NCBI GenBank assembly: GCA_963528595.1
Contig: CAURUU010000003.1
Coordinates: 11,042-75,041 of the forward strand
Direction of reading: 5' to 3'
Source: an uncultured Candidatus Saccharibacteria bacterium
GTDB lineage: Bacteria > Patescibacteriota > Saccharimonadia > Saccharimonadales > Saccharimonadaceae
Length of the DNA stretch: 64,000 bases
Below are positions 1 through 64,000 of this stretch, one piece after another. The notes beneath the pieces are model-generated. The model was not told the origin of the DNA, did no database searches, and worked only from the letters and a program-made list of their open reading frames with translations. Numbering within the stretch: position 1 is the first letter of the stretch; each line of letters opens with the position of its first letter. A program made the translations under genes and the position numbers.

Positions 1-1
1 T

Positions 2-448
2 GAGTTCAGCTCACGGGTCGGTGCGTTTGAAGCTGGCGATGTCAAAGAACTCGGCAAAGAAGATGTGGTGGAAGGCGACGGCGCAGAAGTCAAAGATGAC
101 ACCAAATTTGCGGTGTATTACATTGGCTGGAACGCCAAGGGTGAAGTATTTGACCAGTCAATCGCTGATGGTAAGTTGAAAGCGCCGTTTGCTATAAACG
201 GTCCGGCGAATACGGCAGTCATCCAGGGTTGGAAAGAGGGCCTGGTTGGTATGAAGATCGGTGGCGTGCGCGAACTGACGATTCCAGCTGATAAGGCGTA
301 CGGTAGTCAAGGTCAGGGTGATAAAATTCCTGCCAATTCACCACTGAAATTTGTCATCATGGCTATCGAAAAGCCAGCAGATATCCCACAACCAGAAATG
401 CCAGAGATTATTAAACGATATTACAAGTCAAGGGGGCTCAATGTCTAA
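2..448 (+). CDS. FKBP-type peptidyl-prolyl cis-trans isomerase, 5' end outside the window
   Basis: The frame is open from base 2. The C-terminal FKBP signature GWKEGLVGMKIGGVRELTIPADKAYG...PLKFVI is present. Confidence 0.85.
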   Translation, partial: EFSSRVGAFEAGDVKELGKEDVVEGDGAEVKDDTKFAVYYIGWNAKGEVFDQSIADGKLKAPFAINGPANTAVIQGWKEGLVGMKIGGVRELTIPADKAYGSQGQGDKIPANSPLKFVIMAIEKPADIPQPEMPEIIKRYYKSRGLNV

Positions 449-1373
449 AGAAGTTATCATTGTTGGTGCTGGTCCAAGTGCGTTGACCGCAGCTATCTAT
501 CTGTCGCGCGAGGACGTGCCGACAACACTATATGAACGCGGCGTGGTCGGCGGTATGGCGGCCATTACTGATCAAATTGACAATTACCCAGGGTTTGCTG
601 AGGGTGTGACTGGCATGAAATTAGCCTCGGAGCTGCAGCAGCAGGCTGAGCGATTTGGCGCGGATATTGAGTACGGTGACGTGACGGAGCTGAAGCAAGT
701 CGACGGAGAGTTGGAGTTGACAATTGATGGTCAGCCAGTGCGAACTAAAGCCGTGCTGCTGGCGACTGGTTCAAATCATCGCAAACTGGGTGTGCCAGGC
801 GAAGATGAATTGTATGGCCGCGGTGTACATTACTGCGCAACGTGCGACGGTGCATTTTATCGCGATAAGAAACTGATCGTCGTTGGCGGCGGTAACTCAG
901 CGGTGCAAGAAGCGATATTTTTGACTCGCTACGCCAGCCACATTGATCTGTTGGTGCGCAGCGAATTACGTGCCAGCGATGTCCTGCAAAAAGAACTACA
1001 AAAATACGTTGACGCAGGCAACATTACCGTCCACATCGGTGCAACTACCGATGAAATTATCGTGAAAGACGACAAATTCTACGGTGTCAAATCAACCCAG
1101 AACGGCGAGCAGAAAGAGTTTACCGCAGACGGCTTATTCGTCTTCATCGGCTTGATTCCAAACACGCAGTTTTTGACAGACTCAGATGTTGAGCTGGACC
1201 TCGGCGGACACATTGTTACTGACGAACATTTGCGCACCAATATTCCCGGTGTCTTTGCTTCGGGTGACGTGCGTTCCGGTGCAACCATGCAAATCGCTTC
1301 GGCGGTTGGCGAGGGTGCGGTGGCGGCATTGCAAATTCGTGAATATTTACAAGAAAAAGCCAGAGAGGAGTAG
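441..1373 (+). CDS. trxB: thioredoxin-disulfide reductase
   Basis: ATG 441 follows an AGGGGG SD. Motifs seen: GAGPSALTAAIY (FAD), redox-active CATC in HYCATCDG, and GGGNSAVQEA (NADPH). The 351-440 extension in the ORF track overlaps the FKBP gene and was dropped. Confidence 0.93.
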   Translation: MSKEVIIVGAGPSALTAAIYLSREDVPTTLYERGVVGGMAAITDQIDNYPGFAEGVTGMKLASELQQQAERFGADIEYGDVTELKQVDGELELTIDGQPVRTKAVLLATGSNHRKLGVPGEDELYGRGVHYCATCDGAFYRDKKLIVVGGGNSAVQEAIFLTRYASHIDLLVRSELRASDVLQKELQKYVDAGNITVHIGATTDEIIVKDDKFYGVKSTQNGEQKEFTADGLFVFIGLIPNTQFLTDSDVELDLGGHIVTDEHLRTNIPGVFASGDVRSGATMQIASAVGEGAVAALQIREYLQEKAREE

Positions 1374-1376
1374 ACC

Positions 1377-1910
1377 ATGGCAGACTTCAATCAAATTTTA
1401 ACACCTGGTGACGTAGAAAATGGCATCGTTAATGTCGTTGTTGAAATCCCGCAAGGCTCAAACCACAAGATTGAGTGGAACCGTGAGCTGGCAGTCATGC
1501 AACTGGACCGCGTCGAGCCAGCAATTTTTGCCAAGCCAACCAACTACGGTTTCATCCCGCAGACATTGGACGAGGACGGCGATGAATTGGACGCTTTAAT
1601 CATCACCGACCAGCCACTGACAACGGGTATTTTCATGGAGGCAAAGGTTGTGGGTGTGCTGGAATTTGTTGATGACGATGAGGTTGACGACAAGGTGATT
1701 GTGGTGCCAGCTGATGACCGCAATACTGGCGATGCTATCAATTCGTTGGAAGACTTGCCGCCGCAGCTCCTCAAGCAAATTGAACATCATTTCAACCACT
1801 ACAAAGATATGAAGAAGCCAGGCTCAACAGTGGTCAAGGGCTTTGGTGATGTTGAACGCGCCAAGCAAATCATTCGCGATTCAATCACCCGCTGGAACGA
1901 GCGAGCGTAA
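1377..1910 (+). CDS. ppa: inorganic pyrophosphatase (family I)
   Basis: 177 aa. The acidic metal-binding run DEDGDELDALIITD and the overall Ppa layout are present. Confidence 0.92.
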   Translation: MADFNQILTPGDVENGIVNVVVEIPQGSNHKIEWNRELAVMQLDRVEPAIFAKPTNYGFIPQTLDEDGDELDALIITDQPLTTGIFMEAKVVGVLEFVDDDEVDDKVIVVPADDRNTGDAINSLEDLPPQLLKQIEHHFNHYKDMKKPGSTVVKGFGDVERAKQIIRDSITRWNERA

Positions 1911-1925
1911 GGATATTCACACCGT

Positions 1926-2047
1926 AAAACAATATCACGTCTCACCAAGTGCTCTTTATAGGTGACCTATGGTCAGCCTGTGGCGTTCGACTGACGGGGC
2001 TATCGCGCCCGTCACAGTCTCTGGAATGAGAGTGATATTGTTTTTTT
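1926..2047. other. long nested inverted repeat between convergent ppa and rel; either a bidirectional terminator or a small structured RNA
   Basis: The outer arms AAAACAATATCACGTCTC (1926-) and GAGAGTGATATTGTTTT (-2044) pair with one bulge. Inner hairpins are AGGTGACC-TAT-GGTCAGCCT and TGACGGG-GCTATCGCG-CCCGTCA. A run of T residues follows on the + strand. Confidence 0.5.
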
Positions 2048-2063
2048 ATACTCTACTTATTTA

Positions 2064-3581
2064 CTATCGATGCCGAAACAGTGATGAAACGCCGCCGGTC
2101 AGTTGCTGCAAGATGCCGCCGCTACGCGACAACTGCAGACGCAGCTTGTCTTTAGCGTGAGGCGTTATAATCAGCTCGCGCCAATCCGGCTTCGGGTGGG
2201 CGGACTTATTGGTTAAGACTTCAATGGTGTCGCCGTGCCGCAAGTGATAGGTAAACGGCTTCATGATGCCATTGATCTTGAAACCGCTAGCGTGCGCCGC
2301 GATGTCGGAGTGAATGCGGTAAGCATAATCCAGTGGAAAAGCACCGCGCGGCAAATCATAGATATCACCTTTTGGAGAATAAACGAAAATTCGGTCAGAG
2401 AATAATTTCATGCGGAACTTATCAGAGTCAAATCGTTTGCCCTCGCCAGCCAGCGCCGCTGCTTCCTGAAGGTCGCGAATCCACGACAGGTCTGCCGGCA
2501 TAGCGCCTATACGACCCTTTTTGTACGCGTCGGTTAATTTCTGCTCATTGTAGTGGAAGCTGGCCGCCAAACCACGCTCAGCGTATTCGTGCATCTCTTT
2601 GGTACGAATTTGAAATTCAACAATTTGCCCACTCGGCGTTTGCACGGTGGTGTGTAGACTTTGGTAACCGTTTGGCTTGGGGTTGGCGACATAATCTTTG
2701 ATCCGCTCGTACATCGGCTGATACATATCGTGCAGAATCCCTAGAACCAAATATCCTGTCGACAAATCATCAACAATCACTCGCAGGGCGATCAAATCAT
2801 AAATCTTATCGATATCGCCAACCTTATCAAGTTTTTTGAACAGGCTGTAGACGCTTTTGACGCGGCCGTCCATCTGGAAAACCAGCTTTTCTTCCTTTAG
2901 TCGCGCCTCGACTTCGCGGCGAACACGATCCAGCTTTCGCTGCGATTTTTTCAAGCGACTATCCATCAAACTTTTGGTGCGGTGAAAATCTTTCGGCATC
3001 AAATATTTGAAGCTCAATTCTTCCAGCTGCACACGCACGCGTCCCATGTTCAACCGGTCCGCCAGCGGTGCAAATACCTCGATCGTCTCGCGAGCAATTT
3101 TCTTCTGCTTCTCTGGCGACATAAATTGCAACGTCCGCATATTATGCAAGCGATCCGCCAGTTTGATGATAATCACCCGCACGTCTTCACCGACTGCGAT
3201 CATCAGCTTGGTCAAATTATCCTTGGTGTGCGGCAAATAGCTGTCCAGGCTACGCATGCCGGCGCGCGCCTGCGAAACCTTGGTCACACCATCCACCAAA
3301 AACGCCACATCTCGTCCAAATAAACTCTCCAACTCATCCAGCGTCGCGTCGGTGTCCTCGACCGTGTCATGCAGCACACCCGCCACCACCGTGTCGATGT
3401 CCATGCCCCACTCAATCAAAATCTCGGCCACCGCCAGTGGGTGATTGATATACGGCTCGCCGCTTTTGCGTTTTTGTCCAGCATGCTTTTCGGTCGCATA
3501 GTCAATCGCGCTTGCCAAAACCAGCACCGGCACCTCATCATACTTTTGCCCAGCTGTGGCGAGTAGCTCTTCACGCGTCAT
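2064..3581 (-). CDS. relA: short RelA/SpoT-homologue (p)ppGpp synthetase/hydrolase (HD + synthetase + TGS, no ACT/RRM)
   Basis: Motifs seen: HD motif HDTVEDT, synthetase core NGYQSLHTTV...EFQIRT, and a TGS-like region FVYSPKGDIYDLPRGAFPLDYAYRIH. The protein is only 505 aa. Confidence 0.9.
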   Translation of the reverse strand: MTREELLATAGQKYDEVPVLVLASAIDYATEKHAGQKRKSGEPYINHPLAVAEILIEWGMDIDTVVAGVLHDTVEDTDATLDELESLFGRDVAFLVDGVTKVSQARAGMRSLDSYLPHTKDNLTKLMIAVGEDVRVIIIKLADRLHNMRTLQFMSPEKQKKIARETIEVFAPLADRLNMGRVRVQLEELSFKYLMPKDFHRTKSLMDSRLKKSQRKLDRVRREVEARLKEEKLVFQMDGRVKSVYSLFKKLDKVGDIDKIYDLIALRVIVDDLSTGYLVLGILHDMYQPMYERIKDYVANPKPNGYQSLHTTVQTPSGQIVEFQIRTKEMHEYAERGLAASFHYNEQKLTDAYKKGRIGAMPADLSWIRDLQEAAALAGEGKRFDSDKFRMKLFSDRIFVYSPKGDIYDLPRGAFPLDYAYRIHSDIAAHASGFKINGIMKPFTYHLRHGDTIEVLTNKSAHPKPDWRELIITPHAKDKLRLQLSRSGGILQQLTGGVSSLFRHR

Positions 3582-3614
3582 ATATATAGTATAACATTAT
3601 GGTATAATAATGGG

Positions 3615-4778
3615 ATGAAAAATCCGCTCGTCCGACGCTTGGCGCCACTGTTTATTGCGAAGTTCCTGTTGTGTTTTGTGTTTTGGTATTCCATTGAAAA
3701 ACTCTTTATGTACAGCATAGGATTCAATGATGCCAGTATTGGTTTGATGGCGGCGATTTATGCGGTAATGTCAGTCTTCATGGAAGTACCATCTGGTGTG
3801 CTGGCGGATCGCTGGAGTCGAAAAGGCGTCATGATTTTGTCAGCCTTAAGTATGTTGCTGAGTAGTTATTTTGGGTGGATTAGTAATGACCCGTCGCTAT
3901 ATGTTGTGTCGGCAGCATTTTGGGGATTCTTTGATGCTCTTGCCAGCGGTACTGGTTCAGCTATGATTTATGACTTGCTTAAAGAAGAACAGGGACATAC
4001 AAGAAACTATGATAAAATTTTGGGTCGCTTTGAGATGCTTGGCGGCATCGCTTTAATTATCAGTGCGTTATTGGGCGGATGGCTGGCGTCTGCTACATCG
4101 CTTAGGTCGGCGTTTTTTGCGACAATTATTACCGCAGGGTTAGCAGCAGTGGTCTTATTGTTCTATCGAGACACAACGATTCATAAACAATCAACCGATG
4201 CGAAATTGATCGAGCATACGAAAGGTACGTTTGCGGCTGTTTTCAAAAATCCTGACCTTGTTTGGCTGGTGGTTGTTATGCTGGTAGTATTTTTGGTGCA
4301 GAAAATGAACGGTGAGTTCTATCAACTGTGGTATGCGGCGTTGTCTATGCCGGCGGCATTGTTTGGTATAGCAGGAGCTATCATCACGGGTACGTACAGT
4401 TCTGGCGGTGCGATTGTTCGCTTCTTTGCCACTCGACGACGAGTCCTATTGGCGCTAGCTGTCTGCTTCATCTCCGCAATTGGCATGACTGTCAGTCCGT
4501 CATTTTGGCTAACCGTTGGACTGCAGTTTGTCATTGGTACATTGTCGTTTGCACTAGTTCTTGCGCTGACGTCAAAAATGCAGCACTATCTACCATCAAA
4601 ATATCGCGCTGGTGCTGGTTCGGTGATCAATACTGTTGGTCGTCTGATATTCATCCCATGCGCATTACTATTTGGTTTTCTGTCAAATGCTACAAGTATT
4701 TTTATTGCAGGGTCTATGACGGTTGTATTTATCGGCATTGGTCTATTTGCAGAGTTTCACGCTAGAAGAGAAAAATAG
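3615..4778 (+). CDS. MFS-type transporter
   Basis: 387 aa with roughly 12 hydrophobic segments and the loop motif GVLADRWSRKG. TATAAT at 3603-3608 lies 6 nt before the ATG. Confidence 0.8.
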   Translation: MKNPLVRRLAPLFIAKFLLCFVFWYSIEKLFMYSIGFNDASIGLMAAIYAVMSVFMEVPSGVLADRWSRKGVMILSALSMLLSSYFGWISNDPSLYVVSAAFWGFFDALASGTGSAMIYDLLKEEQGHTRNYDKILGRFEMLGGIALIISALLGGWLASATSLRSAFFATIITAGLAAVVLLFYRDTTIHKQSTDAKLIEHTKGTFAAVFKNPDLVWLVVVMLVVFLVQKMNGEFYQLWYAALSMPAALFGIAGAIITGTYSSGGAIVRFFATRRRVLLALAVCFISAIGMTVSPSFWLTVGLQFVIGTLSFALVLALTSKMQHYLPSKYRAGAGSVINTVGRLIFIPCALLFGFLSNATSIFIAGSMTVVFIGIGLFAEFHARREK

Positions 4779-4826
4779 TTTGGTATATAATAGGAGAAAA
4801 GGCTAACGCTTAACAGGGAGGGCAGT

Positions 4827-5849
4827 ATGGCAGCAACAAGAATAGCAATTAACGGCTTTGGGCGGATTGGGCGCAATGCGTTTAAGATTGCGCGTGAGCG
4901 TAGCGACCTAGAGATTGTCGCTATCAATGATTTGACGGACACTAAAACATTGGCATATCTGCTCAAGCATGACAGCAACTATGGTGAATACGGACGCCAG
5001 GTGACATTTACAGAAAATGAGCTTATCGTCGATGGCCAATCTGTCAAGGTTTTGGCAGAGAAAGAGCCGCAGCAATTGCCGTGGAAAGATATGAATATCG
5101 ATGTAGTGATTGAATCGACTGGCTTCTTTACTGACAAAGAGGGCGCAGGCAAACACCTGGAAGCTGGTGCGAAACGTGTCGTCATTAGCGGTCCCACCAA
5201 GTCTGATGGTGTGGATACGATTGTATTTGGTACCAATGACGACAAGATCGCCTCGGCGACGCCAATTGTTTCTAACGCCAGTTGTACTACCAACAGTTTG
5301 GGTGCGGTAATGGCTGTCCTGGACGCAGAGTTTGGCGTGGAAAAATCAATACTGACAACAGTGCACAGCTACACTGCCAGCCAGCGTCTGCAGGACGCAC
5401 CAGCTAAGGACCTGCGCGAAGGTCGCAATGCCGCTGAGAACATGGTGCCAACAACAACAGGTGCAGCTATTGCCGTGACCAAAACGTTGCCACAGCTGAC
5501 TGGCAAATTTGACGGCCTGAGTGTCCGTGTACCAACGCCAGTGGTGTCGCTCAGTGACGTGACAGCGTTGCTCAGACGTGACGTGACGGTCGAGCAAGTA
5601 AATGAAGCCTTCAAAAAAGCAGCTCAAGACACGTTCTATCAGGGCATTTTGGGTGTCAGTGAAGATCCGCTCGTCAGCAGGGATTTCATCGGCAATTCAC
5701 ACTCCGGAGTTGTTGATTTGCCACTCACCAAAGTCGTTGGTGGTAATCTGATAAAAGTCATGGTTTGGTATGACAATGAATGGGGCTATTCAAACCGTTT
5801 GGTGGAGTTGGTGGCAGACATTGGCGCTGTATTGAAGCGCGCTGGCTAA
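4827..5849 (+). CDS. gap: glyceraldehyde-3-phosphate dehydrogenase
   Basis: NGFGRIGR Rossmann motif and catalytic SNASCTTN. A GGGAGGG SD lies upstream. Confidence 0.95.
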   Translation: MAATRIAINGFGRIGRNAFKIARERSDLEIVAINDLTDTKTLAYLLKHDSNYGEYGRQVTFTENELIVDGQSVKVLAEKEPQQLPWKDMNIDVVIESTGFFTDKEGAGKHLEAGAKRVVISGPTKSDGVDTIVFGTNDDKIASATPIVSNASCTTNSLGAVMAVLDAEFGVEKSILTTVHSYTASQRLQDAPAKDLREGRNAAENMVPTTTGAAIAVTKTLPQLTGKFDGLSVRVPTPVVSLSDVTALLRRDVTVEQVNEAFKKAAQDTFYQGILGVSEDPLVSRDFIGNSHSGVVDLPLTKVVGGNLIKVMVWYDNEWGYSNRLVELVADIGAVLKRAG

Positions 5850-5886
5850 TTTGCAAAAAGCTCCTAAACCGCTTATACTTATGAGT

Positions 5887-6339
5887 ATGAAAATTTACTT
5901 GGGGTCTGATCATCGCGGCTTTTTGTTGAAAGAAAAGGTCTTCGCGTATTTGGTGAAAAATAACTACGAAGTCGAAGACGTCGGTGGGCGAGAATTGAAC
6001 CCGGACGATGATTTCCCTCAGTTTGCTCAGGCAGCAGCCCTACGAGTGATTGGTGACGAATCAGACGATCCGCGAGCGATTTTGATTTGTGGCGGCGGTC
6101 AAGGTATGTGCATGGCAGCGAACCGTTTCAAAGGTATCCGTGCCAGTGTCATTTGGGATGCCTACGAAGCTAAAATGACACGCCAGGACAATAACTCAAA
6201 TGTGTTGTGTTTGCCAGCTCGTGTTTTGGAGGACAATGAAGCGGCGTGGAAGGGAATCATGGAAACATGGCTCAACACTCCGTATGTTAATGCACCAAGA
6301 TTTAATAGGCGCAATGCGCAATTGGACCAATTATTATGA
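5887..6339 (+). CDS. rpiB: ribose-5-phosphate isomerase B (RpiB/LacAB family)
   Basis: The start was moved to ATG 5887 (MKIYLGSDHRGF). The CGGGQGM motif is present. TTGCAA-17-TATACT (5851-5879) ends 7 nt before this ATG. Confidence 0.88.
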   Translation: MKIYLGSDHRGFLLKEKVFAYLVKNNYEVEDVGGRELNPDDDFPQFAQAAALRVIGDESDDPRAILICGGGQGMCMAANRFKGIRASVIWDAYEAKMTRQDNNSNVLCLPARVLEDNEAAWKGIMETWLNTPYVNAPRFNRRNAQLDQLL

Positions 6340-6986
6340 CCACAGTAATCACCCCCAGTATTTTGGCAGAAAATGTCGATCAATACAAAGAACAGATTGA
6401 GCGAATTACTGGTTTTGCCGAGCGAGCACACGTTGATATTTCTGATGGGCAATTTGCGCCAAACTTGACAGTTGGTTTGCGGGATCTGTGGGCACCAGAA
6501 GGCTGGCAAATTGATATTCATGCCATGGTGAAAAATGTCGATGAATACATAGAAGATTTGGTGGCGCTACGCCCAAATATGATTTTGCTCCACGCTGAGT
6601 CTGACGGCGACATCCTTGGCGCGCTGCAGAAAATTAAACAAGCAGATATCAAAGCTGGCTTGGTGTTGATGCGCCCAACCGTCCCGAGTACCGTCGTTGA
6701 CCTTATCAAGGCAGCGGATCACGTCATGATATTTTCTGGTGAGCTTGGCCGTTTTGGCGGTAGTGCCAGTTTGATGCAATTGGAAAAAATCCGTCTCATC
6801 AAAGACATCAACCCGGCTGTAGAAATTGGCTGGGACGGTGGCGTTATGCCAGACAACGCCTATGGCTTGGCGCACAGCGGCGTCAATGTTTTGGTGGTTG
6901 GTGGTGCCATCCAAAAATCGCCAAATCCTCGAGAAGCCTATCAAAACATTCAAAATGAAATTAACAAAAAGGGCATGTTGGGCTAG
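6336..6986 (+). CDS. rpe: ribulose-phosphate 3-epimerase-like TIM-barrel protein
   Basis: HVDISDGQFAPN motif, 216 aa, ATGA overlap with rpiB, and a pentose-phosphate gene context. Confidence 0.75.
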   Translation: MTTVITPSILAENVDQYKEQIERITGFAERAHVDISDGQFAPNLTVGLRDLWAPEGWQIDIHAMVKNVDEYIEDLVALRPNMILLHAESDGDILGALQKIKQADIKAGLVLMRPTVPSTVVDLIKAADHVMIFSGELGRFGGSASLMQLEKIRLIKDINPAVEIGWDGGVMPDNAYGLAHSGVNVLVVGGAIQKSPNPREAYQNIQNEINKKGMLG

Positions 6987-7822
6987 TGCCGCTAAACGTC
7001 ACGTGTAAACAATTGGAGCAGCATGCCTCGTCAGTGCGCCGCTCCATCATCACCATGCTGGAACAGGCTGGTAGTGGTCACACTGCTGGCGCCTTAGGCT
7101 TGGCGGACATCATGACAGCTTTGTATTTTGCCGTGCTTCACATCAGTCCAGAAAACCCTGATTGGGATGAACGAGATCTCTTCGTCATGAGCAATGGTCA
7201 CTGCGCGCCAGTATTGTACGCGACTTTGGCGGAGCGTGGTTTCTTTCCCAGGACAGAATTGGCGACACTCAGACAGTTTGGTTCTCGACTGCAGGGGCAT
7301 CCAGAACGTCAAGCGCTACCTGGCGTTGAGACGACTAGCGGGCCATTGGGCTCAGGCTTGAGCCAAGCTTCTGGCATGGCGTACCATGTGCGATATTTAC
7401 ATCCACAGCCCAAGCGGTTTGTCTATTGTCTGATGGGCGATGGTGAATTAGACGAAGGTAATATCTGGGAAGCAGCGATGTTTGCTAGTAAATACAACTT
7501 GGGTAATATGATCGGCATCGTTGATCGTAACAATATTCAAATTGGCGGTAGTACTGAGGACGTCATGCCGCTGGAGGATTTGCAAGGCAAATGGCGCAGT
7601 TTTGGCTGGCACGTTCAGGAAATTGATGGGCACAATATGGAGAGTATCTGTGAAGCCGTGAGTATGGCTCGTGCTGTGACAGACAGACCAAGTATCATTA
7701 TCGCCCACACCATACCAGGCAAAGGGGTCGATTTTATGGAAGGCGACTACCATTGGCATGGGAAAGTTCCTACTGTCGAGGAAGCGCAGCGAGCGTTAGC
7801 TCAGTTGGAGGATAGGAAATGA
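6986..7822 (+). CDS. transketolase, N-terminal (TPP-binding) subunit
   Basis: GSGHTAGALG and GDGELDEGNIWEA motifs. The start is GTG and overlaps the rpe stop. Confidence 0.9.
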   Translation: MPLNVTCKQLEQHASSVRRSIITMLEQAGSGHTAGALGLADIMTALYFAVLHISPENPDWDERDLFVMSNGHCAPVLYATLAERGFFPRTELATLRQFGSRLQGHPERQALPGVETTSGPLGSGLSQASGMAYHVRYLHPQPKRFVYCLMGDGELDEGNIWEAAMFASKYNLGNMIGIVDRNNIQIGGSTEDVMPLEDLQGKWRSFGWHVQEIDGHNMESICEAVSMARAVTDRPSIIIAHTIPGKGVDFMEGDYHWHGKVPTVEEAQRALAQLEDRK

Positions 7823-8781
7823 TGTATCTACGTGAAGATTGGCAAACGCCCACCTATGCTTCGGTGCGAGGTGGCTTTGGTGACGGTTTGGTTGCACTGG
7901 CCAAGCAGGATGACCGCGTCGTGGCGCTCAGTGCGGACCTGGTAGCAAGCGTTGGCTTTGGTAAATTTGCCAAGCATATCGGTGCGCCGAGACTCATTGA
8001 AGTTGGTGTGGCGGAACAAAACTTAGTGACGGTGGCGTCTGGGCTGGCAGCCATGGGTAACATTCCGTTTGCCGCTAGCTACGCTTCGTTTAGTCCAGGA
8101 CGTAACTGGGAGCAAATTCGCACGACGATTTGTCTCAATAATCAGCCGGTCAAGCTGGTCGGTTCACACGTAGGGCTGAACGTGGGTCCAGATGGTGCAA
8201 CACACCAAATGCTGGAGGATATCGCGCTGATGCGGAGCTTGCCAAACATGGTAGTGCTGGCGCCGGGCGATGCGCATGAGGCTGAGTTGATGGCGGCGGC
8301 GATGGTGGCTGATTCACGGCCAAACTATGTGCGATTGCCGCGGGCTGATGTGCCACTGTTTTTAAATCAGGCAACATTTGAAATTGGCAAAGCTTACGTG
8401 TTGCGCGAAGGAAAAGACGTGGCGTTGCTGGGCACTGGCACGATGACCTGTCAATTACTACTGGCAGCGGAAATACTGGCAAATCAGCATAGCATCCAGG
8501 CGGAGGTTGTTCATTTCCCAACCATCAAGCCGTTGGATGAGGCAGCAGTGTTGGGTGCTGCCCAAAAATGCGGCCGTGTGGTGACGGCCGAAGAGGGGCA
8601 GATCGCTGGCGGATTCGGCTCAAGTGTGGCGGAACTACTCAGTGAGCATTTACCGGTGAAAGTGAAACGAATTGGTGTGGACAATGTGTTTGGTGAGTCA
8701 GGTAAAACGTCTGAATTGTGGCAAAAGCATGGTTTAGATATCGATTCAATTGTGCGTAGCGTCGTAAATTTTCTCCAATGA
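7819..8781 (+). CDS. transketolase, C-terminal (pyrimidine-binding) subunit
   Basis: VGVAEQNLVTVASGLA motif, 320 aa, 4-nt overlap with the N-terminal subunit gene. Confidence 0.9.
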   Translation: MMYLREDWQTPTYASVRGGFGDGLVALAKQDDRVVALSADLVASVGFGKFAKHIGAPRLIEVGVAEQNLVTVASGLAAMGNIPFAASYASFSPGRNWEQIRTTICLNNQPVKLVGSHVGLNVGPDGATHQMLEDIALMRSLPNMVVLAPGDAHEAELMAAAMVADSRPNYVRLPRADVPLFLNQATFEIGKAYVLREGKDVALLGTGTMTCQLLLAAEILANQHSIQAEVVHFPTIKPLDEAAVLGAAQKCGRVVTAEEGQIAGGFGSSVAELLSEHLPVKVKRIGVDNVFGESGKTSELWQKHGLDIDSIVRSVVNFLQ

Positions 8782-8843
8782 AAATAGCCCACCCAGAAAG
8801 GCTCCAGCCGAGGTCTAAAACCTCAAGGCGAGCTATTTTCTGG
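8775..8843. repeat. palindromic intergenic element, copy A (CCAAtGAAAATAGCCC...GAGCTATTTTCTGG)
   Basis: GAAAATAGC pairs with GCTATTTTC, with an inner GAGGT-CTAAA-ACCTC hairpin. It is near-identical at both ends to copy B (33169-33238). Confidence 0.6.
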
Positions 8844-8859
8844 GGGGCTTTAGCCCCCC
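8842..8859. terminator. GC hairpin GGGGGGCT-TT-AGCCCCCC between convergent genes
   Basis: A perfect 8-nt inverted repeat that overlaps the stop codon of the small minus-strand ORF. Confidence 0.5.
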
Positions 8860-9014
8860 GAGCATTCGAACACGTCGCCACTCAACAGAATGGTGACGAG
8901 CATCGCATAGATGGCTACATCGGCCACCCGCGGACGATCTGTCCTGAATAAGGCACTCATCAGCAGATAAGCCCCAACAAAAGTTAGCGCCCACCTGCCC
9001 AGTAGCGTATACAT
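8850..9014 (-). CDS. small (54 aa) two-helix hydrophobic protein, absent from the ORF track
   Basis: An AAGGAGGG SD lies 5 nt before ATG 9014. Product: MYTLLGRWALTFVGAYLLMSALFRTDRPRVADVAIYAMLVTILLSGDVFECSGG. Confidence 0.45.
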   Translation of the reverse strand: MYTLLGRWALTFVGAYLLMSALFRTDRPRVADVAIYAMLVTILLSGDVFECSGG

Positions 9015-9126
9015 TTTTCCCTCCTTTCAGGAAAAAATGTGCTCGAGGTCAAAGGGCTCTTCTGCCCTCAGACAAACCTCGAGCAGAAGTTACTTGTAAT
9101 TTACCATATATTACCCTAAAAGTCAA
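9015..9126 (-). promoter_or_regulatory. promoter (TTGACT-17-TAAATT) plus structured leader with hairpin and U tract, upstream of the small ORF
   Basis: -35 at 9126-9121 and -10 at 9103-9098. Hairpin TGCTCGAGGT...ACCTCGAGCA (9085-9040) has an inner AGGGC/GCCCT stem, followed by CATTTTTTCC and the SD. Confidence 0.5.
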
Positions 9127-9221
9127 TATATTAACTGCACACAGGCCTGACGCGTAGCAGACCACCCTTGGCAGAACGCGCGCTAATTGCTATAATTACC
9201 ATAAGTATTTTAGGGGGCAGT

Positions 9222-10133
9222 ATGGGACTATCGATTTCAGAGATTCGGCAAAACACGACGCGAGCGCGTCATTTGATGCAGCGGACACGGGCGCAACATT
9301 TTGCGGTCGGGGCGTTTAATATTGATAACCAAGAAACGCTGATCGCTGTGGCACGGGCGGCACAAAAACTGCAGTCGCCGGTGCTGGTTGAGGTTTCGGA
9401 CGCCGAAGTGAAAGCCATGGGGCTAGAAAATGTGCGTGATTTGGTAGATAACTATAAGGCTGAATACGGCATTGAGATGTATTTGAATCTGGATCACGGA
9501 CCGACAGCCGAGGGCTGTAAACGGGCCATTGATGCGGGCTATGAGTTTGTGCACATCGACATTTCTCAGGCAAATCACGACGCTTCCGACGAGGAAATCA
9601 TCGCTAAAACCCGCGAGGTTGTCGAGTATGCCAAGTTTACTGGTGCGCTGGTGGAGTCCGAGCCACACTACTTTGGCGGTAGCTCTAACGTTCACACTGA
9701 AGCTATTGACTATGAAGAGATCAAAAAAACTTTTTCCACGCCAGATGGTGCGCGGGCATTTGTCGAGGCGACGGGGATTGATACCTTTGCAGCAGCAGTC
9801 GGTAATCTGCACGGTAAATATCCGGTGCCGAAAGTATTGGATTTGGAATTGTTAGCACGCATTCGCGAGGTGCTGCACTGCCAGATTTCGCTTCATGGTG
9901 GGTCAGGTACGCCGCTGCATTATTTTGAGGACGCAGCAAAAATTGGCGTCTCCAAAATTAACATCAACTCCGACATGCGCTACGCTTTCCGCACCACACT
10001 GGAAAAAACTTTGCGTGAAAATCCAAATGAATATGCCATTGTTAAGCTGATGCCTGAAGTGTATTCGGTAGTCCAGAAGGTCGTCGAAGAAAAAATCATG
10101 GCATTTGGTTCAAGTGGAAGGGCGGTGATCTAA
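9222..10133 (+). CDS. fba: class II fructose-bisphosphate aldolase
   Basis: ATG 9222 follows an AGGGGG SD and a TTGGCA-17-TATAAT promoter (9168-9196). Motifs seen: FNIDNQETL, LDHG, HGGSG. Confidence 0.87.
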   Translation: MGLSISEIRQNTTRARHLMQRTRAQHFAVGAFNIDNQETLIAVARAAQKLQSPVLVEVSDAEVKAMGLENVRDLVDNYKAEYGIEMYLNLDHGPTAEGCKRAIDAGYEFVHIDISQANHDASDEEIIAKTREVVEYAKFTGALVESEPHYFGGSSNVHTEAIDYEEIKKTFSTPDGARAFVEATGIDTFAAAVGNLHGKYPVPKVLDLELLARIREVLHCQISLHGGSGTPLHYFEDAAKIGVSKININSDMRYAFRTTLEKTLRENPNEYAIVKLMPEVYSVVQKVVEEKIMAFGSSGRAVI

Positions 10134-11095
10134 TGGCCAAAATCATTACCATTGGTGCTGCCGTTCAAGACGTATTCCTGAGTCATTCGCCAGCTTTGGC
10201 ACCAGTTTGTGAAAGCCCAGAACGTTGTTTTCAGCGTCTGGAGCTGGGTTCAAAAATTGATGTCAATCAGATTCATTTTTCTACCGGCGGTGGCGCTACT
10301 AACGCAGCAGTTACCTTTGCTCGTCAGGGTCATCAAACGCAGTTCATGGGGGTTGTTGGGCGCGATCCAGCAGGCCAGGCAGTGTTGGATGCACTGGACA
10401 GTGAAAGTGTTGGTACGCAGCTAGTGAAATTCTCTGACAAATACAACACGGGATATTCAGTCATGCTCCTAGCGCCAAATGGCGAGCGCACCATTTTAAC
10501 CTATCGCGGCGCCTCTACGCACTATCATCCAAGCGATTTTTCTCTGGAAAATGTTCAGGCGGATTGGCTGTATGTTTCCAACCTAGCGGGACAAATGCAA
10601 ACGCTCAGTAAACTGTTTACTCAAGCGCGCGAACGCGGCATTAAAATTTGTTTTAATCCTGGCAAAAAAGAGTTGGCGCAGCGCGAATTGTTGCTTGGCT
10701 TGCTGCAAGATGTAGATATTTTGACCGTCAATAAAGAGGAAATGCAGCAGCTTGTTGAAGGAAGTGATTTGGAGAGTTTGATTCGCCACGGGCTGTATTT
10801 GGTGCCAACGTTACTGGTGACGGATGGCGCTAATGGCTCCATGGCGAGTGACGGCAAGATAATTGTCCGCGCTGGCATGTACGAAGACGTTCCAGCCATT
10901 GACAGGACAGGGGCTGGTGACGCATTTGCCTCAGGATTTTTGAGTAGATGGGTGGAAGGCGGCAGTTTGCGAGATTCGGTTATTTTTGCCAGCGCAAATT
11001 CCAGCGCCGTCGTTGCGAAAATTAGTGCTAAGGCGGGAATTTTACATAAAGGCGCTAGTCTACACGAGATGCCGTTACAAGAAAGGAGTATATAA
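10133..11095 (+). CDS. PfkB-family sugar/sugar-phosphate kinase (possibly the phosphofructokinase partner of fba)
   Basis: GGGATNAA and TGAGDAFASGF motifs. The start overlaps the fba stop (TAATG). Confidence 0.8.
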   Translation: MAKIITIGAAVQDVFLSHSPALAPVCESPERCFQRLELGSKIDVNQIHFSTGGGATNAAVTFARQGHQTQFMGVVGRDPAGQAVLDALDSESVGTQLVKFSDKYNTGYSVMLLAPNGERTILTYRGASTHYHPSDFSLENVQADWLYVSNLAGQMQTLSKLFTQARERGIKICFNPGKKELAQRELLLGLLQDVDILTVNKEEMQQLVEGSDLESLIRHGLYLVPTLLVTDGANGSMASDGKIIVRAGMYEDVPAIDRTGAGDAFASGFLSRWVEGGSLRDSVIFASANSSAVVAKISAKAGILHKGASLHEMPLQERSI

Positions 11096-11097
11096 TC

Positions 11098-11577
11098 ATG
11101 GCACAACACTTGGCTCGACTATTAGGAGAAGGCGCGAACATACAAATTGCCTTGCAGGAGCTCAATCGAATGACACGTGATGATAGCGACATTCGGTTGA
11201 TGTCGGATGTTTTGGCGCGAACACATAGTGTGCTGCGTGCTTTGGGGCTTGATCCGCGTGATACGACAGCAAATGAAGTCTACCAGGCGCTGATGGCGGT
11301 GGCTCCAGAAATCGATAAACGAGCCTGCTTCAAAGCTAGTGACTGGGTGCTGGCAGACATAGACGGGCACATTATTTCTTTTCATCCTGTGGATATTGTT
11401 GAAAACTATCACCATCAGTTGTCGCTCGGCAGGAATACCACCAAGCACGGTAAAGTTGCCTTGGGACAGGAAATTTACCGCCGTTTCCGGGATCATCCAC
11501 AGACGCACAACCCAGCCGTTAGTCGCATCATTTGTGATGGCGGCATTTGCCGGCGGGTTGATGACATCTTGGATTAG
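11098..11577 (+). CDS. hypothetical protein (159 aa)
   Basis: An AAAGGAG SD lies upstream, and the gene sits 2 nt after the kinase gene. Its composition is protein-like, unlike the antisense ORF 11122-11586. Confidence 0.55.
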   Translation: MAQHLARLLGEGANIQIALQELNRMTRDDSDIRLMSDVLARTHSVLRALGLDPRDTTANEVYQALMAVAPEIDKRACFKASDWVLADIDGHIISFHPVDIVENYHHQLSLGRNTTKHGKVALGQEIYRRFRDHPQTHNPAVSRIICDGGICRRVDDILD

Positions 11578-12272
11578 TGATCGCAATAGGTTTTATTGGA
11601 CGTAACGATGTCGATGATTTCGTCGACACTGTCAGTGATGGTGTAAATATCAAGGTCTTCTTTGACGATTGCTGATTCAGCTAACATGTGGTCGCGGAAG
11701 AACGCATCCAAGTCGCTCCAGAACGCCGTGTCAAACAGGATGACTGGCACGCGATTGGTTTTCTGTGTCTGGATCAAGGTCAATATCTCCGCCAATTCAT
11801 CCAAGGTGCCAAAACCACCAGGGAAATAAATGTAAGCGTCAGCGTACATGGTCATGACGATTTTGCGGGGAGCGAAATGTTGAAATTCAAACGCCTCAGT
11901 TGCATATTCATTGAGATCTTGTTCGTGGGGTAATTTAATGTTAAAGGCGATTGATTCACCGCCAGCAGCGCGCGCACCTTTTTGGACCGCTTTGTTAGCT
12001 CCTTCGTTGGCGGCACCCATGATACCGTGGCCACCTCCAGAGACAACCGCATAACCCAAGCTTGCCAAACGCTCTGACGCTTCTTTGGCAGCTTGGTAAT
12101 ATGGGCTGTCTGGGCAGGTACGTGCCGAACCGAAAAAGGTCACCGTCTTATGATATTTTTTGAGGATTTCATAACCCTTTTGAATTTCCTCGTTAATATT
12201 GCCCAAACGGAACATTGCAGCTTGGAGTTCAATTTCGCGTGGTATACACACCAGATCTTTTTTGTCTGTCAT
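11574..12272 (-). CDS. LOG/TIGR00730-family protein (lysine-decarboxylase-like nucleotide phosphoribohydrolase)
   Basis: GGGHGIMGAANEGA and PGGFGTLDEL motifs. Confidence 0.85.
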   Translation of the reverse strand: MTDKKDLVCIPREIELQAAMFRLGNINEEIQKGYEILKKYHKTVTFFGSARTCPDSPYYQAAKEASERLASLGYAVVSGGGHGIMGAANEGANKAVQKGARAAGGESIAFNIKLPHEQDLNEYATEAFEFQHFAPRKIVMTMYADAYIYFPGGFGTLDELAEILTLIQTQKTNRVPVILFDTAFWSDLDAFFRDHMLAESAIVKEDLDIYTITDSVDEIIDIVTSNKTYCDH

Positions 12273-12371
12273 TTTTCTGCCTTTTTATGTTTTAATTCAC
12301 GTATCTTTTGATTATAGCACAAAAAGCTTGTGTTTGTCAAATAGTTGGCGGCTACCAGTGAACATCAGGGA

Positions 12372-13568
12372 TTATTCACCCAGAAATGATTGTTTGACCT
12401 GCTGGTAGGCGTCGCGGAATGGCACGCCTTTTTCCACCAATTCGTTAATCTTGGCGACGGTGTAAAGTTCATCGGTCATCGCCTCAGCCAATCGGTCAGT
12501 GTTAGCCTCCAGTTCACTGACACAGAGTGTCAGAACTTCCAGAGTGTCGAGTGCCGACGTGAAGGCATCCATGGTGATCTTTTTGGTCAACTGCAAGTCG
12601 CGGTGATAGCCACTGCCGGCACCTGTCGAAATAGCTTGGAGTTGCAAAGCGTAGTTTGGATAAGCGTGGGCGGTGGCGCGCATGATCTCAAAGACGTCGT
12701 AGTTACGTTTGTGCGGCATGATGGACGATCCAGTGGTCATGGTAACAGGCAGCTTGAAATAGTTAAACTCCTGAGAAGTAAACAGCAACATGTCTTCGGC
12801 AAATTTGCCAGCAAAGACCATGATTGGGTTGAGTGCTTGCACGGCAATCAGCTCAAACACGCCGCGCGACAAGCCGCAGTACATGGGATTTTCCTGTACT
12901 TTAGCGAAGCCTAACTCACTGGTCGTCATCTGGCGGTCAAGTGGCAGAGTAACGCCAAAGCCAGCAGCGCTACCCAGCGGGTTTTGATCGATGGCGGTGA
13001 TGCTGTGTGCCACCAATTGCTGGAGGTCATGAAACGCATCGTGATATGAGCCAAGCCACATACTGACCGTGGTTGGCATGGCTTTTTGGGTGTGGGTGTA
13101 GCCAGGCATCTCGGTCTGGCCAATGACGGCAATTTTGCCAGCATAGGCCTGAGCGACTGCTTCCAGCTTTTTGGCTACTGCCTCAAGCTCCGTTTTGATA
13201 AATAGTCGCATCATCACCAAGGCTTGGTCATTGCGGCTTCGACCAGTATGAACCTTTTTGCCAATTGGTCCGAGTTTTTCTGTCAGATATAGCTCAATAG
13301 CGGTGTGGCCATCTTCGTGCTCGCTGGTGAGCGTGAAGGCACCAGTTTTCCACTCGTTCAGCAGCTCGTCCAAGGCGGCTGCCAATTGTTGATATTCGTC
13401 GCTGGTCAGCACGCCAATTTTTTCTAGCATGTGAGCATGCGCTTTGGTCGCGGTAATGTCGTGACCGAGTAAGTGCTGGTCCAATACCTGATCGTCACCA
13501 ACGGTGTATGCCTCGACTAATGGATGAAGTGAGCCAGTTGCGGTTGATTGCCATAGTTTACTTGCCAT
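12372..13568 (-). CDS. argH: argininosuccinate lyase (short form, 398 aa)
   Basis: TGRSRNDQ and GSSIMPHKRN signatures. It overlaps the argG stop by 11 nt. Confidence 0.9.
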   Translation of the reverse strand: MASKLWQSTATGSLHPLVEAYTVGDDQVLDQHLLGHDITATKAHAHMLEKIGVLTSDEYQQLAAALDELLNEWKTGAFTLTSEHEDGHTAIELYLTEKLGPIGKKVHTGRSRNDQALVMMRLFIKTELEAVAKKLEAVAQAYAGKIAVIGQTEMPGYTHTQKAMPTTVSMWLGSYHDAFHDLQQLVAHSITAIDQNPLGSAAGFGVTLPLDRQMTTSELGFAKVQENPMYCGLSRGVFELIAVQALNPIMVFAGKFAEDMLLFTSQEFNYFKLPVTMTTGSSIMPHKRNYDVFEIMRATAHAYPNYALQLQAISTGAGSGYHRDLQLTKKITMDAFTSALDTLEVLTLCVSELEANTDRLAEAMTDELYTVAKINELVEKGVPFRDAYQQVKQSFLGE

Positions 13569-14820
13569 ATGAGTATGCTCCTTCAGCTGTTCGCTGACTT
13601 AGTGAATATAATTCAATGAATCCGGCGGACGAATTCTGGTTGAATGCGTCGTTGGAATCAAATGTTGCAAGATTGATATCAAACAACGAATGTGGTGAGT
13701 CCACGCTGACGACGGTGATGGTACCCTTGTATAGGCGGACCGTCACTGTGCCGGTGACTTTTTGGTTCTGGTCGTCGATGTAGGCATTGATGTGATGGAT
13801 GGCTGGCTCGTACCACTGTGCCGCATAGGTCAGATATGCCCATTTTTTGTCCATTTCGGCTTTTAGTTCATTTTCAACGCGGGTGGACACCAATTGCTCG
13901 AGCTTTTGATGAGCGGTAATCAAGATGGCAGCGCCAGGGTTTTCGTAGACGCCACGTACCTTCAGCCCGACCAGTCGATCTTCGATGAGGGTCGATACAC
14001 CCACGCCGTGCTTGCGGCCGAGTTGGTTGCAGTGCTGGATGAGTGCTTGGAGTGAAAAGTGGCGGTTATCAACCGCGACAGGTACACCTTTGATAAATTC
14101 AATGGTAATGTCCTCGGCTTCGTCTGGCGTGTATTTGATGGTCGAGCACCAATTGAGAATGGCGTGGTAATTTGGCTTGAGCGATGGTGATTCAATTTCG
14201 CCGCCTTCGCTGGTGATACCCCACATGTTTTCATCGGTTGAGTAGGGTGATTCCTGGGTGTGCGGCACGGGGATATGGTGCTTCTTGGCGTAGGCCAGCT
14301 CTTCCTCTCGACCCATACTCCACTCACGTACCGGTGCCAGGATCTTGAGTTTAGGGTTGAGTGTAGTGATGTAGGTTTCGAAGCGAACTTGGTCGTTGCC
14401 TTTGCCAGTAGCACCGTGTGCAATGACGGTGCAGTTGTACTTTTCGGCATATTCGACGGCCAATTGCGAGATGATGATGCGCCCGAGTGGCGTGCAGAGG
14501 GCGTAGCCGCCTTGATAATCAGCGTTGGCTTTGATGGCTAGCGACAGCAGCTCATCGGCGAAGCGGTCGCGGGCGTCAACCGTAATGGTTTCTATGGCGC
14601 CGAGCATTTTGGCCTTTTCGGCGATGGCATCGAGATCATCAACCGTCTGGCCAATGTTGACTGTTAGGGTGATGACCTTGCAGTTATATTTTTCTTGTAA
14701 CCACTTGAGCATGACGGATGTGTCGAGGCCTCCGGAGTAGAGCAAGAGGCACGTATCGAACTCACCGTTCACGGCTTCGTGACTGGCAACCTTGGTGTAG
14801 TGAGGTGTGTCGTTATTCAT
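13558..14820 (-). CDS. argG: argininosuccinate synthase
   Basis: YSGGLDTS ATP-binding motif, 420 aa, AAGGA SD. Confidence 0.95.
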   Translation of the reverse strand: MNNDTPHYTKVASHEAVNGEFDTCLLLYSGGLDTSVMLKWLQEKYNCKVITLTVNIGQTVDDLDAIAEKAKMLGAIETITVDARDRFADELLSLAIKANADYQGGYALCTPLGRIIISQLAVEYAEKYNCTVIAHGATGKGNDQVRFETYITTLNPKLKILAPVREWSMGREEELAYAKKHHIPVPHTQESPYSTDENMWGITSEGGEIESPSLKPNYHAILNWCSTIKYTPDEAEDITIEFIKGVPVAVDNRHFSLQALIQHCNQLGRKHGVGVSTLIEDRLVGLKVRGVYENPGAAILITAHQKLEQLVSTRVENELKAEMDKKWAYLTYAAQWYEPAIHHINAYIDDQNQKVTGTVTVRLYKGTITVVSVDSPHSLFDINLATFDSNDAFNQNSSAGFIELYSLSQRTAEGAYSYGK

Positions 14821-14842
14821 ATATTTCCTTTCTATACTAATT

Positions 14843-14871
14843 AAAAAGAGCCGCTCAGGTGAGGGCTCTTT
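14843..14871 (-). terminator. intrinsic terminator inside the argG leader (attenuator)
   Basis: Minus strand reads AAAGAGCCCTCA-CC-TGAGCGGCTCTTT followed by TT. The stem is 12 bp with one bulged C, and the U tract has 5 residues. It lies about 20 nt before the argG SD. Confidence 0.7.
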
Positions 14872-14898
14872 CGTTGATTTATAATACTATACGACTAA

Positions 14899-14955
14899 TT
14901 AGCCCTCTGAGTCAGAGCGGCGACGACGAACAACGATGTTGTGTCGATATGTCAT
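14899..14955 (-). CDS. candidate Arg-rich leader peptide MTYRHNIVVRRRRSDSEG
   Basis: ATG ACA TAT CGA CAC AAC ATC GTT GTT CGT CGT CGC CGC TCT GAC TCA GAG GGC TAA. TATGGT lies 6 nt upstream, and TTGAAA lies 16 nt further upstream. Confidence 0.5.
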   Translation of the reverse strand: MTYRHNIVVRRRRSDSEG

Positions 14956-15033
14956 ATTGCAACCATACCATACTATTGGTGATTTTCAAAATATTTTTAT
15001 ATATAAATTGCGATGCGTTACAATAGTAATAAT

Positions 15034-17010
15034 ATGAGTGCCTTTAATCTCGTCTCCAAATACCAGCCGACCGGCGACCAGCCGACGGCGATTGCTCAGT
15101 TGATGGCGGGGCTGGAGCGGGGCGAACGTGAGCAGACGTTGCTGGGTGTGACGGGGTCGGGCAAGACGTTTACTATGGCAAATATCATCGCTCGAGCCAA
15201 TGTGCCGACGCTGGTGCTGGCGCATAACAAGACCTTGGCGGCGCAGCTGTTTTCTGAGTTTAAGGAGTTTTTTCCGGATAACGAGGTGCATTATTTCGTC
15301 AGCTATTTTGATTATTATCAGCCAGAAGCCTACATTGCGTCGAGCGATACCTATATTGAGAAAGATTCGAAAATCAATGATGAAATCGATCGGCTGCGGC
15401 ATGCGGCGACCTCAGCATTGTTAACGCGGCGCGACGTGATCATTGTGGCTAGTGTATCCTGTATCTATGGCATTGGTTCGCCAGAAACGTACGCTGATAT
15501 GGCGATTCAATTGACGGTCGGCGAGCGGCGAGTGCAGGACAAGTTTATTCGCCTGCTGACTGATATTCAATATAAACGCAACGACGTTGATTTTGCACGC
15601 GGGACTTTCAGGGTGCGTGGTGACGTGGTGGATATTTTCCCGGCTGGGCAGGACACGGCGGTGCGAGTGGAATTTTTTGGCGATGAAGTTGAGAGACTCA
15701 CACGAATTGATCCGCTAACGGGCGAGATTTTGGAGCAGCCAGCTAGCCTGACGATTTTCCCCTCCAGCCACTATTCGACGCCGCGTGAACGAATTGAAAA
15801 AGCCATCGTCGGCATCGAGAAAGAGTTTGACGAGCGGCTGAAATGGTTTGAATCGCATGACAAATTGCTGGAGGCGCAGCGCCTAGCTCAGCGCACTAAA
15901 TATGACCTAGAAATGCTTAAGGAAACAGGCTTTGTCAAAGGTATCGAGAATTATTCGCGCTATCTGACGGACCGCGAGCCGGGCGAGCAACCAGCGACCT
16001 TAATTGATTATTTTCCAGACGATTGGCTGCTGCTGGTCGATGAATCGCATATGACGCTGCCGCAAGTGCGCGGTATGTATAACGGCGACCGGGCGCGCAA
16101 GGAAGTGTTGGTGGAGCACGGGTTTCGTTTGCCGAGTGCGTTGGATAACCGCCCGCTGAGATTTGATGAATTTGATCAGCATATTCACCAGGCGATTTAT
16201 GTGTCGGCTACGCCGGGTGACTATGAAATTGCTCATTCACCAAAGCCGGCTGAGCAGTTGATTCGGCCGACGGGGCTGCTTGATCCGCCGATTGAGGTGC
16301 GGCCGACCGAAGGGCAGGTTGATGATTTGATGGAGGAAATTCGCCAGACCATCGCCAACGGCCACCGCGTGCTGGTAACCACCTTGACCAAGCGCATGGC
16401 TGAGGATCTGAGTGCCTACCTGACCGATAATGGTGTGAAAACGGCGTATCTACACAGTGAAATTGACACATTAGAGCGCGGCGATATTCTCAAAGATTTG
16501 CGACTGGGAACGTATGACGTGTTAGTTGGTATCAATTTGCTACGTGAGGGGCTGGACCTACCGGAAGTCAGTCTGGTGGCGATTATGGATGCTGATAAAG
16601 AAGGTTTCCTCCGCTCTGAACAGGCACTGATCCAGACGATTGGCCGGGCGGCGCGGCATGTCGATGGACGAGTGTTGATGTATGGTGATAATGTAACTGA
16701 CAGTATGCGGCGAGCGATTGACGAGACGAATCGTCGGCGTGCAATTCAGCAGCAATATAATGAAGAGCACGGCATCACGCCGCAAACCATCCAGAAGAAG
16801 ATTGACGATGGCCTGCGCTCTATCATTCCGCAAAAAGAATCGGACAAAAAGCCAAAGCTTGATTTGAAGAAGATTCCGAAAGACGAATATCCAACGCTGA
16901 TCAAGGAATTGACTGGTCAAATGGAACTGCATAGCGCCAATCTGGAGTTCGAAAAAGCGGCGGAGCTGCGTGATTTGATTGCAGAAATTAAGCAAACAAT
17001 GGTACACTAA
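15034..17010 (+). CDS. uvrB: excinuclease ABC subunit B
   Basis: The N-terminus [17 protein letters not shown] matches UvrB N-termini. Walker A GVTGSGKT, a DESH box and a C-terminal UVR motif are present. TACAAT at 15019-15024 precedes ATG 15034, so ATG 15013 is likely outside the transcript. Confidence 0.95.
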
Positions 17011-17038
17011 AGATAACCATAATAAGGAGGAGAATTAT

Positions 17039-17758
17039 ATGGCAGAATTGAAAACAACAGAAACTCCAGTCGTCGAGCAAGCTGAGTACATGGCTCCACG
17101 CGCTGCTTCGCAAGCAAAGTGGCTCACATTTGAATACGCATTAGCAATGGTTTCAGTAACATTTGCTGCAATCACCAGTGTAGTACTCGTACCAATGTTG
17201 TTCGGTATGTGGTCTGCAAAAGAAGCGATGTCGTTTGGCTTGATGTTGAGCGGGTCGATCACTGCAAACATTTTGGCCGTTGGTATTTTGGCAGTACTAT
17301 TTTCAGTGTTGGCATTTGTCCTATTTGGCCGCGTAACGCGCGCAATCGCTGCTGACCGTAGCGGTTACACTGGCCGATTGGCCTACAAACTGACAACCTA
17401 TGGCAGCTTGTTCATGATCGTATTGGCGGCGTTGCCACTGGTTGCAAATCTCATCAGTGTATTGATTAGCTCACTGCTGTTGATCGGTGTTTCAGACGCT
17501 GGTTCAGTATACACAGCACTGTACTTGGGTAACTTCTTGCCATCACTGGTGTGCTTGGCAGTATTGGCAGTTGTGATATTTTTCATTGGTAAAATCATCA
17601 ACGGCTACAACAAATCACGCCCATTGGCTATCACGTTGATCGCAATCACCGGTGTTGTCGCAGTTGCCTTGGCTATCACCTTGGCAGTGCAGGCTCATGA
17701 CAAGCCAAGCATCAAAAAGTCAAACTTCAAATACAACTCAAGCTACCTACTCGACTAG
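17039..17758 (+). CDS. multi-pass membrane protein (hypothetical)
   Basis: An AAGGAGGAG SD lies before ATG 17039. There are 5-6 hydrophobic helices. Confidence 0.7.
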   Translation: MAELKTTETPVVEQAEYMAPRAASQAKWLTFEYALAMVSVTFAAITSVVLVPMLFGMWSAKEAMSFGLMLSGSITANILAVGILAVLFSVLAFVLFGRVTRAIAADRSGYTGRLAYKLTTYGSLFMIVLAALPLVANLISVLISSLLLIGVSDAGSVYTALYLGNFLPSLVCLAVLAVVIFFIGKIINGYNKSRPLAITLIAITGVVAVALAITLAVQAHDKPSIKKSNFKYNSSYLLD

Positions 17759-17775
17759 TTAGTTGGGTATTACCT

Positions 17776-17811
17776 ATCACTCGCTCCTAGATATGGGGGC
17801 GAGTGATTTTC
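17776..17811 (+). terminator. intrinsic terminator
   Basis: ATCACTCGC...GCGAGTGAT forms a 9-bp perfect stem followed by TTTT. Confidence 0.75.
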
Positions 17812-17843
17812 TGTAATTAATTTTCAAGTGGTATAATGAGTTC

Positions 17844-18131
17844 ATGAGTGCAATTTCTAATAGTGATGTCCAGCGCTTGGCGGATTTGAGCGGTTTGCAA
17901 TTGGCAGATGGCGAAGTGGATGGCTTGCGACAGGACGTAGAGAAAATCGTAGAATATATCAATCAATTGGGCGAGCTCGATACGTCTGGTGTGGAGCCAA
18001 CCTATCAAGTGACGGGCCTAGAAAATGTCTGGCGGGAAGACGAGGTCAAGCCGGGAATATCTCGAGACAAGCTACTTGAGCTAGCGCCCGAAAAGCAGAA
18101 CAATCAAGTGAAAGTGCCGCAGGTGTTGTGA
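17844..18131 (+). CDS. gatC: Asp/Glu-tRNA amidotransferase subunit C
   Basis: 95 aa, GatC-like (LADLSGLQL...EPT), located upstream of gatA. TGGTATAAT ends 6 nt before the ATG. Confidence 0.85.
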   Translation: MSAISNSDVQRLADLSGLQLADGEVDGLRQDVEKIVEYINQLGELDTSGVEPTYQVTGLENVWREDEVKPGISRDKLLELAPEKQNNQVKVPQVL

Positions 18132-19501
18132 TGAGTCGGATTAGTGATTTTATCGGAAAAAGTGCAGTCGAGAATGTCAAGGAAGCATTGCAGCGGGCGC
18201 GTGACGTTGAAGATTATCATGCACTGCTCAGTTTGACGGAAGAGCGGGCGCTGGAGCGAGCAGCTAAGGTTGATCGGGGTGAGGTTTCTGGGCGGCTGGC
18301 CAGTGTGCCATTTGTCGTAAAAGACAATTTCTTGGCTTTTGGAGCACCGACGACCGCTGCCGCAAAAATGCTCGAGAATTTTAACGCGCCACTGCAAGCC
18401 ACGGCCGTTGAAAAATTGGAAGCTGAAGGTGCAATTTGCATCGGCAAGGCAAACTTGGACGCCTTTGCGCACGGTGGTTCGACGGAAAATTCGGCTTTTG
18501 GTCCGACCAAAAATGCCGCGGATAAAACTCGAGTAGCTGGCGGCTCGTCGGGCGGTTCGGCGGTGGTGACGGCGCTTGATGTGGTGCCATTTGCGTTGGG
18601 TACAGACACTGGCGGGTCGATTCGTCAGCCAGCCAGCTTTAACGGCGTGGTTGGTGTCAAGCCGACCTATGGTGCAGTCAGCCGCTACGGCGTAGTAGCT
18701 ATGGCCTCGAGCACCGACACCATCGGTTGTTTTGCGACAAATGCTGATGACGCTAATTTGGTGATGGAAATCATGGCGGGTCGCGACGACAAGGATATGA
18801 CCACGCTGCCGGACTTTTGGCAGAACCAGCCAGAATTTACCAAGAAAAAGATTGGTTTGGTGAAGCAGTGTATGACTGATGACGTGGACGCGGCGGTTCG
18901 TCAAACAACGCTTGATTATGTTGAAAAATTAAAGCAGCTGGGCTATGACGTTGAAGAAGTGGACCTCAGTATGATGCAGCATTCGCTGGCGATGTATTAT
19001 ATCATTGTGCCGGCGGAGATATCATCAAACTTGGCGCGCTATGACGGCGTGCGCTATGGTCACCGGGCAGCCGAGGCAAAAACATTGGCGGAATTATATG
19101 GTCGCAGCCGCAACGAAGGCTTTACGACGGAGAACAAACGGCGAATTATGATCGGTAGCTTTGTGCTGTCGAGCGGTTTCTTTGACGCTTACTACATGCA
19201 GGCGCAAAAAGCGCGCACCTTGCTCATCAACGAGTTTAAGCAGTTGTTTGCTGAGTACGACGCACTGTTGATGCCGGTCGCACCAACACCGGCGTTCAAA
19301 CTTGGTGAAAATACCAATGATCCGATCAAGATGTACCTAGCGGACATCATGACGGTGCCGGCTAGCTTGGCGGGACTGCCAGCGATTTCCGTGCCAGCTG
19401 GAACTAGTGACGAAGGTTTGCCAATTGGTGTGCAGTTGATTGGTGACCGCCAGTCAGACAGCAACTTGTTGAAGTTGGCCTCAGAAGTGGAGGCTGCCTG
19501 A
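18131..19501 (+). CDS. gatA: Asp/Glu-tRNA amidotransferase subunit A
   Basis: Amidase signature GGSSGGSA. TGATG overlap with gatC. GTG 18128 is an alternative start. Confidence 0.95.
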   Translation: MSRISDFIGKSAVENVKEALQRARDVEDYHALLSLTEERALERAAKVDRGEVSGRLASVPFVVKDNFLAFGAPTTAAAKMLENFNAPLQATAVEKLEAEGAICIGKANLDAFAHGGSTENSAFGPTKNAADKTRVAGGSSGGSAVVTALDVVPFALGTDTGGSIRQPASFNGVVGVKPTYGAVSRYGVVAMASSTDTIGCFATNADDANLVMEIMAGRDDKDMTTLPDFWQNQPEFTKKKIGLVKQCMTDDVDAAVRQTTLDYVEKLKQLGYDVEEVDLSMMQHSLAMYYIIVPAEISSNLARYDGVRYGHRAAEAKTLAELYGRSRNEGFTTENKRRIMIGSFVLSSGFFDAYYMQAQKARTLLINEFKQLFAEYDALLMPVAPTPAFKLGENTNDPIKMYLADIMTVPASLAGLPAISVPAGTSDEGLPIGVQLIGDRQSDSNLLKLASEVEAA

Positions 19502-19920
19502 TGGACGGATTGTTGATCGCGCTGGTGGTAGCGGCGCTGGTGATTGGCGCGTTGTTGATTATTTTTATCCAATTGACATCGCGCGGACATCAAAAGCTTG
19601 ACAGAGAAATGTACCGAAAAGTTTGGCGGGCAATTCAACATGGTGCCAAGGCGGGCGGCTCAGATGGCTTGCAAATGGCGATTGTCAAAGCCGACAAGCT
19701 GCTCGACAAAGCCATGCGCGACTGTGGCGTGGCGGGTACGACGATGGGTGACAGACTGAAAGCTCGCAAGGGTGATTGGACGGATGAAAATGGTTTATGG
19801 GCGGCACACAAATTGCGCAATCAAATTGCCCACGAAACCAACGTGAAACTAACCGCGCAGAGTTTTCGACGAGCCATGACAAGCTTTGAACAAGCACTAA
19901 AAGATTTGGGAGCGTTATGA
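19501..19920 (+). CDS. membrane-anchored hypothetical protein with HEPN-like RNxxxH motif
   Basis: N-terminal TM segment LLIALVVAALVIGALLIIFI and C-terminal AAHKLRNQIAHE. TGATG overlap with gatA and ATGA overlap with gatB. Confidence 0.7.
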   Translation: MDGLLIALVVAALVIGALLIIFIQLTSRGHQKLDREMYRKVWRAIQHGAKAGGSDGLQMAIVKADKLLDKAMRDCGVAGTTMGDRLKARKGDWTDENGLWAAHKLRNQIAHETNVKLTAQSFRRAMTSFEQALKDLGAL

Positions 19921-21380
19921 TGAGTGTATATGATGAATATGAAATGACCATTGGCATCGAGTGTCACGTCCAGCTGGCGACTAAAACCAAGTTGTTTAGT
20001 CCGGCTGATAATGATGCGCGTAATGCTGAGCCTAATGAAAAAACGCACGAGATTGACTTTGGTCTGCCGGGCATGCTACCGGTGCTCAACAAGCACGCTG
20101 TTGAGTTGGCGGTGCGTGCTGGCAAGGCGTTGAATGCGCCGATTGCTCGCATCAGCCGGTTTGATCGCAAGCATTATTTCTATCCTGACCTGCCAAAGGG
20201 TTATCAGACCTCCCAGATGTACCAGCCGATTATTTTGGCTGGCTATGTTGACGCGCCGCTAGAAGACGGTTCGCTCAAACGGGTGCGGATTCATCATGCG
20301 CACATGGAAGAGGATGCTGGTAAGTTGACGCACCACGACGGGTACTCGTTGGTCGACCTCAACCGCGCCGGTACGCCGCTGATTGAAATCGTTTCTGAGC
20401 CGGATATGCATTCTGCAGAGGAGGCTAAAGCGTACGCTTCGGAGCTGCACAAATTGATGGTCTACGCAGGTGTGACGCACGGTGATTTATATCACGGCAA
20501 CATGCGATTTGATGTCAATATTTCGGTGGCTAAGAAAGGTGCGACTGAGCTCGGTAAGCGTGCGGAAGTCAAAAACCTCAACTCGTTCCGCAGCGTCGAG
20601 CGAGCCGCTGAATACGAATTCAAACGTCAAGTTGATCTGCTGGAGCGCGGCGAACAGGTAGTTCAGGAGACCCGCGGATGGAGTGATGACAAGCAAATCA
20701 CTACCTCGCAGCGTTCGAAAGAGGATGCTCAGGATTATCGCTACATGCCTGACGCTGACATTCCGCCAGTGGTGCTGAGCGATGAGGAGATTACGCGGAT
20801 TCAGGCTGAGGTGCCGATGCTACCGGGTGAATATCGTGAAAAATGGAGCGGGCTAGGTTTGGACAAGTCAGTGGTTAATTCGTTATTGTCCAACCCAAAT
20901 TACGCATCCATCATGCTGGAAGTGCAGGAGAAATCAGGCGATGCGTCTGCTAAGCGAGTGGCACACTGGTTTGCCAGTGCTTTGACAGCCAGTAGCAGTG
21001 ATTCTGAAAATGACTCCGCGTCAACTGACGGTAGTGCGCCACATGTGTCGGTTGATGATCTGGTGGAGTTGGCGGAGATGACCGAGAAAGCAGAGATTTC
21101 CAGCACTAATGCCAAGGAATTGTTTAATGAGCTATTGGCGGGCGCCACGCATCCGCGCAAACTTGCTGAAGAAAAGAATTTGTTGCAGGTTTCTGACGAA
21201 GGCGCCATTGCTGCCATCGTTGACGAAGTATTGAGCGACCCAGCTTCGGCAGCTTCCATAGCCGACATTCGCTCGGGCAAAGACAAAGCCATTGGTTACC
21301 TCGTCGGTCAAGTTATGAAGCGTTCCAAAGGTCAGGCTAACCCAAGCTTGGCGCAAAAATTGATTCGTGAGAGGCTATAG
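19917..21380 (+). CDS. gatB: Asp/Glu-tRNA amidotransferase subunit B
   Basis: GatB N-terminus IGIECHVQL, and EEDAGK. 487 aa. Confidence 0.95.
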   Translation: MMSVYDEYEMTIGIECHVQLATKTKLFSPADNDARNAEPNEKTHEIDFGLPGMLPVLNKHAVELAVRAGKALNAPIARISRFDRKHYFYPDLPKGYQTSQMYQPIILAGYVDAPLEDGSLKRVRIHHAHMEEDAGKLTHHDGYSLVDLNRAGTPLIEIVSEPDMHSAEEAKAYASELHKLMVYAGVTHGDLYHGNMRFDVNISVAKKGATELGKRAEVKNLNSFRSVERAAEYEFKRQVDLLERGEQVVQETRGWSDDKQITTSQRSKEDAQDYRYMPDADIPPVVLSDEEITRIQAEVPMLPGEYREKWSGLGLDKSVVNSLLSNPNYASIMLEVQEKSGDASAKRVAHWFASALTASSSDSENDSASTDGSAPHVSVDDLVELAEMTEKAEISSTNAKELFNELLAGATHPRKLAEEKNLLQVSDEGAIAAIVDEVLSDPASAASIADIRSGKDKAIGYLVGQVMKRSKGQANPSLAQKLIRERL

Positions 21381-21383
21381 CTG

Positions 21384-21944
21384 ATGATCATCATTACTGG
21401 CATCCCTGGATCTGGTAAAACGACGTTAGTGAAACGTCTGGTGCAAGATCTAGGGGTACGCGGTGTCGCGCAAGATGCTGTCAAGGAGTTTTTGGCTGAC
21501 CATTTGGGCGGAACATACACTGATCAGCAGAGTAGCGCCTTGGGTCGTGTGACTCGACGGGCGGTTTTGGAATTGGGTATTGAATTTGAGAAATTGGGTG
21601 AGCAGATTATCATTGAGTCGGCATTGCAAACGTCAGCTGCAGAAGAGATTTTGCGGCATAGCCCACATCGACCAATTCTGCAGATTTACGTGACGTGCGG
21701 CTTGGCGGAAGTAAAGCGGCGATTTTACGATCGCAAACGATCTGGTCATCGCCACTCAGTGCACACTGATGATCTATATGATAAATTGACGGAACACGAA
21801 ATTCGTGACAAATATCGTCCACTGGTTGCGGATAATATCACAACAGTGATCGTTGATTCGGAGAATTTGGATTATGCGGCACTGCGAGATACGGTGAAAG
21901 ATTTTTTGATGAATAAGGCAATAACAAAGGAGAACGAGATATGA
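21384..21944 (+). CDS. P-loop kinase/AAA-like small ATPase
   Basis: Walker A GIPGSGKTT, 186 aa. Confidence 0.7.
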   Translation: MIIITGIPGSGKTTLVKRLVQDLGVRGVAQDAVKEFLADHLGGTYTDQQSSALGRVTRRAVLELGIEFEKLGEQIIIESALQTSAAEEILRHSPHRPILQIYVTCGLAEVKRRFYDRKRSGHRHSVHTDDLYDKLTEHEIRDKYRPLVADNITTVIVDSENLDYAALRDTVKDFLMNKAITKENEI

Positions 21945-22834
21945 GAAAACCGACAAAAGCAGTGATTGCAGCGGCAGGATTTGGCACTAGGTTTTTGCCA
22001 CAAACTAAAGCGATGCCTAAGGAGATGATGCCACTGATTGATAAGCCAATCATCCAATACGTTGTGGAAGAACTGGTTGCTGCCGGTATTCGCGACATTA
22101 TCATCGTCGGAAGCGCCAACAAGCGTGCCATTGAAGATCATTTTGACGTGCCGAACGAAGATTTGCTGGCAAATTTGCGGGCTGGTGGCGATAAGAAGCG
22201 CCCGTTGATTGACCTGGTTCACTCACTGTCAGAGATGGCTAACTTTGTGTATGTTCGCCAAAAGGGCCCATATGGCAACGCGACTCCTTTGGCGTGTGCT
22301 GCGCATTTGATTGGGCCAGATGAACCGGTGATTTATACGTTTGCTGATGACTTTATCGATGCTACACCAAGTCGTTTTCAACAGATGATCGCTGCTGCAG
22401 AAAAATTGGATGGCGCAGTGCTGTCATGCAAGAAAATCATTGATGATGCAGAATTTGATCGCTATGGCATCGCGGCTGGTCAACAACTCGATGACGGGAC
22501 GATTGCCATCACAAACATCGTTGAGAAGCCGGGTAAAGCCAACGCGCCAAGTGATTTAGCGAGTGTTAGCAGTTATTTGCTGGCGGCTGATTTTTTCCCG
22601 TACTTGGAGCGCGCTCGCCAGGAGTTTAATGGTCACGGTGAGTTTGCCATTCAGCCGATTATGCAGCGCATGATTGATGAAGGCCACAGCTTTTACGGCG
22701 TGGAAATCACCAATGGTACCTACTACGACACTGGTGATAAACTTGAATATCTCAAAACCATCATTGACTTTGGGCTGCGAGATGAGAAACTTGGTCCAGC
22801 GCTGCGTCAACATCTGACAGATCGGCTGAAGTAG
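21941..22834 (+). CDS. galU: UTP-glucose-1-phosphate uridylyltransferase
   Basis: AAGFGTRFLPQTKAMPKEMMP motif. Confidence 0.9.
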   Translation: MRKPTKAVIAAAGFGTRFLPQTKAMPKEMMPLIDKPIIQYVVEELVAAGIRDIIIVGSANKRAIEDHFDVPNEDLLANLRAGGDKKRPLIDLVHSLSEMANFVYVRQKGPYGNATPLACAAHLIGPDEPVIYTFADDFIDATPSRFQQMIAAAEKLDGAVLSCKKIIDDAEFDRYGIAAGQQLDDGTIAITNIVEKPGKANAPSDLASVSSYLLAADFFPYLERARQEFNGHGEFAIQPIMQRMIDEGHSFYGVEITNGTYYDTGDKLEYLKTIIDFGLRDEKLGPALRQHLTDRLK

Positions 22835-22848
22835 GCTATAATAGCATC

Positions 22849-23088
22849 ATGGATGAAATCGTTATTATTTTGTCAATTGTTTTGGCTACCTTGATGATCA
22901 TCGTCATCACGTTGATTTGCTTGGTGATCAGCCTGAGTCGTCATGTCCAGAAAACCATGCAGCACTCACGAGCTATCCAGCAGAATTACGCTGAAGCATC
23001 ATCAATGCTCTCTGTCGTTTCTTCTGCTTTGGCATTTGGAGCTCTGCTGAAAAAGATTAAGCGAAAGGCAAAACGTGGTCAAAAATAA
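22849..23088 (+). CDS. small membrane protein (79 aa)
   Basis: One TM helix and a basic tail. TATAAT at 22837-22842 lies 6 nt before the ATG. Confidence 0.55.
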   Translation: MDEIVIILSIVLATLMIIVITLICLVISLSRHVQKTMQHSRAIQQNYAEASSMLSVVSSALAFGALLKKIKRKAKRGQK

Positions 23089-23380
23089 CCATTCAGAAAA
23101 ATCATTGACGAAAAAAGCTGCCGAAAAAATCATTCGTGACAATGAAAATGGAGCTCGGCAGGCAATTTTAGAAGACTTGTTTTATGATTTTCACCGTTCT
23201 CGTCGCCAGGTCTACGGCATGAATTTTTGGCGTGGCATCTTTTTTGGTTTTGGTTCAGTGCTAGGCGCTACTTTGTCGGTGACTATTTTGGTTTGGATAT
23301 TGGGTCATCTAGTTGACGTGTTTCCACCGCTTGCTGACTTCTTCAATACACTGATCAACACCATGCAGAGTCGTCGCTAA
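23075..23380 (+). CDS. small membrane protein (101 aa)
   Basis: GTG start overlapping the previous ORF. The sequence NFWRGIFFGFGSVLGATL is followed by a TM helix. Confidence 0.55.
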   Translation: MVKNNHSEKSLTKKAAEKIIRDNENGARQAILEDLFYDFHRSRRQVYGMNFWRGIFFGFGSVLGATLSVTILVWILGHLVDVFPPLADFFNTLINTMQSRR

Positions 23381-23398
23381 CGTGCTATACTAAGATTA

Positions 23399-26300
23399 AT
23401 GACGACAGAGGGGAAAAATAACGGCGGTATGTCGGCGGTTTTGAAACCGTCTGATTATGTACACCTGCACAATCACACTCACCACTCACTTCTCGATGGA
23501 TTAACTAAAATTCCTGACATGGTCGCCCGAGTGAAGGAGCTCGGCATGGAAGCTTGTGCTATCACTGACCATGGTACGATGTCAGGCGTCATTGAGTTTT
23601 ATAAAGCAGCCAAGAGTGCTGGCATCAAGCCAATCATCGGCATCGAAACCTACGTGGCAGCGCGGAGTCGTCACGACCGCGACCCTGCCAAGGACAAGGC
23701 GCGTTATCACCTGACGTTACTGGCCATGAACCACAAAGGCTATCAAAACCTGATGCAGCTCAGCACCATCGCCAACCTCGAAGGCGTCTACTATAAACCG
23801 CGCATTGACCATGAGCTCCTGGAGCAATACAACGAAGGCATCATCTGTATGTCCGGCTGTATCGGTGGTGAGCTGGGTGAGAATCTGCGCAATGATGATT
23901 ATGACAAAGCCAAGGAAATTGCTGGCTGGTATAAGTCAGTCTTTGGCGATCGCTACTACATGGAGTTGCAAGACCATGGCCACCCGGAAGCGCGCAGTCA
24001 CTGGCCAGAGCAGAAAAAGGTCAATGATTACATCGAGCGCATCAGCGAGGAACTGGACATTCCGTGTGTGGTGACCAGCGACGGCCATTATCTTAATCAC
24101 GAAGACCAGGAGGCGCATGAGATTTTGCTGTGCGTTGGTACCGGTGCGTATTTGAGTGATGAAAAGCGGATGAGCTTGAAAGATTTTGAGCTGCATTTGA
24201 CGACACCAGAAGACATTATTTCGCGGTGGCAAACAACCAATCCACAAGCAATTGCCAACACCAAAGCCATCGCTGACCGCTGCGATGTGGAGATCAAACT
24301 GGGCGATATTCTCATCCCGAAATTCCCAACGCCAAACGGTGAGTCCGAAAAAGAATATCTGGATCATCTGGTGTACAGCGGCATGGCGGCACGGTATGCT
24401 GGCATGAAGTTGGATGATGCAAAGAAACTGCCAAACGACGAGTTGCGCGCCATGTTGTCTGATGATCAAATCGAGCGACTGGACATGGAGTTTGGCGTGC
24501 TCGATAAGATGGGTTATAACGGCTACTTTCTCATCGTTCAGGATTTTATCAACTGGGGAAAATCTCAAGGGATTATTTTCGGACCAGGGCGTGGCTCGGC
24601 GGCCGGATCCATCATCGCCTATGCCCTGAACATCACCGACCTTGATCCGCTACATTATGACCTGCTGTTCGAGCGTTTCCTTAACCCTGACCGTATCTCC
24701 ATGCCCGACATCGATATCGACATTCAAGATACCCGTCGCGGCGAAGTTATCGAATATTGTGCCAAGAAATACGGTTCAGAACGAGTCGCCAATATTTGTA
24801 CTTTTGGCACCATGGCAGCGCGTGCCTCGGTGCGTGACGTGGCGCGGGTATTGCAAGTTCCATACGGTGAATCTGACCGGCTGGCCAAGCTCATCCCACC
24901 GCCAGTCCAGGGTCGCCATGTACCGATCAAAAAGTCGCTGGAGGAAGACCCTGACCTTAAAAAAGAATACGAAACTAACCCGACTGCCAAAACTGTCTAT
25001 GACTTTGCCTCACGGCTAGAAGGGACCATTCGTTCGCACGGTGTGCATGCCGCCGGCGTGGTGATTGCGCCGGATGATTTGGTGAAATACGTGCCGCTCG
25101 AGATGGCACAAAAGGGTGTGGTGGCAACACAGTATCCGATGGGCCCCGTTGAGGAGTTGGGGCTGCTGAAGATGGACTTTTTGGGCCTGTCTAACTTGTC
25201 CATCATCAACAATGCGCTGCGCATTATCCGTAAAGTTTACAAAACAGACATCGATCTGTCGCACTTGCCGCTAGACGATGCGGAAACGTATAAGCTATTC
25301 CAGCGCGGCGATACCACCGGCGTGTTCCAGTTGGAATCAGCTGGCATGAAGCGGTACCTGCGCGAGCTCAAACCGAGCGTCTTTGAAGACATCATCGCCA
25401 TGGTGGCGTTGTACCGCCCGGGACCGATGCAGTTTATCGATTCGTTCATCAAACGTAAACATGGCGAAGAGGAGATTACCTATCTGCATCCCGGCATGGA
25501 AAACTCGCTAAAAAACACCTACGGCATTTTGGTTTACCAGGAGCAATTTATGCAGATTTCCAAAGAGTGGTGTGGCTTTACCGGCGGACAGGCGGACACT
25601 CTGCGTAAAGCGGTGGGTAAAAAGAAAATCGACCTGATGAAAAAGGTCAAGCCGGAGTTCGTCGAGGGTGCGGTTAAAGTTGGTGGTGCGACCAAGGAAA
25701 TTGCTGAGCAGTTCTGGGATGCGCTGGAGGAATTCGCTAACTACTGTTTCAATAAGTCGCACGCGGCGTGTTACGGCCTGATCGCCTACTGGACGGCGTA
25801 CCTCAAGGCGCACTATCCTGATGCGTTTATGGCGGCGCTGATGACTAGTGACCAGGACGACACCGAACGCCTGGCTATCGAGATGACTGAGTGTAAGCAC
25901 ATGGGCATCGAAGTGCTTAACCCTGACGTCAATGAGTCGTTCGTTGAATTCGCGGTGGTGCCTGGCGAAAAGAAGATTCGTTTTGGTATGGCGGCGGTCA
26001 AGGGCGTTGGTGTCGGCGCAGTCGAAGAATTGTTGCGCGCCCGTGAAGACGGTAAATTCACTAGCATCGAAGATTTCGCCAAACGCGTGTCGACCAGCAA
26101 ATTTAACCGTAAAGCTTGGGAGTCGCTCATCAAATGTGGCGCATTTGATAGCTTTGGTGATCGCCACGACTTATTGTTCAACCTAGACACCATCACTGCC
26201 TTTGCGCAAAAAGTTCAAAAAGAAGCGGCGAGTGGGCAGACTGATTTGTTTGGTATGTTGGGCGATGATGCGGCTGTGGCTCAGCCGACCATGCAGTTGA

Positions 26301-27124
26301 TGCCGTCGCCAAACAAGAATGACAAGGAATACTTGACGTGGGAACGCGAGCTGATGGGCTTGTATATCTCGGCACATCCTTTGGACGCTTACGCTACATA
26401 CTTGCTTGAGCAAACGCAGCCATTGACCCAGCTGGTACCAGAATATGATGGCCGACTCATGACAATTGGTGGCATCATCACGAACGTTCGTACCATCATC
26501 ACTAAATCTGGTAGCAAAATGGCGTTCGTGGGCCTGGAGGACAAATTTGGCGAGGGCGAAGTCATCGTCTTTCCGAATTTGTATGAGCAAGTCGGCGCCA
26601 AACTCGTCCAAGACGCGGTGGTGCGGGTGACTGGTAAAAACTCGGCTCGCGATCGTGATGGTAATTTGGGGTCAGAAAGTAAGATGATTGCTGATGAAAT
26701 TGAGATTATCACCGACAGTGATATCACCAGCTATGAATCGACCGGTCGTAAAATGGACGCACCAAAAGTAAGCGCCCAGTATAAAAAAGAAAAGCGGGCA
26801 AATTTCCGTGCTCAAAAAACCAAGGCTGCTGCTCCAGCTACCGCCAAATCGTCAAATCCATCCAAGTCAGTTCCTCAGCCAGTAGCTCCCGAGACGCCAC
26901 CTGCGCGCCTGTTTCTGCAAGTGAAAGACCCGAGTGATCACGACAAACTGATTTCCCTCAAAAAGATATGTTCAACATCACCAGGGATCACCGATGTTGT
27001 GTTGGTGCTTGGTGAGAATGATCACAAGTCCGCCATTCGCTTGCCGTTCAAAGTCGATCCAGCACCTCAGCTACTTGAAGAACTGAAGGCGTTGCTGGGC
27101 GAAGAATGTATCAAATTGACGTAA
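23399..27124 (+). CDS. dnaE: DNA polymerase III alpha subunit with extra C-terminal tail
   Basis: PHP motif HLHNHTHHSLLDG, polymerase core and OB fold. TATACT at 23386-23391 lies 7 nt before the ATG. Confidence 0.95.
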   Translation: MTTEGKNNGGMSAVLKPSDYVHLHNHTHHSLLDGLTKIPDMVARVKELGMEACAITDHGTMSGVIEFYKAAKSAGIKPIIGIETYVAARSRHDRDPAKDKARYHLTLLAMNHKGYQNLMQLSTIANLEGVYYKPRIDHELLEQYNEGIICMSGCIGGELGENLRNDDYDKAKEIAGWYKSVFGDRYYMELQDHGHPEARSHWPEQKKVNDYIERISEELDIPCVVTSDGHYLNHEDQEAHEILLCVGTGAYLSDEKRMSLKDFELHLTTPEDIISRWQTTNPQAIANTKAIADRCDVEIKLGDILIPKFPTPNGESEKEYLDHLVYSGMAARYAGMKLDDAKKLPNDELRAMLSDDQIERLDMEFGVLDKMGYNGYFLIVQDFINWGKSQGIIFGPGRGSAAGSIIAYALNITDLDPLHYDLLFERFLNPDRISMPDIDIDIQDTRRGEVIEYCAKKYGSERVANICTFGTMAARASVRDVARVLQVPYGESDRLAKLIPPPVQGRHVPIKKSLEEDPDLKKEYETNPTAKTVYDFASRLEGTIRSHGVHAAGVVIAPDDLVKYVPLEMAQKGVVATQYPMGPVEELGLLKMDFLGLSNLSIINNALRIIRKVYKTDIDLSHLPLDDAETYKLFQRGDTTGVFQLESAGMKRYLRELKPSVFEDIIAMVALYRPGPMQFIDSFIKRKHGEEEITYLHPGMENSLKNTYGILVYQEQFMQISKEWCGFTGGQADTLRKAVGKKKIDLMKKVKPEFVEGAVKVGGATKEIAEQFWDALEEFANYCFNKSHAACYGLIAYWTAYLKAHYPDAFMAALMTSDQDDTERLAIEMTECKHMGIEVLNPDVNESFVEFAVVPGEKKIRFGMAAVKGVGVGAVEELLRAREDGKFTSIEDFAKRVSTSKFNRKAWESLIKCGAFDSFGDRHDLLFNLDTITAFAQKVQKEAASGQTDLFGMLGDDAAVAQPTMQLMPSPNKNDKEYLTWERELMGLYISAHPLDAYATYLLEQTQPLTQLVPEYDGRLMTIGGIITNVRTIITKSGSKMAFVGLEDKFGEGEVIVFPNLYEQVGAKLVQDAVVRVTGKNSARDRDGNLGSESKMIADEIEIITDSDITSYESTGRKMDAPKVSAQYKKEKRANFRAQKTKAAAPATAKSSNPSKSVPQPVAPETPPARLFLQVKDPSDHDKLISLKKICSTSPGITDVVLVLGENDHKSAIRLPFKVDPAPQLLEELKALLGEECIKLT

Positions 27125-27127
27125 TCA

Positions 27128-27640
27128 TCAGCGGCACATCATCTGATATAGTGCCATGCCGCAGGCAACGCTGACATTGAATGATTCTTTGGTGCCAAAC
27201 ATTGGGATTTCTACTGTCGCGGCACAGCGCGCTAAATGTTCGGCCAATATGCCATCGACTTCTTCGCCCAGCAGCAACGCGAACGCTTTTGGTGGAATAA
27301 AATCTGGTAGTGAAGTACTGTCTGGTGCTTGTTCCAGTGCGATGACTGGTAGGTTGCCGGTGCGCTCATTTTCCTCCAGCCACTCCTCCAGCGTTTCATA
27401 GCGTCTAAAGGGAACCATTTGCTCAGCGCCCAATGCTGTTTTGTGAATTTGCTTGGTTATTTTTTCAACCAGGTGTGGCAGCCGCGGGTCTGGTTGGTTG
27501 ATGATCGCCAAATCTGGAAACGGTGTATAGCCGCTGATGACGATGTGCTTTACTCCTAGACCTTCTGCTGTGCGAAAGATCGCGCCAACATTGTGCGTCG
27601 AACGGATATTGTGCAAAATAAGCGTAATTTCTGGTCGCAT
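27128..27640 (-). CDS. SpoU/TrmH-family RNA 2'-O-methyltransferase
   Basis: 170 aa with NVGAIFRTAEG and a C-terminal ESFNVSVA knot motif. Confidence 0.8.
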   Translation of the reverse strand: MRPEITLILHNIRSTHNVGAIFRTAEGLGVKHIVISGYTPFPDLAIINQPDPRLPHLVEKITKQIHKTALGAEQMVPFRRYETLEEWLEENERTGNLPVIALEQAPDSTSLPDFIPPKAFALLLGEEVDGILAEHLARCAATVEIPMFGTKESFNVSVACGMALYQMMCR

Positions 27641-27692
27641 GAACTCATTATATCATTCGCTAAATCATAAGCACTTTGCTATAATGTTGGTG

Positions 27693-29315
27693 ATGGATGA
27701 AGATTCTATTCAAGTACGTCGTCGCCAGCAAGACGAAGATGCTACCAGGAAACGAGCGTCAATTTTAGGCTTGCAATATTTAGATACCCGCAGTTTTGAG
27801 GCTGACTTGCCGCTGGAACGAGATATTTTGACAATTGAGGAGATGTACAAAGGGCGTATCATCCCCCTAGCGCACAATGACACTGATCTGTCCTACCGTT
27901 TTGGCGTAACTTCGCAGACGCCTCAGTCGTTGATTGCTAAAATGACAAAGGATTATCGCGAAGTTGGTAAAGTTGCACACTTTTTCTTGATATCAGGCGC
28001 GGCTTTTCGTTCATTTATGCTACGGTTCGATCCGCCAAAGAGTATCGTCTATGATGATATCGAAATTGCCAAAGAAGGTGACAGCGAGACATTGCAGCAG
28101 GTGAGTCAGACACTGGCAACAGTCAGTTCAAATGACGTCTTTAACTACATCGTTGATCAAGCTGACAGATTGGGTGCATCCGACATTCACATTGAAAATC
28201 AGCGCGAGTCAATTCGTATCCGTATGCGTGTTGATGGCGCACTGCACCCAGTGGCTGAGCTCAGCCGTGACCGCTACCGTGTTATCATGGCCACTTTAGC
28301 TTCCCGTGCAAATATTTCTACGGCTGCGACCGAACCGCAGTCTGGACACATGCAACAGGAGATTTATCGTGACGGTGCTTCGCACCTCTTGAACTTGCGT
28401 GTTGAGGCAGTCCCAACAATGTATGGCCAAGATGTAGTGATGCGTTTGTTTAACTTTGATACAGCCATGTTGAATTTGGATTTGTTGAGCATCACTCCGG
28501 CTGAGCGCGCGCAAATCGATGAAGTTATTTCACACCCACGCGGTATGGTTTTGATGGTTGGTCCGACGGGTTCTGGTAAATCAACCACGCTTTACAGTAT
28601 CTTGAATGCTTTGAACACTACCGATCGTAAAATTATCACCCTGGAAGATCCAGTGGAAAACACCATTCCTGGCGTGACGCAAATCCCTATCGACACCACG
28701 GCTGGACAGGAGTTTGCTGATGGTCTTCGCAGTGTGCTGCGTATGGACCCGGATGTGGTGATGGTTGGTGAGATTCGTGACAACGAAACTGCCCGCACCG
28801 CCATCCAGGCGTCAATCACCGGACACTTGGTTCTGAGCTCATTTCACGCCAACTCAACAGCGGCGGCGTTTAGTCGTATGATCGATATGATTGGTCAAAA
28901 TCCTATATTTAGCTCGGCGGTGCGTTTGCTGATTGCTCAGCGATTGGTCAGGCGGCTGCATGACGAGAGCAAAGAGGAGTACGAGCCGGATGAAGCGACT
29001 CGCCGTTGGGTAAAGGAGACGCTAAAAGGAATTCCTGACACGGTTGATTGCCCAGATTTGGACACATTTAAGCTGTGGCGACCAGTATCAACACCAGAAG
29101 CACCATTTGGCTATAAGGGTCGTATCCCGGTGATGGAGCAGTTGATTGTGACTGAAGAAATTCAGAAGTTCTTGCGCGGAGACATTCTTGATATTCATGC
29201 CGAAGCCATTGAAGAAGTTGCCAAGAAACAGGGGACTATTACGCTACTGCAGGCTGGGGTGCTGGCAGCGCTACGCGGCGAAACCACCATCGAAGAAGTG
29301 AACCGCGTCATTTAG
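27693..29315 (+). CDS. pilB: type II/IV secretion (type IV pilus assembly) ATPase, GspE/PilB family
   Basis: Walker A GPTGSGKST and the Asp box DPDVVMVGEIRD. TATAAT at 27680-27685 lies 7 nt before ATG 27693. The 27537 extension overlaps trmH and was dropped. Confidence 0.9.
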   Translation: MDEDSIQVRRRQQDEDATRKRASILGLQYLDTRSFEADLPLERDILTIEEMYKGRIIPLAHNDTDLSYRFGVTSQTPQSLIAKMTKDYREVGKVAHFFLISGAAFRSFMLRFDPPKSIVYDDIEIAKEGDSETLQQVSQTLATVSSNDVFNYIVDQADRLGASDIHIENQRESIRIRMRVDGALHPVAELSRDRYRVIMATLASRANISTAATEPQSGHMQQEIYRDGASHLLNLRVEAVPTMYGQDVVMRLFNFDTAMLNLDLLSITPAERAQIDEVISHPRGMVLMVGPTGSGKSTTLYSILNALNTTDRKIITLEDPVENTIPGVTQIPIDTTAGQEFADGLRSVLRMDPDVVMVGEIRDNETARTAIQASITGHLVLSSFHANSTAAAFSRMIDMIGQNPIFSSAVRLLIAQRLVRRLHDESKEEYEPDEATRRWVKETLKGIPDTVDCPDLDTFKLWRPVSTPEAPFGYKGRIPVMEQLIVTEEIQKFLRGDILDIHAEAIEEVAKKQGTITLLQAGVLAALRGETTIEEVNRVI

Positions 29316-29355
29316 GCGCGGCTCATATGGTTCGTATGAGTTAGCGGAGAACTTG

Positions 29356-30489
29356 CTACCGTATCACTGCGGCGACGGTTGAAACCACTCGCTCATCAAA
29401 TGGTGAAGGAATGACTTCGTCAGCAGTTGGGTTTTCGACTAGCCCAGCCAAAGCCTCGGCGGCAGCCAGTTTGTGCTGGTCGGTAATCTTTTTCACACCG
29501 TGATCCAAGGCGCCACGGAAGATGCCTGGAAATGCCAGGGAATTATTCACTTGGTTTGGAAAATCACTACGGCCGGTGGCTACCACCGCTGCGCCAGCTT
29601 GTCGAGCAACGTCTGGCATGATTTCTGGCACTGGGTTTGCTAGGGCAAAGATGATTGGATCCTTGGCCATTTTCTGTACCAACTCCGGTGTGAGTAGTCC
29701 AGCCCGCGACACGCCGATGAACACGTCAGCGTTAGTGATGGCGTCTTCAATGGAGCCAGCTTGCGACGCATCGATATATTCTAACAGCGCGGTTTTTTCC
29801 GCATTCAAATCCGTGCGAGATGCGCCAACGATGCCGCGGCTGTCCACTGCCACAATGTTCCTCGCGCCATATAGGTGCAACAATTTGATAATGGCCGTAC
29901 CAGCTGCACCAGCACCAATAACCACAAATTTACAGTCAGCCAGGTTGCGCCCAGTTAGTTTCGCGGCATTGATCAGACCTGCCAGCACCACGACCGCCGT
30001 GCCGTGTTGATCATCGTGAAACACAGGGATATCCAGCTCAGCCTTCAGACGCTCTTCAATCTCAAAGCACTTTGGTGCAGCGATATCCTCCAGGTTGATT
30101 GCTCCAAAACTCGGCGCAATTGCCTTGATCGCAGCGATAATTTCCTCTGGCTGATGAACATCCAGCACAACTGGCACAGCGTCAATATTAGCAAAATGCT
30201 TGAACAGCAGTGCCTTACCTTCCATCACTGGCATGGCGGCTTTCGGCCCCAGGTCACCGAGGCCCAAGATGGCTGAGCCATCGGAAATGACGCCGACCAA
30301 ATTATTCGTCCAGGTGTACTTTGGCAAGTCTGCTGGGTTTTTGGCGATCGCTTGACTGACTGCGCCAACGCCCGGGCTGTAATACGAGCTCAATTTGTCA
30401 CGGTCCAGTTCCTCTTGGTCGCGTAAGCTGGTAGTAATTTTACCCTTATATTTTTCGTGTAATTCAAGTGCTAATTTGTTGTAATCCAT
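29356..30489 (-). CDS. NAD(P)-dependent malic enzyme (short form)
   Basis: The GAGAAG dinucleotide fold and malic-enzyme N-terminal region are present. TACAAT at 30501-30496 lies 6 nt before ATG 30489. Confidence 0.88.
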   Translation of the reverse strand: MDYNKLALELHEKYKGKITTSLRDQEELDRDKLSSYYSPGVGAVSQAIAKNPADLPKYTWTNNLVGVISDGSAILGLGDLGPKAAMPVMEGKALLFKHFANIDAVPVVLDVHQPEEIIAAIKAIAPSFGAINLEDIAAPKCFEIEERLKAELDIPVFHDDQHGTAVVVLAGLINAAKLTGRNLADCKFVVIGAGAAGTAIIKLLHLYGARNIVAVDSRGIVGASRTDLNAEKTALLEYIDASQAGSIEDAITNADVFIGVSRAGLLTPELVQKMAKDPIIFALANPVPEIMPDVARQAGAAVVATGRSDFPNQVNNSLAFPGIFRGALDHGVKKITDQHKLAAAEALAGLVENPTADEVIPSPFDERVVSTVAAVIR

Positions 30490-30574
30490 ATTACTATTGT
30501 ACTCCATCTGGCAGGTTTTCTCCATCAGTCTGATAGATCATGTAATTCGCATGTCCATATAACCGTCAGGTGCC

Positions 30575-30709
30575 TTGTATAGTTTCATATTCTATGCTAA
30601 AATACACTGAAGTTGTACAGAGTTAAATTATTCAAGCTTTGTTAGGTGTGGAGCCGCAGGAGTACAACTGCGTGGCCAGCCGAGGCGGGTTTGGAAGATA
30701 GGAAATATC
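30575..30709 (+). promoter_or_regulatory. rplS promoter (TTGTAT-17-TGcTAAAAT) and structured leader of about 100 nt
   Basis: -35 at 30575-30580 and -10 at 30598-30603. A leader stem forms between AGTTGTAC (30611-30618) and GTACAACT (30662-30669). Confidence 0.55.
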
Positions 30710-31231
30710 ATGAGTTTTGAGTTAATCAATAAAGTTAATCAAGCACAGAAAAAGCAAGCAGTTGTTGACGCCCGCAGCGGTGACACTGTTCGTGTTTACC
30801 AGAAGATTAAAGAAGGTAACAAAGAGCGTATCCAGATGTTTGAAGGTGTGGTCATCCGCACCGACAACAAAGGCTCACACACCTCACGCATTACCGTTCG
30901 CAAAATTGCGTCAGGTGTTGGCGTGGAAAAATCATTCTTGCTGCACAGCCCGCTGATTGAAAAGGTAGAAATTGTCCGCCGCGCCAAGGTTCGCCGCAAG
31001 TTCCTCAGCTTCCTACGTAAGCGTTCTGGTAAATCAGCTCGTCTGACTGCCAAAAACTTTGACCGTGTGGCTGTCAACAACGTGCACGACGCCAAGGCTG
31101 AAGCAGAAGCTGAACGCTTGAAAGAAGAAGCTGCACAAGCTGCCGCTGCCAAGCAAGCTGAAAAAGATGCTGCTCAGGCAGAGCTTGACGCCAAGGCTGC
31201 TGAAGTAGAAGCTCGCCACAAAGAAGCGTAA
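30710..31231 (+). CDS. rplS: 50S ribosomal protein L19 with A/E/K-rich C-terminal extension
   Basis: The L19 core (GDTVRVYQKIKEGNKERIQMFEGVVI) is followed by about 55 extra residues (KAEAEAERLKEEAAQAAAAKQAEKDAAQAELDAKAAEVEARHKEA). Confidence 0.9.
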   Translation: MSFELINKVNQAQKKQAVVDARSGDTVRVYQKIKEGNKERIQMFEGVVIRTDNKGSHTSRITVRKIASGVGVEKSFLLHSPLIEKVEIVRRAKVRRKFLSFLRKRSGKSARLTAKNFDRVAVNNVHDAKAEAEAERLKEEAAQAAAAKQAEKDAAQAELDAKAAEVEARHKEA

Positions 31232-31250
31232 TTAGTTTTGAGACACATAG

Positions 31251-31275
31251 ACCGCCCTCTCTGGGGGCGGTTTTC
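31251..31275 (+). terminator. intrinsic terminator after rplS
   Basis: ACCGCCC-TCTCTGG-GGGCGGT followed by TTTC. Confidence 0.7.
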
Positions 31276-31293
31276 TCATGGTATAATGCCAAT

Positions 31294-31764
31294 ATGTCGA
31301 TCTTTCATTATATCTCTGTGTTCGTTCCCACTACTTTGGCATGTGTAGCGCCATATGTGTTGCGCCGTCATGGCTTCACTGACGAAAAGAAGTATCGCTG
31401 GTTGTTATACCTCGCTTGTGTGTTGTTTTTCATTTCGTGGTATCTGCCGTCGCCGCTCATCGAGGGGCGAGACACCAGTTTTACTACGCATTTTGTGGGC
31501 GGCGGAGTATTTACCGGGTTGTTATGGGTGTACCTGGTATTGGCGATGCGCTGGCGGTCGCACTGGCTAGTGATGGCGTTTTCGGTGTTTGCGTTGGTGT
31601 CGGCGCTGGGCTGCATCAACGAACTGGCGGAACTGTATATGGTGAAGACAGGGCTAGCGCGTATCACGCTGGATGATACCAGCTGGGATATCTTGGCGAA
31701 CACATTGGGTGCGGCGACGGTGTGGCTGGGCTGGATGGGCTGGCGGTTCATAAAAAGAAAATAG
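31294..31764 (+). CDS. membrane protein (156 aa, hypothetical)
   Basis: 4-5 hydrophobic helices. TATAAT at 31282-31287 lies 6 nt before the ATG. Confidence 0.65.
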   Translation: MSIFHYISVFVPTTLACVAPYVLRRHGFTDEKKYRWLLYLACVLFFISWYLPSPLIEGRDTSFTTHFVGGGVFTGLLWVYLVLAMRWRSHWLVMAFSVFALVSALGCINELAELYMVKTGLARITLDDTSWDILANTLGAATVWLGWMGWRFIKRK

Positions 31765-31820
31765 CCCGTCGAGAGGCTCAAACAGAACAGTTGATAGTCT
31801 GTGAGCCGTCTCGGCGGGCT
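31757..31820. repeat. palindromic intergenic element, copy C
   Basis: GAAAATAGCCCGTCGAGAGGCTCA...TGAGCCGTCTCGGCGGGCT forms an imperfect stem of about 17 bp. Its 5' end is 17/18 identical to copy B. Confidence 0.55.
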
Positions 31821-31834
31821 GTGACAGGCTCTCT

Positions 31835-31966
31835 TTAACGAGAGCCTGGGTAGATTGGACCGCCGGCCAGTAGATCTAATAACAAGATCACACCGGCCAG
31901 CAGAGTGTCCACAATGGCCAATAAGCACGTGAGTGCTATTAAAGCAGCCATGGCCCATGCCACCAC
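31835..31966 (-). CDS. small (43 aa) hydrophobic peptide, absent from the ORF track
   Basis: GGAGG at 31980-31976 lies 9 nt before GTG 31966. Product: VVAWAMAALIALTCLLAIVDTLLAGVILLLDLLAGGPIYPGSR. The stop codon lies inside hairpin CAGGCTCTC-TTTAAC-GAGAGCCTG (31825-31848). Confidence 0.4.
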   Translation of the reverse strand: MVAWAMAALIALTCLLAIVDTLLAGVILLLDLLAGGPIYPGSR

Positions 31967-32144
31967 AACTAAACACCTCCTTCCTAGTTCGGTGTGTTTA
32001 GTACTCTTTTACTATACCATAAATTATATAATAATGCAATAAGTTAGACTGTCTACTTCCATGTTACTGATGTGAGTCGATATTTATCTAATTTGAGGAC
32101 CTAGTACTCTGTGTAGGACGCAACCTTTTGTTATAATGATGGGT

Positions 32145-33161
32145 ATGATTCTCGGCATTGATGAAGTTGGGCGTGGGCCATGGGCGGGACCGCTGGTGGT
32201 TGGCGCAGTGATTTTGGGTGGTGCTGAGATTGAGGGGCTAAATGATAGTAAAAAATTAACCAAAAAACGCCGCGAGGCTTTGGACGAGGTAATTCGTGAG
32301 CAGGCGGCTGCCTGGGCGCTGGGCTGGGTGAGTGCCGGTGAACTTGACGATGTTGGTATGAGCCAAGCGCTGCGGCTGGCAACGCGGCGAGCGGTCAAGC
32401 AAATTCAGTCGCAGTGCAAGGAGAAAAATTTGGCATTTGATGAAATTATCATTGACGGGACGGTCAATTTTCTGGCGGATACGGCGCTGGAGCGATACGT
32501 GACGGTGATGGCGAAAGCTGACGGTTTGATCCCCAGTGTGTCGGCAGCATCGATTATCGCCAAAGTAGCGCGCGATCAGTACATGACCGAGCAAGACGTG
32601 GTCTATCCAGGGTACGGCTTCGCGTCAAATGCTGGCTATGGCGTGGCCAAGCATCGTGTGGCAATTGAGCGGTTGGGTGTGACGCCACTACATCGGTTGA
32701 GTTTTGCGCCGCTACAGAAGTATGTGGAGGTGGGTTCGCTACCGCCCTCCGCCAGAGTACACTCTTCACTCGCATCTCCGCTGGAGACGTCTCGTGAGCG
32801 TTCGGCTGAAACGTCCACTACTCGCGACATTGGCAACGTGGGTGAACAGGCCGCCGCGGACTGGCTGACAGCGGATGGACATGAGATTATCGCTCGCAAC
32901 TGGCGGACGCGGTACTGCGAAATTGATATTGTCAGTGTGAAAGATGATGTGCTGTGGTTTACTGAGGTAAAATACCGCAAAAATGATGATTTTGGTGGCG
33001 GGCTGGGGGCGATTACCGCCAAAAAACAGCGGCAAATGCGCTTTGCAGCTGAATTATTCATGGCAAAGCATCCGCAATATGAAGGATGCGACATGCGATT
33101 ATTGGCGGTGGCTGTCGAGGGTAATCCGCCGACAGTGCGAGAGCAGGTGGTGTTGGAGTAA
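32145..33161 (+). CDS. rnhB: ribonuclease HII fused to a YraN/UPF0102-type endonuclease domain
   Basis: The N-terminus GIDEVGRGPWAGPLV is RNase HII. The C-terminus GEQAAADWL...YCEIDIV...FTEVKYR is YraN-like PD-(D/E)xK. An S/T/P/R-rich linker joins them. TATAAT at 32132-32137 lies 7 nt before ATG 32145. Confidence 0.85.
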   Translation: MILGIDEVGRGPWAGPLVVGAVILGGAEIEGLNDSKKLTKKRREALDEVIREQAAAWALGWVSAGELDDVGMSQALRLATRRAVKQIQSQCKEKNLAFDEIIIDGTVNFLADTALERYVTVMAKADGLIPSVSAASIIAKVARDQYMTEQDVVYPGYGFASNAGYGVAKHRVAIERLGVTPLHRLSFAPLQKYVEVGSLPPSARVHSSLASPLETSRERSAETSTTRDIGNVGEQAAADWLTADGHEIIARNWRTRYCEIDIVSVKDDVLWFTEVKYRKNDDFGGGLGAITAKKQRQMRFAAELFMAKHPQYEGCDMRLLAVAVEGNPPTVREQVVLE

Positions 33162-33168
33162 AATAAAA

Positions 33169-33238
33169 CCAAAGAAAATAGCCCGCCGAACGAGCTCAAG
33201 CTGAACTCTGTTGTTCAGCGAGCTATTTTCTGGCGGGC
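33169..33238. repeat. palindromic intergenic element, copy B
   Basis: CCAAAGAAAATAGCCCGCC...GCTGAAC-TCTGTT-GTTCAGC...GAGCTATTTTCTGGCGGGC. Confidence 0.6.
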
Positions 33239-33240
33239 GG

Positions 33241-33600
33241 TTAGCCCTCTCGCTCGTCCTCTTCGGCAATATGCCGATAGAGGATTAGACGCTTCTGATC
33301 CGGGAGGTCTATTGCGTAGACCTTCCCTCCCCTCGTCTCGAGAAAAGGGGAGGTTTTCTTGAGAGCGATCAGTGCCTCCGCGAGGCGCTGGTTGTCCTCT
33401 ATTAACTCTTTGACATGGTGGTATGTTAAAGAGTCAAAAAGGTTCCTCTCAGTCTGGTCTCTGTACGAGCACCAGATTAGTACGGTGGCGTATACCGCCA
33501 TGGCCAGCAGAGCTAGGGTAATATATCCTGCCCTCGCTATGATACATGCCGCCACAGTAGCGGCGATCAGGACGACATACTGTACAATGAAACGCTTCAT
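33241..33600 (-). CDS. membrane protein (119 aa, two N-terminal TM helices)
   Basis: A GAGGAGGG SD lies 4 nt before ATG 33600. Confidence 0.6.
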   Translation of the reverse strand: MKRFIVQYVVLIAATVAACIIARAGYITLALLAMAVYATVLIWCSYRDQTERNLFDSLTYHHVKELIEDNQRLAEALIALKKTSPFLETRGGKVYAIDLPDQKRLILYRHIAEEDEREG

Positions 33601-33628
33601 GATCCCTCCTCAGGACCATCACTCAAGC

Positions 33629-33654
33629 AAAAAGGGCAACTTCACGCCCTTTTT
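33629..33654. terminator. symmetric A5-AGGGC-loop-GCCCT-T5 hairpin between a strong promoter and the 119-aa gene
   Basis: Plus strand reads AAAAAGGGCAACTTCACGCCCTTTTT. TTGACA (33712-33707) and TATA(T)AAT (33689-33682) lie upstream on the minus strand. Confidence 0.65.
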
Positions 33655-33743
33655 TGTGGAAACTCGAGCGAAAAGCTAATATATTATATACCACTAATAG
33701 AATAAAATGTCAAGATATTTTGTCAAACATGTGGCGTAATATA

Positions 33744-36269
33744 TCACAGCGTTGTTTGCAAAGCAGCGAGCACGCCCGCCTTGTCTCGCTCAATCAGCTC
33801 AACTCGTGCTGCGATTTCCGTGATACCTAGTTCAATCGTTCTGGTCAGGGCTGGGATACTCAGCATCGGCTCGAAGAAGTGGCGAAAGTCAACCAGTTCG
33901 TCGCTCGTTGTCAGCCCGATGGCAGCGTAGCGGATGAAATCATCGTAGCTTTTGTCGCCAGCAAAGGTTGTTTCAACCCACGTCCAATTGTCCTTCAGCC
34001 AATCCCAAGTGAGCTGGCGGCTTTCGTGGGTGCGGATGAGATAGACAAACCAACGGCTGGCATCTTGTGGACGAATGACGTCAGGGCGCTTGATATTTGT
34101 AAGGATTTGTTGCGCAGTTTTAGGGTTTTTGGTGGCAGTAAGTCCCAGGGTAATGTCAGCCTGTAGATCGTTTGATGGCGTCTGCTGGTAAGTTTGGAAC
34201 AGGCTGTCAATCATCTCTGGTGTCTCAAAGTGCCTTATAGTAGCGCTGATGATCAGCGAACGGATTTCTGTTGGTAATTTGTCAAGAGGCTGACTGTCAA
34301 ACCGCCGCTTGGCTTCCGCCAGCACTGCCTGGTCTTCGCTATAGATCATCAAGCCCAGAGCGGTGACGCGCCGTTCGCGGTCGTCATCAGATTCTCCAGG
34401 CTTCTCGTCCCAACCCAGTTCGTTGAACGTAGCACGAGCAAACTCGCCAGAAATTTGCTTCAAGCGGGCTTTCCCGTCTTCATCATCGTCAACAAATTTG
34501 CGTAGCTCCGCCAGTGCACCGGCTGCCATGTCAAAAACCTTCTCATTGGTTTCATGCTTCAGTGACAGCGCCAGCGGCAGGAGTGAAGCTGAATTCTCAC
34601 ATCCAGCCCTAGCTAGTAGCGTGGCGTCCTGGAGTAGGCAGATTTTGTCCAGAGTCGGCAGAGCGTGAATGTGACTGAGCAGATGCTCACGAGTAGCGGT
34701 GTTGTATTTGGTCACAAAATGCCCGTTCAGTCCGCAGTTCAGCTGCAGTGGTTTTTCAATGGTGAATGTTTTCTCACGTTCAGTTAAAATTTCGTCATCA
34801 AGTGGTTGGTTGGTGAACAATGGAATCGGCCACAAGGCGTCGGATGGCTGATGATCGCCAATGAAGAAGCGTTCTTGGCGTAGGGTGGCGGTCGGTTGAT
34901 TATCAGAGTTGTTCTGCTCGACCTGTACAATCGGCAAACCTGGCTGGGAAATCCAGGTGTTCATCAAATCAACAACTGGCTGGCCGCTGGCAGTTTCTAG
35001 CTCCCGCCACAAATCATCACCAACAGTGTTTTGGTAAGCAAATTTTTCAAAATATGACTTGAGTCCTGCCCGAAATGCTTCCTCGCCAATCAGCCGCTGT
35101 ACCATTACTAGCAGGCGTCCGCCTTTGGCATAGACGATTGCTGGATCAAACAGCGTACTAATCTCGTCTGGGTGATTGACATCGGCCTGCACTGGCTGCA
35201 CGCCGTCCAAGCTGTCGCGCCGCAGTGCCGCAGTGACTTCGCTCGTTGCAAAATCCTCCCACATCCGCCACTCGGGATGCAGTGCGTCGACTGCCACATA
35301 CTCCATCATATTAGCGAAACTTTCATTCAGCCACAGGTCATTCCACCACTGCATGGTCACCAGATTACCAAACCACTGGTGGCTGAGCTCGTGGGCGATG
35401 ACGGTGGCGATGAAGCGCTTGGATGACTCTGGCGTTAATTTTGGATCAGCCAGCAGGCAACTTTCGCGGTAGGTGATGAGTCCCCAGTTTTCCATGGCAC
35501 CCGACGAGAAATCTGGCAACGCCACATGGTCGGACTTTGGCAGCGGATATGGTACGCCAAAATATTCATCATAAAAATCAATGGAGCCAGTGGCGATGTC
35601 CAGCGCAAAATCCAGGGTCTCCTCACTCTGGGCTGGTGTGGCCCAAACATTTACCTCGACGCCAGAAGTGGTATGAGCGGTCTTTTTGTGTAGCTCACCG
35701 ACGACAAAGGCAAGGAGGTAGCTGCTCATACGCGGTGTGGTGGCAAAAGTGGTTGTCAGCGTGCCATCATGCTCGGATGATTCAATGACAGGCATATTGC
35801 CAAGGACGGTCAATTCTGGAGCGGTTACGAGTGTGACGTCGTACGTCGCCTTGGCGGCTGGTTCGTCAACACACGGGAACACTTCGCGGGCGTGGTGCGA
35901 TTCAAATTGGGTGGCAAACAGCTGCTTTTTCACGCCATTGTGGGTGAAATAACATGGATACAGCCCGTGCATAGCGTCGGTGATGGTGCCGGAAAAGTCG
36001 ATGCGAACGGTATGCTGGCCACTTGATAACTCTGGGCGCGACAAACGTAATTCATCAAATTCACCATGAGAGAACTCAGCTGGCTGGTCGTCGATCGACG
36101 CCGTATGGATAGTCAAATCTTTGGCGTGTAGCGAAATCGACTCGCCAGTCGACTCGCCGGAAATGATCACTGTGCCAGAAAACGATTTTTCCTCGGCGCG
36201 GGTCAGGTCGAGGGTTAGGTTATAGTGATGGGGTGTAAAGGTATCGAGTAAATGCTTGAGTTTTGTCAT
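33744..36269 (-). CDS. pepN: aminopeptidase N (M1 family)
   Basis: GAMENWG exopeptidase motif and HELSHQWFGNLVT...WLNESFA zinc site. TGATATAAT ends 6 nt before the ATG. Confidence 0.95.
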   Translation of the reverse strand: MTKLKHLLDTFTPHHYNLTLDLTRAEEKSFSGTVIISGESTGESISLHAKDLTIHTASIDDQPAEFSHGEFDELRLSRPELSSGQHTVRIDFSGTITDAMHGLYPCYFTHNGVKKQLFATQFESHHAREVFPCVDEPAAKATYDVTLVTAPELTVLGNMPVIESSEHDGTLTTTFATTPRMSSYLLAFVVGELHKKTAHTTSGVEVNVWATPAQSEETLDFALDIATGSIDFYDEYFGVPYPLPKSDHVALPDFSSGAMENWGLITYRESCLLADPKLTPESSKRFIATVIAHELSHQWFGNLVTMQWWNDLWLNESFANMMEYVAVDALHPEWRMWEDFATSEVTAALRRDSLDGVQPVQADVNHPDEISTLFDPAIVYAKGGRLLVMVQRLIGEEAFRAGLKSYFEKFAYQNTVGDDLWRELETASGQPVVDLMNTWISQPGLPIVQVEQNNSDNQPTATLRQERFFIGDHQPSDALWPIPLFTNQPLDDEILTEREKTFTIEKPLQLNCGLNGHFVTKYNTATREHLLSHIHALPTLDKICLLQDATLLARAGCENSASLLPLALSLKHETNEKVFDMAAGALAELRKFVDDDEDGKARLKQISGEFARATFNELGWDEKPGESDDDRERRVTALGLMIYSEDQAVLAEAKRRFDSQPLDKLPTEIRSLIISATIRHFETPEMIDSLFQTYQQTPSNDLQADITLGLTATKNPKTAQQILTNIKRPDVIRPQDASRWFVYLIRTHESRQLTWDWLKDNWTWVETTFAGDKSYDDFIRYAAIGLTTSDELVDFRHFFEPMLSIPALTRTIELGITEIAARVELIERDKAGVLAALQTTL

Positions 36270-36344
36270 GGTTTCATTATATCATTTGCGGACTGTGAGA
36301 TTGGCTGGTTGGAAAAGGCTTACGGTATTCGATATACTAGAGGT

Positions 36345-37031
36345 ATGAGAGGGACAATATTACAGCGCAGGCGCATCATGGCCTTGTTTGTGGTGGTGCT
36401 GTCGGTTTTGGCGGTGTGGTCGTCGCAACTGTCACAACCAAAGCTGGCGCCTGTCCCGGCTGATTTACAGCAACAATATTTCGGCAGCTCGAACGCGCTC
36501 GATGAACTGAACAAATTGGAAGTAAAGGGTCGTGCGCCCAAAACGGGCTATACGCGCAAACAGTTTGGAAACGGCTGGGGCAAAATTGATGGTTGCTCGG
36601 TGCGGGAAGTGATTTTAGCTAGGGACTTGAGTGATGAAAAAGTGGGCGAAGGCTGCAAGGTGCTTTCTGGTGTTTTGCAAGATCCATATACTGGTCAAAC
36701 CATTCATTTTCAGCGCGGTGAAAAAACCAGTTCTAAAGTACAGATCGACCATGTGGTGGCGCTGAGCGACGCCTGGCAAAAGGGCGCGCAGAATTTGTCA
36801 GCGGTTGACAGGGAAAAATTAGCGAATGATCCACTGAACCTACTGGCGTCAGAAGGGCAGGTAAATCAGAACAAGGGTGATAGCGATGCATCGGCTTGGT
36901 TGCCGCCTAACAAGGATTTTCGCTGTCAATATGTCGCGCGGCAAATTGCGGTGAAGAAAAAATACCGCCTGTGGGTTACTGACGCTGAAAAACAAGCTTC
37001 CGCTCATGTTCTGAAAAAATGCAAGGGTTGA
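36345..37031 (+). CDS. secreted or membrane-anchored DUF1524/HNH-like nuclease
   Basis: Signal/TM segment IMALFVVVLSVLAVW, then QIDHVVALSDAW...NQNKGDSDASAWLPPN. TATACT at 36333-36338 lies 6 nt before ATG 36345. Confidence 0.75.
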   Translation: MRGTILQRRRIMALFVVVLSVLAVWSSQLSQPKLAPVPADLQQQYFGSSNALDELNKLEVKGRAPKTGYTRKQFGNGWGKIDGCSVREVILARDLSDEKVGEGCKVLSGVLQDPYTGQTIHFQRGEKTSSKVQIDHVVALSDAWQKGAQNLSAVDREKLANDPLNLLASEGQVNQNKGDSDASAWLPPNKDFRCQYVARQIAVKKKYRLWVTDAEKQASAHVLKKCKG

Positions 37032-37032
37032 T

Positions 37033-37782
37033 CTAAGACTTAGCTGGCGGCTCGTATTTAGCTACGACCATTTCAGCAAAGATTTCTCTTCTGTCGGTAG
37101 TATTTAGTTCTGGCCTGTGTTTTGGCCGGTAGGTGCCACTAACATACGCAAGTTCTGTCATGGCGTCTCGCATGGATGAGAGTTGTCTGTCAACTTGTTT
37201 GCAGGCGGCTTGCCTGATGAGATTTACCGACTCGTCATCTGGTGATAGCCCATGAATTTTACGAGCTTCAACAGCCAGAGCGATATCTTCTTGTGTTTCC
37301 ACTAGAGAGCCGTCGATTGTTCTTCGCAAAATAGGGTCCTTTAATTCAGGAATATTTTTAAATATCATACGGAGTACTTTTGAGCCTATTTTGCGGTTCA
37401 AATACGATTCAGCTGACGCGGCTTCTTCGGGCGAATCAATGTCAAATACCTTATCGAGGTGGGGCATCAATAATAATGTTGTGATATCCTCAGGGTTAAC
37501 GTAGTAATTCATTATGCCACAACGTGCTTCATCATTGGCTGTCTTGATTGGAGAATCTGGAATCCGGTTATCTTTTAGATAGAACGTTGTTTCTTTATAA
37601 ACCTGAATGGCTGGTCCAAACACCCAGTCGCGCGTTTCAGGATATATGGGTATTTTGTCAACAACAGCTGGTTTGCCAGTCAACCAATGGGTTTTTGTCT
37701 GATCCAGAATAGGCCAGTTTGGCGCAATGTCCACTTGAAAACGTGGCTGGCCATCTTTATCGGTCGAGCGGATGGTAAACAT
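37033..37782 (-). CDS. hypothetical protein (249 aa), no recognisable motif
   Basis: Long ORF with slightly lower G+C than its neighbours. CATAAT lies 6 nt before the ATG. Confidence 0.6.
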   Translation of the reverse strand: MFTIRSTDKDGQPRFQVDIAPNWPILDQTKTHWLTGKPAVVDKIPIYPETRDWVFGPAIQVYKETTFYLKDNRIPDSPIKTANDEARCGIMNYYVNPEDITTLLLMPHLDKVFDIDSPEEAASAESYLNRKIGSKVLRMIFKNIPELKDPILRRTIDGSLVETQEDIALAVEARKIHGLSPDDESVNLIRQAACKQVDRQLSSMRDAMTELAYVSGTYRPKHRPELNTTDRREIFAEMVVAKYEPPAKS

Positions 37783-37871
37783 ATCAGTATTATGTCATAG
37801 AAAAGCAAAATAAGCAACGACACGGACACAATTACATTGACAATAAAGAAATAAAATGCTATTATAATAAG

Positions 37872-38657
37872 GTGAAAAGTGAGCAGATTCGCCAGTATTC
37901 GGTCAAGTCACCGATGGATCGAGAGCATCATCAGGTAACAGAGCGGGTGTTTTGCCCAGAGGAGCTTGATAATGCAGATTTTCAGCAAGCCTTGGCGCTG
38001 GCGGCTATTGCGTCGGTTAGTCGAAACCCAGGTTGGGTGAGCGATGAGGCAGCGGTATCGCAAAATAAGTTCCTCTCAGCGAATATACCACACTCCTATG
38101 TTTTAGATCCGAAAAAAGAATCACCTCTAGAAAAGAAATCGCCATATATGGTTAAGCGGTATCGAACTAAGAGAGAGGCTGGGATACAGGCTGCTACCCT
38201 AAATACGTTAAATATGACATTCGCGGAACATGAATCAGACATTACTACTTCGCGGGTATTAGCGTTGGTCGGTGATGGTTGCTCACCGCCTGCTGGTGTT
38301 ATCGAGAGAGCTCCAGGTAGATCATTGCGAGAACAATATGGTATGGACAAGGACAACCGTAATTATTATGCCATCATGGAGGAGCTGAATCGTATCCAGC
38401 GGAAGATTGATAGGGTGATTGGACGTTTTGCATCAAGAGTGTTGATCAATGATATGCGACGTGAATATAATGAGGGTGCAAATATCTTTTCGGGCGTCAA
38501 GGTGACGGAAAATAGAGAATATACCGAAGTATTCACTCTATTTGATCAGCCATTTACTGAGTTTACAACTGGACCTTGTATGGTGGCTTTGTGTGAGGTA
38601 GCGCGGAAAAGGCGTGGGCTACGCGGCATGCTTGACATGACTGCTGAGTTGCTATAG
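37872..38657 (+). CDS. hypothetical protein (261 aa), weak atypical-kinase-like motifs
   Basis: GTG start (ATG 37914 is an alternative). Motifs seen: YMVKRY, LINDMRREYNEGANIF, TLFDQPF. A terminator follows. Confidence 0.55.
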   Translation: MKSEQIRQYSVKSPMDREHHQVTERVFCPEELDNADFQQALALAAIASVSRNPGWVSDEAAVSQNKFLSANIPHSYVLDPKKESPLEKKSPYMVKRYRTKREAGIQAATLNTLNMTFAEHESDITTSRVLALVGDGCSPPAGVIERAPGRSLREQYGMDKDNRNYYAIMEELNRIQRKIDRVIGRFASRVLINDMRREYNEGANIFSGVKVTENREYTEVFTLFDQPFTEFTTGPCMVALCEVARKRRGLRGMLDMTAELL

Positions 38658-38672
38658 AATATGCAATGTACG

Positions 38673-38698
38673 TCCGGCCGCCAAGGTCGGAATTTTTC
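38673..38698 (+). terminator. intrinsic terminator
   Basis: TCCGGCC-GCCAA-GGTCGGA followed by ATTTTT. Confidence 0.7.
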
Positions 38699-38771
38699 AT
38701 ATGGGGATACGCGTATCGCAGCGCAGCCTCGTATCGTGATATAATAATCATAAGTGATAAAGGAGAGTAAT

Positions 38772-39896
38772 ATGGAAGATTTGAACATTAAGCAGTTGAC
38801 GTTGGCGTTGCGGACGATTGCCGAGGAAAAGAACCTACCAGAAGAGACAGTTCTAGAGGTGATCGAGCAGGCTATCGCGGCGGCGTGGCGGCGTGATAAC
38901 GGCACGCGCGAGCAATTGGTGCGCGCCAGCCTGAACATCAACAGCGGCACGGCTGTGGTGTCGGTTGTCAAAACCGTGGTTGAAGAAGTTGAGAATGACG
39001 TCAATCAAATGAGCCTCGACGAAGCCAAGGCAGTTGATCCAGCAGCTGAGCTGGGTAGTGAAGTGACGGTCGAGACCCACAACGTGACGACGTTTGGCCG
39101 CGTGGCAGCCCAAACCGCCAAGCAAGTGATTTTGCAGCGGCTGCGCGAGGCGGAGCGCGAAGTGGTGCTGGCAGAATTTGAAGATAAGATTGGTACGGTA
39201 GTGACCGGTACGATTCAGCGAGTTGAGCCGCGCGTGGTGCGAATTGAGCTGGGCAAGGCAGTCGGCATCATGCCGCAGTCCGAGCAGATTCCTGGCGAGT
39301 ACTACGGTGTTGGCCGCCGCGTCAAGGTGTACATCAAGGACATCGAGCGCGAAGGTCGCGGTCCGCAGCTGATTCTGAGCCGCGGCAACGAAGAATTTGT
39401 GCGGTTCTTATTCAGTCAGGAAGTGCCAGAGATGGAAACGGGCGCTGTGGAAATCAAAGCCATTGCTCGCGAGGCCGGTCGCCGCACCAAATTGGCGGTT
39501 GCATCAGCACTGCCAGGTGTTGACCCAGTCGGTACCTTCGTCGGTGGTCATGGAACGCGTGTTCAGGCGGTGATGAACGAAATCGGCGAGCAGGAAAAAA
39601 TTGATATCATTCCGTTTGAGGAAGACGCGGCTGGCTTTATCGCCAATGCCATGAGCCCAGCAGAAGTACTGAGCGTGACGGTTAATGAAGACGACAAGCG
39701 AGCAACGGTCTACGTCAGCGAAGATCAGCAGTCAGTGGCTATCGGCCGAGCTGGGCAGAATGTTCGCTTGGCGTCACGACTGACTGGTTATGAGCTGGAT
39801 ATTGAGGCAAAGGCGGCTGCTAAACCAGCTGAAAACAAGCCTCGCAAGAATGTAGAAGATAGTCTGTTTAATGCCATTGAGGAAGCAGCAGAATAA
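38772..39896 (+). CDS. nusA: transcription termination/antitermination factor NusA
   Basis: AAAGGAGAG SD before ATG 38772, and extended -10 TGATATAAT (38737-38745). The S1 and KH regions are recognisable. Confidence 0.95.
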   Translation: MEDLNIKQLTLALRTIAEEKNLPEETVLEVIEQAIAAAWRRDNGTREQLVRASLNINSGTAVVSVVKTVVEEVENDVNQMSLDEAKAVDPAAELGSEVTVETHNVTTFGRVAAQTAKQVILQRLREAEREVVLAEFEDKIGTVVTGTIQRVEPRVVRIELGKAVGIMPQSEQIPGEYYGVGRRVKVYIKDIEREGRGPQLILSRGNEEFVRFLFSQEVPEMETGAVEIKAIAREAGRRTKLAVASALPGVDPVGTFVGGHGTRVQAVMNEIGEQEKIDIIPFEEDAAGFIANAMSPAEVLSVTVNEDDKRATVYVSEDQQSVAIGRAGQNVRLASRLTGYELDIEAKAAAKPAENKPRKNVEDSLFNAIEEAAE

Positions 39897-39949
39897 GATT
39901 GGCGAAAGTACTTGAGCTATTCGCCGATAAGCGATGAAAGGAGGCGATA

Positions 39950-42400
39950 ATGGAACAGCCGAGAGATTTCTCTGAGCTGGAATCGCGCCTGACAGATACG
40001 GCGCGGGCTAGCTTTGAGCGAGCTGGTGTGATTGCCCAAAATCAAGGAAGCCCGTACGTGGGGACTGAGCATATTCTCCTGGGGATATTGGCTCAGAATT
40101 CTTCGCTAGGTGCCAAGATCTTGGCGGAAAGTGGAGTGACGCTTGATCGCGTTGAGACGGCGCTGGAATTGACGCCAAGTGCGGTGGTGTTTGCGGTCGT
40201 TGACCATGGAGTACGGGCTGATGTTTTGGCGACAGTGCGCATGGCGTGGGAGCTGGCGCTGGAATTTGGACAATCGCGAATTGGTACGGAGCATTTAGTG
40301 TATAGCATTTTGACGCAGCGCGAAGCACGGGCTACTAGGATTTTGCGTGACATGAATGTTGATTTGGAGGCTCTTCGTGGAGATTTGGAAGGCGTGTTTG
40401 ACAGGCAGCAGTCAGAGGCTGAGCAACAAGTCGAGTCGGCGCCGACTGCTGAACGCAAGTCCATCAAACTGCTAGAGAAGTTTGGCAATGATTTAACAGA
40501 GCGAGCTCGGCAGGGATTGGTGGATCCAATGATTGGGCGGGACAAAGAATTGTCGCGTGTCATCACGGTGTTGGGTCGGCGCAGCAAAAATAACCCAGCT
40601 TTGATTGGTGAGCCGGGCGTGGGAAAAACTGCAATTGTTGAAGGTTTGGCACAGCGAATCGTTGATGGTGAAGTACCGGCATTTTTGGAAGGCAAAAGGA
40701 TCATTCAGTTGGATCTGGCTTCCATGGTGGCGGGGACGAAATTTCGCGGACAGTTTGAAGAACGTTTGCAAAAAGTATTAGCCGTTGCCAAGGAGCATCA
40801 AGAAGTTATTTTGTTTATCGATGAGCTACATTTGCTGGTTGGCGCTGGTTCTGCCGAGGGCTCAATGGACGCTGCTAATGCCCTGAAGCCAGCCTTGGCG
40901 CGCGGCGAGGTGCGGGTGATCGGGGCGACGACGTTTGATGAATATCGTAAATACATTGAAAAAGATGCTGCTTTGGGTCGACGATTCCAGTCGGTGGTGG
41001 TGGTAGAACCTGAGGCGGAAGAAGCGGTGCGGATGGTGATGGGGTTGAGTAGTCGCTTGGCGCTGCATCATCAGTTAAGTATCGACGAGACAGCTGTCAA
41101 ATTGGCGGTGGATCTGAGCCAGCGGTACGTTATGGATCGATTTTTGCCCGACAAAGCGATTGATGTGCTGGACGAAGCAGCGGCGTTGATGCGGTCAAAG
41201 CAGCCACTCAAACCAGGCCGCCGTCAAAAATTAGCTCAGCAGATCAAGCGGCTGGCAGGTAAAATTGATGCGGCCGTGGAAGCGGAAGACTACGAACGAG
41301 CGGCGCGTTTCAAGACGCAAATGAAGCAATTGGAAAAACGTGCTAGTGATCTGGGCGCTGCTGATGATGCGCTGCCGCGGTTGGATGAGGCGTATTTGAG
41401 GTCGGCAGTGAGTGCTATGACTGGTGTGCCAGTGAAGAAATTGGCGCACACCGAAGCAAAAAGTCTGATAAAACTGGAGAACCGATTAGGCAAATTTGTG
41501 CTAGGGCAAACTGAAGCAATTGCTGAATTGGCGAGGTCCATTCGACGAAACAGCACTGGACTGAATCGACACAGTGGGCCAATGGGATCTTTCGTATTTT
41601 TGGGACCGACAGGTGTTGGTAAAACTGAACTGGCTCGCGTGCTGGCGCGGGAAGTGTTTGGCGGTGAGCAGAGCCTCATCAAAATTGATATGAGTGAATT
41701 CTCCGAAAAACACACCACCAGTCGGTTGGTCGGCGCTCCAGCGGGCTATGTGGGATACGAAGAAGGTGGTAAATTGACCGACAAAGTTCGTCGACAGCCG
41801 TACAGTGTGGTGTTGTTTGATGAGATCGAAAAAGCACATCCAGACGTAATGAATCTGCTACTACAACTACTGGAAGATGGTCAATTGACTGACGCGCAAG
41901 GACGAGTGGTTAGTTTTCGCCACACCATCATCATCTTGACCAGCAATGTTGGTTCGGCGGGTATGATGAATACTGAAGCGCTGGGCTTTGGCGGCGCAAA
42001 GAAACGCAGCGCCAAGGATGTACAGCGACACAATGATCGAACGGCGCGGCAGGCTTTGGAGGAATTCTTGAAGCCAGAATTGATTGAGCGATTTGATGCC
42101 ATCATCGTCTTCCAAGCGTTGAGCCGAGCAGTTGCTGGCAAAATATTTGATGCTATCACTAGTGAGCTCATCGCGGCGATTGAGAATCATGACATGAAAC
42201 TGGTAATTAAACCAAGTGTCAAACGCCATATCATTGACCATGGCTTTGACACCGAACGCGGAGCAAGACGCCTTCGGCGGACTGTCCAGACTCTGTTGGG
42301 AGATCCATTGAGTGAAGCAGTGCTGTCGAAAGCGCACGCAGGATCAACATTAGTTGCGTCAATGAAAAAAGGTGAGGTGATGATTGATGTCGAAAATTAG
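39950..42400 (+). CDS. clpC: ClpC-type AAA+ chaperone ATPase
   Basis: Clp_N repeats, Walker A motifs GEPGVGKT and GPTGVGKTE, and the UVR-like middle motif [10 protein letters not shown]. Confidence 0.95.
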
Positions 42401-43364
42401 CAAACTATGCAGCTTTTTACTGTCAGTGGCCATATTGGCTTTCAGCGGTTGGGTGGTGCTCAATCGGCAATTCGTGCTCGACCATGTGCGGGCGTGGCAA
42501 TTTCAGCCGAGCGCTGAGATCATGCAGCTGGCGACAAATGCTGGCATGTCAGAACATGGTAGATTTCAGTTTTACGTGACACAGCCACGGCTGGAGTCGT
42601 CCAATGAGTTCAATGCTGAGTGTCGTCGGTCGGAAAAAGCCAGTCCAATTTTGGGTTGTTACAAGCCCGGGGAAGACACTATTCATATCTACAATGTGCC
42701 AAATCCTGAGCTTGACGGCATCAAAGAAGTGACGGCTGCGCACGAAATGTTACACGCAGCGTGGTCGCGATTGTCCGATGCGGAAAAGCAGCGACTTGGC
42801 CAACTACTGGAACAGGCGTATTCGAGAGTGAAGGACAGTAAGCTGGAAGAACGCATGGCATATTACGACCGAGCGCAGCCCGGATCTCGGTCTAACGAGC
42901 TTCATTCTATTTTGGGCACCGAGCATGCTGACTTGGGCTCAGAGTTGGAGTCGCACTATGCTCGATTTTTCAGTGACCGCTCACAAGTAGTTGCCTTGCA
43001 TGCAAAATATAATCAGCGATTTGTCGATTTGGAACAGCAGGTGACTACGTTGCAGGCGAAGTTGAAGCAGCAACGAGCGGTGATTGAGCAGCGAAAGGAA
43101 AGCTACGATACGTCGATGACGGTGCTGAATGACAAAATTCGCGATTTCAATCAACGAGCTACTAGCGGTGGTTTTGGTTCACAGCAGCAGTTCCAGGCTG
43201 AGCGTTCGCAATTGCAAGCCGAAGGTCAACGGTTGAATAGTCAGAAGGCTGCGTTACTTCAGCAGATCGATCAGTACAATGCTGACGTTGAAAAATTGAA
43301 TACGCTAGGTGAGCAGGCTGATCGGCTCAGTCAAAGCCTCGACAGTCAAAAGGCGGTAGAGTGA
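42387..43364 (+). CDS. membrane-anchored HEXXH protein with C-terminal coiled coil (putative zinc metallopeptidase)
   Basis: An N-terminal TM helix, [12 protein letters not shown] (HEXXH) with NELHS about 50 aa downstream, and a Q/E/L-rich coiled coil. The SD is GGTGAGGTGA. Confidence 0.65.
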
Positions 43365-44713
43365 TGGCGCGGGCAAAATCACAATTCATCTGCCAGCAGT
43401 GCGGTGCCAGCTATCCGAAGTGGGTCGGCAAGTGCGAAAATTGTGGCGAGTGGAATTCGCTGGTTGAACAACTACCGGTTGACACCGGCGCATCGGCGGT
43501 AGCCCGCAGCAGCGGCAAAGGTAGAGCGCTGACTGCGCTTAGGCTCAGCGAAGCGACCGCCGAGGCCAAACAAGTACGGCTAGCAACCGGCATTGCTGAC
43601 CTTGACGCGGTACTCGGCGGCGGCTTTTTGCCAGGCGGCGTGGTGCTGGTGGCAGGGCAGCCGGGAATTGGGAAAAGTACCCTGCTAGCGCAAGTCGCGG
43701 CATTCATCGCTCGGCAGCAACCAGTGCTCTACGTCAGCGGCGAGGAGTCAGTGTCGCAGGTCAAATTGCGGGCTGAGCGGTTGGGGGCGGTTGACTCAGA
43801 GAGTCTGCAGCTGGCGTCCAGCAACAGCGCCGAGGACATCGCCGCCTCCATCCAGACTGGCCAGTACAATCTGGTGATCGTCGATTCCATCCAGACATTG
43901 TCGCTCGCAGAAATTGCCTCAGCGCCAGGCTCGGTCAGCCAAATCACCAACTCATCCAACGTCATCATTCGCGCCGCCAAGGCCTCGAACACCGCAGTGA
44001 TTTTGGTCGGTCACGTCACCAAGGAAGGCTCAATTGCCGGGCCGAAAGTCCTGGAACACTTGGTCGACGTGGTGCTGAATTTTGAGGGCGATCGCTACGG
44101 TGGTTTTCGCGTGGTGCGGGCGCAGAAAAATCGCTATGGCTCGACGAATGAGGCGGCAATTTTCGAGATGCACGAGGACGGTCTACAGATTGTGGCTAAT
44201 CCATCGGCTAGCTTGCTAGCGGAGCGGCAAAACCTCGATGGCTCAATTGTCCTGGCGACCATGGAGGGTGCGCGGCCGCTACTGGTGGAGATCCAGGCGC
44301 TGGTCAATCCGACGAACTTTGGCTATCCCAAACGCGCGGCTAGCGGCTTTGACCTCAACCGCTTGAACTTGTTGGTGGCGGTGCTAGAAAAGCGCACCAA
44401 GCTTAATCTCTCCGACAAAGATATTTACATCAATGTGGTCGGTGGCTTGAAACTCAGCGACCCAGCGGCGGACTTGGCAGTCGCTATGGCCATCGCCTCG
44501 GCCTCGGCTGGCCGCAAACTCAGCGACGAAGCGGTGGTGTTTGGCGAAGTCGGCTTGGGCGGCGAAGTGCGCTCGGCTCAAGGCTGGCATGCCCGCGTTA
44601 AAGAAGCCAAGAAGCTTGGCTTTACCTATGCCATCGCGCCAAAAACCCACAAGGATGCATTTGTGCGCGGTGTCGGCGATTTACGCCAGGCACTGATCGA
44701 CTATTTACAATAA
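43364..44713 (+). CDS. radA: DNA repair protein RadA/Sms
   Basis: Zinc finger CQQCG...CENCGEW, Walker A GQPGIGKST, KNRYG, and a Lon-like C-terminus. TGATG overlap with the upstream gene. Confidence 0.95.
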   Translation: MARAKSQFICQQCGASYPKWVGKCENCGEWNSLVEQLPVDTGASAVARSSGKGRALTALRLSEATAEAKQVRLATGIADLDAVLGGGFLPGGVVLVAGQPGIGKSTLLAQVAAFIARQQPVLYVSGEESVSQVKLRAERLGAVDSESLQLASSNSAEDIAASIQTGQYNLVIVDSIQTLSLAEIASAPGSVSQITNSSNVIIRAAKASNTAVILVGHVTKEGSIAGPKVLEHLVDVVLNFEGDRYGGFRVVRAQKNRYGSTNEAAIFEMHEDGLQIVANPSASLLAERQNLDGSIVLATMEGARPLLVEIQALVNPTNFGYPKRAASGFDLNRLNLLVAVLEKRTKLNLSDKDIYINVVGGLKLSDPAADLAVAMAIASASAGRKLSDEAVVFGEVGLGGEVRSAQGWHARVKEAKKLGFTYAIAPKTHKDAFVRGVGDLRQALIDYLQ

Positions 44714-44738
44714 CATTATTCTATAAAAGGAAATTATT

Positions 44739-45662
44739 ATGGAAAAAACAATTGAACTTATCATCATTATCATGCTGCTGGCTATCATGGCGGAAATATA
44801 TCTACTGGTCAAGCCGCGGCGGCAGGCAGGCAGCGGTACGCAGCTGCCGATTCTGGTTGACACCTCGGTACTGATGGACGGCCGAGTGGTCGATCTAGCA
44901 AAGACTGGGTTCTTACTGGGGCAGATCATCGTGCCGCGGAGTGTGTTGATAGAATTGCAGCTGTTGGCTGATGGTGCTGATCACGCCAAGCGCGAGCGTG
45001 CCCGCTTTGGTATGGACGCCATGAAGGAACTAAAAGATGTGTTGGGTAGTTCGTTCACGCTGCTTGACGATGCAACGCGCATCCCTGAGGGTGTTGATAA
45101 CCGTTTGCTGCAACTCGCCAAGGAAATGAACGCTGCTATCCTAACGCTGGACTACAACCTGAACAAGGTGGCGCAAGTCGAAGGAATTCAGATCCTCAAT
45201 ATCAATGAGCTAGCCAAGAGTTTGCGGATGAGCTATCTACCTGGCGATGAATTGACGTTGGAATTGACACAAAAAGGTCAGGATTCTCATCAAGCAGTCG
45301 GCTATTTGCATGACGGCACCATGGTGGTGGTTGAGCAGGCCAAAAAGTTCCTGGGCCAGAAAAAACGCATTGAAATCATCCGTAGTCTGCAAACTGACGC
45401 TGGCAAGATGATGTTCGCCAAGGTTGTCGAGCAAACCACCCCGCCAGAACCAACACGACAAACAGCTGTCATCGCAAAACGTCGCTCTGTTGGTCGGAAA
45501 GTGCAGACTAGTCCAGAAGGATCAGCCAAGAAGACTACTAAAAAGCCAGCAGTAAAAACTCAGAAGCCTGTGCAGCAAGCTCGTCGTCGTTCTACGACTA
45601 CAAAAACATCAGCCCAGCGCGAGGCTGAGCTGATTAGGTTGGCGAATAGTCAAGACGATTAA
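44739..45662 (+). CDS. PIN + TRAM domain protein (YacL-like) with basic C-terminal tail
   Basis: An N-terminal TM helix, PIN motif LVDTSVLMDGR, and the position after radA that yacL occupies in Bacillus. Confidence 0.8.
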   Translation: MEKTIELIIIIMLLAIMAEIYLLVKPRRQAGSGTQLPILVDTSVLMDGRVVDLAKTGFLLGQIIVPRSVLIELQLLADGADHAKRERARFGMDAMKELKDVLGSSFTLLDDATRIPEGVDNRLLQLAKEMNAAILTLDYNLNKVAQVEGIQILNINELAKSLRMSYLPGDELTLELTQKGQDSHQAVGYLHDGTMVVVEQAKKFLGQKKRIEIIRSLQTDAGKMMFAKVVEQTTPPEPTRQTAVIAKRRSVGRKVQTSPEGSAKKTTKKPAVKTQKPVQQARRRSTTTKTSAQREAELIRLANSQDD

Positions 45663-48313
45663 TCGTCGCTGACAGTTTTTGAGCTACTTGCGGTGTAGTA
45701 CCCTTCGTCGCGGACATTCACGGTGATAGTGTGTGATCCTGATGAGACATTGACTGAGACGCGGTCTGAGGCGCTGTTACCGCTGATATTGCTTGATTTG
45801 ACTGAACGTCCGTCAACCAAGATATCAAGCGTCGCTAGACCAAATTTTCCTCCGTCAACACTGACATCAATAGTGTATTTATTACTCGAGCCAGACGCGG
45901 TGATGCTAGCGACACGAGGCTTGGCATCGCTACAGTTGTGCACATCATCGTCAGCGGTAGCGTTGTAACCTGCTGGCGCACTGAAAGACTCTTTCTTGGT
46001 GATTGGGTCGACCGCCTTGATCACGTCAACTTCTTCTCGTGCGCCCTCTGGAGTACAGGAAGTAGCCTTCTTTTTAGAGATGCGGTCAAATGTCATCTTG
46101 GACGAACTTTGTCCTTGGTTTTGGTTCCACCATGATGGATACAATTCTTTACCATTTTGTTTGATGCCAGATGGCCTAGTAAACCACATACTGGACTTCC
46201 ATTTGCCAGCGGGTTGATAAACCTGTGTGTGTGCAAAGCTCATGACCTTTTGGATCACCGGGAGACCCGTTGACGAGTTCATGGAAGTCAAGGTACGACT
46301 GTCAGAGTTACCAAGCCAAAGCGTCATGGCGAGAGCTGGTGTGTAGCTCGCCAGCCAGATGTCTTTTGGTTGATTGCCTTTGTCGGAGGTTCCGGTCTTG
46401 TAGCTGGCGCGAACCCCAGGAATACTTCCTGTCACCAATGTATTTGATCGGTCAGACAGGATATCGTTGGTGATGTAAGCGGCTTGCGGGTCGACGGCCT
46501 GCTTTGATTCATCTTTCCATTTCAGGAGGGTTTCGTTTTGAGAATTAATCACTTCAGACACGGAAGTAGATTTTTTCCTGACACCCAAGCGAGCCAAGGT
46601 ACCATAGGCATTAACCAGTTCAGTTTGTTTGGCGCCACATCCACCGATGGCGGCTGATAGACCATAGCCACCTGAGTCTTCCTCCTGCTTACAGTATTCT
46701 GAGTTACCAAGACCTCGGATGAACTCCACAGTTGGCTTTGGACTACCGTTACCAGCAATGTACATTGCTTTCACCGCTGGGGTGTTACGAGACAGACCAA
46801 GTCCTCGGCGAATGGTGATGTCACCCATGAACTTGTTGTCCCAGTTGTTCAGCTTGGCGCCGTAAATTGAGTCAATGTTTTCGTCTTTCAGTATGGTGCC
46901 ACTTCCGTAAGCTTGGCTACCACGCTTACTGAACAGGTGAGTAAACACAAATGGCTTGATGGATGAACCTGGCTGGACAAAGGCTGTGGCGGCGTTGTCC
47001 TGGCCAAAGCCTGGATAGTTAAAGTCACGGCTACCCATCAGGGCAACGATTTGACCCGTTTGCACGTCTTCTATGACTGATGCACCGTTGTGAGCGTTGA
47101 TGGCGGCTGGACGACCAGTCGCAAAGAAGGCTTTCATCTCATTTTCTAGTTTTTCTTGGATGCGCCAGTCCAGTGTTGTTTTGACAGTTAGTCCGCCTCG
47201 TCCAACAACCGCTTGACCGAGCTCTTTCTCGAGTTGTGATCGAACCATCATCACGAAGTGCGGCGCTTTCATACCTTCAGTCTGCTCAACTTGTGGATAG
47301 AGATTGTCAAGGATTGGGTATTTTTTGGCTTCATCTGCTTCTTTTTGAGTGATGTAGCCTTGTTCTGTCATGTAGTCTAAGATTGTGTGTTGGCGCTCGA
47401 TCAAGGCCTTATTGCCAGCAGTATTGTACGGATTAAAGTAGGACGGATTCTGCGGAATTCCTGCTAGCAGCGCCGCTTCAGCTATGGTCAAATCTTTTGC
47501 GCTCTTGTGGAAGTATGTTTGTGCAGCTGACTCAGCACCGTTACGGCGACCTCCATATGGCGATTCGTTGAGGTATAGCGACAAGATTTGGTCTTTGTTG
47601 TACATGCGCTCAACCTCAATCGCCAAAATCATCTCTTTGATCTTACGCGGGATACCCTTGAGGCCACGTTCGCCAGCTTCATCGGCAAAGAATACCTGTT
47701 TGACGAGCTGCTGGGTCAATGTCGATCCTCCCTGGACCTGTCCTCCAGATGCCGTTGAGAACACAGCACGCGTCAAGCCACTGACACTAACTCCGTGGTG
47801 CTTGTAAAAATCTTTGTCCTCGATGGCAACAGTAGCATGTTTCAGGTGATTGCTAATTTGGTCACCTTCGACCACCAGTTTGTAGTTACCAGTTCCTTTA
47901 TCTTCCCAGAGTAGCACGCCATTACGGTCATAATATTTCGTGACTGTTGTTTGGACACGTTTGGCAATTTCGCCTGGTCGAATCTTATCCAAGTCTTTGC
48001 GGAAATATGCGAACAGCCCACCGATAAACAAGATCATCAATAGCAGAGTAATACCAGCAATTTTCAGCGCCATCTTTGCGCCGCGTTTGGAGAACCAATA
48101 GTTAGCTAACCGCTTTGGATGTAAGCGATAGAAAAATCGCTTCACTGGATGCTTCGGCAAGCTTGCCAAATATTCAGCACGCTCGCGCGAATCTTTATCT
48201 TTTTTAACTTTACGCTTATGTGCCAGATTGGCATATAAGCTTAATCGCTTTGTCGCAGATTTCCTGGGACTAGAAGGCGATTTGTTGCTGCTACTTGTAC
48301 TACTCTTATTCAC
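45659..48313 (-). CDS. bifunctional penicillin-binding protein 1A (GT51 + transpeptidase) with C-terminal Ig-like domain
   Basis: Motifs seen: EDKDFYKHHG, GSSIKPF, KTGTS. The proposed start is GTG 48313, 7 nt after TGATATAAT (48328-48321). ATG 48451 would overlap tyrS. Confidence 0.88.
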   Translation of the reverse strand: MNKSSTSSSNKSPSSPRKSATKRLSLYANLAHKRKVKKDKDSRERAEYLASLPKHPVKRFFYRLHPKRLANYWFSKRGAKMALKIAGITLLLMILFIGGLFAYFRKDLDKIRPGEIAKRVQTTVTKYYDRNGVLLWEDKGTGNYKLVVEGDQISNHLKHATVAIEDKDFYKHHGVSVSGLTRAVFSTASGGQVQGGSTLTQQLVKQVFFADEAGERGLKGIPRKIKEMILAIEVERMYNKDQILSLYLNESPYGGRRNGAESAAQTYFHKSAKDLTIAEAALLAGIPQNPSYFNPYNTAGNKALIERQHTILDYMTEQGYITQKEADEAKKYPILDNLYPQVEQTEGMKAPHFVMMVRSQLEKELGQAVVGRGGLTVKTTLDWRIQEKLENEMKAFFATGRPAAINAHNGASVIEDVQTGQIVALMGSRDFNYPGFGQDNAATAFVQPGSSIKPFVFTHLFSKRGSQAYGSGTILKDENIDSIYGAKLNNWDNKFMGDITIRRGLGLSRNTPAVKAMYIAGNGSPKPTVEFIRGLGNSEYCKQEEDSGGYGLSAAIGGCGAKQTELVNAYGTLARLGVRKKSTSVSEVINSQNETLLKWKDESKQAVDPQAAYITNDILSDRSNTLVTGSIPGVRASYKTGTSDKGNQPKDIWLASYTPALAMTLWLGNSDSRTLTSMNSSTGLPVIQKVMSFAHTQVYQPAGKWKSSMWFTRPSGIKQNGKELYPSWWNQNQGQSSSKMTFDRISKKKATSCTPEGAREEVDVIKAVDPITKKESFSAPAGYNATADDDVHNCSDAKPRVASITASGSSNKYTIDVSVDGGKFGLATLDILVDGRSVKSSNISGNSASDRVSVNVSSGSHTITVNVRDEGYYTASSSKTVSDD

Positions 48314-48399
48314 GTAATCTATTATATCACGCACATGGTTCGCATCAACTGCCAAAAATTGATATACTGATACTAAGATTAGCTGACCAAGGAGAAAAT

Positions 48400-49623
48400 A
48401 TGCAGTTATCAGAGGAATTACAGTGGCGCGGGTTTTGGAACCAGACCACATTCACCAACGACAAGCTTATCGATTCGGAGAATTTTACACTCTATTTGGG
48501 GACAGATCCGTCAGCTGACAGTTTGCATGTCGGGCATTTGGCGGTCTATATGATGGTGCGGCATTTTTTGGAGCGCGGACACAAGGTGTTTCTACTGGTT
48601 GGTGGCGGCACGGGTATGATTGGCGATATGCGCGATACCGAAGAGCGGAGCCTACTTTCATATGCAGAAATCGAACACAATAAGCGAGCTTTGAAAGCAC
48701 AGGTGTCACAAATTTTCGCCGGACGCGATTTTACCTTGGTGGACAATGCGGACTGGTTGGGCAATTTGGAATTGTTGCCGTTCCTCCGCGACATTGGCAA
48801 GAATTTCAACATGGCAGATTTGATCGGTCGTGAATTTTTCAAGGCACGCATCGACAACGGTAAAGGGCTGAGTTTTGCGGAATTTACCTACACGTTGCTG
48901 CAGGGGTATGATTTCTGGCATTTGTTCAAACACCACGGTGTCAATTTGCAAATCGGCGGCTCTGACCAGTGGGGTAATTTGGTTTCAGGTGTGGAATTGA
49001 TTCGTAAAAAAGAAAACGCTGAAGTTTACGCCATGACTGCACCGCTACTCATCAACAAATCAACTGGGCGCAAATTTGGCAAATCCGAAGGTGGCGCGGT
49101 GTGGCTGGACGAAACCAAAACCAGTGTCTATAAATTCTATCAATTCTGGCTGAACGTTGATGACGAAAGTGCCATTGAGTACATGAAAATCTTTACCATG
49201 CTCGATCGCGACACCATTGAGGCCATCGCTGAAAACCATGCGGTTAACCCGGGTGCGCGCTCGGCCCAAAAGGTCTTGGCACGCGAAGTCACCGACATCG
49301 TCCACGGTGTCAATCGGCGCGAATCAGTGGAGCGGGTGACTGAAGTGCTGTTTGGCGGCGGCGATTTTCGGCAATTATCAGACGATGACCTGGACGCTCT
49401 CGCCAAGGAAATCCCGCGCGTTGATGTCGGCGTCGGCGTGATCGAAGCGTTGGTGGTTTCCGGTGCGGTCAGCTCCAACGGCGAAGCAAAACGCCTATTG
49501 AAATCTGGCGCCATCAGCCTCAACGGCGAAAAAATAGCCGAAGACCAAGCCGTCAACACCACGTCGCTACTGAAAAAAGGTAAAAATACATTTGTGCTAA
49601 TCATGGAGGGAGACGAAGAATGA
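48400..49623 (+). CDS. tyrS: tyrosine-tRNA ligase
   Basis: AAGGAG SD before ATG 48400. HVGHL (HIGH), KFGKS (KMSKS) and a C-terminal S4 domain are present. Confidence 0.95.
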   Translation: MQLSEELQWRGFWNQTTFTNDKLIDSENFTLYLGTDPSADSLHVGHLAVYMMVRHFLERGHKVFLLVGGGTGMIGDMRDTEERSLLSYAEIEHNKRALKAQVSQIFAGRDFTLVDNADWLGNLELLPFLRDIGKNFNMADLIGREFFKARIDNGKGLSFAEFTYTLLQGYDFWHLFKHHGVNLQIGGSDQWGNLVSGVELIRKKENAEVYAMTAPLLINKSTGRKFGKSEGGAVWLDETKTSVYKFYQFWLNVDDESAIEYMKIFTMLDRDTIEAIAENHAVNPGARSAQKVLAREVTDIVHGVNRRESVERVTEVLFGGGDFRQLSDDDLDALAKEIPRVDVGVGVIEALVVSGAVSSNGEAKRLLKSGAISLNGEKIAEDQAVNTTSLLKKGKNTFVLIMEGDEE

Positions 49624-50375
49624 AAAAAATCATAGCTTTTGATTCAGATGACACCATTGTCCTGTCAAAAATGCCAGCGACACCACGCATGGCTGGTTTA
49701 TTGGCAGAATTATTGAAGCATTACGACGTGTGTATTATTTCTGGCACTGATTTTGAAGGAGTGATCTATCCAAACACTGTTAGGCAAATTGAACAAGTTC
49801 CGGGCGTTGATCTCAGCCGGCTGCACATCATGCCGACCTGTGGCACTCGGTACTATCGTTTCCAGAATGGTGAGTGGCGACTACAATACCAAGAAGATTT
49901 GACTAAGGAGCAAAAGGCTCGGATTTTTGAAGCAATTGAGACCTCGGCCAAGGAACTTGATATGTGGGTGGACGATCCAGCTGGCGAGATCATCGAAGAT
50001 CGTCTCAGTCAGGTGACATACTCTGCGCTGGGTCAAAAAGCCACACCTGAAGACAAATACGCATGGGCTGAAGCCAACAAGGAAAAGCGTAAATTGCTTA
50101 ACGACGCTGTCAAGGCACGCATCCCAGAGTTTGAAATTCGGACGGCCGGCACTACTAGCTTGGATGTTACCAAACCTGGTATCGACAAAGCACATGGCAT
50201 GAAAAAACTGATGGAAGCAACGGGCGTAGCTAAGGAAGAGATTTTATTCTTCGGCGACAAACTAGAAGAAGGTGGCAATGATTTCCCAGTCAAAAATATG
50301 GGCATTGATTGTATTGCTGTGGAACGCTGGGAAGATACCGCCTACGCGCTGGAAGGCATCAACGCTGTTTCGTAG
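49620..50375 (+). CDS. HAD-superfamily (IIB-like) phosphatase
   Basis: FDSDDT nucleophile motif and C-terminal GDKLEEGGNDFP. ATGA overlap with tyrS. Confidence 0.8.
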   Translation: MKKIIAFDSDDTIVLSKMPATPRMAGLLAELLKHYDVCIISGTDFEGVIYPNTVRQIEQVPGVDLSRLHIMPTCGTRYYRFQNGEWRLQYQEDLTKEQKARIFEAIETSAKELDMWVDDPAGEIIEDRLSQVTYSALGQKATPEDKYAWAEANKEKRKLLNDAVKARIPEFEIRTAGTTSLDVTKPGIDKAHGMKKLMEATGVAKEEILFFGDKLEEGGNDFPVKNMGIDCIAVERWEDTAYALEGINAVS

Positions 50376-52418
50376 ATGAAGCTGACGACTCCACTGGAAC
50401 ATATCAAAGGCGTCGGCCCCAAAACTGCCCAAGCACTGGCGGCGGCGGGTCTGGAGACGGTGGCGGACGCTCTGGATTTTTTGCCGCGGGCGTATGACGA
50501 TTATTCGGCGGCGGTCAATATCGCTGATCTTCAGCCGGGCAAGGTGACGGTGCGGGCGCGCTGCGAATCGATTTCCACGCGGATTGTTCGCCGAGGCTTA
50601 AGGATCACCACGGCGGTGCTGGCGGATGATTCCGGTAAAGTCAAGGCCGTCTGGTTTAATCAACCATACCGCGAATCGCAGCTGAGATCTGACGCTGAGT
50701 TTATGTTCTCTGGCCAATTTGGTATGCAGTATAACAGCTATCAGATCAGCAATCCGTCCGTCGAGCTCGCCAAACAAACAAATTCGTCCGACGCTCAGCC
50801 CACCTCAGGCATCCATCCCGTCTACAAATCCATCAAAAATCTTCGCCCAAAAACCGTGCAGGATTTGCTGAAAAATCTGCGACCTATCATGGAGTTTTTG
50901 CCTGAAACACTACCAGAAGACATTGTCCAGCGGCAAAAACTAGTCAGCCGCACCGAGGCCGTCAAGTTTCTCCATGCGCCCAACAATCATGAGGAAATTG
51001 CCCGCGGTCGTGAACGCTTGGCGTTCGAAGAGTTGTTTGAAATGATCTTGGCAGCGCAGTTGAATAAGCAAGAACAAACCAAGCTAACTGGCTGGTGCAT
51101 TCCGTTCAATCAGCCGGTCGTCAAGCAATTTGTTGAGCAACTGCCATTCCCCTTGACCAACGCGCAGCGCCGCGCTGCCTGGCAGATTTTGCAAGATTTG
51201 GAGTCCGAACATCCGATGAATCGCTTGCTGCAGGGTGATGTCGGCTCGGGCAAAACGGTGGTCGCCGGGCTGGTAGCGGCGGAAGTGGCGCAGGCTGGTT
51301 TCCAGACAGCCATCATGGCGCCGACCGAGATTTTGGCGGCTCAGCACGCCAAAACGCTGGATGAACTGTTATCGCCGTTCGGCGTGTCAGTGGCGCTGCT
51401 AACGGGACATGTCAAGGGCGCTCAGCGGCGGCAACTGCTGGATAACTTGGCAAATGGTAACATCAACGTGGTGGTCGGTACGCACGCGCTGATTCAGGAA
51501 AAAGTTGCGTACCATAAGCTCGGTTTTGTGGTGATCGACGAGCAGCATCGGTTCGGCGTCAAGCAGCGGCAGGCGTTGCTGCAAAAGGCAGATTACATGC
51601 CGCATCTGCTCAGCATGACCGCCACGCCGATTCCGCGGAGCTTGGCTCTGACGTTGTACGGTGAACTGGACATCTCGATTTTGGACGAGCTACCAGCTGG
51701 GCGCCAGCCGATTGAAACGAAAATTTGGTCGCCAGCCTCAGCGCCGAAGCTCTATGAAACCATCGACCATGAACTAGCCCAGGGCCGCCAAGCCTACGTC
51801 ATTTGCCCATTGATCGACGACAATCCTGACAATGACAAGAAGTCGGTCGAGGCGGAATATCACAAATTGGCAAAAACAATGTTTCGTCATCGCCGCGTCG
51901 GATTGTTACACGGTAAACTGCCGCCGGAGGAAAAAGCCGCGGTCATGCAACAATTTGCCGACGGTGAGCTTGACATACTGGTGAGCACCACGGTGGTGGA
52001 AGTTGGCGTCAATGTGCCGAACGCTACGGTCATGCTCATCGAAAATGCCGATCATTTTGGGCTCAGCCAGCTCCATCAGCTGCGTGGGCGGGTTGGACGT
52101 GGTGAGCACCAGAGCTTTTGTCATTTGATGATGTCGGGTCATGATAAGCCGAGCCAGCGCCTAAGGGAAATTGAGAAAGCTCAAGACGGCTTCTACTTGG
52201 CGGAAGTTGATTTGAAACTACGCGGCCCTGGTGAGATTTACGGACGAGCGCAGCATGGCGCGCTGAACCTAAAAATTGCCTCGCTGAGCGACACGCCACT
52301 GATTGCCCGTGCGCAAACGGAGGCCGAGCGCTTTGTCAAAGAGGGGCAGGATTTGCTACAATATAACCATCTGGCGCGTGCCGTCAGTCGCTATCAGCGA
52401 TTAACCATTTTGAATTAA
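50376..52418 (+). CDS. recG: ATP-dependent DNA helicase RecG
   Basis: Wedge domain, GDVGSGKT, DEQHRFG. Confidence 0.95.
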   Translation: MKLTTPLEHIKGVGPKTAQALAAAGLETVADALDFLPRAYDDYSAAVNIADLQPGKVTVRARCESISTRIVRRGLRITTAVLADDSGKVKAVWFNQPYRESQLRSDAEFMFSGQFGMQYNSYQISNPSVELAKQTNSSDAQPTSGIHPVYKSIKNLRPKTVQDLLKNLRPIMEFLPETLPEDIVQRQKLVSRTEAVKFLHAPNNHEEIARGRERLAFEELFEMILAAQLNKQEQTKLTGWCIPFNQPVVKQFVEQLPFPLTNAQRRAAWQILQDLESEHPMNRLLQGDVGSGKTVVAGLVAAEVAQAGFQTAIMAPTEILAAQHAKTLDELLSPFGVSVALLTGHVKGAQRRQLLDNLANGNINVVVGTHALIQEKVAYHKLGFVVIDEQHRFGVKQRQALLQKADYMPHLLSMTATPIPRSLALTLYGELDISILDELPAGRQPIETKIWSPASAPKLYETIDHELAQGRQAYVICPLIDDNPDNDKKSVEAEYHKLAKTMFRHRRVGLLHGKLPPEEKAAVMQQFADGELDILVSTTVVEVGVNVPNATVMLIENADHFGLSQLHQLRGRVGRGEHQSFCHLMMSGHDKPSQRLREIEKAQDGFYLAEVDLKLRGPGEIYGRAQHGALNLKIASLSDTPLIARAQTEAERFVKEGQDLLQYNHLARAVSRYQRLTILN

Positions 52419-52419
52419 T

Positions 52420-53235
52420 ATGTATGCAGGAACAACAATTAGAGATGGCTCTGGCCGATTTATCGGTGTTCATCAAAAGATAGATCGAGTGGCCAGGCGG
52501 CATCTGACGCCAATGCTGCCTGATTGGTGTGAGTTTCCTGATATCAAAGATATTCTGCATTTTGAAGGCAAAAACGGCCCTGACGGCGTCAAGCGCAAAA
52601 GTCCAGCCGTTGACGAGCCGTGGCACTTCATCAATCCAGACGATCCGAATGACACGGCGCTTTTGGAGATGATTGACCAACATATCGATAATCTAGCGAA
52701 GGCGTTGCAGAAAAATAATTCTGAACGAGCTGCCTTTGAAGCCGCGTGGATGGCGCACGCCATCACCGATGGTCTGACGCCGGCGCATCATTTTCCGCTG
52801 GAGCACGCCATGCAGGAGCTGCGCGGTGGCGAAGGTCTGGAGACACGAACCTCAATTCTTAAGAAAAATGTCATGAAGGGTGACACGGGGATTGAGCTCA
52901 TCAAAAACAACTGGAAGTTTTGGGGCGCCAAAGGTATGATGACCATGCATGTGGCGTTTGAAGCGGGCGTGGCGAGCGTGGTGGCCTATCCGCGCTTTAA
53001 GGACGCCGTGCCAAGCGAGGCTGAGATTTTACAGGTCAAGCAGCAAGGCTATCGGAAATATTATTTGGAGCAAGTTCACGCCGTGGCCGACCTAAAAATG
53101 TATGACAATTTTGGTAAAAACGGCTGGACGACTGATTTGGCGCGGCAAACCAACCATGAACTGATGCCAATTATCATCAAAGCCGTCATGCTGGGTTGGC
53201 TGACGTCGGTGTGGAAGCTTGAGGCCAAACGGTGA
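52420..53235 (+). CDS. hypothetical protein with zinc-dependent phospholipase C / S1-P1 nuclease-like HxxxDxxxPxH motif
   Basis: AWMAHAITDGLTPAHH. The gene sits tightly between recG and rsmD. Confidence 0.6.
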   Translation: MYAGTTIRDGSGRFIGVHQKIDRVARRHLTPMLPDWCEFPDIKDILHFEGKNGPDGVKRKSPAVDEPWHFINPDDPNDTALLEMIDQHIDNLAKALQKNNSERAAFEAAWMAHAITDGLTPAHHFPLEHAMQELRGGEGLETRTSILKKNVMKGDTGIELIKNNWKFWGAKGMMTMHVAFEAGVASVVAYPRFKDAVPSEAEILQVKQQGYRKYYLEQVHAVADLKMYDNFGKNGWTTDLARQTNHELMPIIIKAVMLGWLTSVWKLEAKR

Positions 53236-53771
53236 GAGTACGCATCATCGCTGGCGAATTTGGTGGACGATTTATCCAAACGCCGCCAGGCTCAACGACA
53301 CATCCCATGGGCGAACGGGTCCGTTCAGCAATGTTTAATTCACTGGGCGAAACAGTCCGCGGTGCGCGGGTTTTGGATGCTTTTGCCGGCTCTGGCGCCA
53401 TTGGCTTGGAGGCGCTCAGTCGCGGTGCCGAGTCAGCGGTTTTTGTGGAGCGAGACCGAGTTGCGCAGCGTGTGATCGCCGAAAACATAGCCAGTTTGGG
53501 CGTCGATGAACAATCTATTGTAATAAAAACAACGATATCAAATTGGTTGGAAAGCATGAGCGTAACAGAGAAGTTCGATATCATTTTTGCCGATCCGCCA
53601 TATCACAACCCGCAGTTTTCCACAGTTTCGCGACTAATGGGGCTTCTCAAACCAGGTGGATGTATGATATTATCACACCCAGGAATAGGTGAGGTGCCAG
53701 TTCAAAACGGAATTGTTGTGGTGGACAATCGTAGTTATGGGGAGGCGCACCTCACCAAGTTCCTACGATAA
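53232..53771 (+). CDS. rsmD: 16S rRNA (guanine966-N2)-methyltransferase
   Basis: Motifs seen: MRVRIIAGEFGGR, DAFAGSGA, DPPY. Confidence 0.85.
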   Translation: MRVRIIAGEFGGRFIQTPPGSTTHPMGERVRSAMFNSLGETVRGARVLDAFAGSGAIGLEALSRGAESAVFVERDRVAQRVIAENIASLGVDEQSIVIKTTISNWLESMSVTEKFDIIFADPPYHNPQFSTVSRLMGLLKPGGCMILSHPGIGEVPVQNGIVVVDNRSYGEAHLTKFLR

Positions 53772-53914
53772 CCATCATAGTTAGTCAGTAGTCCCGATGT
53801 ACGTCGAGGGCTTTTTGTTATGTCAGCGCAGAACACAGTATTGCAAAAGTAAACTCTATATGGTATAGATAGTTGCTAAGACATATGTGGAACCAAAAGA
53901 GGAGGAGTGAAAAT

Positions 53915-54127
53915 ATGCCACGTGCTAATCATGACCTAATGGAGCGAGAACTTACAGGGGCAACTGCTAGTAGTCCTGAGGATAGTGATATGAGAGCGCT
54001 TTATGACGCCATTTGTACGCAGGAAAATTTTGACAAAGAACAGGCACGAATTGACGATCTTAGGAAGTTTGGTCAGGAAGTTTTGGACAAGTTTGGTTAC
54101 GCGGAATATAGCGAAATAACCGTTTAG
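53915..54127 (+). CDS. small acidic hypothetical protein (70 aa)
   Basis: A strong AAGAGGAGG SD lies before ATG 53915. Confidence 0.5.
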   Translation: MPRANHDLMERELTGATASSPEDSDMRALYDAICTQENFDKEQARIDDLRKFGQEVLDKFGYAEYSEITV

Positions 54128-54189
54128 CCTTTGCTGATTTGCAGGACAAATAAAAAGAGCCTCGCCGGGAAGCTCGTGATGATACTTTT

Positions 54190-54264
54190 TGGTGCGGATG
54201 GGGAGAGTCGAACTCCCGTCTCAACCTTGGGAAGGTCACATAATAGCCGTTATACGACACCCGC
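54190..54264 (-). tRNA. tRNA-Gly (anticodon CCC), CCA encoded
   Basis: Folded by hand. Acceptor GCGGGTG/CATCCGC, anticodon loop TTCCCAA, T arm GGGAG-TTCGACT-CTCCC. Confidence 0.9.
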
Positions 54265-54330
54265 GTTCTTAAAAGTATATCACCCTTGCCAGATGGCGAC
54301 AACTTTAGTACAATGAAGTAGCAAGTTTGT

Positions 54331-54406
54331 GGCTCTTTAGCTCAGTTGGTAGAGCAGAGGCCTGAAGAGCCTTGTGTCCCCAGTTCAAGTCTGGGAGGAG
54401 CCACCA
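54331..54406 (+). tRNA. tRNA-Phe (anticodon GAA), CCA encoded
   Basis: GGCTCTTTAGCTCAGTTGGTAGAGC..., anticodon loop CTGAAGA, T arm CCCAG-TTCAAGT-CTGGG. A TTGCCA-17-TACAAT promoter lies upstream. Confidence 0.95.
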
Positions 54407-54455
54407 AATATTGCATTTTATTCGCGGCTTTGTTACAATAAATCGTGAATTACAT

Positions 54456-54531
54456 GCGGGTTTAGCTCAGTTGTTAGAGCGCTTCCTTGCCATGGAAGAG
54501 GCCAGGAGTTAGAGTCTCCTTACCCGCACCA
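54456..54531 (+). tRNA. tRNA-Gly (anticodon GCC), CCA encoded, with an unusual D-loop/T-loop
   Basis: Anticodon loop TTGCCAT. The D loop is AGTTGTTA (U19) and the T loop is TTAGAGT (A56). Confidence 0.85.
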
Positions 54532-54541
54532 ATTTTGAATG

Positions 54542-54565
54542 TCGAGCTTTTTAGCTCGATTTTTA
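54542..54565 (+). terminator. intrinsic terminator after the tRNA pair
   Basis: TCGAGCT-TTTT-AGCTCGA forms a perfect 7-bp stem followed by TTTTT. Confidence 0.8.
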
Positions 54566-56850
54566 AATAATTCTATAGTAAATTAGTTCGTAGTGTGGCC
54601 ATTTATTTGGTAAATATTATCTATTAGCTTTTACAAATTTTATTCTGACTGTAAGACTCTAGCGCTTGGTCCATACGCTTTAATTGTACCCATGGGTCAT
54701 TGTTAAACATTACGCATCGTATATCACCTGAAGTATCTGCGCCCAATGCCAACCATACTTCAGCTCGAGCCCTATACTTATTCATAGTAGCTATTATTTG
54801 CAATTTAGAAATAATATCTTGCTCTGAGTGACCGCTCATATAGGTTATACCTCCCCAGGGCTGTCCATTATTTGTGATCTGCAATGAAAAATCATGTAAT
54901 TTGCCCTTATCTTTCTTGACTTGAGAGTTAACCATATTCATATATTTCATTATATTGTCTACGGTCTCCTGAGGTATCGTCATCAGAAAGAAAACGATAT
55001 CAGTTGCTGAAGGATCATTTAGTTGTTTGATGGTGTTGACAAGTTTCTTGAAGTCCTTGTTGTGCCAAGGATTAAATAAAGCATCTTCCTTTTTAGGTTT
55101 TGGTGCACCCATCTTCTTGTGATAGTAGTCTGCATCAATAATCTGACCAAAAGATTGGTCTAATACAAGCATATTAGAATCTCTAGGCATAAATAGCCCG
55201 TACCGCAGATGATATGCAAGGTGGATGATCTCATTTGATGATATTATACCTTCATGATTTTCAATACGCTGTTTAATGTAAAAAGCAAATTCATAAGGGT
55301 CTTTGAAATATTCAGCCATTAGGTCGATATCAAACAGACTTAGCTGTATCGGAGGTAATTGATCTATATCCACCAGGAGCGCGCGCATCTGATCCATTAC
55401 CGCTGGGTACGGCTCATTTGACACACATAGTATGTACGCGTGCTTTATGTCTTTTGGCAGTGTAAGCTGACTGCCTGATTTATCGATTAAATTATAAGAT
55501 TCATTGCCTAAAAGTGTATTACGGACTTTTATGCCCTGTCTATATGGATCGATAACTGCCTTTTGAAAGTCAGATTTAATAGCGTCAATATCACCGTTGA
55601 GTGCAGCAGCTGTCATTTTTTTGCTTTTGTTCTGGGCAATAATGGCTGTGTTACCAATAATTCCCATTACATCAATGTCGGTTATAGTGTTCTTCCCTTT
55701 AACAATCTTGACAGCTTTGTAAGTATTTGCCCTACCAAAGATACTTTTAAAATAGGCATAGGTTATATCCTCAGTTACCTCGCCAATATGCTTGTTGGCA
55801 GTGTTGGTGTATTGCTTATCTTGGCGCATCCAATATAAAGGACTTTTATATATAGCTGATGCTAGTGCCATCGTGTTCGGGAAGAAGTAGGTGTCGTTCC
55901 CTAGATTGATGATCGGCTTATAAGTGAATATATTTTCATTGCCAGGTTCGCTAAATGTTTCTGGTTGGTCGCCAAACGAACAACTAAATAGGTCGAGAAA
56001 TGCCTGAATATCTTCTTTTGTAATACTTTTGTCTGCAGCTCGTATGGCTTTTACGATGAGGTCAAAAGAGAAAGCTATCTCATCAATTGCGCGTAATGAC
56101 TTTGATTGCTCGTCGGTAAGTATTGAATGGGCGAAATGTATACCATTGAACATGCTCTTCAGGGCGAAGAATATAGTTTTTGATTTTGCGATACTAAAAT
56201 TTGTATTATCCTTTATCCAGTCTTCATCTTGCGCGTATAGTTTTTGTGCTATTTCGAATGGTTGCAAATCATAAAACCCTATGTCACCGTAAAAGGTTGT
56301 TTCTATGATTATCTCTTTACTACTAAAGACTTCCCGAAATTCTCTCTCTTTCTCTTCGTCACTCATAGCCTCGATTTGTTCTGGTGTATGCCTCACTATA
56401 GCTTCGCTAAAATCGTACATATAAGTACTGTGAAGCTCATCAAGTAGTGACCTGGTGTATTTTATCGCCTCCTCAATTTGCTCTCCACTAATCTCATTAA
56501 AGCTAACAGTTTTGTTTTTAAGCATTAATCCCATGAGGAAGGCTACCTCGTTGTTGTGCAACCTCCTCCTCCAATCTATATTACCTACATCATGTATAGC
56601 TATAAAGAAGTCTCGTAAAATAATTTCTGCAAAGGCATGTATATACCCCCTTGTTGTTACGAGCAACTCTATGTCAGATATAATATCCTCTCGTGAGCGT
56701 TTTTCTGATATCTTTTTACTATTTTTCATAAGCTTATTATACTCGCAAGAACTGTCTGCACAATAATATGAGGGTATTGCCGAGGCAATTTTAAGCATAA
56801 GATAGCCTTAGTGCGTATTCTACGTTTCTGTTAAGTTCGAGTCTGGAAAA
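54566..56850. mobile_element. AT-rich genomic islet next to the tRNA cluster (no integrase visible)
   Basis: Hand-counted 60-nt lines inside the islet give 28%, 40% and 40% G+C. Flanking genes give 52% and 63%. The islet holds a single ORF, and its distal edge carries a 13-nt copy of the tRNA-Phe T-arm. Confidence 0.45.
54624..56729 (-). CDS. large orphan protein (701 aa from ATG 56729; 724 aa from ATG 56798) with a central PD-(D/E)xK-like nuclease motif
   Basis: An uninterrupted low-GC ORF. TATAAT at 56741-56736 lies 6 nt before ATG 56729. The motif reads GEVTEDITYAYF...TITDIDVMGIIGNTAIIAQNKSKK (E...D-x12-Q-x-K). Confidence 0.8.
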   Translation of the reverse strand: MKNSKKISEKRSREDIISDIELLVTTRGYIHAFAEIILRDFFIAIHDVGNIDWRRRLHNNEVAFLMGLMLKNKTVSFNEISGEQIEEAIKYTRSLLDELHSTYMYDFSEAIVRHTPEQIEAMSDEEKEREFREVFSSKEIIIETTFYGDIGFYDLQPFEIAQKLYAQDEDWIKDNTNFSIAKSKTIFFALKSMFNGIHFAHSILTDEQSKSLRAIDEIAFSFDLIVKAIRAADKSITKEDIQAFLDLFSCSFGDQPETFSEPGNENIFTYKPIINLGNDTYFFPNTMALASAIYKSPLYWMRQDKQYTNTANKHIGEVTEDITYAYFKSIFGRANTYKAVKIVKGKNTITDIDVMGIIGNTAIIAQNKSKKMTAAALNGDIDAIKSDFQKAVIDPYRQGIKVRNTLLGNESYNLIDKSGSQLTLPKDIKHAYILCVSNEPYPAVMDQMRALLVDIDQLPPIQLSLFDIDLMAEYFKDPYEFAFYIKQRIENHEGIISSNEIIHLAYHLRYGLFMPRDSNMLVLDQSFGQIIDADYYHKKMGAPKPKKEDALFNPWHNKDFKKLVNTIKQLNDPSATDIVFFLMTIPQETVDNIMKYMNMVNSQVKKDKGKLHDFSLQITNNGQPWGGITYMSGHSEQDIISKLQIIATMNKYRARAEVWLALGADTSGDIRCVMFNNDPWVQLKRMDQALESYSQNKICKS

Positions 56851-56878
56851 AATGTGCCATCTCGCTTATACTTAAAAC

Positions 56879-58453
56879 ATGACTAAAGCGTGGCGTGATG
56901 TTGGATCGTTGTATCAGATTTATCCGCGAAGTTTTCGAGACTTGAACGGTGATGGGGTCGGAGACTTGAACGGCATTACGCTCAAGATGGACTATCTTAG
57001 TGATCTCGGCGTTGACGCCATTTGGATTTCGCCGTTTTTCACGTCGCCCATGACTGACTTTGGCTATGACGTGGCGGATTATCAAAATGTTGATCCGGTA
57101 TTTGGCGGTCTGGATGATTTTCGTATGTTGTTGGATGAAGCCCACGCGCGCGACATCAAAGTGATGATTGACCTGGTGCCGTGCCACACGTCTGACCAGC
57201 ATCCGTGGTTCGTTGAGTCGCGTTCTGACCGGGATAATCCCAAGCGGGATTGGTATGTGTGGCGAGACGGTAGTGACGGGCATGAGCCGAACAATTGGGT
57301 CAGTTTGGCGGGCGGCAGGTCATGGACGTTTGACGCTGATTCTGGTCAGTACTATTTGCACTCATTTTTGCCAACCCAACCAGACCTTAACTGGGGCAAT
57401 CCTGAGGTACGCTTGGCTATCAAAGATGTGGTGCGATTTTGGTTTGATATGGGTGTGGACGGCATACGCGTTGATGCCATCTGGGGGATTTCCAAAGATC
57501 CAGAACTGCGTGACGACTCGCCAAACCCTAATTTCTATGGCGATGCTGACAGCTACGGTGCCTATATTCATGACCATTGCAAGCACGGGCCGCATTTTGA
57601 AGCGTATTTGCACGAGCTGGCGAGTGTTTGCGATAAATATGAGGATAAACAAATGGTGTTTGAGTTCTACCCAGACGAGCGCCTTGGTGACATCTGGCGG
57701 CAATATCACGACGTCATCCACGTTCATCCGAAAGCCACGGCCTTTTTCATGGAACATCGGCAAAACGATTGGCACGGTGAACATACTGGCTGGAATATCA
57801 TGAACTATTTGGAGGCGACAGGGGAGAATATATCATTCTTCTGCCTTGGCAATCATGACCAACCACGTGTGACGTCTCGCTTAGGACTGCCGCGATCCCG
57901 TGCACTGCAGTTTCTCAATCTGTTGTGTCCGGGCGTCAGCGTGATGTACTATGGCGATGAGATTGGCATGGAAGACGTTGATTTGACGCAACATGATGTG
58001 CAAGATGGCTTTCATCGCTCGCTTCAAGACGACCGCAATCGTGCCCGTACGCCCATGCAGTGGAACAGCTCGCGCTATGCTGGGTTCGCCAATGTGCTGC
58101 CATGGCTGCCAGTGCATCCTAATCATAAACAGGTCAATGTCGCCAAAGAGACCAAAGACCCAAGCTCGCTGTTGTGGCTATGTCGGAAATTATTGGAGCT
58201 GCGACATGAACTGCCAATTTTACGCCACGGTACCATGGAGAAGCTTGACACTGGTAATGGCTTTGTCTTAGGGTTTCGTCGCCAACTTGACGGTCAGCAG
58301 CTGCAGATATATATCAACTTTGCGGATTCAGCACAAACAGTGTGGTTGTCAGAAACCGGCCGTGTGATCATCGGTACAAACCCAGACATTCGTGTAGATG
58401 GTAATATGTTACAGCTGCCTGGCTATGGCGGTGTATTGATTGACATAAAGTAG
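56879..58453 (+). CDS. GH13 alpha-glucosidase / oligo-1,6-glucosidase family
   Basis: Motifs seen: DLNGDGVGDL, DLVPCHTS, GIRVDAIW, EFYP, LGNHDQPR. TATACT at 56867-56872 lies 6 nt before the ATG. Confidence 0.9.
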   Translation: MTKAWRDVGSLYQIYPRSFRDLNGDGVGDLNGITLKMDYLSDLGVDAIWISPFFTSPMTDFGYDVADYQNVDPVFGGLDDFRMLLDEAHARDIKVMIDLVPCHTSDQHPWFVESRSDRDNPKRDWYVWRDGSDGHEPNNWVSLAGGRSWTFDADSGQYYLHSFLPTQPDLNWGNPEVRLAIKDVVRFWFDMGVDGIRVDAIWGISKDPELRDDSPNPNFYGDADSYGAYIHDHCKHGPHFEAYLHELASVCDKYEDKQMVFEFYPDERLGDIWRQYHDVIHVHPKATAFFMEHRQNDWHGEHTGWNIMNYLEATGENISFFCLGNHDQPRVTSRLGLPRSRALQFLNLLCPGVSVMYYGDEIGMEDVDLTQHDVQDGFHRSLQDDRNRARTPMQWNSSRYAGFANVLPWLPVHPNHKQVNVAKETKDPSSLLWLCRKLLELRHELPILRHGTMEKLDTGNGFVLGFRRQLDGQQLQIYINFADSAQTVWLSETGRVIIGTNPDIRVDGNMLQLPGYGGVLIDIK

Positions 58454-58473
58454 CCCCGCCTGATGACGGGGCT
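58452..58473. terminator. hairpin between convergent genes
   Basis: AGCCCCG-CCTGATGA-CGGGGCT, overlapping the GH13 stop codon. There is no clean T run. Confidence 0.5.
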
Positions 58474-58494
58474 AACGTTTGTTTGCTTTGTTTG

Positions 58495-60039
58495 TTATGG
58501 GTTCACAAAGTTCATGCCTGAGTACGATACGTCGTATTGGTCGTAGTTTGGCAATGTTGCGTTTGGATATTTTGCTTTGTAGGCATCGCGGATCGAAGCG
58601 GCCTGAATGTCGGATGTCACCGTGTTGTTGATGGTGTCGACCGTCAGAATCCTGGTTGGGTTGTAGTCATTTGAGTGGAATGCACCCAAGAATGAGGCAA
58701 CCTTGTTACCGTGCTTACCTGTGTCAACGCGACTGGCTGCCTGTCCGACATGTCCTGAGAAGGCCATGCGGATGTTTGGATATGCCAAGATCAAATTGTC
58801 GTAGACATAGCGTGGGGTCTGTTTGCCAGTACCGTATCCAGCGCCAGTACCGATTGAGCCATCGGCGTTCAGTAGCGAGTGACTCAGGACGATAACGTTG
58901 TGCTTTGGATGGGAGGCTACGACGTTCTTAGCCCAATTGACCGCCTCAGCACGTGGCCAAAGCTCAAGTGTCAAGACAAGCCACTGTTTACCTTCAGCGG
59001 TAAAGGTTTTGTAGGCGTTGTCAACTTTGCCATTTTCAAACATTTGGTTAGCTGACAGCTTTTGGCGAGCAGCGGAGAAGTACCGGTTGAATACCGTGGT
59101 ATCTCGTGCCCATTCGTTAGTGTGTCGCCAGTCGCAAGCACCGCCACCACCACAAACAGCCTTTGTGTCGTGGTTACCGATGGTGGTCAAATAAGGAATG
59201 TTTGCCTGGTCAATAGTCTTGAATGCGTTGGACGCGACGATGTATTGATCTGGTTTATCAATGCCTTCATGTCCACCAGAAGTGACCATGTCACCAGTGT
59301 GAGCCAAGAAGCGGATGTCGTATTTTTCTTTATTTTTCACGGTCCAGTTGGTGCGGGCAGCGAATTGATTGCCTGACCATTGGAAGACTTCCTGTTGTGT
59401 GTCAGGGTAGACTGCGATAGAGAATTTACCATCTTTGACTGGGTCGACATTACCGTTGCCATTACCATTGTTATGCTGGACTGGCTTGACGTAGAACCAC
59501 TCTCGGCTCTCCTGGATATAGCCAGCTTTCTGAAGCTCTTGTCGATCTTTGGCAGTGACTTGGCGGAAATTGAAATGCTTGTACCGCATGCGGTAAACCA
59601 TCTCTGCACCATCTTTCAATTCAGCTTGAGCGTAAAAGGCGATTCCTTTGCAGGTGAATCCGTACTTTTTACAAGCATTGTCAGCCTCATTTTTATTGAC
59701 CGTCAAAAGACTTGTGTAGTTGCCGTCTTGTAGTGTTGCGTCAGCGCGATACACTGGCACCAAACCGCTGCCTGCAGTTGTTGACACCATAAAAATAGGG
59801 CGCACTGTTGTGAAGCCATTTTTGGCTGCTTGTTGGATTTCTGTTTGGGATGTTGTGACAAAGCTGTGTGGCTTGCCAGGCCTGGACACTTCATACGCAG
59901 TTGCGTTGAGCGCTGGACTGGCGGCTTTGGCGTTTGATGACGTTGCAATTGGCCACGCGATTGCCGCGACCGCAACGAGTGCAAATACTAAACTTGCTGT
60001 AAAAGCACTCAGACGACGTTTGATCGTGATATGTTTCAC
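58495..60039 (-). CDS. secreted or anchored calcineurin-like metallophosphoesterase with an N-terminal repeat domain
   Basis: GTG start behind a GAGGAGGG SD, then a signal/TM helix. Motifs seen: HTGDMV, GNHD, LSHS, FSGHVG. Confidence 0.8.
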   Translation of the reverse strand: MKHITIKRRLSAFTASLVFALVAVAAIAWPIATSSNAKAASPALNATAYEVSRPGKPHSFVTTSQTEIQQAAKNGFTTVRPIFMVSTTAGSGLVPVYRADATLQDGNYTSLLTVNKNEADNACKKYGFTCKGIAFYAQAELKDGAEMVYRMRYKHFNFRQVTAKDRQELQKAGYIQESREWFYVKPVQHNNGNGNGNVDPVKDGKFSIAVYPDTQQEVFQWSGNQFAARTNWTVKNKEKYDIRFLAHTGDMVTSGGHEGIDKPDQYIVASNAFKTIDQANIPYLTTIGNHDTKAVCGGGGACDWRHTNEWARDTTVFNRYFSAARQKLSANQMFENGKVDNAYKTFTAEGKQWLVLTLELWPRAEAVNWAKNVVASHPKHNVIVLSHSLLNADGSIGTGAGYGTGKQTPRYVYDNLILAYPNIRMAFSGHVGQAASRVDTGKHGNKVASFLGAFHSNDYNPTRILTVDTINNTVTSDIQAASIRDAYKAKYPNATLPNYDQYDVSYSGMNFVNP

Positions 60040-60117
60040 TTACCCTCCTCGTTTAACTGATACCACTACCATTTTACTATACAGGACAGGAGAATGCGAA
60101 TGCGGTATAATGAATAT

Positions 60118-61290
60118 ATGAATCGACGACCCCTGGCGGAACAGATGCGGCCGCAGAAATTGGATGAGGTGATCGGACAAAGCCATTTGCTGGGCGAGGG
60201 TGAGCTGCTCCGCCAAATTGTGAGGTGCGCTGAGCCGGTCAGTTTGATTTTATGGGGACCGCCAGGCACAGGCAAGACCACCTTGGCGCGGATTATTGCC
60301 CGCGAGGTCAATGCCGAATTTGTTGAGTTGTCAGCGGTGACCAGCGGCAAGAAAGATGTTGAGCGAGTAATTGAACACGCTCGGCAGAACTGGAATTTGA
60401 ACCTTAGAACAATTTTGTTTGTTGATGAAATCCATCGCTTTAATAAGGCGCAGCAGGATGCGTTTTTGCCGCACGTCGAGAGTGGGCTGATTACCTTGAT
60501 TGGCGCGACCACCGAGAATCCAAGCTTTGAGGTAATCACGCCGCTACTCAGCCGGACACGGGTGTTGGTGCTCCAGCAACTGACCAAAGATGAAATTGTA
60601 CTAGTGTTGAAGCGAGCGCTGAAGACTTTGAAACAAACTAAGCGGGTGTCACCCAAAGCTTTGGATTATCTGGCGGAATTGGCGGACGGCGACGCGCGGG
60701 TAGCGTTGGGTAATTTGGAATTGGCGCTGAGCTTTGGTGAGAAAGTCACACCAGAGGTCGTCAAGGCCGCGGCTCAGCGGCGACTGCCTGGCTATGATAA
60801 AAAGGGCGATGTGCATTATGACGTCATCTCAGCGTTCATTAAATCGCTGCGCGGCAGCGACCAGGTGGCTGCGGCGTATTATTTGGCGCGCATGATTGAG
60901 GCTGGTGAAGACCCGAAATTCATCGCGCGGCGGATGGTGGTTTTTGCGTCGGAAGACATTGGGTTGGCAGGCAACGGTGCGCTGAGTTTGGCGGTCGCTA
61001 CCTTTGAGGCAGTCGAGCGCGTTGGCCTGCCTGAAGCCAAATACAATCTATTTCACTGCGCTATCGCCCTGGCTCGCAGCCAGAAGTCGCGCGAGATTAC
61101 TGACTTGATGAATGACGCCTTTTCTCTGGCGCGAAAATACCCAAACTCGCCCGTGCCGCTTCACCTTCGTAACGCCTCAACCAGGCTAATGAAAGATTTA
61201 GGCTACGCCAAAGACTACAAATGGCAGGCTGGTTTTCAGCACGAAAAGGGATTTCTGCCAGAAGATATTCCGCGCCCGCCCAAGAATTAG
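60118..61290 (+). CDS. rarA: replication-associated recombination protein A (MgsA/RarA AAA+ ATPase)
   Basis: GPPGTGKTT and DEIHRFNKAQQD motifs. TATAAT at 60106-60111 lies 6 nt before ATG 60118. Confidence 0.93.
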   Translation: MNRRPLAEQMRPQKLDEVIGQSHLLGEGELLRQIVRCAEPVSLILWGPPGTGKTTLARIIAREVNAEFVELSAVTSGKKDVERVIEHARQNWNLNLRTILFVDEIHRFNKAQQDAFLPHVESGLITLIGATTENPSFEVITPLLSRTRVLVLQQLTKDEIVLVLKRALKTLKQTKRVSPKALDYLAELADGDARVALGNLELALSFGEKVTPEVVKAAAQRRLPGYDKKGDVHYDVISAFIKSLRGSDQVAAAYYLARMIEAGEDPKFIARRMVVFASEDIGLAGNGALSLAVATFEAVERVGLPEAKYNLFHCAIALARSQKSREITDLMNDAFSLARKYPNSPVPLHLRNASTRLMKDLGYAKDYKWQAGFQHEKGFLPEDIPRPPKN

Positions 61291-61291
61291 C

Positions 61292-62890
61292 CTACTTTGG
61301 GCAGCGCTCATCAAACCGATCATACAGTGCCGCGTACACGCCATTGGTCCAGCCAAAGCCGTCTTGCAACGGATATTCGCCACCGCCGCCGATGCGTGAT
61401 TCGCTGTCGACGTCATATTTCTCGATCATCTTGCCCTTGTCAGCAAAGACGCGCTCGGTGGAAGCCAGCCACCGTGTCCTGATTTCTTCCGCTAGCTCAT
61501 CAAGTCCGTACCGCTTCAAGCCACAAACCGCCACCCATTGCAGTGGCGCCCAGCCATTTGGCGCGTCCCATTGCTGGCCATTGTCAATCAGCGTCATCCG
61601 CAACCCGCCATCACGCAAAAACTCGCGCTGTAACATTTCAGCCACTTGCTCGGCTTGTTTCTTGGTGGCGATGCTATTGTAGAGCGGGAAGACACCAGCC
61701 AGTGTCGCATGTGGCATCTGTCGACCAGTGCGGAAATTATAATCATAGAAAAAGCCGGTCGCTTCGTTCCAGCAGTACGTCCTGATAGTTTCCGCGCGCT
61801 TTTCGGCAGCCTGAATGAACTTTTTACGTAGAGCTTTTTGCTTCAAGATGCCGTAACATTGAGCGATGGTCATTTCCAGGTCATACAGCAAACAGTTGAG
61901 GTCTACTGGCACAATGTCGGTCGTCTGAATGGTTTCAATGCAGCACGCCTCACCAAACCAGCGCGAACTGAAATCCCAGCCGCTTTCTGCACCAGCTCGC
62001 AGATCCAAGTAGATCTTTGCTTTGTTGGCATTTGGGCTTTTCTGAGCGGTCTCAATATCTTCGCGGCGGCTTTCTGGGCGTGGAGTATTTTTATTGTCAA
62101 AGTAGCGGTTCAGAACGGTGCCATTTGGCATTTTTACCACTCGTCCAGTGGCGATTTGATCAGCGCTGTCGAGCTGCTTATGTCCTTTCATCCAGAATTT
62201 GTATTCTGTCAATAGCAGCGGGAAATATTCCAATAGTACCAAGCTCGAGCCACCGACTTTCCGTGGACGCATCGCCAACAGCTTCACCATAGCAGAGAAA
62301 AATGGTGGCTGACTGCGACTCAGAAAATATGTTCGATTGGCGGTCGGGATATAACCAAACCGTTGGATCATGTAGGAATAATTTTTCATCATGCCATTGA
62401 TCAATTCCCATTGGTTATCAACTGCCAAGCCTAGCATGATGAAGTAGGTGTCCCAGTAAAATTGCTCCGAAAAACGTCCGCCAGGAACAATGTAGTCGTA
62501 CGGCAGGGGAATGAGCGAGCCCGATGCTTTGTGAGCTTGGCGCCTCAGCTGCGGCCATAGCTGCGTGACATGCTGGCGCGCTGATTCGGCTGGCTGAGGC
62601 ACGTGACCTGCATGCGACGGATTAAAATCATAAAAATGTTGATTGACAAATTCTTGCAGATTAAAATCGGGTTTTTTTGAGGCTTCCAAGTATTCTCGCT
62701 GGATGCGTCGCCAGCGCTTTTTTGGCACCACATCGACAAATGTCTTGCCGTCTTGGTAAATTTGCTGCGCTTGGACTTCGTGAAATAGATGCCCAAATAA
62801 TTCGTCAGGATCTTTACGATTGATGGGTGTGATGCGCTGGCTGGTGCGCACCAAAGAGCGTTTAAATTGGTCAACATTTTTCTTTATCAT
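61292..62890 (-). CDS. treA: trehalase (GH37)
   Basis: Both trehalase signatures are present: PGGRFSEQFYWDTYF and QWDAPNGWAPLQ. TATAGT at 62902-62897 lies 6 nt before ATG 62890. Confidence 0.9.
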   Translation of the reverse strand: MIKKNVDQFKRSLVRTSQRITPINRKDPDELFGHLFHEVQAQQIYQDGKTFVDVVPKKRWRRIQREYLEASKKPDFNLQEFVNQHFYDFNPSHAGHVPQPAESARQHVTQLWPQLRRQAHKASGSLIPLPYDYIVPGGRFSEQFYWDTYFIMLGLAVDNQWELINGMMKNYSYMIQRFGYIPTANRTYFLSRSQPPFFSAMVKLLAMRPRKVGGSSLVLLEYFPLLLTEYKFWMKGHKQLDSADQIATGRVVKMPNGTVLNRYFDNKNTPRPESRREDIETAQKSPNANKAKIYLDLRAGAESGWDFSSRWFGEACCIETIQTTDIVPVDLNCLLYDLEMTIAQCYGILKQKALRKKFIQAAEKRAETIRTYCWNEATGFFYDYNFRTGRQMPHATLAGVFPLYNSIATKKQAEQVAEMLQREFLRDGGLRMTLIDNGQQWDAPNGWAPLQWVAVCGLKRYGLDELAEEIRTRWLASTERVFADKGKMIEKYDVDSESRIGGGGEYPLQDGFGWTNGVYAALYDRFDERCPK

Positions 62891-62960
62891 ACTTTTACTA
62901 TAACTGGTTGCGATGGTATAATCTAGAGCAGATATTTTCATAAGGAGAATGTAAATCATT

Positions 62961-63512
62961 ATGGCAACAGCATCACAGGAAAAAACAACAGAAAACTCAA
63001 AGGTTACAGAAGCTCATGTTTCTGAGCAAACTACGCAAGAAAACACCAATCAACAATATTTTGCACAGCCGTCAGCTGCTCCTGTACAGTATGTCGTGAT
63101 GGCAAACTCCCTCAAGGGCGTGAAAGGCTGGCTAGCATTTTTGACAGTGCTAATGGGCTTTGGTGGTATCATCTATACACTGATGTTCTTTGGTGCGGTG
63201 CTAAGATTGAGCAGTCCTGAAGGCGCTGTGTCGATCATCTTTGCGCCAATCATTGCTATTCTATCCTTCACCGCTGTCGTGCTGATTAGTCTGCAGAAAA
63301 AAGTCGGCCGCTATCTGGCTATCGCCGCATACATGACGTCTGCGACGTATTTTACCTTGCTTCAGATTATCATTGCCTCAATGCGCAAGGATTCTGATGC
63401 AGAACGAATTGTTGGCACCATCGGTGGAATATTCATCTACTTCATCGTTGCTGGACTACTGTCACTATATTTTGTGGTTTCAAAGCGCGTCAAAGAAACA
63501 TTGGTGGACTAA
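62961..63512 (+). CDS. membrane protein (183 aa, hypothetical)
   Basis: AAGGAGA SD and TATAAT at 62916-62921. There are 4 TM helices after a polar N-terminus. Confidence 0.65.
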   Translation: MATASQEKTTENSKVTEAHVSEQTTQENTNQQYFAQPSAAPVQYVVMANSLKGVKGWLAFLTVLMGFGGIIYTLMFFGAVLRLSSPEGAVSIIFAPIIAILSFTAVVLISLQKKVGRYLAIAAYMTSATYFTLLQIIIASMRKDSDAERIVGTIGGIFIYFIVAGLLSLYFVVSKRVKETLVD

Positions 63513-63532
63513 TTTCGGTTTACTCCATCCAC

Positions 63533-63562
63533 GAAAATCGCCCTCAGCTTGGGGCGATTTTC
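63533..63562. terminator. bidirectional intrinsic terminator
   Basis: GAAAATCGCCC-TCAGCTT-GGGGCGATTTTC. Confidence 0.75.
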
Positions 63563-63579
63563 ATAGGTAGGGTGTGGGC

Positions 63580-64000
63580 TTATCTCTTAGCGGCACGTTT
63601 TCGCTCATTGGCGTCAAGGTAGCGTTTGCGTAGACGTAGGGACTTTGGTGTCACTTCCAGCAGTTCGTCATCCTCGATGAAGTCGATGCATTGCTCCAGG
63701 CTAAACTGCGTAAATGGTGTCAGCTGTACCGTGCCGTCGGACGACTTGGAGCGCATGTTGGTCAGGTGCTTAGCTTTACAAACGTTGATTTCAATGTCTT
63801 CTTGGCGGTTGTAGATGCCGACGATCATCCCGGCGTACACTTCCGTGCCCGGTCCGACCAAGAGTTCGCCGCGTGCCTCAGCCGCCTGCAGTGCATACGG
63901 CGTGGTCGTGCCAGCTTCAAAGGCGATGAGTACGCCGCCGCGGGTCTTTGGCAATTTGCCGCCCAGCGGTTGGTAGCCGTACGGCAGGGAATTCATAATC
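63580..64000 (-). CDS. typA: translational GTPase TypA/BipA, C-terminal part (5' end outside the window)
   Basis: A BipA-type C-terminal domain: LLVGPGTEVYAGMIVG...KHLTNMRS...LEVTPKSLRLRK. Confidence 0.85.
   Translation of the reverse strand, partial: IMNSLPYGYQPLGGKLPKTRGGVLIAFEAGTTTPYALQAAEARGELLVGPGTEVYAGMIVGIYNRQEDIEINVCKAKHLTNMRSKSSDGTVQLTPFTQFSLEQCIDFIEDDELLEVTPKSLRLRKRYLDANERKRAAKR

Follow-up and report, generated by a model that had tools for sequence, protein, structure and literature searches.

The classical enterobacterial attenuators (trpL, hisL, pheL, leuL, thrL, ilvL; Rfam Trp/His/Phe/Leu/Thr leader families) combine a short ORF carrying a run of cognate codons with the alternative helices 1:2, 2:3 and 3:4. 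Their first structural gene is directly preceded by an intrinsic terminator, and the stop codon of the ORF is sited in a way that a terminating ribosome masks region 2. These traits recur in the leader of argG-argH analysed here, which is located in a window of 64 kb (the whole stretch of DNA that was analysed) from a genome of the oral Candidatus Saccharibacteria (TM7), Nanosynbacter-type. The argGH leader differs from the enterobacterial attenuators in its amino acid, arginine, with no matching Rfam leader family, in its ORF, which lacks a Shine-Dalgarno (SD) sequence and is apparently leaderless, in its host, a CPR/Patescibacteria epibiont, and in its target, which is a two-gene salvage step and not a full pathway.

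A leaderless short ORF that forms the first cistron and contains a run of cognate codons is also found in the mycobacterial polycysteine attenuators, where stalling is reported to relieve an inhibitory RNA structure and to induce the downstream biosynthetic genes (Canestrari et al., bioRxiv 10.1101/834739). As described there, however, this structure sequesters the downstream ribosome-binding site, i.e. control is translational, whereas the argGH leader contains a hairpin with a U-tract, an intrinsic terminator that would give transcriptional control of the trp type; amino acid and phylum differ as well. In the Salmonella speF leader two consecutive Arg codons of orf34 let the progress of the ribosome report arginine and alter the folding of the downstream mRNA, as is proposed for the argGH leader, but orf34 has an SD sequence and a product of 34 aa, it acts via Rho-dependent termination, unfolding of the ribosome-binding site and RNase G decay instead of an intrinsic terminator/anti-terminator pair, and its target is ornithine decarboxylase, i.e. 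polyamine synthesis and not arginine synthesis (PMC6386406). Similarly, rbfL from Staphylococcus aureus is an Arg-codon leader peptide that senses arginine limitation via ribosome pausing, yet with the opposite sign, as occlusion of the ribosome-binding site represses the downstream gene at low arginine; moreover, its codons are the rare AGA/AGG, it has no terminator and its target is a biofilm regulator (PMC13009471). Finally, T-box leaders (RF00230) also sense tRNA charging and control terminator read-through before amino-acid genes, but, unlike what is proposed for the argGH leader, they bind uncharged tRNA directly and do not need translation. The openly accessible literature searched yielded no earlier account of arg genes controlled by an Arg-run attenuator, nor of a leader peptide in CPR. 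Our computational analysis supports the view that the argGH leader may be regarded as an Arg-specific, leaderless CPR version of this known type of regulator.

Organization of the locus

The leader shares its strand with argG and then argH, and is adjoined upstream by the divergent uvrB. As uvrB is divergent, no gene upstream on the leader strand needs to be terminated, a point already made in a preliminary description of the locus, whose coordinates and sequences turned out to be exact for every element on re-checking. The elements are as follows:

14984..14989, minus strand: -35 hexamer TTGAAA of the leader/argGH promoter (sequence check, promoter scan)
14962..14970, minus strand: extended -10 box, TG-G-TATGGT, with TATGGT at 14967-14962 (promoter scan)
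14899..14955, minus strand: leader ORF, 18 codons plus stop, product MTYRHNIVVRRRRSDSEG* (sequence check; conservation)
14917..14928, minus strand: Arg-codon run CGU CGU CGC CGC, four codons, putatively regulatory (sequence check)
14913..14921, minus strand: region 1, GCCGCUCUG, spanning Arg codons 3-4 and the Ser codon; partner is region 2 (MFE fold)
14901..14909, minus strand: region 2, CAGAGGGCU, spanning the end of the leader ORF as far as base 1 of its stop codon (folding)
14861..14872, minus strand: region 3, GAAAGAGCCCUC, the 5' arm of the terminator (folding)
14843..14856, minus strand: region 4, the 3' arm of the terminator, GAGCGGCUC, in which one C is bulged, followed by the U-tract (folding)
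14843-14871, minus strand: intrinsic terminator, AAAGAGCCCTCACCTGAGCGGCTCTTTTT (sequence check)
14826..14831, minus strand: SD sequence of argG, AAAGGA (sequence check)
13558..14820, minus strand: argG, argininosuccinate synthase, 420 aa (NCBIfam NF001770, 484 bits)
12372..13568, minus strand: argH, argininosuccinate lyase, 398 aa (NCBIfam TIGR00838, 292 bits)

The two promoter boxes are spaced by 16 nt. Region 2 has two alternative partners, region 1 and region 3, and the core of the anti-terminator is formed by GAGGGCU (14907-14901, region 2) and AGCCCUC (14867-14861, region 3). Owing to the bulged C in its 3' arm the terminator is an imperfect inverted repeat, as was implicit in the sequence given previously; its hairpin ends in a U5 tail, the ATG of argG is located 22 nt past the terminator end, and argH starts within the end of argG, with an overlap of 11 nt. 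No second ORF of 8-40 aa that contains a homopolymer run of at least four residues and is followed by a terminator exists on either strand of the window. CGU and CGC together make up 57% of the Arg codons in the window genes.

Promoter and start of the leader ORF

The promoter pair and the short ORF are exactly where the preliminary description had placed them, and this part of the description can be refined by a feature absent from it, i.e. the leader appears to be leaderless. In the window the -10 box ends 6 nt before the ATG of the leader ORF, and several bona fide genes of the window exhibit the same arrangement of -10 box and start codon without an SD sequence. A sigma-70-type promoter with a TTGACA-like -35 box, a spacing of 16-18 nt and a distance of 6-9 nt from the end of the -10 box to the start codon is present in 13/13 lineages, all of which lack an SD sequence before the mini-ORF. 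As the -10 box is positioned 6-9 nt from the start codon and the SD sequence is missing, we infer that the mRNA from which the leader peptide would be made is probably leaderless, with the transcription start site at or beside 14955.

Among the close relatives two different promoter alleles can be found. An ARG box in the promoter was considered and rejected, the two alleles sharing no palindrome on inspection by eye. Within the leader there is a weak promoter-like site (CTGACT, 18 nt, TATAGT) at 14915-14886, i.e. upstream of the terminator.

Conservation of the leader in close relatives

Close relatives were aligned with MAFFT (alignment A2, relatives with ArgG at least 79% identical). The preliminary description had raised the possibility that related genomes keep the hairpin and lose the small ORF or its Arg codons; 57 of 57 close relatives retain an intact leader ORF, and the Arg run reads RRRR in 55 of them, RRCR in one and RRR in one. 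One variant carries an in-frame indel of 6 nt in the ORF, and Arg codons within the run show synonymous changes, i.e. the frame and the Arg run are kept and the remaining peptide drifts. Of the columns in the stems and the Arg run, 5 of 47 are variable as compared to 35 of the 87 other columns (p = 3e-4).

At the RNA level, the 1:2 helix is 95% paired in A2 and the terminator 97%, the latter with two compensatory pairs, and GAGGGCU is invariant. Because the 7-bp core of the anti-terminator never varies among the close relatives, they offer no covariation evidence for this helix, neither for nor against it. Hence, the alignment proposed earlier yields the expected conservation of ORF, frame and Arg run as well as covariation in the terminator, but none in the anti-terminator core. 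In L050 and L163 GAGGGCU is located past the stop codon and does not encode Glu-Gly, which argues that it is conserved as RNA and not as peptide.

Occurrence in distant lineages

Under a strict automated definition the device is present in 11/15 more distant CPR-type lineages (ArgG 65-86% identical) and in 0/92 control argG loci (Fisher p = 4.4e-12, a test that overstates independence as the lineages are phylogenetically related). The control loci originate from a metagenome ArgG-alignment scan and, among the matches listed, are mostly from unrelated phyla with ArgG of 40-50% identity. When any small ORF with RRR and any start codon within 350 nt upstream was accepted, 8/93 controls matched; since all eight matches were long, GC-rich or located within upstream genes, the strict definition was adopted. 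The peptide patterns of the metagenome scan were very generic, and L079 was the sole useful locus among the matches listed.

The ORF persists at ArgG identities of 86, 81, 80, 79, 74, 71, 68, 67 and 65%. The Arg run comprises 3-4 codons in 12/13 device-bearing lineages and nearly all of its codons, in all lineages, are CGU, CGC or CGA, with one CGG; the peptide flanking the run is unrelated between distant lineages. What the distant lineages have in common is the promoter-adjacent start codon, the in-frame Arg run, the stop codon beside region 2 and the logic of the helices. The Arg-run mini-ORF and the terminator have differing upstream neighbours, i.e. uvrB, an acetyltransferase gene, FtsK, ADI and pilus genes. 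L164 (73% ArgG identity) retains just a degenerate form, in which the hairpin is weak (-3.1 kcal/mol) and the Arg run is down to two consecutive codons. The argG upstream regions of L172 and L173 gave neither the device nor an Rfam match at E <= 0.01.

Alternative helices and ribosome position

The MFE fold of the leader is more stable than those of shuffled sequences (z = -5.1). In this fold helix 1, which was absent from the preliminary description, is built from the Arg codons themselves and pairs with region 2, resulting in a complete 1:2 / 2:3 / 3:4 layout. The 1:2 hairpin has a folding energy of -9.8 kcal/mol, the 2:3 structure of -13.1 kcal/mol (z = -3.6) and the terminator (3:4) alone of -15.9 kcal/mol (z = -4.9). 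The 7-bp anti-terminator GAGGGCT/AGCCCTC, which had been proposed on the basis of complementarity, is corroborated by the energy of the 2:3 fold and by its duplex, which beats shuffles in the window (p = 0.0035).

The divergence of the distant lineages precludes a reliable MAFFT alignment, and a duplex-versus-shuffle test was therefore carried out for each lineage. The 2:3 complementarity exceeds that of shuffles in 13/13 lineages (p <= 0.0125 each), and at least six different 2:3 helix sequences occur across these 13 lineages. The rebuilt helices of anti-terminator and terminator include GCGAAGGCU:AGCCUUCGC, GAGGGUCG:CGACCCUC, GGGUGGUGU:ACACCGCCC and AAGUUGC:GCAACUU, and a compensatory change between lineages converts GAGGGCU:AGCCCUC to GAAGGCU:AGCCUUC.

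Folding with a ribosome mask at defined positions gave the predicted switch. When an Arg codon occupies the A-site, capture of the terminator's 5' arm extends over 6-11 nt (-11 to -20 kcal/mol), and when the stop codon occupies it, this capture drops to 0-1 nt in most lineages. If a footprint of 31 nt, a realistic size for the mask, is used, the 5' arm is still partially captured in the stop-codon state in L002 (4/9), L166 (5/11), L167 (3/6) and L168 (3/5). The suggestion that a stalled ribosome frees region 2 and a ribosome at the stop codon masks it is thus borne out by the folds, less cleanly so in these four. When the nascent RNA is folded at equilibrium and no ribosome is included, 2:3 often beats 1:2, implying that default termination hinges on kinetic, co-transcriptional folding.

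Discussion

The sequence elements of the argGH leader, their conservation and the mutually exclusive helices are all evident in silico. We consider it likely that this leader is a ribosome-mediated transcription attenuator that senses charged tRNA-Arg and controls argG-argH, i.e. the salvage of arginine from citrulline; the trp/his-type attenuation put forward in the preliminary description is in line with the conservation, the rebuilt helices and the ribosome-position folding. For this candidate attenuator we infer from the sequence where transcription would start, that the ORF is probably translated and that read-through would respond to arginine.

In the proposed mechanism transcription would begin at or beside the A of the leader AUG (14955), and a 70S ribosome would initiate on the leaderless 5' end. 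When arginine is ample, the ribosome would pass CGU CGU CGC CGC and reach the UAA, masking region 2, so that regions 3 and 4 could pair to form the terminator and RNA polymerase would stop at the U-tract near 14843, giving a terminated transcript of ~113 nt. When Arg-tRNA is scarce, the ribosome would stall on the Arg run, occlude region 1 and free region 2 to form GAGGGCU:AGCCCUC and a small inner helix with region 3; the terminator would not form, allowing read-through into argG-argH. If no ribosome is present, 1:2 would pair and termination would occur by default. In many related genomes an arginine deiminase is also encoded beside argGH. Salvage should therefore likely be on only when arginine limits translation, which would avoid a futile arginine/citrulline cycle.

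Several other explanations have to be weighed. The element might be a real attenuator that responds to slowing by the nascent poly-Arg peptide or to general translation stress and not to the charging of tRNA-Arg, in which case it would report general translation capacity or fix the level of read-through. Runs of basic residues can slow elongation, and the run in the leader is short (2-4 codons) and made up of the common codons CGU/CGC and not of rare ones; the classical his and phe attenuators, however, use common codons as well. Moreover, the run is always Arg and never Lys, and the regulated genes make arginine. In addition, the unrelated Uhrbacteria-type locus L170 has a T-box-like leader (48.7 bits) with a probable CGC specifier before the same gene, which is consistent with control of argG by tRNA-Arg charging and points to charging as the selected signal, and we regard slowing by the peptide or by general translation stress as improbable. 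That same T-box-like element occupies an equivalent position and could, together with the mutually exclusive helices, which are typical of riboswitches too, be taken to suggest a translation-independent RNA switch, i.e. a riboswitch, a T-box or the target of an RNA-binding regulator that binds a ligand, protein or tRNA, with the ORF being incidental. Yet at the gathering threshold all Rfam matches in the window are tRNAs and 11 related loci give none, the distant lineages lack a conserved aptamer-like sequence core, and half of the ~113-nt leader is ORF. As for the T-box family, whose criterion includes a Stem I specifier loop and the T-box GGUGGUACCGCG, no match was obtained at 14700-15100 of the window even at E <= 10. 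A switch of this kind is thus quite improbable. The sole window match at a relaxed threshold is Phe_leader RF01859 (27.4 bits as compared to a gathering score of 55, E ~0.01); membership in this family was rejected as the match is sub-threshold and largely terminator-driven, and it shows similarity of form.

Likewise, the ribosome on the mini-ORF might gate the ribosome-binding site of argG, rendering attenuation translational. This would match the leaderless design reported for the mycobacterial Cys attenuators (bioRxiv 10.1101/834739), and the full-length fold shows weak pairing between the U-tract and the AGAAAGG region containing the SD sequence. Nevertheless, the SD sequence is located 12-17 nt past the U-tract, where A-U and G-U pairs hold it only marginally, and in most lineages the hairpin is canonical and GC-rich with a U-tract behind it. 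Sequestration of the SD sequence was rejected as main mechanism since the argG SD is not robustly sequestered, and translational gating is, if anything, slightly less probable than a translation-independent switch. Finally, the hairpin might simply terminate or insulate constitutively, or be what is left of a bidirectional terminator, next to a fortuitous ORF, with argG being transcribed from a downstream promoter or governed by an ArgR-type repressor. Repression by ArgR is the textbook mode of arg gene control, and the promoter-like site at 14915-14886 could be seen as an internal promoter. This site, however, is upstream of the terminator, the divergent uvrB leaves nothing on the leader strand to be terminated, and the co-occurrence of ORF, Arg run and terminator in 11/15 lineages and in none of the 92 controls speaks against a fortuitous ORF. 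The two promoter alleles of the close relatives have no conserved operator-like palindrome, a scan of 43 window proteins (of 48 ORFs of at least 150 aa) revealed neither an ArgR nor an ADI-pathway domain, and TM7x is reported to lack argR (PMC12815258). We regard this as the most improbable of the explanations, and ribosome-mediated attenuation in response to tRNA-Arg charging remains our preferred reading.

As to its distribution, we lean slightly towards the view that the leaderless Arg-codon attenuator controls the salvage of arginine from citrulline lineage-wide in Saccharibacteria and also occurs in at least one further CPR lineage, with a T-box equivalent in Uhrbacteria-type genomes. To our knowledge, almost nothing is known about gene regulation in these reduced genomes. 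If our reading is correct, the argGH leader would be the first classical attenuator specific to arginine biosynthesis, so that arginine would join the short list of amino acids under classical attenuation, and it would be the first cis-regulatory sensing element described for ultra-small epibionts. The ribosome itself would then stand in for a repressor in genomes without ArgR, and the attenuator would gate argGH against the arginine deiminase pathway encoded nearby. Arginine has a central place in the lifestyle of oral Saccharibacteria, as their arginine deiminase system provides ATP and influences the interaction with the host bacterium (PMC12815258). A conserved device that reads tRNA-Arg charging would explain how argGH-bearing species choose whether to break arginine down or to regenerate it from citrulline, how such control is achieved without a dedicated transcription factor, and how a futile cycle with arginine deiminase is avoided. 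The leaderless design also poses the question of how transcription and translation are synchronized when a 70S ribosome initiates at a 5' AUG. Being well-defined and only ~113 nt long, the element may serve as an arginine-responsive part for the emerging genetic systems of Patescibacteria.

Architecture of the argGH leader

When the minus strand of the window was read from 14700 to 15200 and each element was re-extracted by coordinate, all elements and positions named in the preliminary description upstream of argG-argH were recovered, and gene calls and profile matches agree with its statement that uvrB is divergent from leader-argGH.

Elements of the argGH leader locus
14989-14984, minus strand: -35 box TTGAAA
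14967-14962, minus strand: -10 box TATGGT, 16 nt after the -35 box, with a TG before it (extended -10)
14955-14899, minus strand: leader ORF of 18 codons, ATG at 14955, TAA at 14901-14899, peptide MTYRHNIVVRRRRSDSEG
14871-14843, minus strand: hairpin and U-tract, AAAGAGCCCTCACCTGAGCGGCTCTTTTT
14820, minus strand: ATG of argG (argininosuccinate synthase, 420 aa, 484 bits), with AAAGGA before it
12372-13568, minus strand: argH (argininosuccinate lyase, 398 aa, 292 bits)

The -10 box and the leader ATG at 14955 are 6 nt apart, and the 3' end of argG and the 5' end of argH overlap over 11 nt. The leader folds much more stably than shuffled sequences (z = -5.1), and across the 64-kb window, both strands included, the leader ORF is the only ORF of 8-40 aa that combines a homopolymer run of at least four residues with a downstream terminator. 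ArgH is short, i.e. its 398 aa match TIGR00838 (455 positions) over profile positions 1-386 and the usual C-terminal region is absent; as ArgH proteins of 395-413 aa are found in most related loci, the short form probably characterises the lineage rather than reflecting a truncation.

Alternative helices and the predicted switch

On the predicted folds, the leader is a complete trp-type layout of leader hairpin (1:2), anti-terminator (2:3) and terminator (3:4). In the minimum free energy (MFE) fold region 1, GCC.GCUCUG (14921-14913), comprises the last two Arg codons and the Ser codon and pairs with region 2, CAGAG.GGC (14909-14902), at the end of the ORF (-9.8 kcal/mol). Thus, as modelled, helix 1 draws on the Arg codons themselves, which refines the preliminary description. 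The 7-bp anti-terminator GAGGGCU:AGCCCUC proposed there holds up; together with an inner helix of 4 bp it comes to -13.1 kcal/mol (z = -3.6), and the terminator reaches -15.9 kcal/mol (z = -4.9). Moreover, region 1 (GCCGCUC, 14913-14921) can pair without a mismatch with region 4 (GAGCGGC, 14848-14856), so that the unoccupied read-through RNA folds as nested 1:4 + 2:3, which is also the MFE fold of the related argG locus L002. This complementarity explains why a bulged C is conserved in the terminator 3' arm, and the 1:4 pairing may stabilise the anti-terminated form.

For each lineage, a nascent transcript reaching as far as the terminator loop was folded with the ribosome placed at varied positions. 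When an Arg codon occupies the A-site, the upstream segment captures most of the terminator 5' arm (-11 to -20 kcal/mol); when the stop codon does, capture is reduced to 0-1 nucleotides and the terminator is the MFE structure in nine lineages; with a 31-nt footprint, partial capture persists at the stop codon in L002, L166, L167 and L168. Folding the two conformers, as had been proposed, therefore yields the predicted switch, with partial capture remaining in these four lineages. In equilibrium folds without a ribosome 2:3 often outcompetes 1:2, so default termination would rely on the order of co-transcriptional folding, as it also does in classical attenuators.

Conservation among close relatives

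An ArgG scan of species-representative genomes assigns the window to oral Candidatus Saccharibacteria/Nanosynbacter; of the 60 loci returned, 58 have 97-99% ArgG identity, L046 85% and L050 79%. As TM7x is reported to lack argG and argR (PMC12815258), argGH is an accessory locus of other species in the group.

The leader ORF is kept in all 57 loci that have upstream sequence. It comes in two lengths, MTYRHNIVVRRRR... and MTYRHNIVIVARRRR..., set apart by an in-frame indel of 6 nt. Residues before the run are substituted (R4Q, H5Q, I7F/M, V8I, A11S), as are loop codons 3' of it (S16P). The run itself is RRRR in 55 loci, RRR in one and RRCR in one (L001, with a Cys codon within the run), and CGU/CGC changes within it are synonymous. 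In the alignment of distinct leader sequences the start codon, most Arg-run positions, GAGGGCT, GCCCTC and GGCT are invariant, and within the 30 closest sequences variation is confined to 5 of 47 columns in stems or the Arg run vs 35 of 87 others (Fisher p = 3e-4). The 1:2 pairs are formed in 95% and the 3:4 pairs in 97%, the latter with two compensatory pairs; the 2:3 core is 100% paired and, as it never varies, uninformative on covariation at this distance. The upstream alignment suggested in the preliminary description thus bears out the ORF, its frame, the Arg run and compensation in 3:4, and is silent on covariation of the 2:3 core among close relatives.

Two promoter/leader alleles are seen in Nanosynbacter among L001-L060, i.e. 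TTGAAAATCACC... with the 18-aa leader and TTGTGAAAAATATGCG..., usually with a 20-aa leader; at least one locus, L014, is an apparent recombinant of the second promoter and the 18-aa leader.

Distant lineages and controls

ArgG homologues of 64-86% identity are abundant in Patescibacteria. The distant set comprised contigs encoding twelve of these and L079 from a metagenome scan. The genes 5' of the leader differ by locus (uvrB, acetyltransferase, hypothetical gene, FtsK, G5-domain gene, arginine deiminase, pilN); the gap before argG holds a short Arg-run ORF followed by a hairpin and U-tract, in L164 in degenerate form.

ArgG identity and leader peptides of distant argG loci
L159, 86%: MTTTHNVIRRRRSLAEG
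L161, 81%: MIISQHNEIRRRRTRTHEG
L163, 80%: MTLTINTNVIRRRSLL
L050, 79%: MTYRISTSVIRRRSLS
L166, 74%: MSTCSSVVSVRRRRNPRCEGLVLS
L164, 73%: MKIIIRNKFRRTLD (weak form)
L167, 71%: MNIVNSGEKERRRPCL
L168, 68%: MNKNVRVDSERRRRLMAGLAEVN
L169, 67%: MNIKSTTSLNRRRRLS
L079, 65%: MKRTSQNLSLRRRNYHSWKLRRF
L171, 65%: MNKLIQTISFRRRSHFRT (Magasanikbacteria per source name)

Only the Arg run is common to these peptides. In L050 and L163 GAGGGCU lies directly 3' of the stop codon and does not encode Glu-Gly, so it is conserved as RNA. The lineages further away form the 2:3 helix from different sequences, namely GCGAAGGCU:AGCCUUCGC, a compensatory change vs the window, GAGGGUCG:CGACCCUC, GGGUGGUGU:ACACCGCCC, the 14-bp helix CUCUUGGAAGUUGC:GCAACUUUCAGGAG or AGAAGU..UUUUGG:CCAAAACUUCU. 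The stretch that begins where the Arg run ends and reaches 12 nt beyond the stop codon is more complementary to the terminator 5' arm than shuffles are in 13 of 13 lineages (each p <=0.0125; eight at the floor of 0.0005). On the 1.24-Mb contig of L169 two tandem terminators, ACCGCC..GGCGGU-U8 and then GACUGC..GCGGUC-U7, lie between leader ORF and argG (L169:2300-2500, plus strand).

Under a strict definition scored automatically at all loci (ATG/GTG ORF of 8-30 aa with at least three consecutive Arg codons, then a hairpin of -6 kcal/mol or better and T4 before argG) the leader is present in 11 of 15 CPR-type lineages, the window excluded, vs 0 of 92 non-CPR argG loci (Fisher p = 4.4e-12, which overstates independence as the lineages are related). 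The differing helix sequences speak against mere inheritance in the absence of selection. Outside the definition fall L164, with RR only and a weak hairpin, and L170 (Uhrbacteria-type genome), in which a T-box-like leader precedes argG (L170:2101-2437, plus strand; 48.7 bits to RF00230 against a gathering score of 93, E = 9.5e-10). Its alignment places CGC, an Arg codon, after the S-turn GAA, suggesting Arg as the specifier. In L172 and L173 no recognisable element, Arg-run ORF or Rfam match was found; their gaps of 260-380 nt (L172:2120-2500 and L173:2240-2500, plus strand; Peregrinibacteria-type and Parcubacteria-type, respectively) contain hairpins and U-tracts, and in L172 no argH follows argG. 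Judged by sequence, conservation of the putative device extends throughout Saccharibacteria and into at least one further CPR lineage; elsewhere a T-box takes its place.

The runs consist almost exclusively of CGU, CGC and CGA, with CGG once. CGU, CGC and CGA are read by the inosine-containing tRNA-Arg(ICG), and CGU and CGC make up 57% of the Arg codons in window genes. As in the his and phe attenuators, common codons are used and sensing would operate through tandem repetition. The window contains a cluster of tRNA-Gly(CCC), tRNA-Phe(GAA) and tRNA-Gly(GCC) genes (54190-54531) and no tRNA-Arg gene.

Probable leaderless start of the leader ORF

No Shine-Dalgarno sequence was found on any leader ORF, and in 13 of 13 lineages the start codon follows the end of a sigma-70-type promoter (e.g. 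TTGACA-17-TATACT or TTGACC-17-TACAAT) at a distance of 6-9 nt. From this position the transcript is predicted to start at the AUG or at most 2-3 nt off, i.e. the leader transcript is probably leaderless, a further refinement of the preliminary description.

At many operon-first genes of the window, likewise, a TAnnnT -10 box ends 6-9 nt 5' of the ATG and a Shine-Dalgarno sequence is absent, with starts at 3581 (minus), 3615 (plus), 15034 (plus), 23399 (plus), 36269 (minus), 56879 (plus) and others. Genes with this layout include relA/spoT, an MFS transporter, uvrB (ATG 15034), dnaE, an M1 peptidase and an amylase-family gene; strong Shine-Dalgarno sequences are found on internal operon genes and argG. 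As the layout recurs at real genes, leaderless initiation is plausible in this Saccharibacterium, and leaderless mRNAs look common in it. For uvrB, the longest-ORF start at 15013 (plus strand) sits 5' of the gene's own -10 box TACAAT (15019-15024), the NCBIfam match to the 665-aa ORF starts only at residue 11, and translation from 15034 gives a canonical-looking N-terminus; ATG 15034 (plus strand) is thus probably the true start. A 78-bp region is common to the divergent uvrB and leader promoters. The window also carries a gene with a GmrSD-C domain (restriction endonuclease-like) at 36252-37031 (plus strand).

Relation to known systems and possible role

The conserved Arg-run ORF, the complementarity above shuffles and the ribosome-position folds support the trp/his-type attenuation originally proposed. 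By its modelled function the leader is a classical leader-peptide transcription attenuator, and we consider it likely that the candidate is a functional ribosome-mediated attenuator responsive to arginine supply. The mechanism would be textbook; what is new is arginine as the amino acid, a design that is probably leaderless, and the group of organisms. To our knowledge, arginine is not included in comparative-genomics attenuator surveys, and essentially no regulatory elements are known from this group. The leader belongs to no Rfam leader family, the best match being Phe_leader (27.4 bits vs a gathering score of 55), and the full-text literature searched, with subscription-only papers outside it, described neither an Arg-run attenuator for arginine biosynthesis nor a CPR leader peptide.

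Related principles are found elsewhere. According to one report, mycobacterial sensory sORFs for cysteine are leaderless, as the Arg leader probably is, but act on the RBS (10.1101/834739). In Salmonella speF an upstream ORF also senses by way of Arg codons, but it acts via Rho, the RBS and RNase G, and its target is polyamine synthesis (PMC6386406). S. aureus rbfL couples Arg-codon sensing to RBS occlusion, with a regulatory sign opposite to that of the Arg leader (PMC13009471).

No ArgR domain was found in the 43 window proteins scanned (of 48 ORFs of at least 150 aa). Several related loci have argGH with a divergent arginine deiminase gene on one side and a convergent argS on the other. Arginine deiminase converts arginine to citrulline, and ArgG/ArgH reverse this at the expense of ATP; expression of argGH only under Arg-tRNA shortage would avoid a futile cycle. 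Such 'arginine island' loci, with a PF02274 deiminase gene and argS for arginyl-tRNA synthetase, are L162, L167, L168 and L171; in the window argGH is flanked instead by uvrB and a LOG/TIGR00730-family gene.

Follow-up and report, generated by a model that had tools for sequence, protein, structure and literature searches.

Several described anti-phage systems bear comparison with the gene analyzed here. Upx is a single-protein PD-(D/E)xK anti-phage system (PDB 9wuf; PMC13099982, PMC13601566), ZwsA is a stand-alone NERD RNA endonuclease that acts against RNA phages by cleaving phage RNA directly (bioRxiv 10.64898/2026.04.06.716636), and Rugutis is a single-gene anti-phage protein of lactococci that contains a SEC-C motif (PMC11381338). 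Saccharibacteria and other CPR bacteria have tiny genomes in which CRISPR is rare, and their phage resistance is poorly known (PMC6509639, PMC13578794). In a 64,000-nucleotide stretch of DNA from an uncultured Saccharibacteria bacterium (hereafter the window), a low-GC islet beside a tRNA cluster contains one gene for a large nuclease-like protein. We consider it probable (about 0.6) that the islet represents cargo at a defense hotspot whose content differs between strains and that its gene constitutes an uncatalogued single-gene defense system of the NERD-type nuclease class.

Like Upx, the islet protein is the product of a single gene, large and multidomain, with a PD-(D/E)xK core and defense contexts, and its full-length AlphaFold2 (AF2) model finds its best PDB fold match in Upx (Foldseek E 3.6e-5, prob 1.0). 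The likeness is nevertheless limited, with TM-scores below 0.5 (TMq 0.31 over the full length), and is weak in the N-terminal helical domain; when this domain was also modeled alone and compared with the PDB, Upx 9wuf was the only notable match (prob 0.98, TMq 0.43, E 0.077). Upx comprises 1,272 residues arranged as NTD, MD, and CTD, as opposed to 701 in the islet protein, and its canonical core (D1161, E1176, K1178) lies at the extreme C terminus, whereas the islet core is central, carries a QxK motif, and is followed by a 220-residue domain. Membership of Upx is ruled out both by this architecture and by sequence: 9wuf was absent at E ≤ 10 when the family profile was compared with PDB sequences, and no Upx model was present among the PADLOC matches of 64 family members.

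ZwsA is likewise stand-alone and multidomain, and its catalytic residues E535, D567, E580, and K582 are spaced by 32, 13, and 2 positions, compared with 33, 13, and 2 in the islet protein. However, ZwsA has a glutamate at the position of Gln389 of the islet protein, in which none of the VHS, DUF647, and S4 domains flanking the ZwsA core were found. The next-best fold matches are Can2/Card1/VC1899-type CARF-associated nucleases (1xmx, 8q3z), but the islet family has neither a CARF sensor nor an association with CRISPR or cyclic-oligoadenylate signaling; the PADLOC CARF-nuclease and Csx1 matches of one member (P0121), the coordinates of which were inspected, cover its nuclease segment only (residues 290–386). 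The SEC-C zinc motif (PF02810) of Rugutis is present in 46/64 members of the islet family, but Rugutis is a 359-residue protein with the motif at its N terminus and no reported nuclease domain, and the window protein has no SEC-C motif.

A tRNA-adjacent slot with variable content

The three tRNAs claimed beside the islet by an earlier, sequence-only reading of the window were all identified by ARAGORN and the Rfam tRNA model: tRNA-Gly(CCC) (54190–54264, minus strand), which is the first of the cluster, tRNA-Phe(GAA) (54331–54406, plus strand), and tRNA-Gly(GCC) (54456–54531, plus strand). The islet limits were set by alignment with differently occupied and empty sites, giving 2,326 bp of cargo (54532–56857) that begins after tRNA-Gly(GCC) and runs up to an amylase-family promoter; the block delineated earlier (54566–56878) is real, with its limits shifted. 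At the left boundary, similarity to five other genomes (L028, L031, L033, L038, and L039) ends exactly after the 3′ CCA of tRNA-Gly(GCC). At the right boundary, similarity to L028 and to the empty sites picks up again at 56858, where the conserved amylase-family promoter region begins (56858–56878, plus strand; CATCTCGCTTATACT, then N6, then ATG 56879); this region is the only DNA common to the window and the cargo regions of L029 and L030. The terminator reported after the tRNAs falls within the islet: a terminator-like hairpin (54541–54560) with a T run (together 54541–54570, plus strand) separates the tRNA from the 3′ end of the convergently oriented gene, and is also kept in L006.

The foreign composition attributed to the block is borne out: islet GC is 37.4%, compared with 50.1% in the remainder of the window, making it the lowest-GC 2.3-kb stretch in the 64 kb, ∼4.3 SD under the mean. 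Examination of the boundaries revealed no terminal direct or inverted repeats, and the ORF list contains no recombinase gene in the islet or elsewhere in the window. An integrase-mediated tRNA island is not supported on these grounds, there being no islet recombinase and no att-like boundary repeats duplicating the tRNA 3′ end. No Rfam RNA was found inside the islet.

As proposed from the sequence, the islet has only one gene, with no room left for another. The in-frame upstream ATG at 56798 gives the longer ORF (54624–56798, minus strand, 724 residues), but homologue N termini favor ATG 56729 and thus a protein of 701 residues (54624–56729, minus strand); residue numbers and domain limits in this report follow the 724-residue numbering. 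The GC3 of the gene (0.378) is the lowest among the 42 ORFs of ≥200 codons in the window (mean 0.533, SD 0.064). A TATAAT −10-like hexamer (56736–56741, minus strand) is positioned 6 nt upstream of ATG 56729, as the sequence-only reading had noted, consistent with a leaderless-type promoter. The suggestion that the gene had acquired host promoter architecture is accurate with respect to the layout, but is better put as possession of the leaderless-type TATAAT-N6-ATG arrangement common in this genome; many gene starts of the window show a layout of this type, compared with 3.4% of internal ATGs. A restriction-modification pair was also considered and rejected: there is no adjacent methyltransferase, and the nearby rsmD is a housekeeping gene, conserved and likewise found at empty sites.

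The content of the slot varies among near strains, the amylase gene of which is 94.5%–97% identical to that of the window. L005 and L006 have a second allele of the nuclease-like gene, only 82% identical to that of the window; L030 has a Lamassu system (LmuA 5e-54, LmuB 3e-126) and L029 a retron-type RT (2.6e-49), both on contigs that end inside the cargo such that only the right-hand junction is seen; and L028 has two unknown genes. In more distant relatives the slot is empty (L031, 78 bp; L038, 125 bp) or contains a large serine recombinase with cargo including a 765-residue membrane protein (L033), or a DUF4238 gene set (L039). L033 is the only alternative occupant with a serine recombinase. 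Cargo GC is 35%–42%, compared with ∼50% in the flanks, in the four cases measured (window, L028, L033, and L039). The islet gene is present at the same position in several relatives, but the empty sites and the other low-GC cargo in near-identical strains demonstrate that it is not a universal, host-like gene of this locus. The slot resembles tRNA-adjacent defense hotspots described elsewhere in its precise conserved boundaries, its mutually exclusive low-GC cargo including Lamassu and a retron-type RT, its empty sites, and its one recombinase-carrying occupant; it differs in lying in a CPR/Saccharibacteria genome of the ∼1-Mb class and in that most occupants lack an integrase or att repeats. 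For the latter reason, we propose that homologous recombination within the conserved flanks may mediate exchange at the slot.

Allele relationships at the islet contradict those of the hosts. L005 and L006 carry alleles with 90% identity to those of L007/L011, the amylase of which is only 63% identical, but with just 82% identity to the window allele; similarly, dS between the islet gene and its L007 counterpart is 0.88, compared with 1.9–2.8 for the flanking genes. This incongruence indicates that the islet gene has been exchanged horizontally. A dN/dS of ∼0.12 (0.02–0.05 for the flanks) implies that the gene is functional, yet less constrained than its neighbors.

Fold and conserved residues of the islet protein

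The AF2 model of the islet protein (pLDDT 83, pTM 0.84) consists of an N-terminal mostly helical domain (residues 24–335; 55794–56729, minus strand), a central core (residues ∼336–500; 55299–55793, minus strand), and a C-terminal α/β domain (residues 501–724; 54627–55298, minus strand). Of the helical flanks described earlier on both sides of the core, the N-terminal one is thus supported, whereas the C-terminal one is mixed α/β. The core has an α-β-β-β-α-β topology (helix 328–354; strands 359–367, 370–381, and 384–391; helix 404–430; strand 453–460) and carries the invariant residues of the family. Foldseek matches of the full model to the PDB include, in addition to Upx, VC1899, Can2, the Cas4 protein SSO0001, and MGME1. 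The PD-(D/E)xK core proposed from the sequence has thus withstood a check that could have gone against it, as regards both the modeled fold and its nuclease matches. No Walker motifs were found in the protein, in agreement with the earlier claim.

The motif quoted in support of a nuclease is present, and its residues Glu343, Asp376, Gln389, and Lys391 (encoded in 55626–55772, minus strand) are invariant or nearly so across an alignment sample of 64 homologues with identities down to 24%. The acidic position of the strand-3 (D/E)xK motif is, as had been recognized, a glutamine variant, which is observed in 64/64 aligned members. Asp374, located two positions upstream of Asp376, is replaced by glutamate in some members; this acidic residue might compensate for Gln389.

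Comparison of the islet protein with Pfam, PADLOC, NCBIfam, and PDB sequences gave chance-level matches only, among them Hormone_recep, Csm2 (5e-4), CotA, and PspF, which were rejected as identities; there was no Pfam NERD match at E ≤ 1, and no PADLOC model covers the body of the protein. The core of 37/64 family members, by contrast, is matched by the NERD model (PF08378) at E ≤ 0.01 (best 1.8e-7), although the bit scores of two NERD-matching members that were inspected, 22.0 and 20.9, fall short of the cut-off (22.1). These matches map onto residues 339–427 of the window protein, the segment with the E…D…(E/Q)xK pattern, and some members also match the Card1_endonuc, CARF_PDDEXK, and PD_DExK models. 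Since the window protein itself lies below detection, its assignment is transitive and by fold; on this basis, its core is predicted to be a NERD-type PD-(D/E)xK nuclease fold.

Allele variation concentrates outside the nuclease core. Close alleles differ most in the C-terminal domain, and the N-terminal domain, which also varies between them, is a candidate sensor or regulatory domain. Scans of the islet protein and of the 64 members recognized no modification-reading or DNA-binding domain. The window protein stops where most of the family has the SEC-C zinc motif. Other proteins of its Saccharibacteria clade also end just before the motif, which has been lost in this clade.

Family distribution and genomic context

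The sequence-only reading had described the protein as an orphan, a description that does not hold: 1,316 cluster representatives are related to it at E ≤ 1e-3, distributed patchily over many phyla, with members on 32 plasmids, 22 of them conjugative. SEC-C-bearing homologues include plasmid copies of Agrobacterium (pAt) and Pontibacter. Other Saccharibacteria have relatives at other loci. In databases, members are named “SEC-C” or “NERD domain-containing protein”, the latter being given by PGAP to some plasmid members, and there is no curated full-length NCBIfam model for the family. Matches to PDC-S12 and E1-E2/E2 (PADLOC) and to SWIM_PBPRA1643 and YchJ-like (NCBIfam) cover only the ∼22-residue SEC-C tail and were discarded as identities. 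A phage origin was likewise rejected, tblastn of 50,697 phage records having returned no relative and BFVD no significant fold match.

Defense genes recur near relatives of the islet gene, the neighbors including MmeI RM, PIN, and Mrr; OLD-TOPRIM with UvrD (Gabija-like); ApeA; DUF4062 with Cap17-like and IS21 (CBASS-type); and a serine recombinase. Some relatives belong to ICE-like regions that also encode serine recombinases, Replic_Relax, and T4SS coupling proteins, and some contexts appear ordinary, such as that of P0049, with housekeeping genes and tRNAs. No partner gene is conserved beside the inspected relatives, implying that the protein acts as a single gene. A recurrent defense location is seen at two levels, with Lamassu and a retron-type RT occupying the slot in near-identical strains and relatives elsewhere lying beside defense genes. 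Keyword searches of the literature gave no direct report of this architecture as a defense system, and found neither the family described as an immune system nor this Saccharibacteria hotspot.

Proposed function and alternative explanations

Because sister strains have known anti-phage systems at this position, the gene is probably a defense system, and we infer a defense activity for it; the earlier proposal of a candidate single-gene defense/nuclease system is supported by the nuclease fold and by the variable slot. In such a system, the fast-evolving N- and C-terminal domains would hold the nuclease in check and would either sense a cue from the invader (a protein of phage or plasmid origin, or a structure formed by nucleic acid) or attach to the target themselves. 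The core, probably metal dependent, would then cut nucleic acid, either DNA or RNA, and stop the invader or the infected cell. The trigger, and the outcome as direct interference or abortive infection, are conjectural.

The gene may instead serve mobile elements, as a nuclease for competition between plasmids or ICEs, for exclusion, or for addiction, in which case the copy in the chromosome would have been left behind by such an element. The relatives in ICE-like regions and on conjugative plasmids, and the serine-recombinase element of L033 in the same slot, are consistent with such a role, but the window, L005, L006, L007, and L011 carry it as a lone gene unaccompanied by element genes, intact and under purifying selection, and it alternates in the slot with bona fide host defense systems. 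We regard this role as unlikely, although it overlaps with defense because defense genes commonly ride mobile elements. A housekeeping nuclease of DNA repair or recombination, AT-rich by chance, would also be under purifying selection and occupy the same position in several relatives, but is scarcely credible given the Lamassu, retron-type RT, or other cargo found instead in close relatives, the empty sites farther off, and the occurrence of the family at other loci in other Saccharibacteria, patchily over phyla, and on plasmids, together with the incongruence of its alleles with the host backbone and the lowest GC3 in the window.

Two further alternatives concern the activity of the core. Replacement of the canonical Glu/Asp by Gln389 in all aligned members, and the position of the window protein under the Pfam NERD threshold, could reflect a catalytically dead core in a protein that binds nucleic acid and serves as a sensor, regulator, or scaffold. 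However, Glu343, Asp376, and Lys391 stay invariant, Asp374 (or Glu) supplies an extra acidic residue, and a metal-site constellation so strictly conserved typically belongs to an active enzyme; moreover, restriction enzymes with Gln or Asn at the acidic (D/E)xK position, such as HinP1I and MspI, are active, and no partner effector gene is conserved alongside. A dead core is, in our view, quite unlikely. Within the defense explanation, it is also improbable that the protein is a restriction-like enzyme, e.g. of Type IV (modification dependent), which would recognize foreign nucleic acid directly, with neither a protein trigger nor abortive infection. The solitary gene with no adjacent methyltransferase, the similarity of its PD-(D/E)xK core to Mrr/Type IV enzymes, and the direct cutting of phage RNA by the NERD protein ZwsA all fit such an enzyme, but no modification-reading or DNA-binding domain is recognized and the N-terminal domain resembles that of Upx, which is trigger activated.

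For the favored explanation, a defense nuclease in a variable slot, the locus represents a compact, strain-variable defense slot in a tiny Saccharibacteria genome. Its gene belongs to a large family which, being outside PADLOC-DB v2.0.0, without a full-length NCBIfam model, and generically named, is a candidate for a single-gene immune nuclease. Both the invariant Q-x-K motif and the Upx-like helical domain provide concrete mutational and structural hypotheses. A broader proposal, which we hold to be possible rather than probable, is that the NERD/QxK family of ∼700-residue proteins, which spans many phyla and conjugative plasmids with at least 1,300 clusters, is a widespread uncatalogued single-protein immune system, a “short Upx-like” sensor-nuclease with an architecture distantly related to Upx and a conserved phage protein as its trigger, and that the tRNA-Gly(GCC)-amylase slot is a Saccharibacteria defense hotspot where recombination lets CPR genomes of minimal size exchange Lamassu, retrons, and the nuclease. 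The unknown cargo of the slot, i.e. the two genes of L028 and the 765-residue membrane protein of L033, offers further leads for new systems.

Composition and gene layout of the islet

The low-GC islet described in the sequence-only reading, delimited here as 54532–56857, follows a cluster of tRNA genes identified by ARAGORN and Rfam (tRNA-Gly(CCC), 54190–54264, minus strand; tRNA-Phe, 54331–54406, plus strand; tRNA-Gly(GCC), 54456–54531, plus strand), and the terminator that it placed 3′ of the tRNAs was found as a terminator-like hairpin at 54541–54560. The GC profile falls from ~0.50 to 0.36–0.40 over roughly 54500–56900; the block (37.4% GC versus 50.1% elsewhere in the window) is the lowest 2.3-kb GC stretch of the 64 kb, 4.3 SD under the mean. 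It does contain one gene only, the sole ORF being 54624–56798 (minus strand, 724 aa), for which the N-termini of homologues favour ATG 56729 as the start (701 aa; residues are numbered here on the 724-aa version). Its GC3 of 0.378 is the lowest among 42 long ORFs (mean 0.533, SD 0.064), and its product, as had been stated, has no Walker A or B motif. The terminator stem in the islet (54550–54565, TTTAGCTCGATTTTTA) shows 81% identity to the 5′ D-arm region of tRNA-Gly(GCC) (TTTAGCTCAGTTGTTA), a likeness that is probably due to chance, though a site derived from a tRNA might have left it behind. A 150-aa ORF antisense to the start of the neighbouring amylase-family gene (56831–57283, minus strand), with equivalents in the related loci L028 and L029, most likely encodes nothing and is a shadow ORF on a gene that is conserved.

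On the coding strand of the islet gene, TATAAT (correctly noted earlier as lying 6 nt before ATG 56729) is followed by AAGCTT and the ATG, and the amylase-family gene has the same layout (TATACT-N6-ATG). TANNNT occurs 5–8 nt before a start near the ORF 5′ end in 20 of 50 long window ORFs, compared with 3.4% of internal ATGs as a control; most of these 20 hexamers are near TATAAT and 6–7 nt from the start. The islet gene thus uses a leaderless-type layout typical of this genome. As its donors are probably related Patescibacteria, the layout may have come with the gene or may have been acquired after transfer. Many window genes have a TATAAT-like hexamer 6–7 nt before the start, without room for a Shine-Dalgarno sequence (e.g. 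near 36281(-), 60061(+), 3567(+), 27652(-) and 56879(+)), which suggests that leaderless transcripts are widespread in this genome.

Protein anatomy and family

An AlphaFold2 model built from 26 homologues (pLDDT 83, pTM 0.84) comprises a mostly helical N-terminal domain (residues 24–335), a central alpha-beta-beta-beta-alpha-beta core (helix 328–354, strands 359–367, 370–381 and 384–391, helix 404–430, strand 453–460) and a C-terminal alpha/beta domain (501–724). In an alignment of 64 sequences, the most distant at 24% identity, D376 and Q389 never vary, E343 and K391 show at least 90% conservation, and D374 is replaced by E in some members; the conserved residues map to the first helix, strand 2 and strand 3 of the modelled core, which are the active-site positions in PD-(D/E)xK enzymes. 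Foldseek comparison with the PDB returned the PD-(D/E)xK nucleases VC1899 (1xmx), Can2, Cas4 SSO0001 and MGME1, with the defence nuclease Upx (9wuf) as the top match. The Pfam NERD domain (PF08378) is matched individually by 37 of the 64 members (best E 1.8e-7) and Card1/CARF-PDDEXK nuclease models by some, these matches falling on window residues 339–427. The PD-(D/E)xK fold proposed from sequence finds support in the model, Foldseek and the motif, with the caveats that the window protein itself lies under Pfam detection for NERD and that the strand-3 acid position is occupied by glutamine; assignment of the predicted core as a NERD-type PD-(D/E)xK domain is supported. The invariant Q389 is a peculiarity that defines the family.

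ZwsA, a stand-alone defence endonuclease of the NERD type that was described recently, with catalytic residues E535, D567, E580 and K582 (bioRxiv 10.64898/2026.04.06.716636), has a catalytic spacing of 32, 13, 2, nearly matching the 33, 13, 2 of the islet family. Upx, which among PDB entries matches the full model best (E 3.6e-5, probability 1.0, 617 aligned columns, TMq only 0.31), is an anti-phage nuclease consisting of one protein of 1,272 aa. Phage terminase or, in another study, gp16 activates it, and its canonical core (D1161, E1176, K1178) sits at the C terminus (PMC13099982; PMC13601566), whereas that of the islet protein is central. When residues 24–335 were modelled alone (pLDDT 74) to check for likeness outside the core, Upx was the sole notable match (probability 0.98, TMq 0.43, E 0.077), the next PDB match having a probability of only 0.07. 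Since no link between Upx and the family was found at the sequence level and the architectures differ, membership of the Upx family was rejected and the likeness is taken as resemblance only; the models are suggestive of structural resemblance, possibly distant kinship.

The description of the protein as an orphan did not hold: an exhaustive HMMER search against 1.84 billion cluster representatives gave 1,316 matches at E ≤ 1e-3 (412 at E ≤ 1e-30), and most of the best 150 among the 1,316 match over nearly the full length and are themselves ~700 aa long. A word-indexed search found 51 homologues, from 99% down to 31% identity, the latter being Patescibacteria proteins named ‘SEC-C domain-containing’. 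A one-genome-per-species scan located the family in Saccharibacteria/Nanosynbacter, Daviesbacteria, another Patescibacteria genome, Chloroflexota and Cloacimonadota. By tblastn it was found on 32 plasmids (22 conjugative; Agrobacterium, Vibrio, Azonexus, Pontibacter and a cyanobacterium are among the hosts), in records naming a ‘SEC-C metal-binding’, ‘NERD domain-containing’ or ‘nuclease-related domain-containing’ protein, and in no phage record. None of the curated NCBIfam and PADLOC models spans the protein body, matches to PDC-S12, E2, SWIM/SEC-C and YchJ-like models being confined to the ~22-residue SEC-C (PF02810) zinc motif. Of the 64 members, 46 have this motif at the C terminus; the window protein, like the rest of its Saccharibacteria clade, stops just where it would start. 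The family was absent from the searched defence catalogue, curated family libraries and literature retrieved by keyword, and its distinctive traits are the invariant QxK, the particular flanking domains and the optional SEC-C tail.

Variable slot contents and exchange of alleles

Close relatives were identified by the flanking genes recG, orf271, rsmD, the amylase-family gene and orf514, and the comparison of the tRNA locus proposed earlier revealed varying contents in the slot between tRNA-Gly(GCC) and the amylase-family gene. The window carries allele A of the islet gene and L005 and L006 (amylase identity 94.5–94.8%) allele B; L028 (96.6%) has a pair of unknown genes (500 and 523 aa, 3.09 kb), L030 (95.2%) Lamassu (LmuA 5.4e-54, LmuB 3.2e-126) and L029 (96.4%) a retron-type reverse transcriptase (RVT_1 4.9e-20, PADLOC RT_VI 2.6e-49), the assignment of L029 and L030 resting on the right-hand junction, as their contigs begin inside the cargo. 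The slot is empty in L031 and L038 (66–70%; 78 and 125 bp), holds a large serine recombinase abutting the tRNA and a 765-aa membrane protein in L033 (66%; 4.3 kb), and a DUF4238 gene set in L039, L035 and L040 (64–66%; 3.0 kb in L039). Differently occupied sites stop aligning at the tRNA CCA (54531) and alignment returns at 56858, at the conserved amylase promoter CATCTCGCTTATACT. Cargo of L029 and L030 has only the last ~38 bp (the amylase promoter) in common with that of L028, L033 and L039, and shares nothing with the window islet; four measured cargo regions have a GC of 0.35–0.42 versus ~0.50. In the window islet, neither a recombinase gene nor terminal repeats were found. From these comparisons the slot appears to be a defence hotspot in a CPR genome; tRNA-adjacent hotspots are already known in kind, and the CPR location sets this one apart.

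The L028 counterpart of window 54532–56857 (L028:3988–6932, 38% GC, flanks 96–99% identical to the window) contains overlapping ORFs of 500 aa (with N-terminal membrane segments) and 523 aa, without a Pfam or meaningful PADLOC match, which are a candidate two-gene defence system. In the L033 cargo (574–4732, 35% GC), a 551-aa serine recombinase (Resolvase, Recombinase, Zn_ribbon_recom) starts directly at the 3′ end of tRNA-Gly(GCC), and the multi-pass membrane protein has no family match. A second variable interval of ~1.3 kb lies between tRNA-Gly(CCC) and tRNA-Phe (L038:3503–4841; L039:2080–3414, encoding a 397-aa GH16-family protein), where the window has a 66-bp spacer (54265–54330). In L031, L033 and L038–L041 (amylase 62–70%), unlike in window 50376–58453, rsmD, orf271 and recG come after the amylase gene, on the other strand; relative to the recG block, the tRNA/slot/amylase block is thus inverted or rearranged.

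Purifying selection acts on the islet gene (dN/dS ~0.12), though more loosely than on its flanks (0.02–0.05); close alleles vary most in the N-terminal (24–270) and C-terminal (574–724) domains, and the core is their best-conserved segment. The relationships of the alleles conflict with those of the hosts: the L005/L006 alleles share 90% identity with the L007/L011 alleles, yet the L007/L011 amylase is only ~63% identical, and they are 82% identical to the window allele, though the host amylases are ~95% identical. This conflict is consistent with dS, which for the islet gene lies below the flanks against L007 (0.88 versus 1.9–2.8) and above them against L006 (0.80 versus 0.18–0.60). Other Saccharibacteria carry the gene at a different place, with an arginine-deiminase operon with ORF6N on one side, an ABC/PadR/PspC cluster on the other, and Replic_Relax and RelB/YafQ genes nearby. 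Its GC of ~37% in all Saccharibacteria loci examined, even with ~50% flanks, and equal to host GC only in low-GC hosts, points to a donor pool low in GC. Broken copies in L012 (632–2738, three frames), L010 (11875) and L009 (near 12040; both a C-terminal shift or stop) reflect either decay or MAG assembly errors.

A candidate defence nuclease and its alternatives

We favour, with a probability of about 0.6, the reading that the islet gene is a single-gene, nuclease-based defence system that would have been acquired horizontally into a defence hotspot; single-protein PD-(D/E)xK/NERD defence effectors are already known in kind. The analysis shows the fold, a conserved motif, selection on the gene, its foreign composition, its exchange among lineages, and a slot in which it alternates with Lamassu and a retron-type reverse transcriptase; catalysis, substrate, trigger and outcome we infer. 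That the gene serves mobile elements is unlikely, though the least so of the alternatives. Slightly less plausible is a binding protein rendered catalytically inactive by Q389; HinP1I and MspI are active restriction enzymes with Q/N-x-K, and the glutamine therefore need not mean inactivity. Direct, restriction-like recognition in place of activation by a trigger, a variant mechanism inside the defence reading, is a shade more doubtful still, and a housekeeping repair function seems very improbable.

Elsewhere, family members neighbour MmeI-type RM, PIN_12 and Mrr (P0043, L020), an OLD-TOPRIM ATPase with UvrD (Gabija-like), Hypoth_Ymh and a resolvase (P0044, L023), ApeA directly downstream (Cloacimonadota, L017), DUF4062, IS21 IstB and a Cap17-like gene (Chloroflexota, L015), a serine recombinase (Daviesbacteria, L013), a serine recombinase and T4SS coupling protein in ICE-like regions (P0041 and P0035, L025 and L026), DUF4209, a PDDEXK nuclease and a recombinase (Pontibacter plasmid), an integrase, PLD with AAA and Hxs (Agrobacterium pAt), or a tRNA cluster and housekeeping genes (P0049, L018). 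No partner gene recurs across the contexts compared, which argues for a single-gene unit. In the ICE-like region of L026 (10284–15699), an operon encoding an AAA ATPase, an unknown protein of 605 aa and an HSP70-like protein of 843 aa comes after P0035 and may be another defence-type module.
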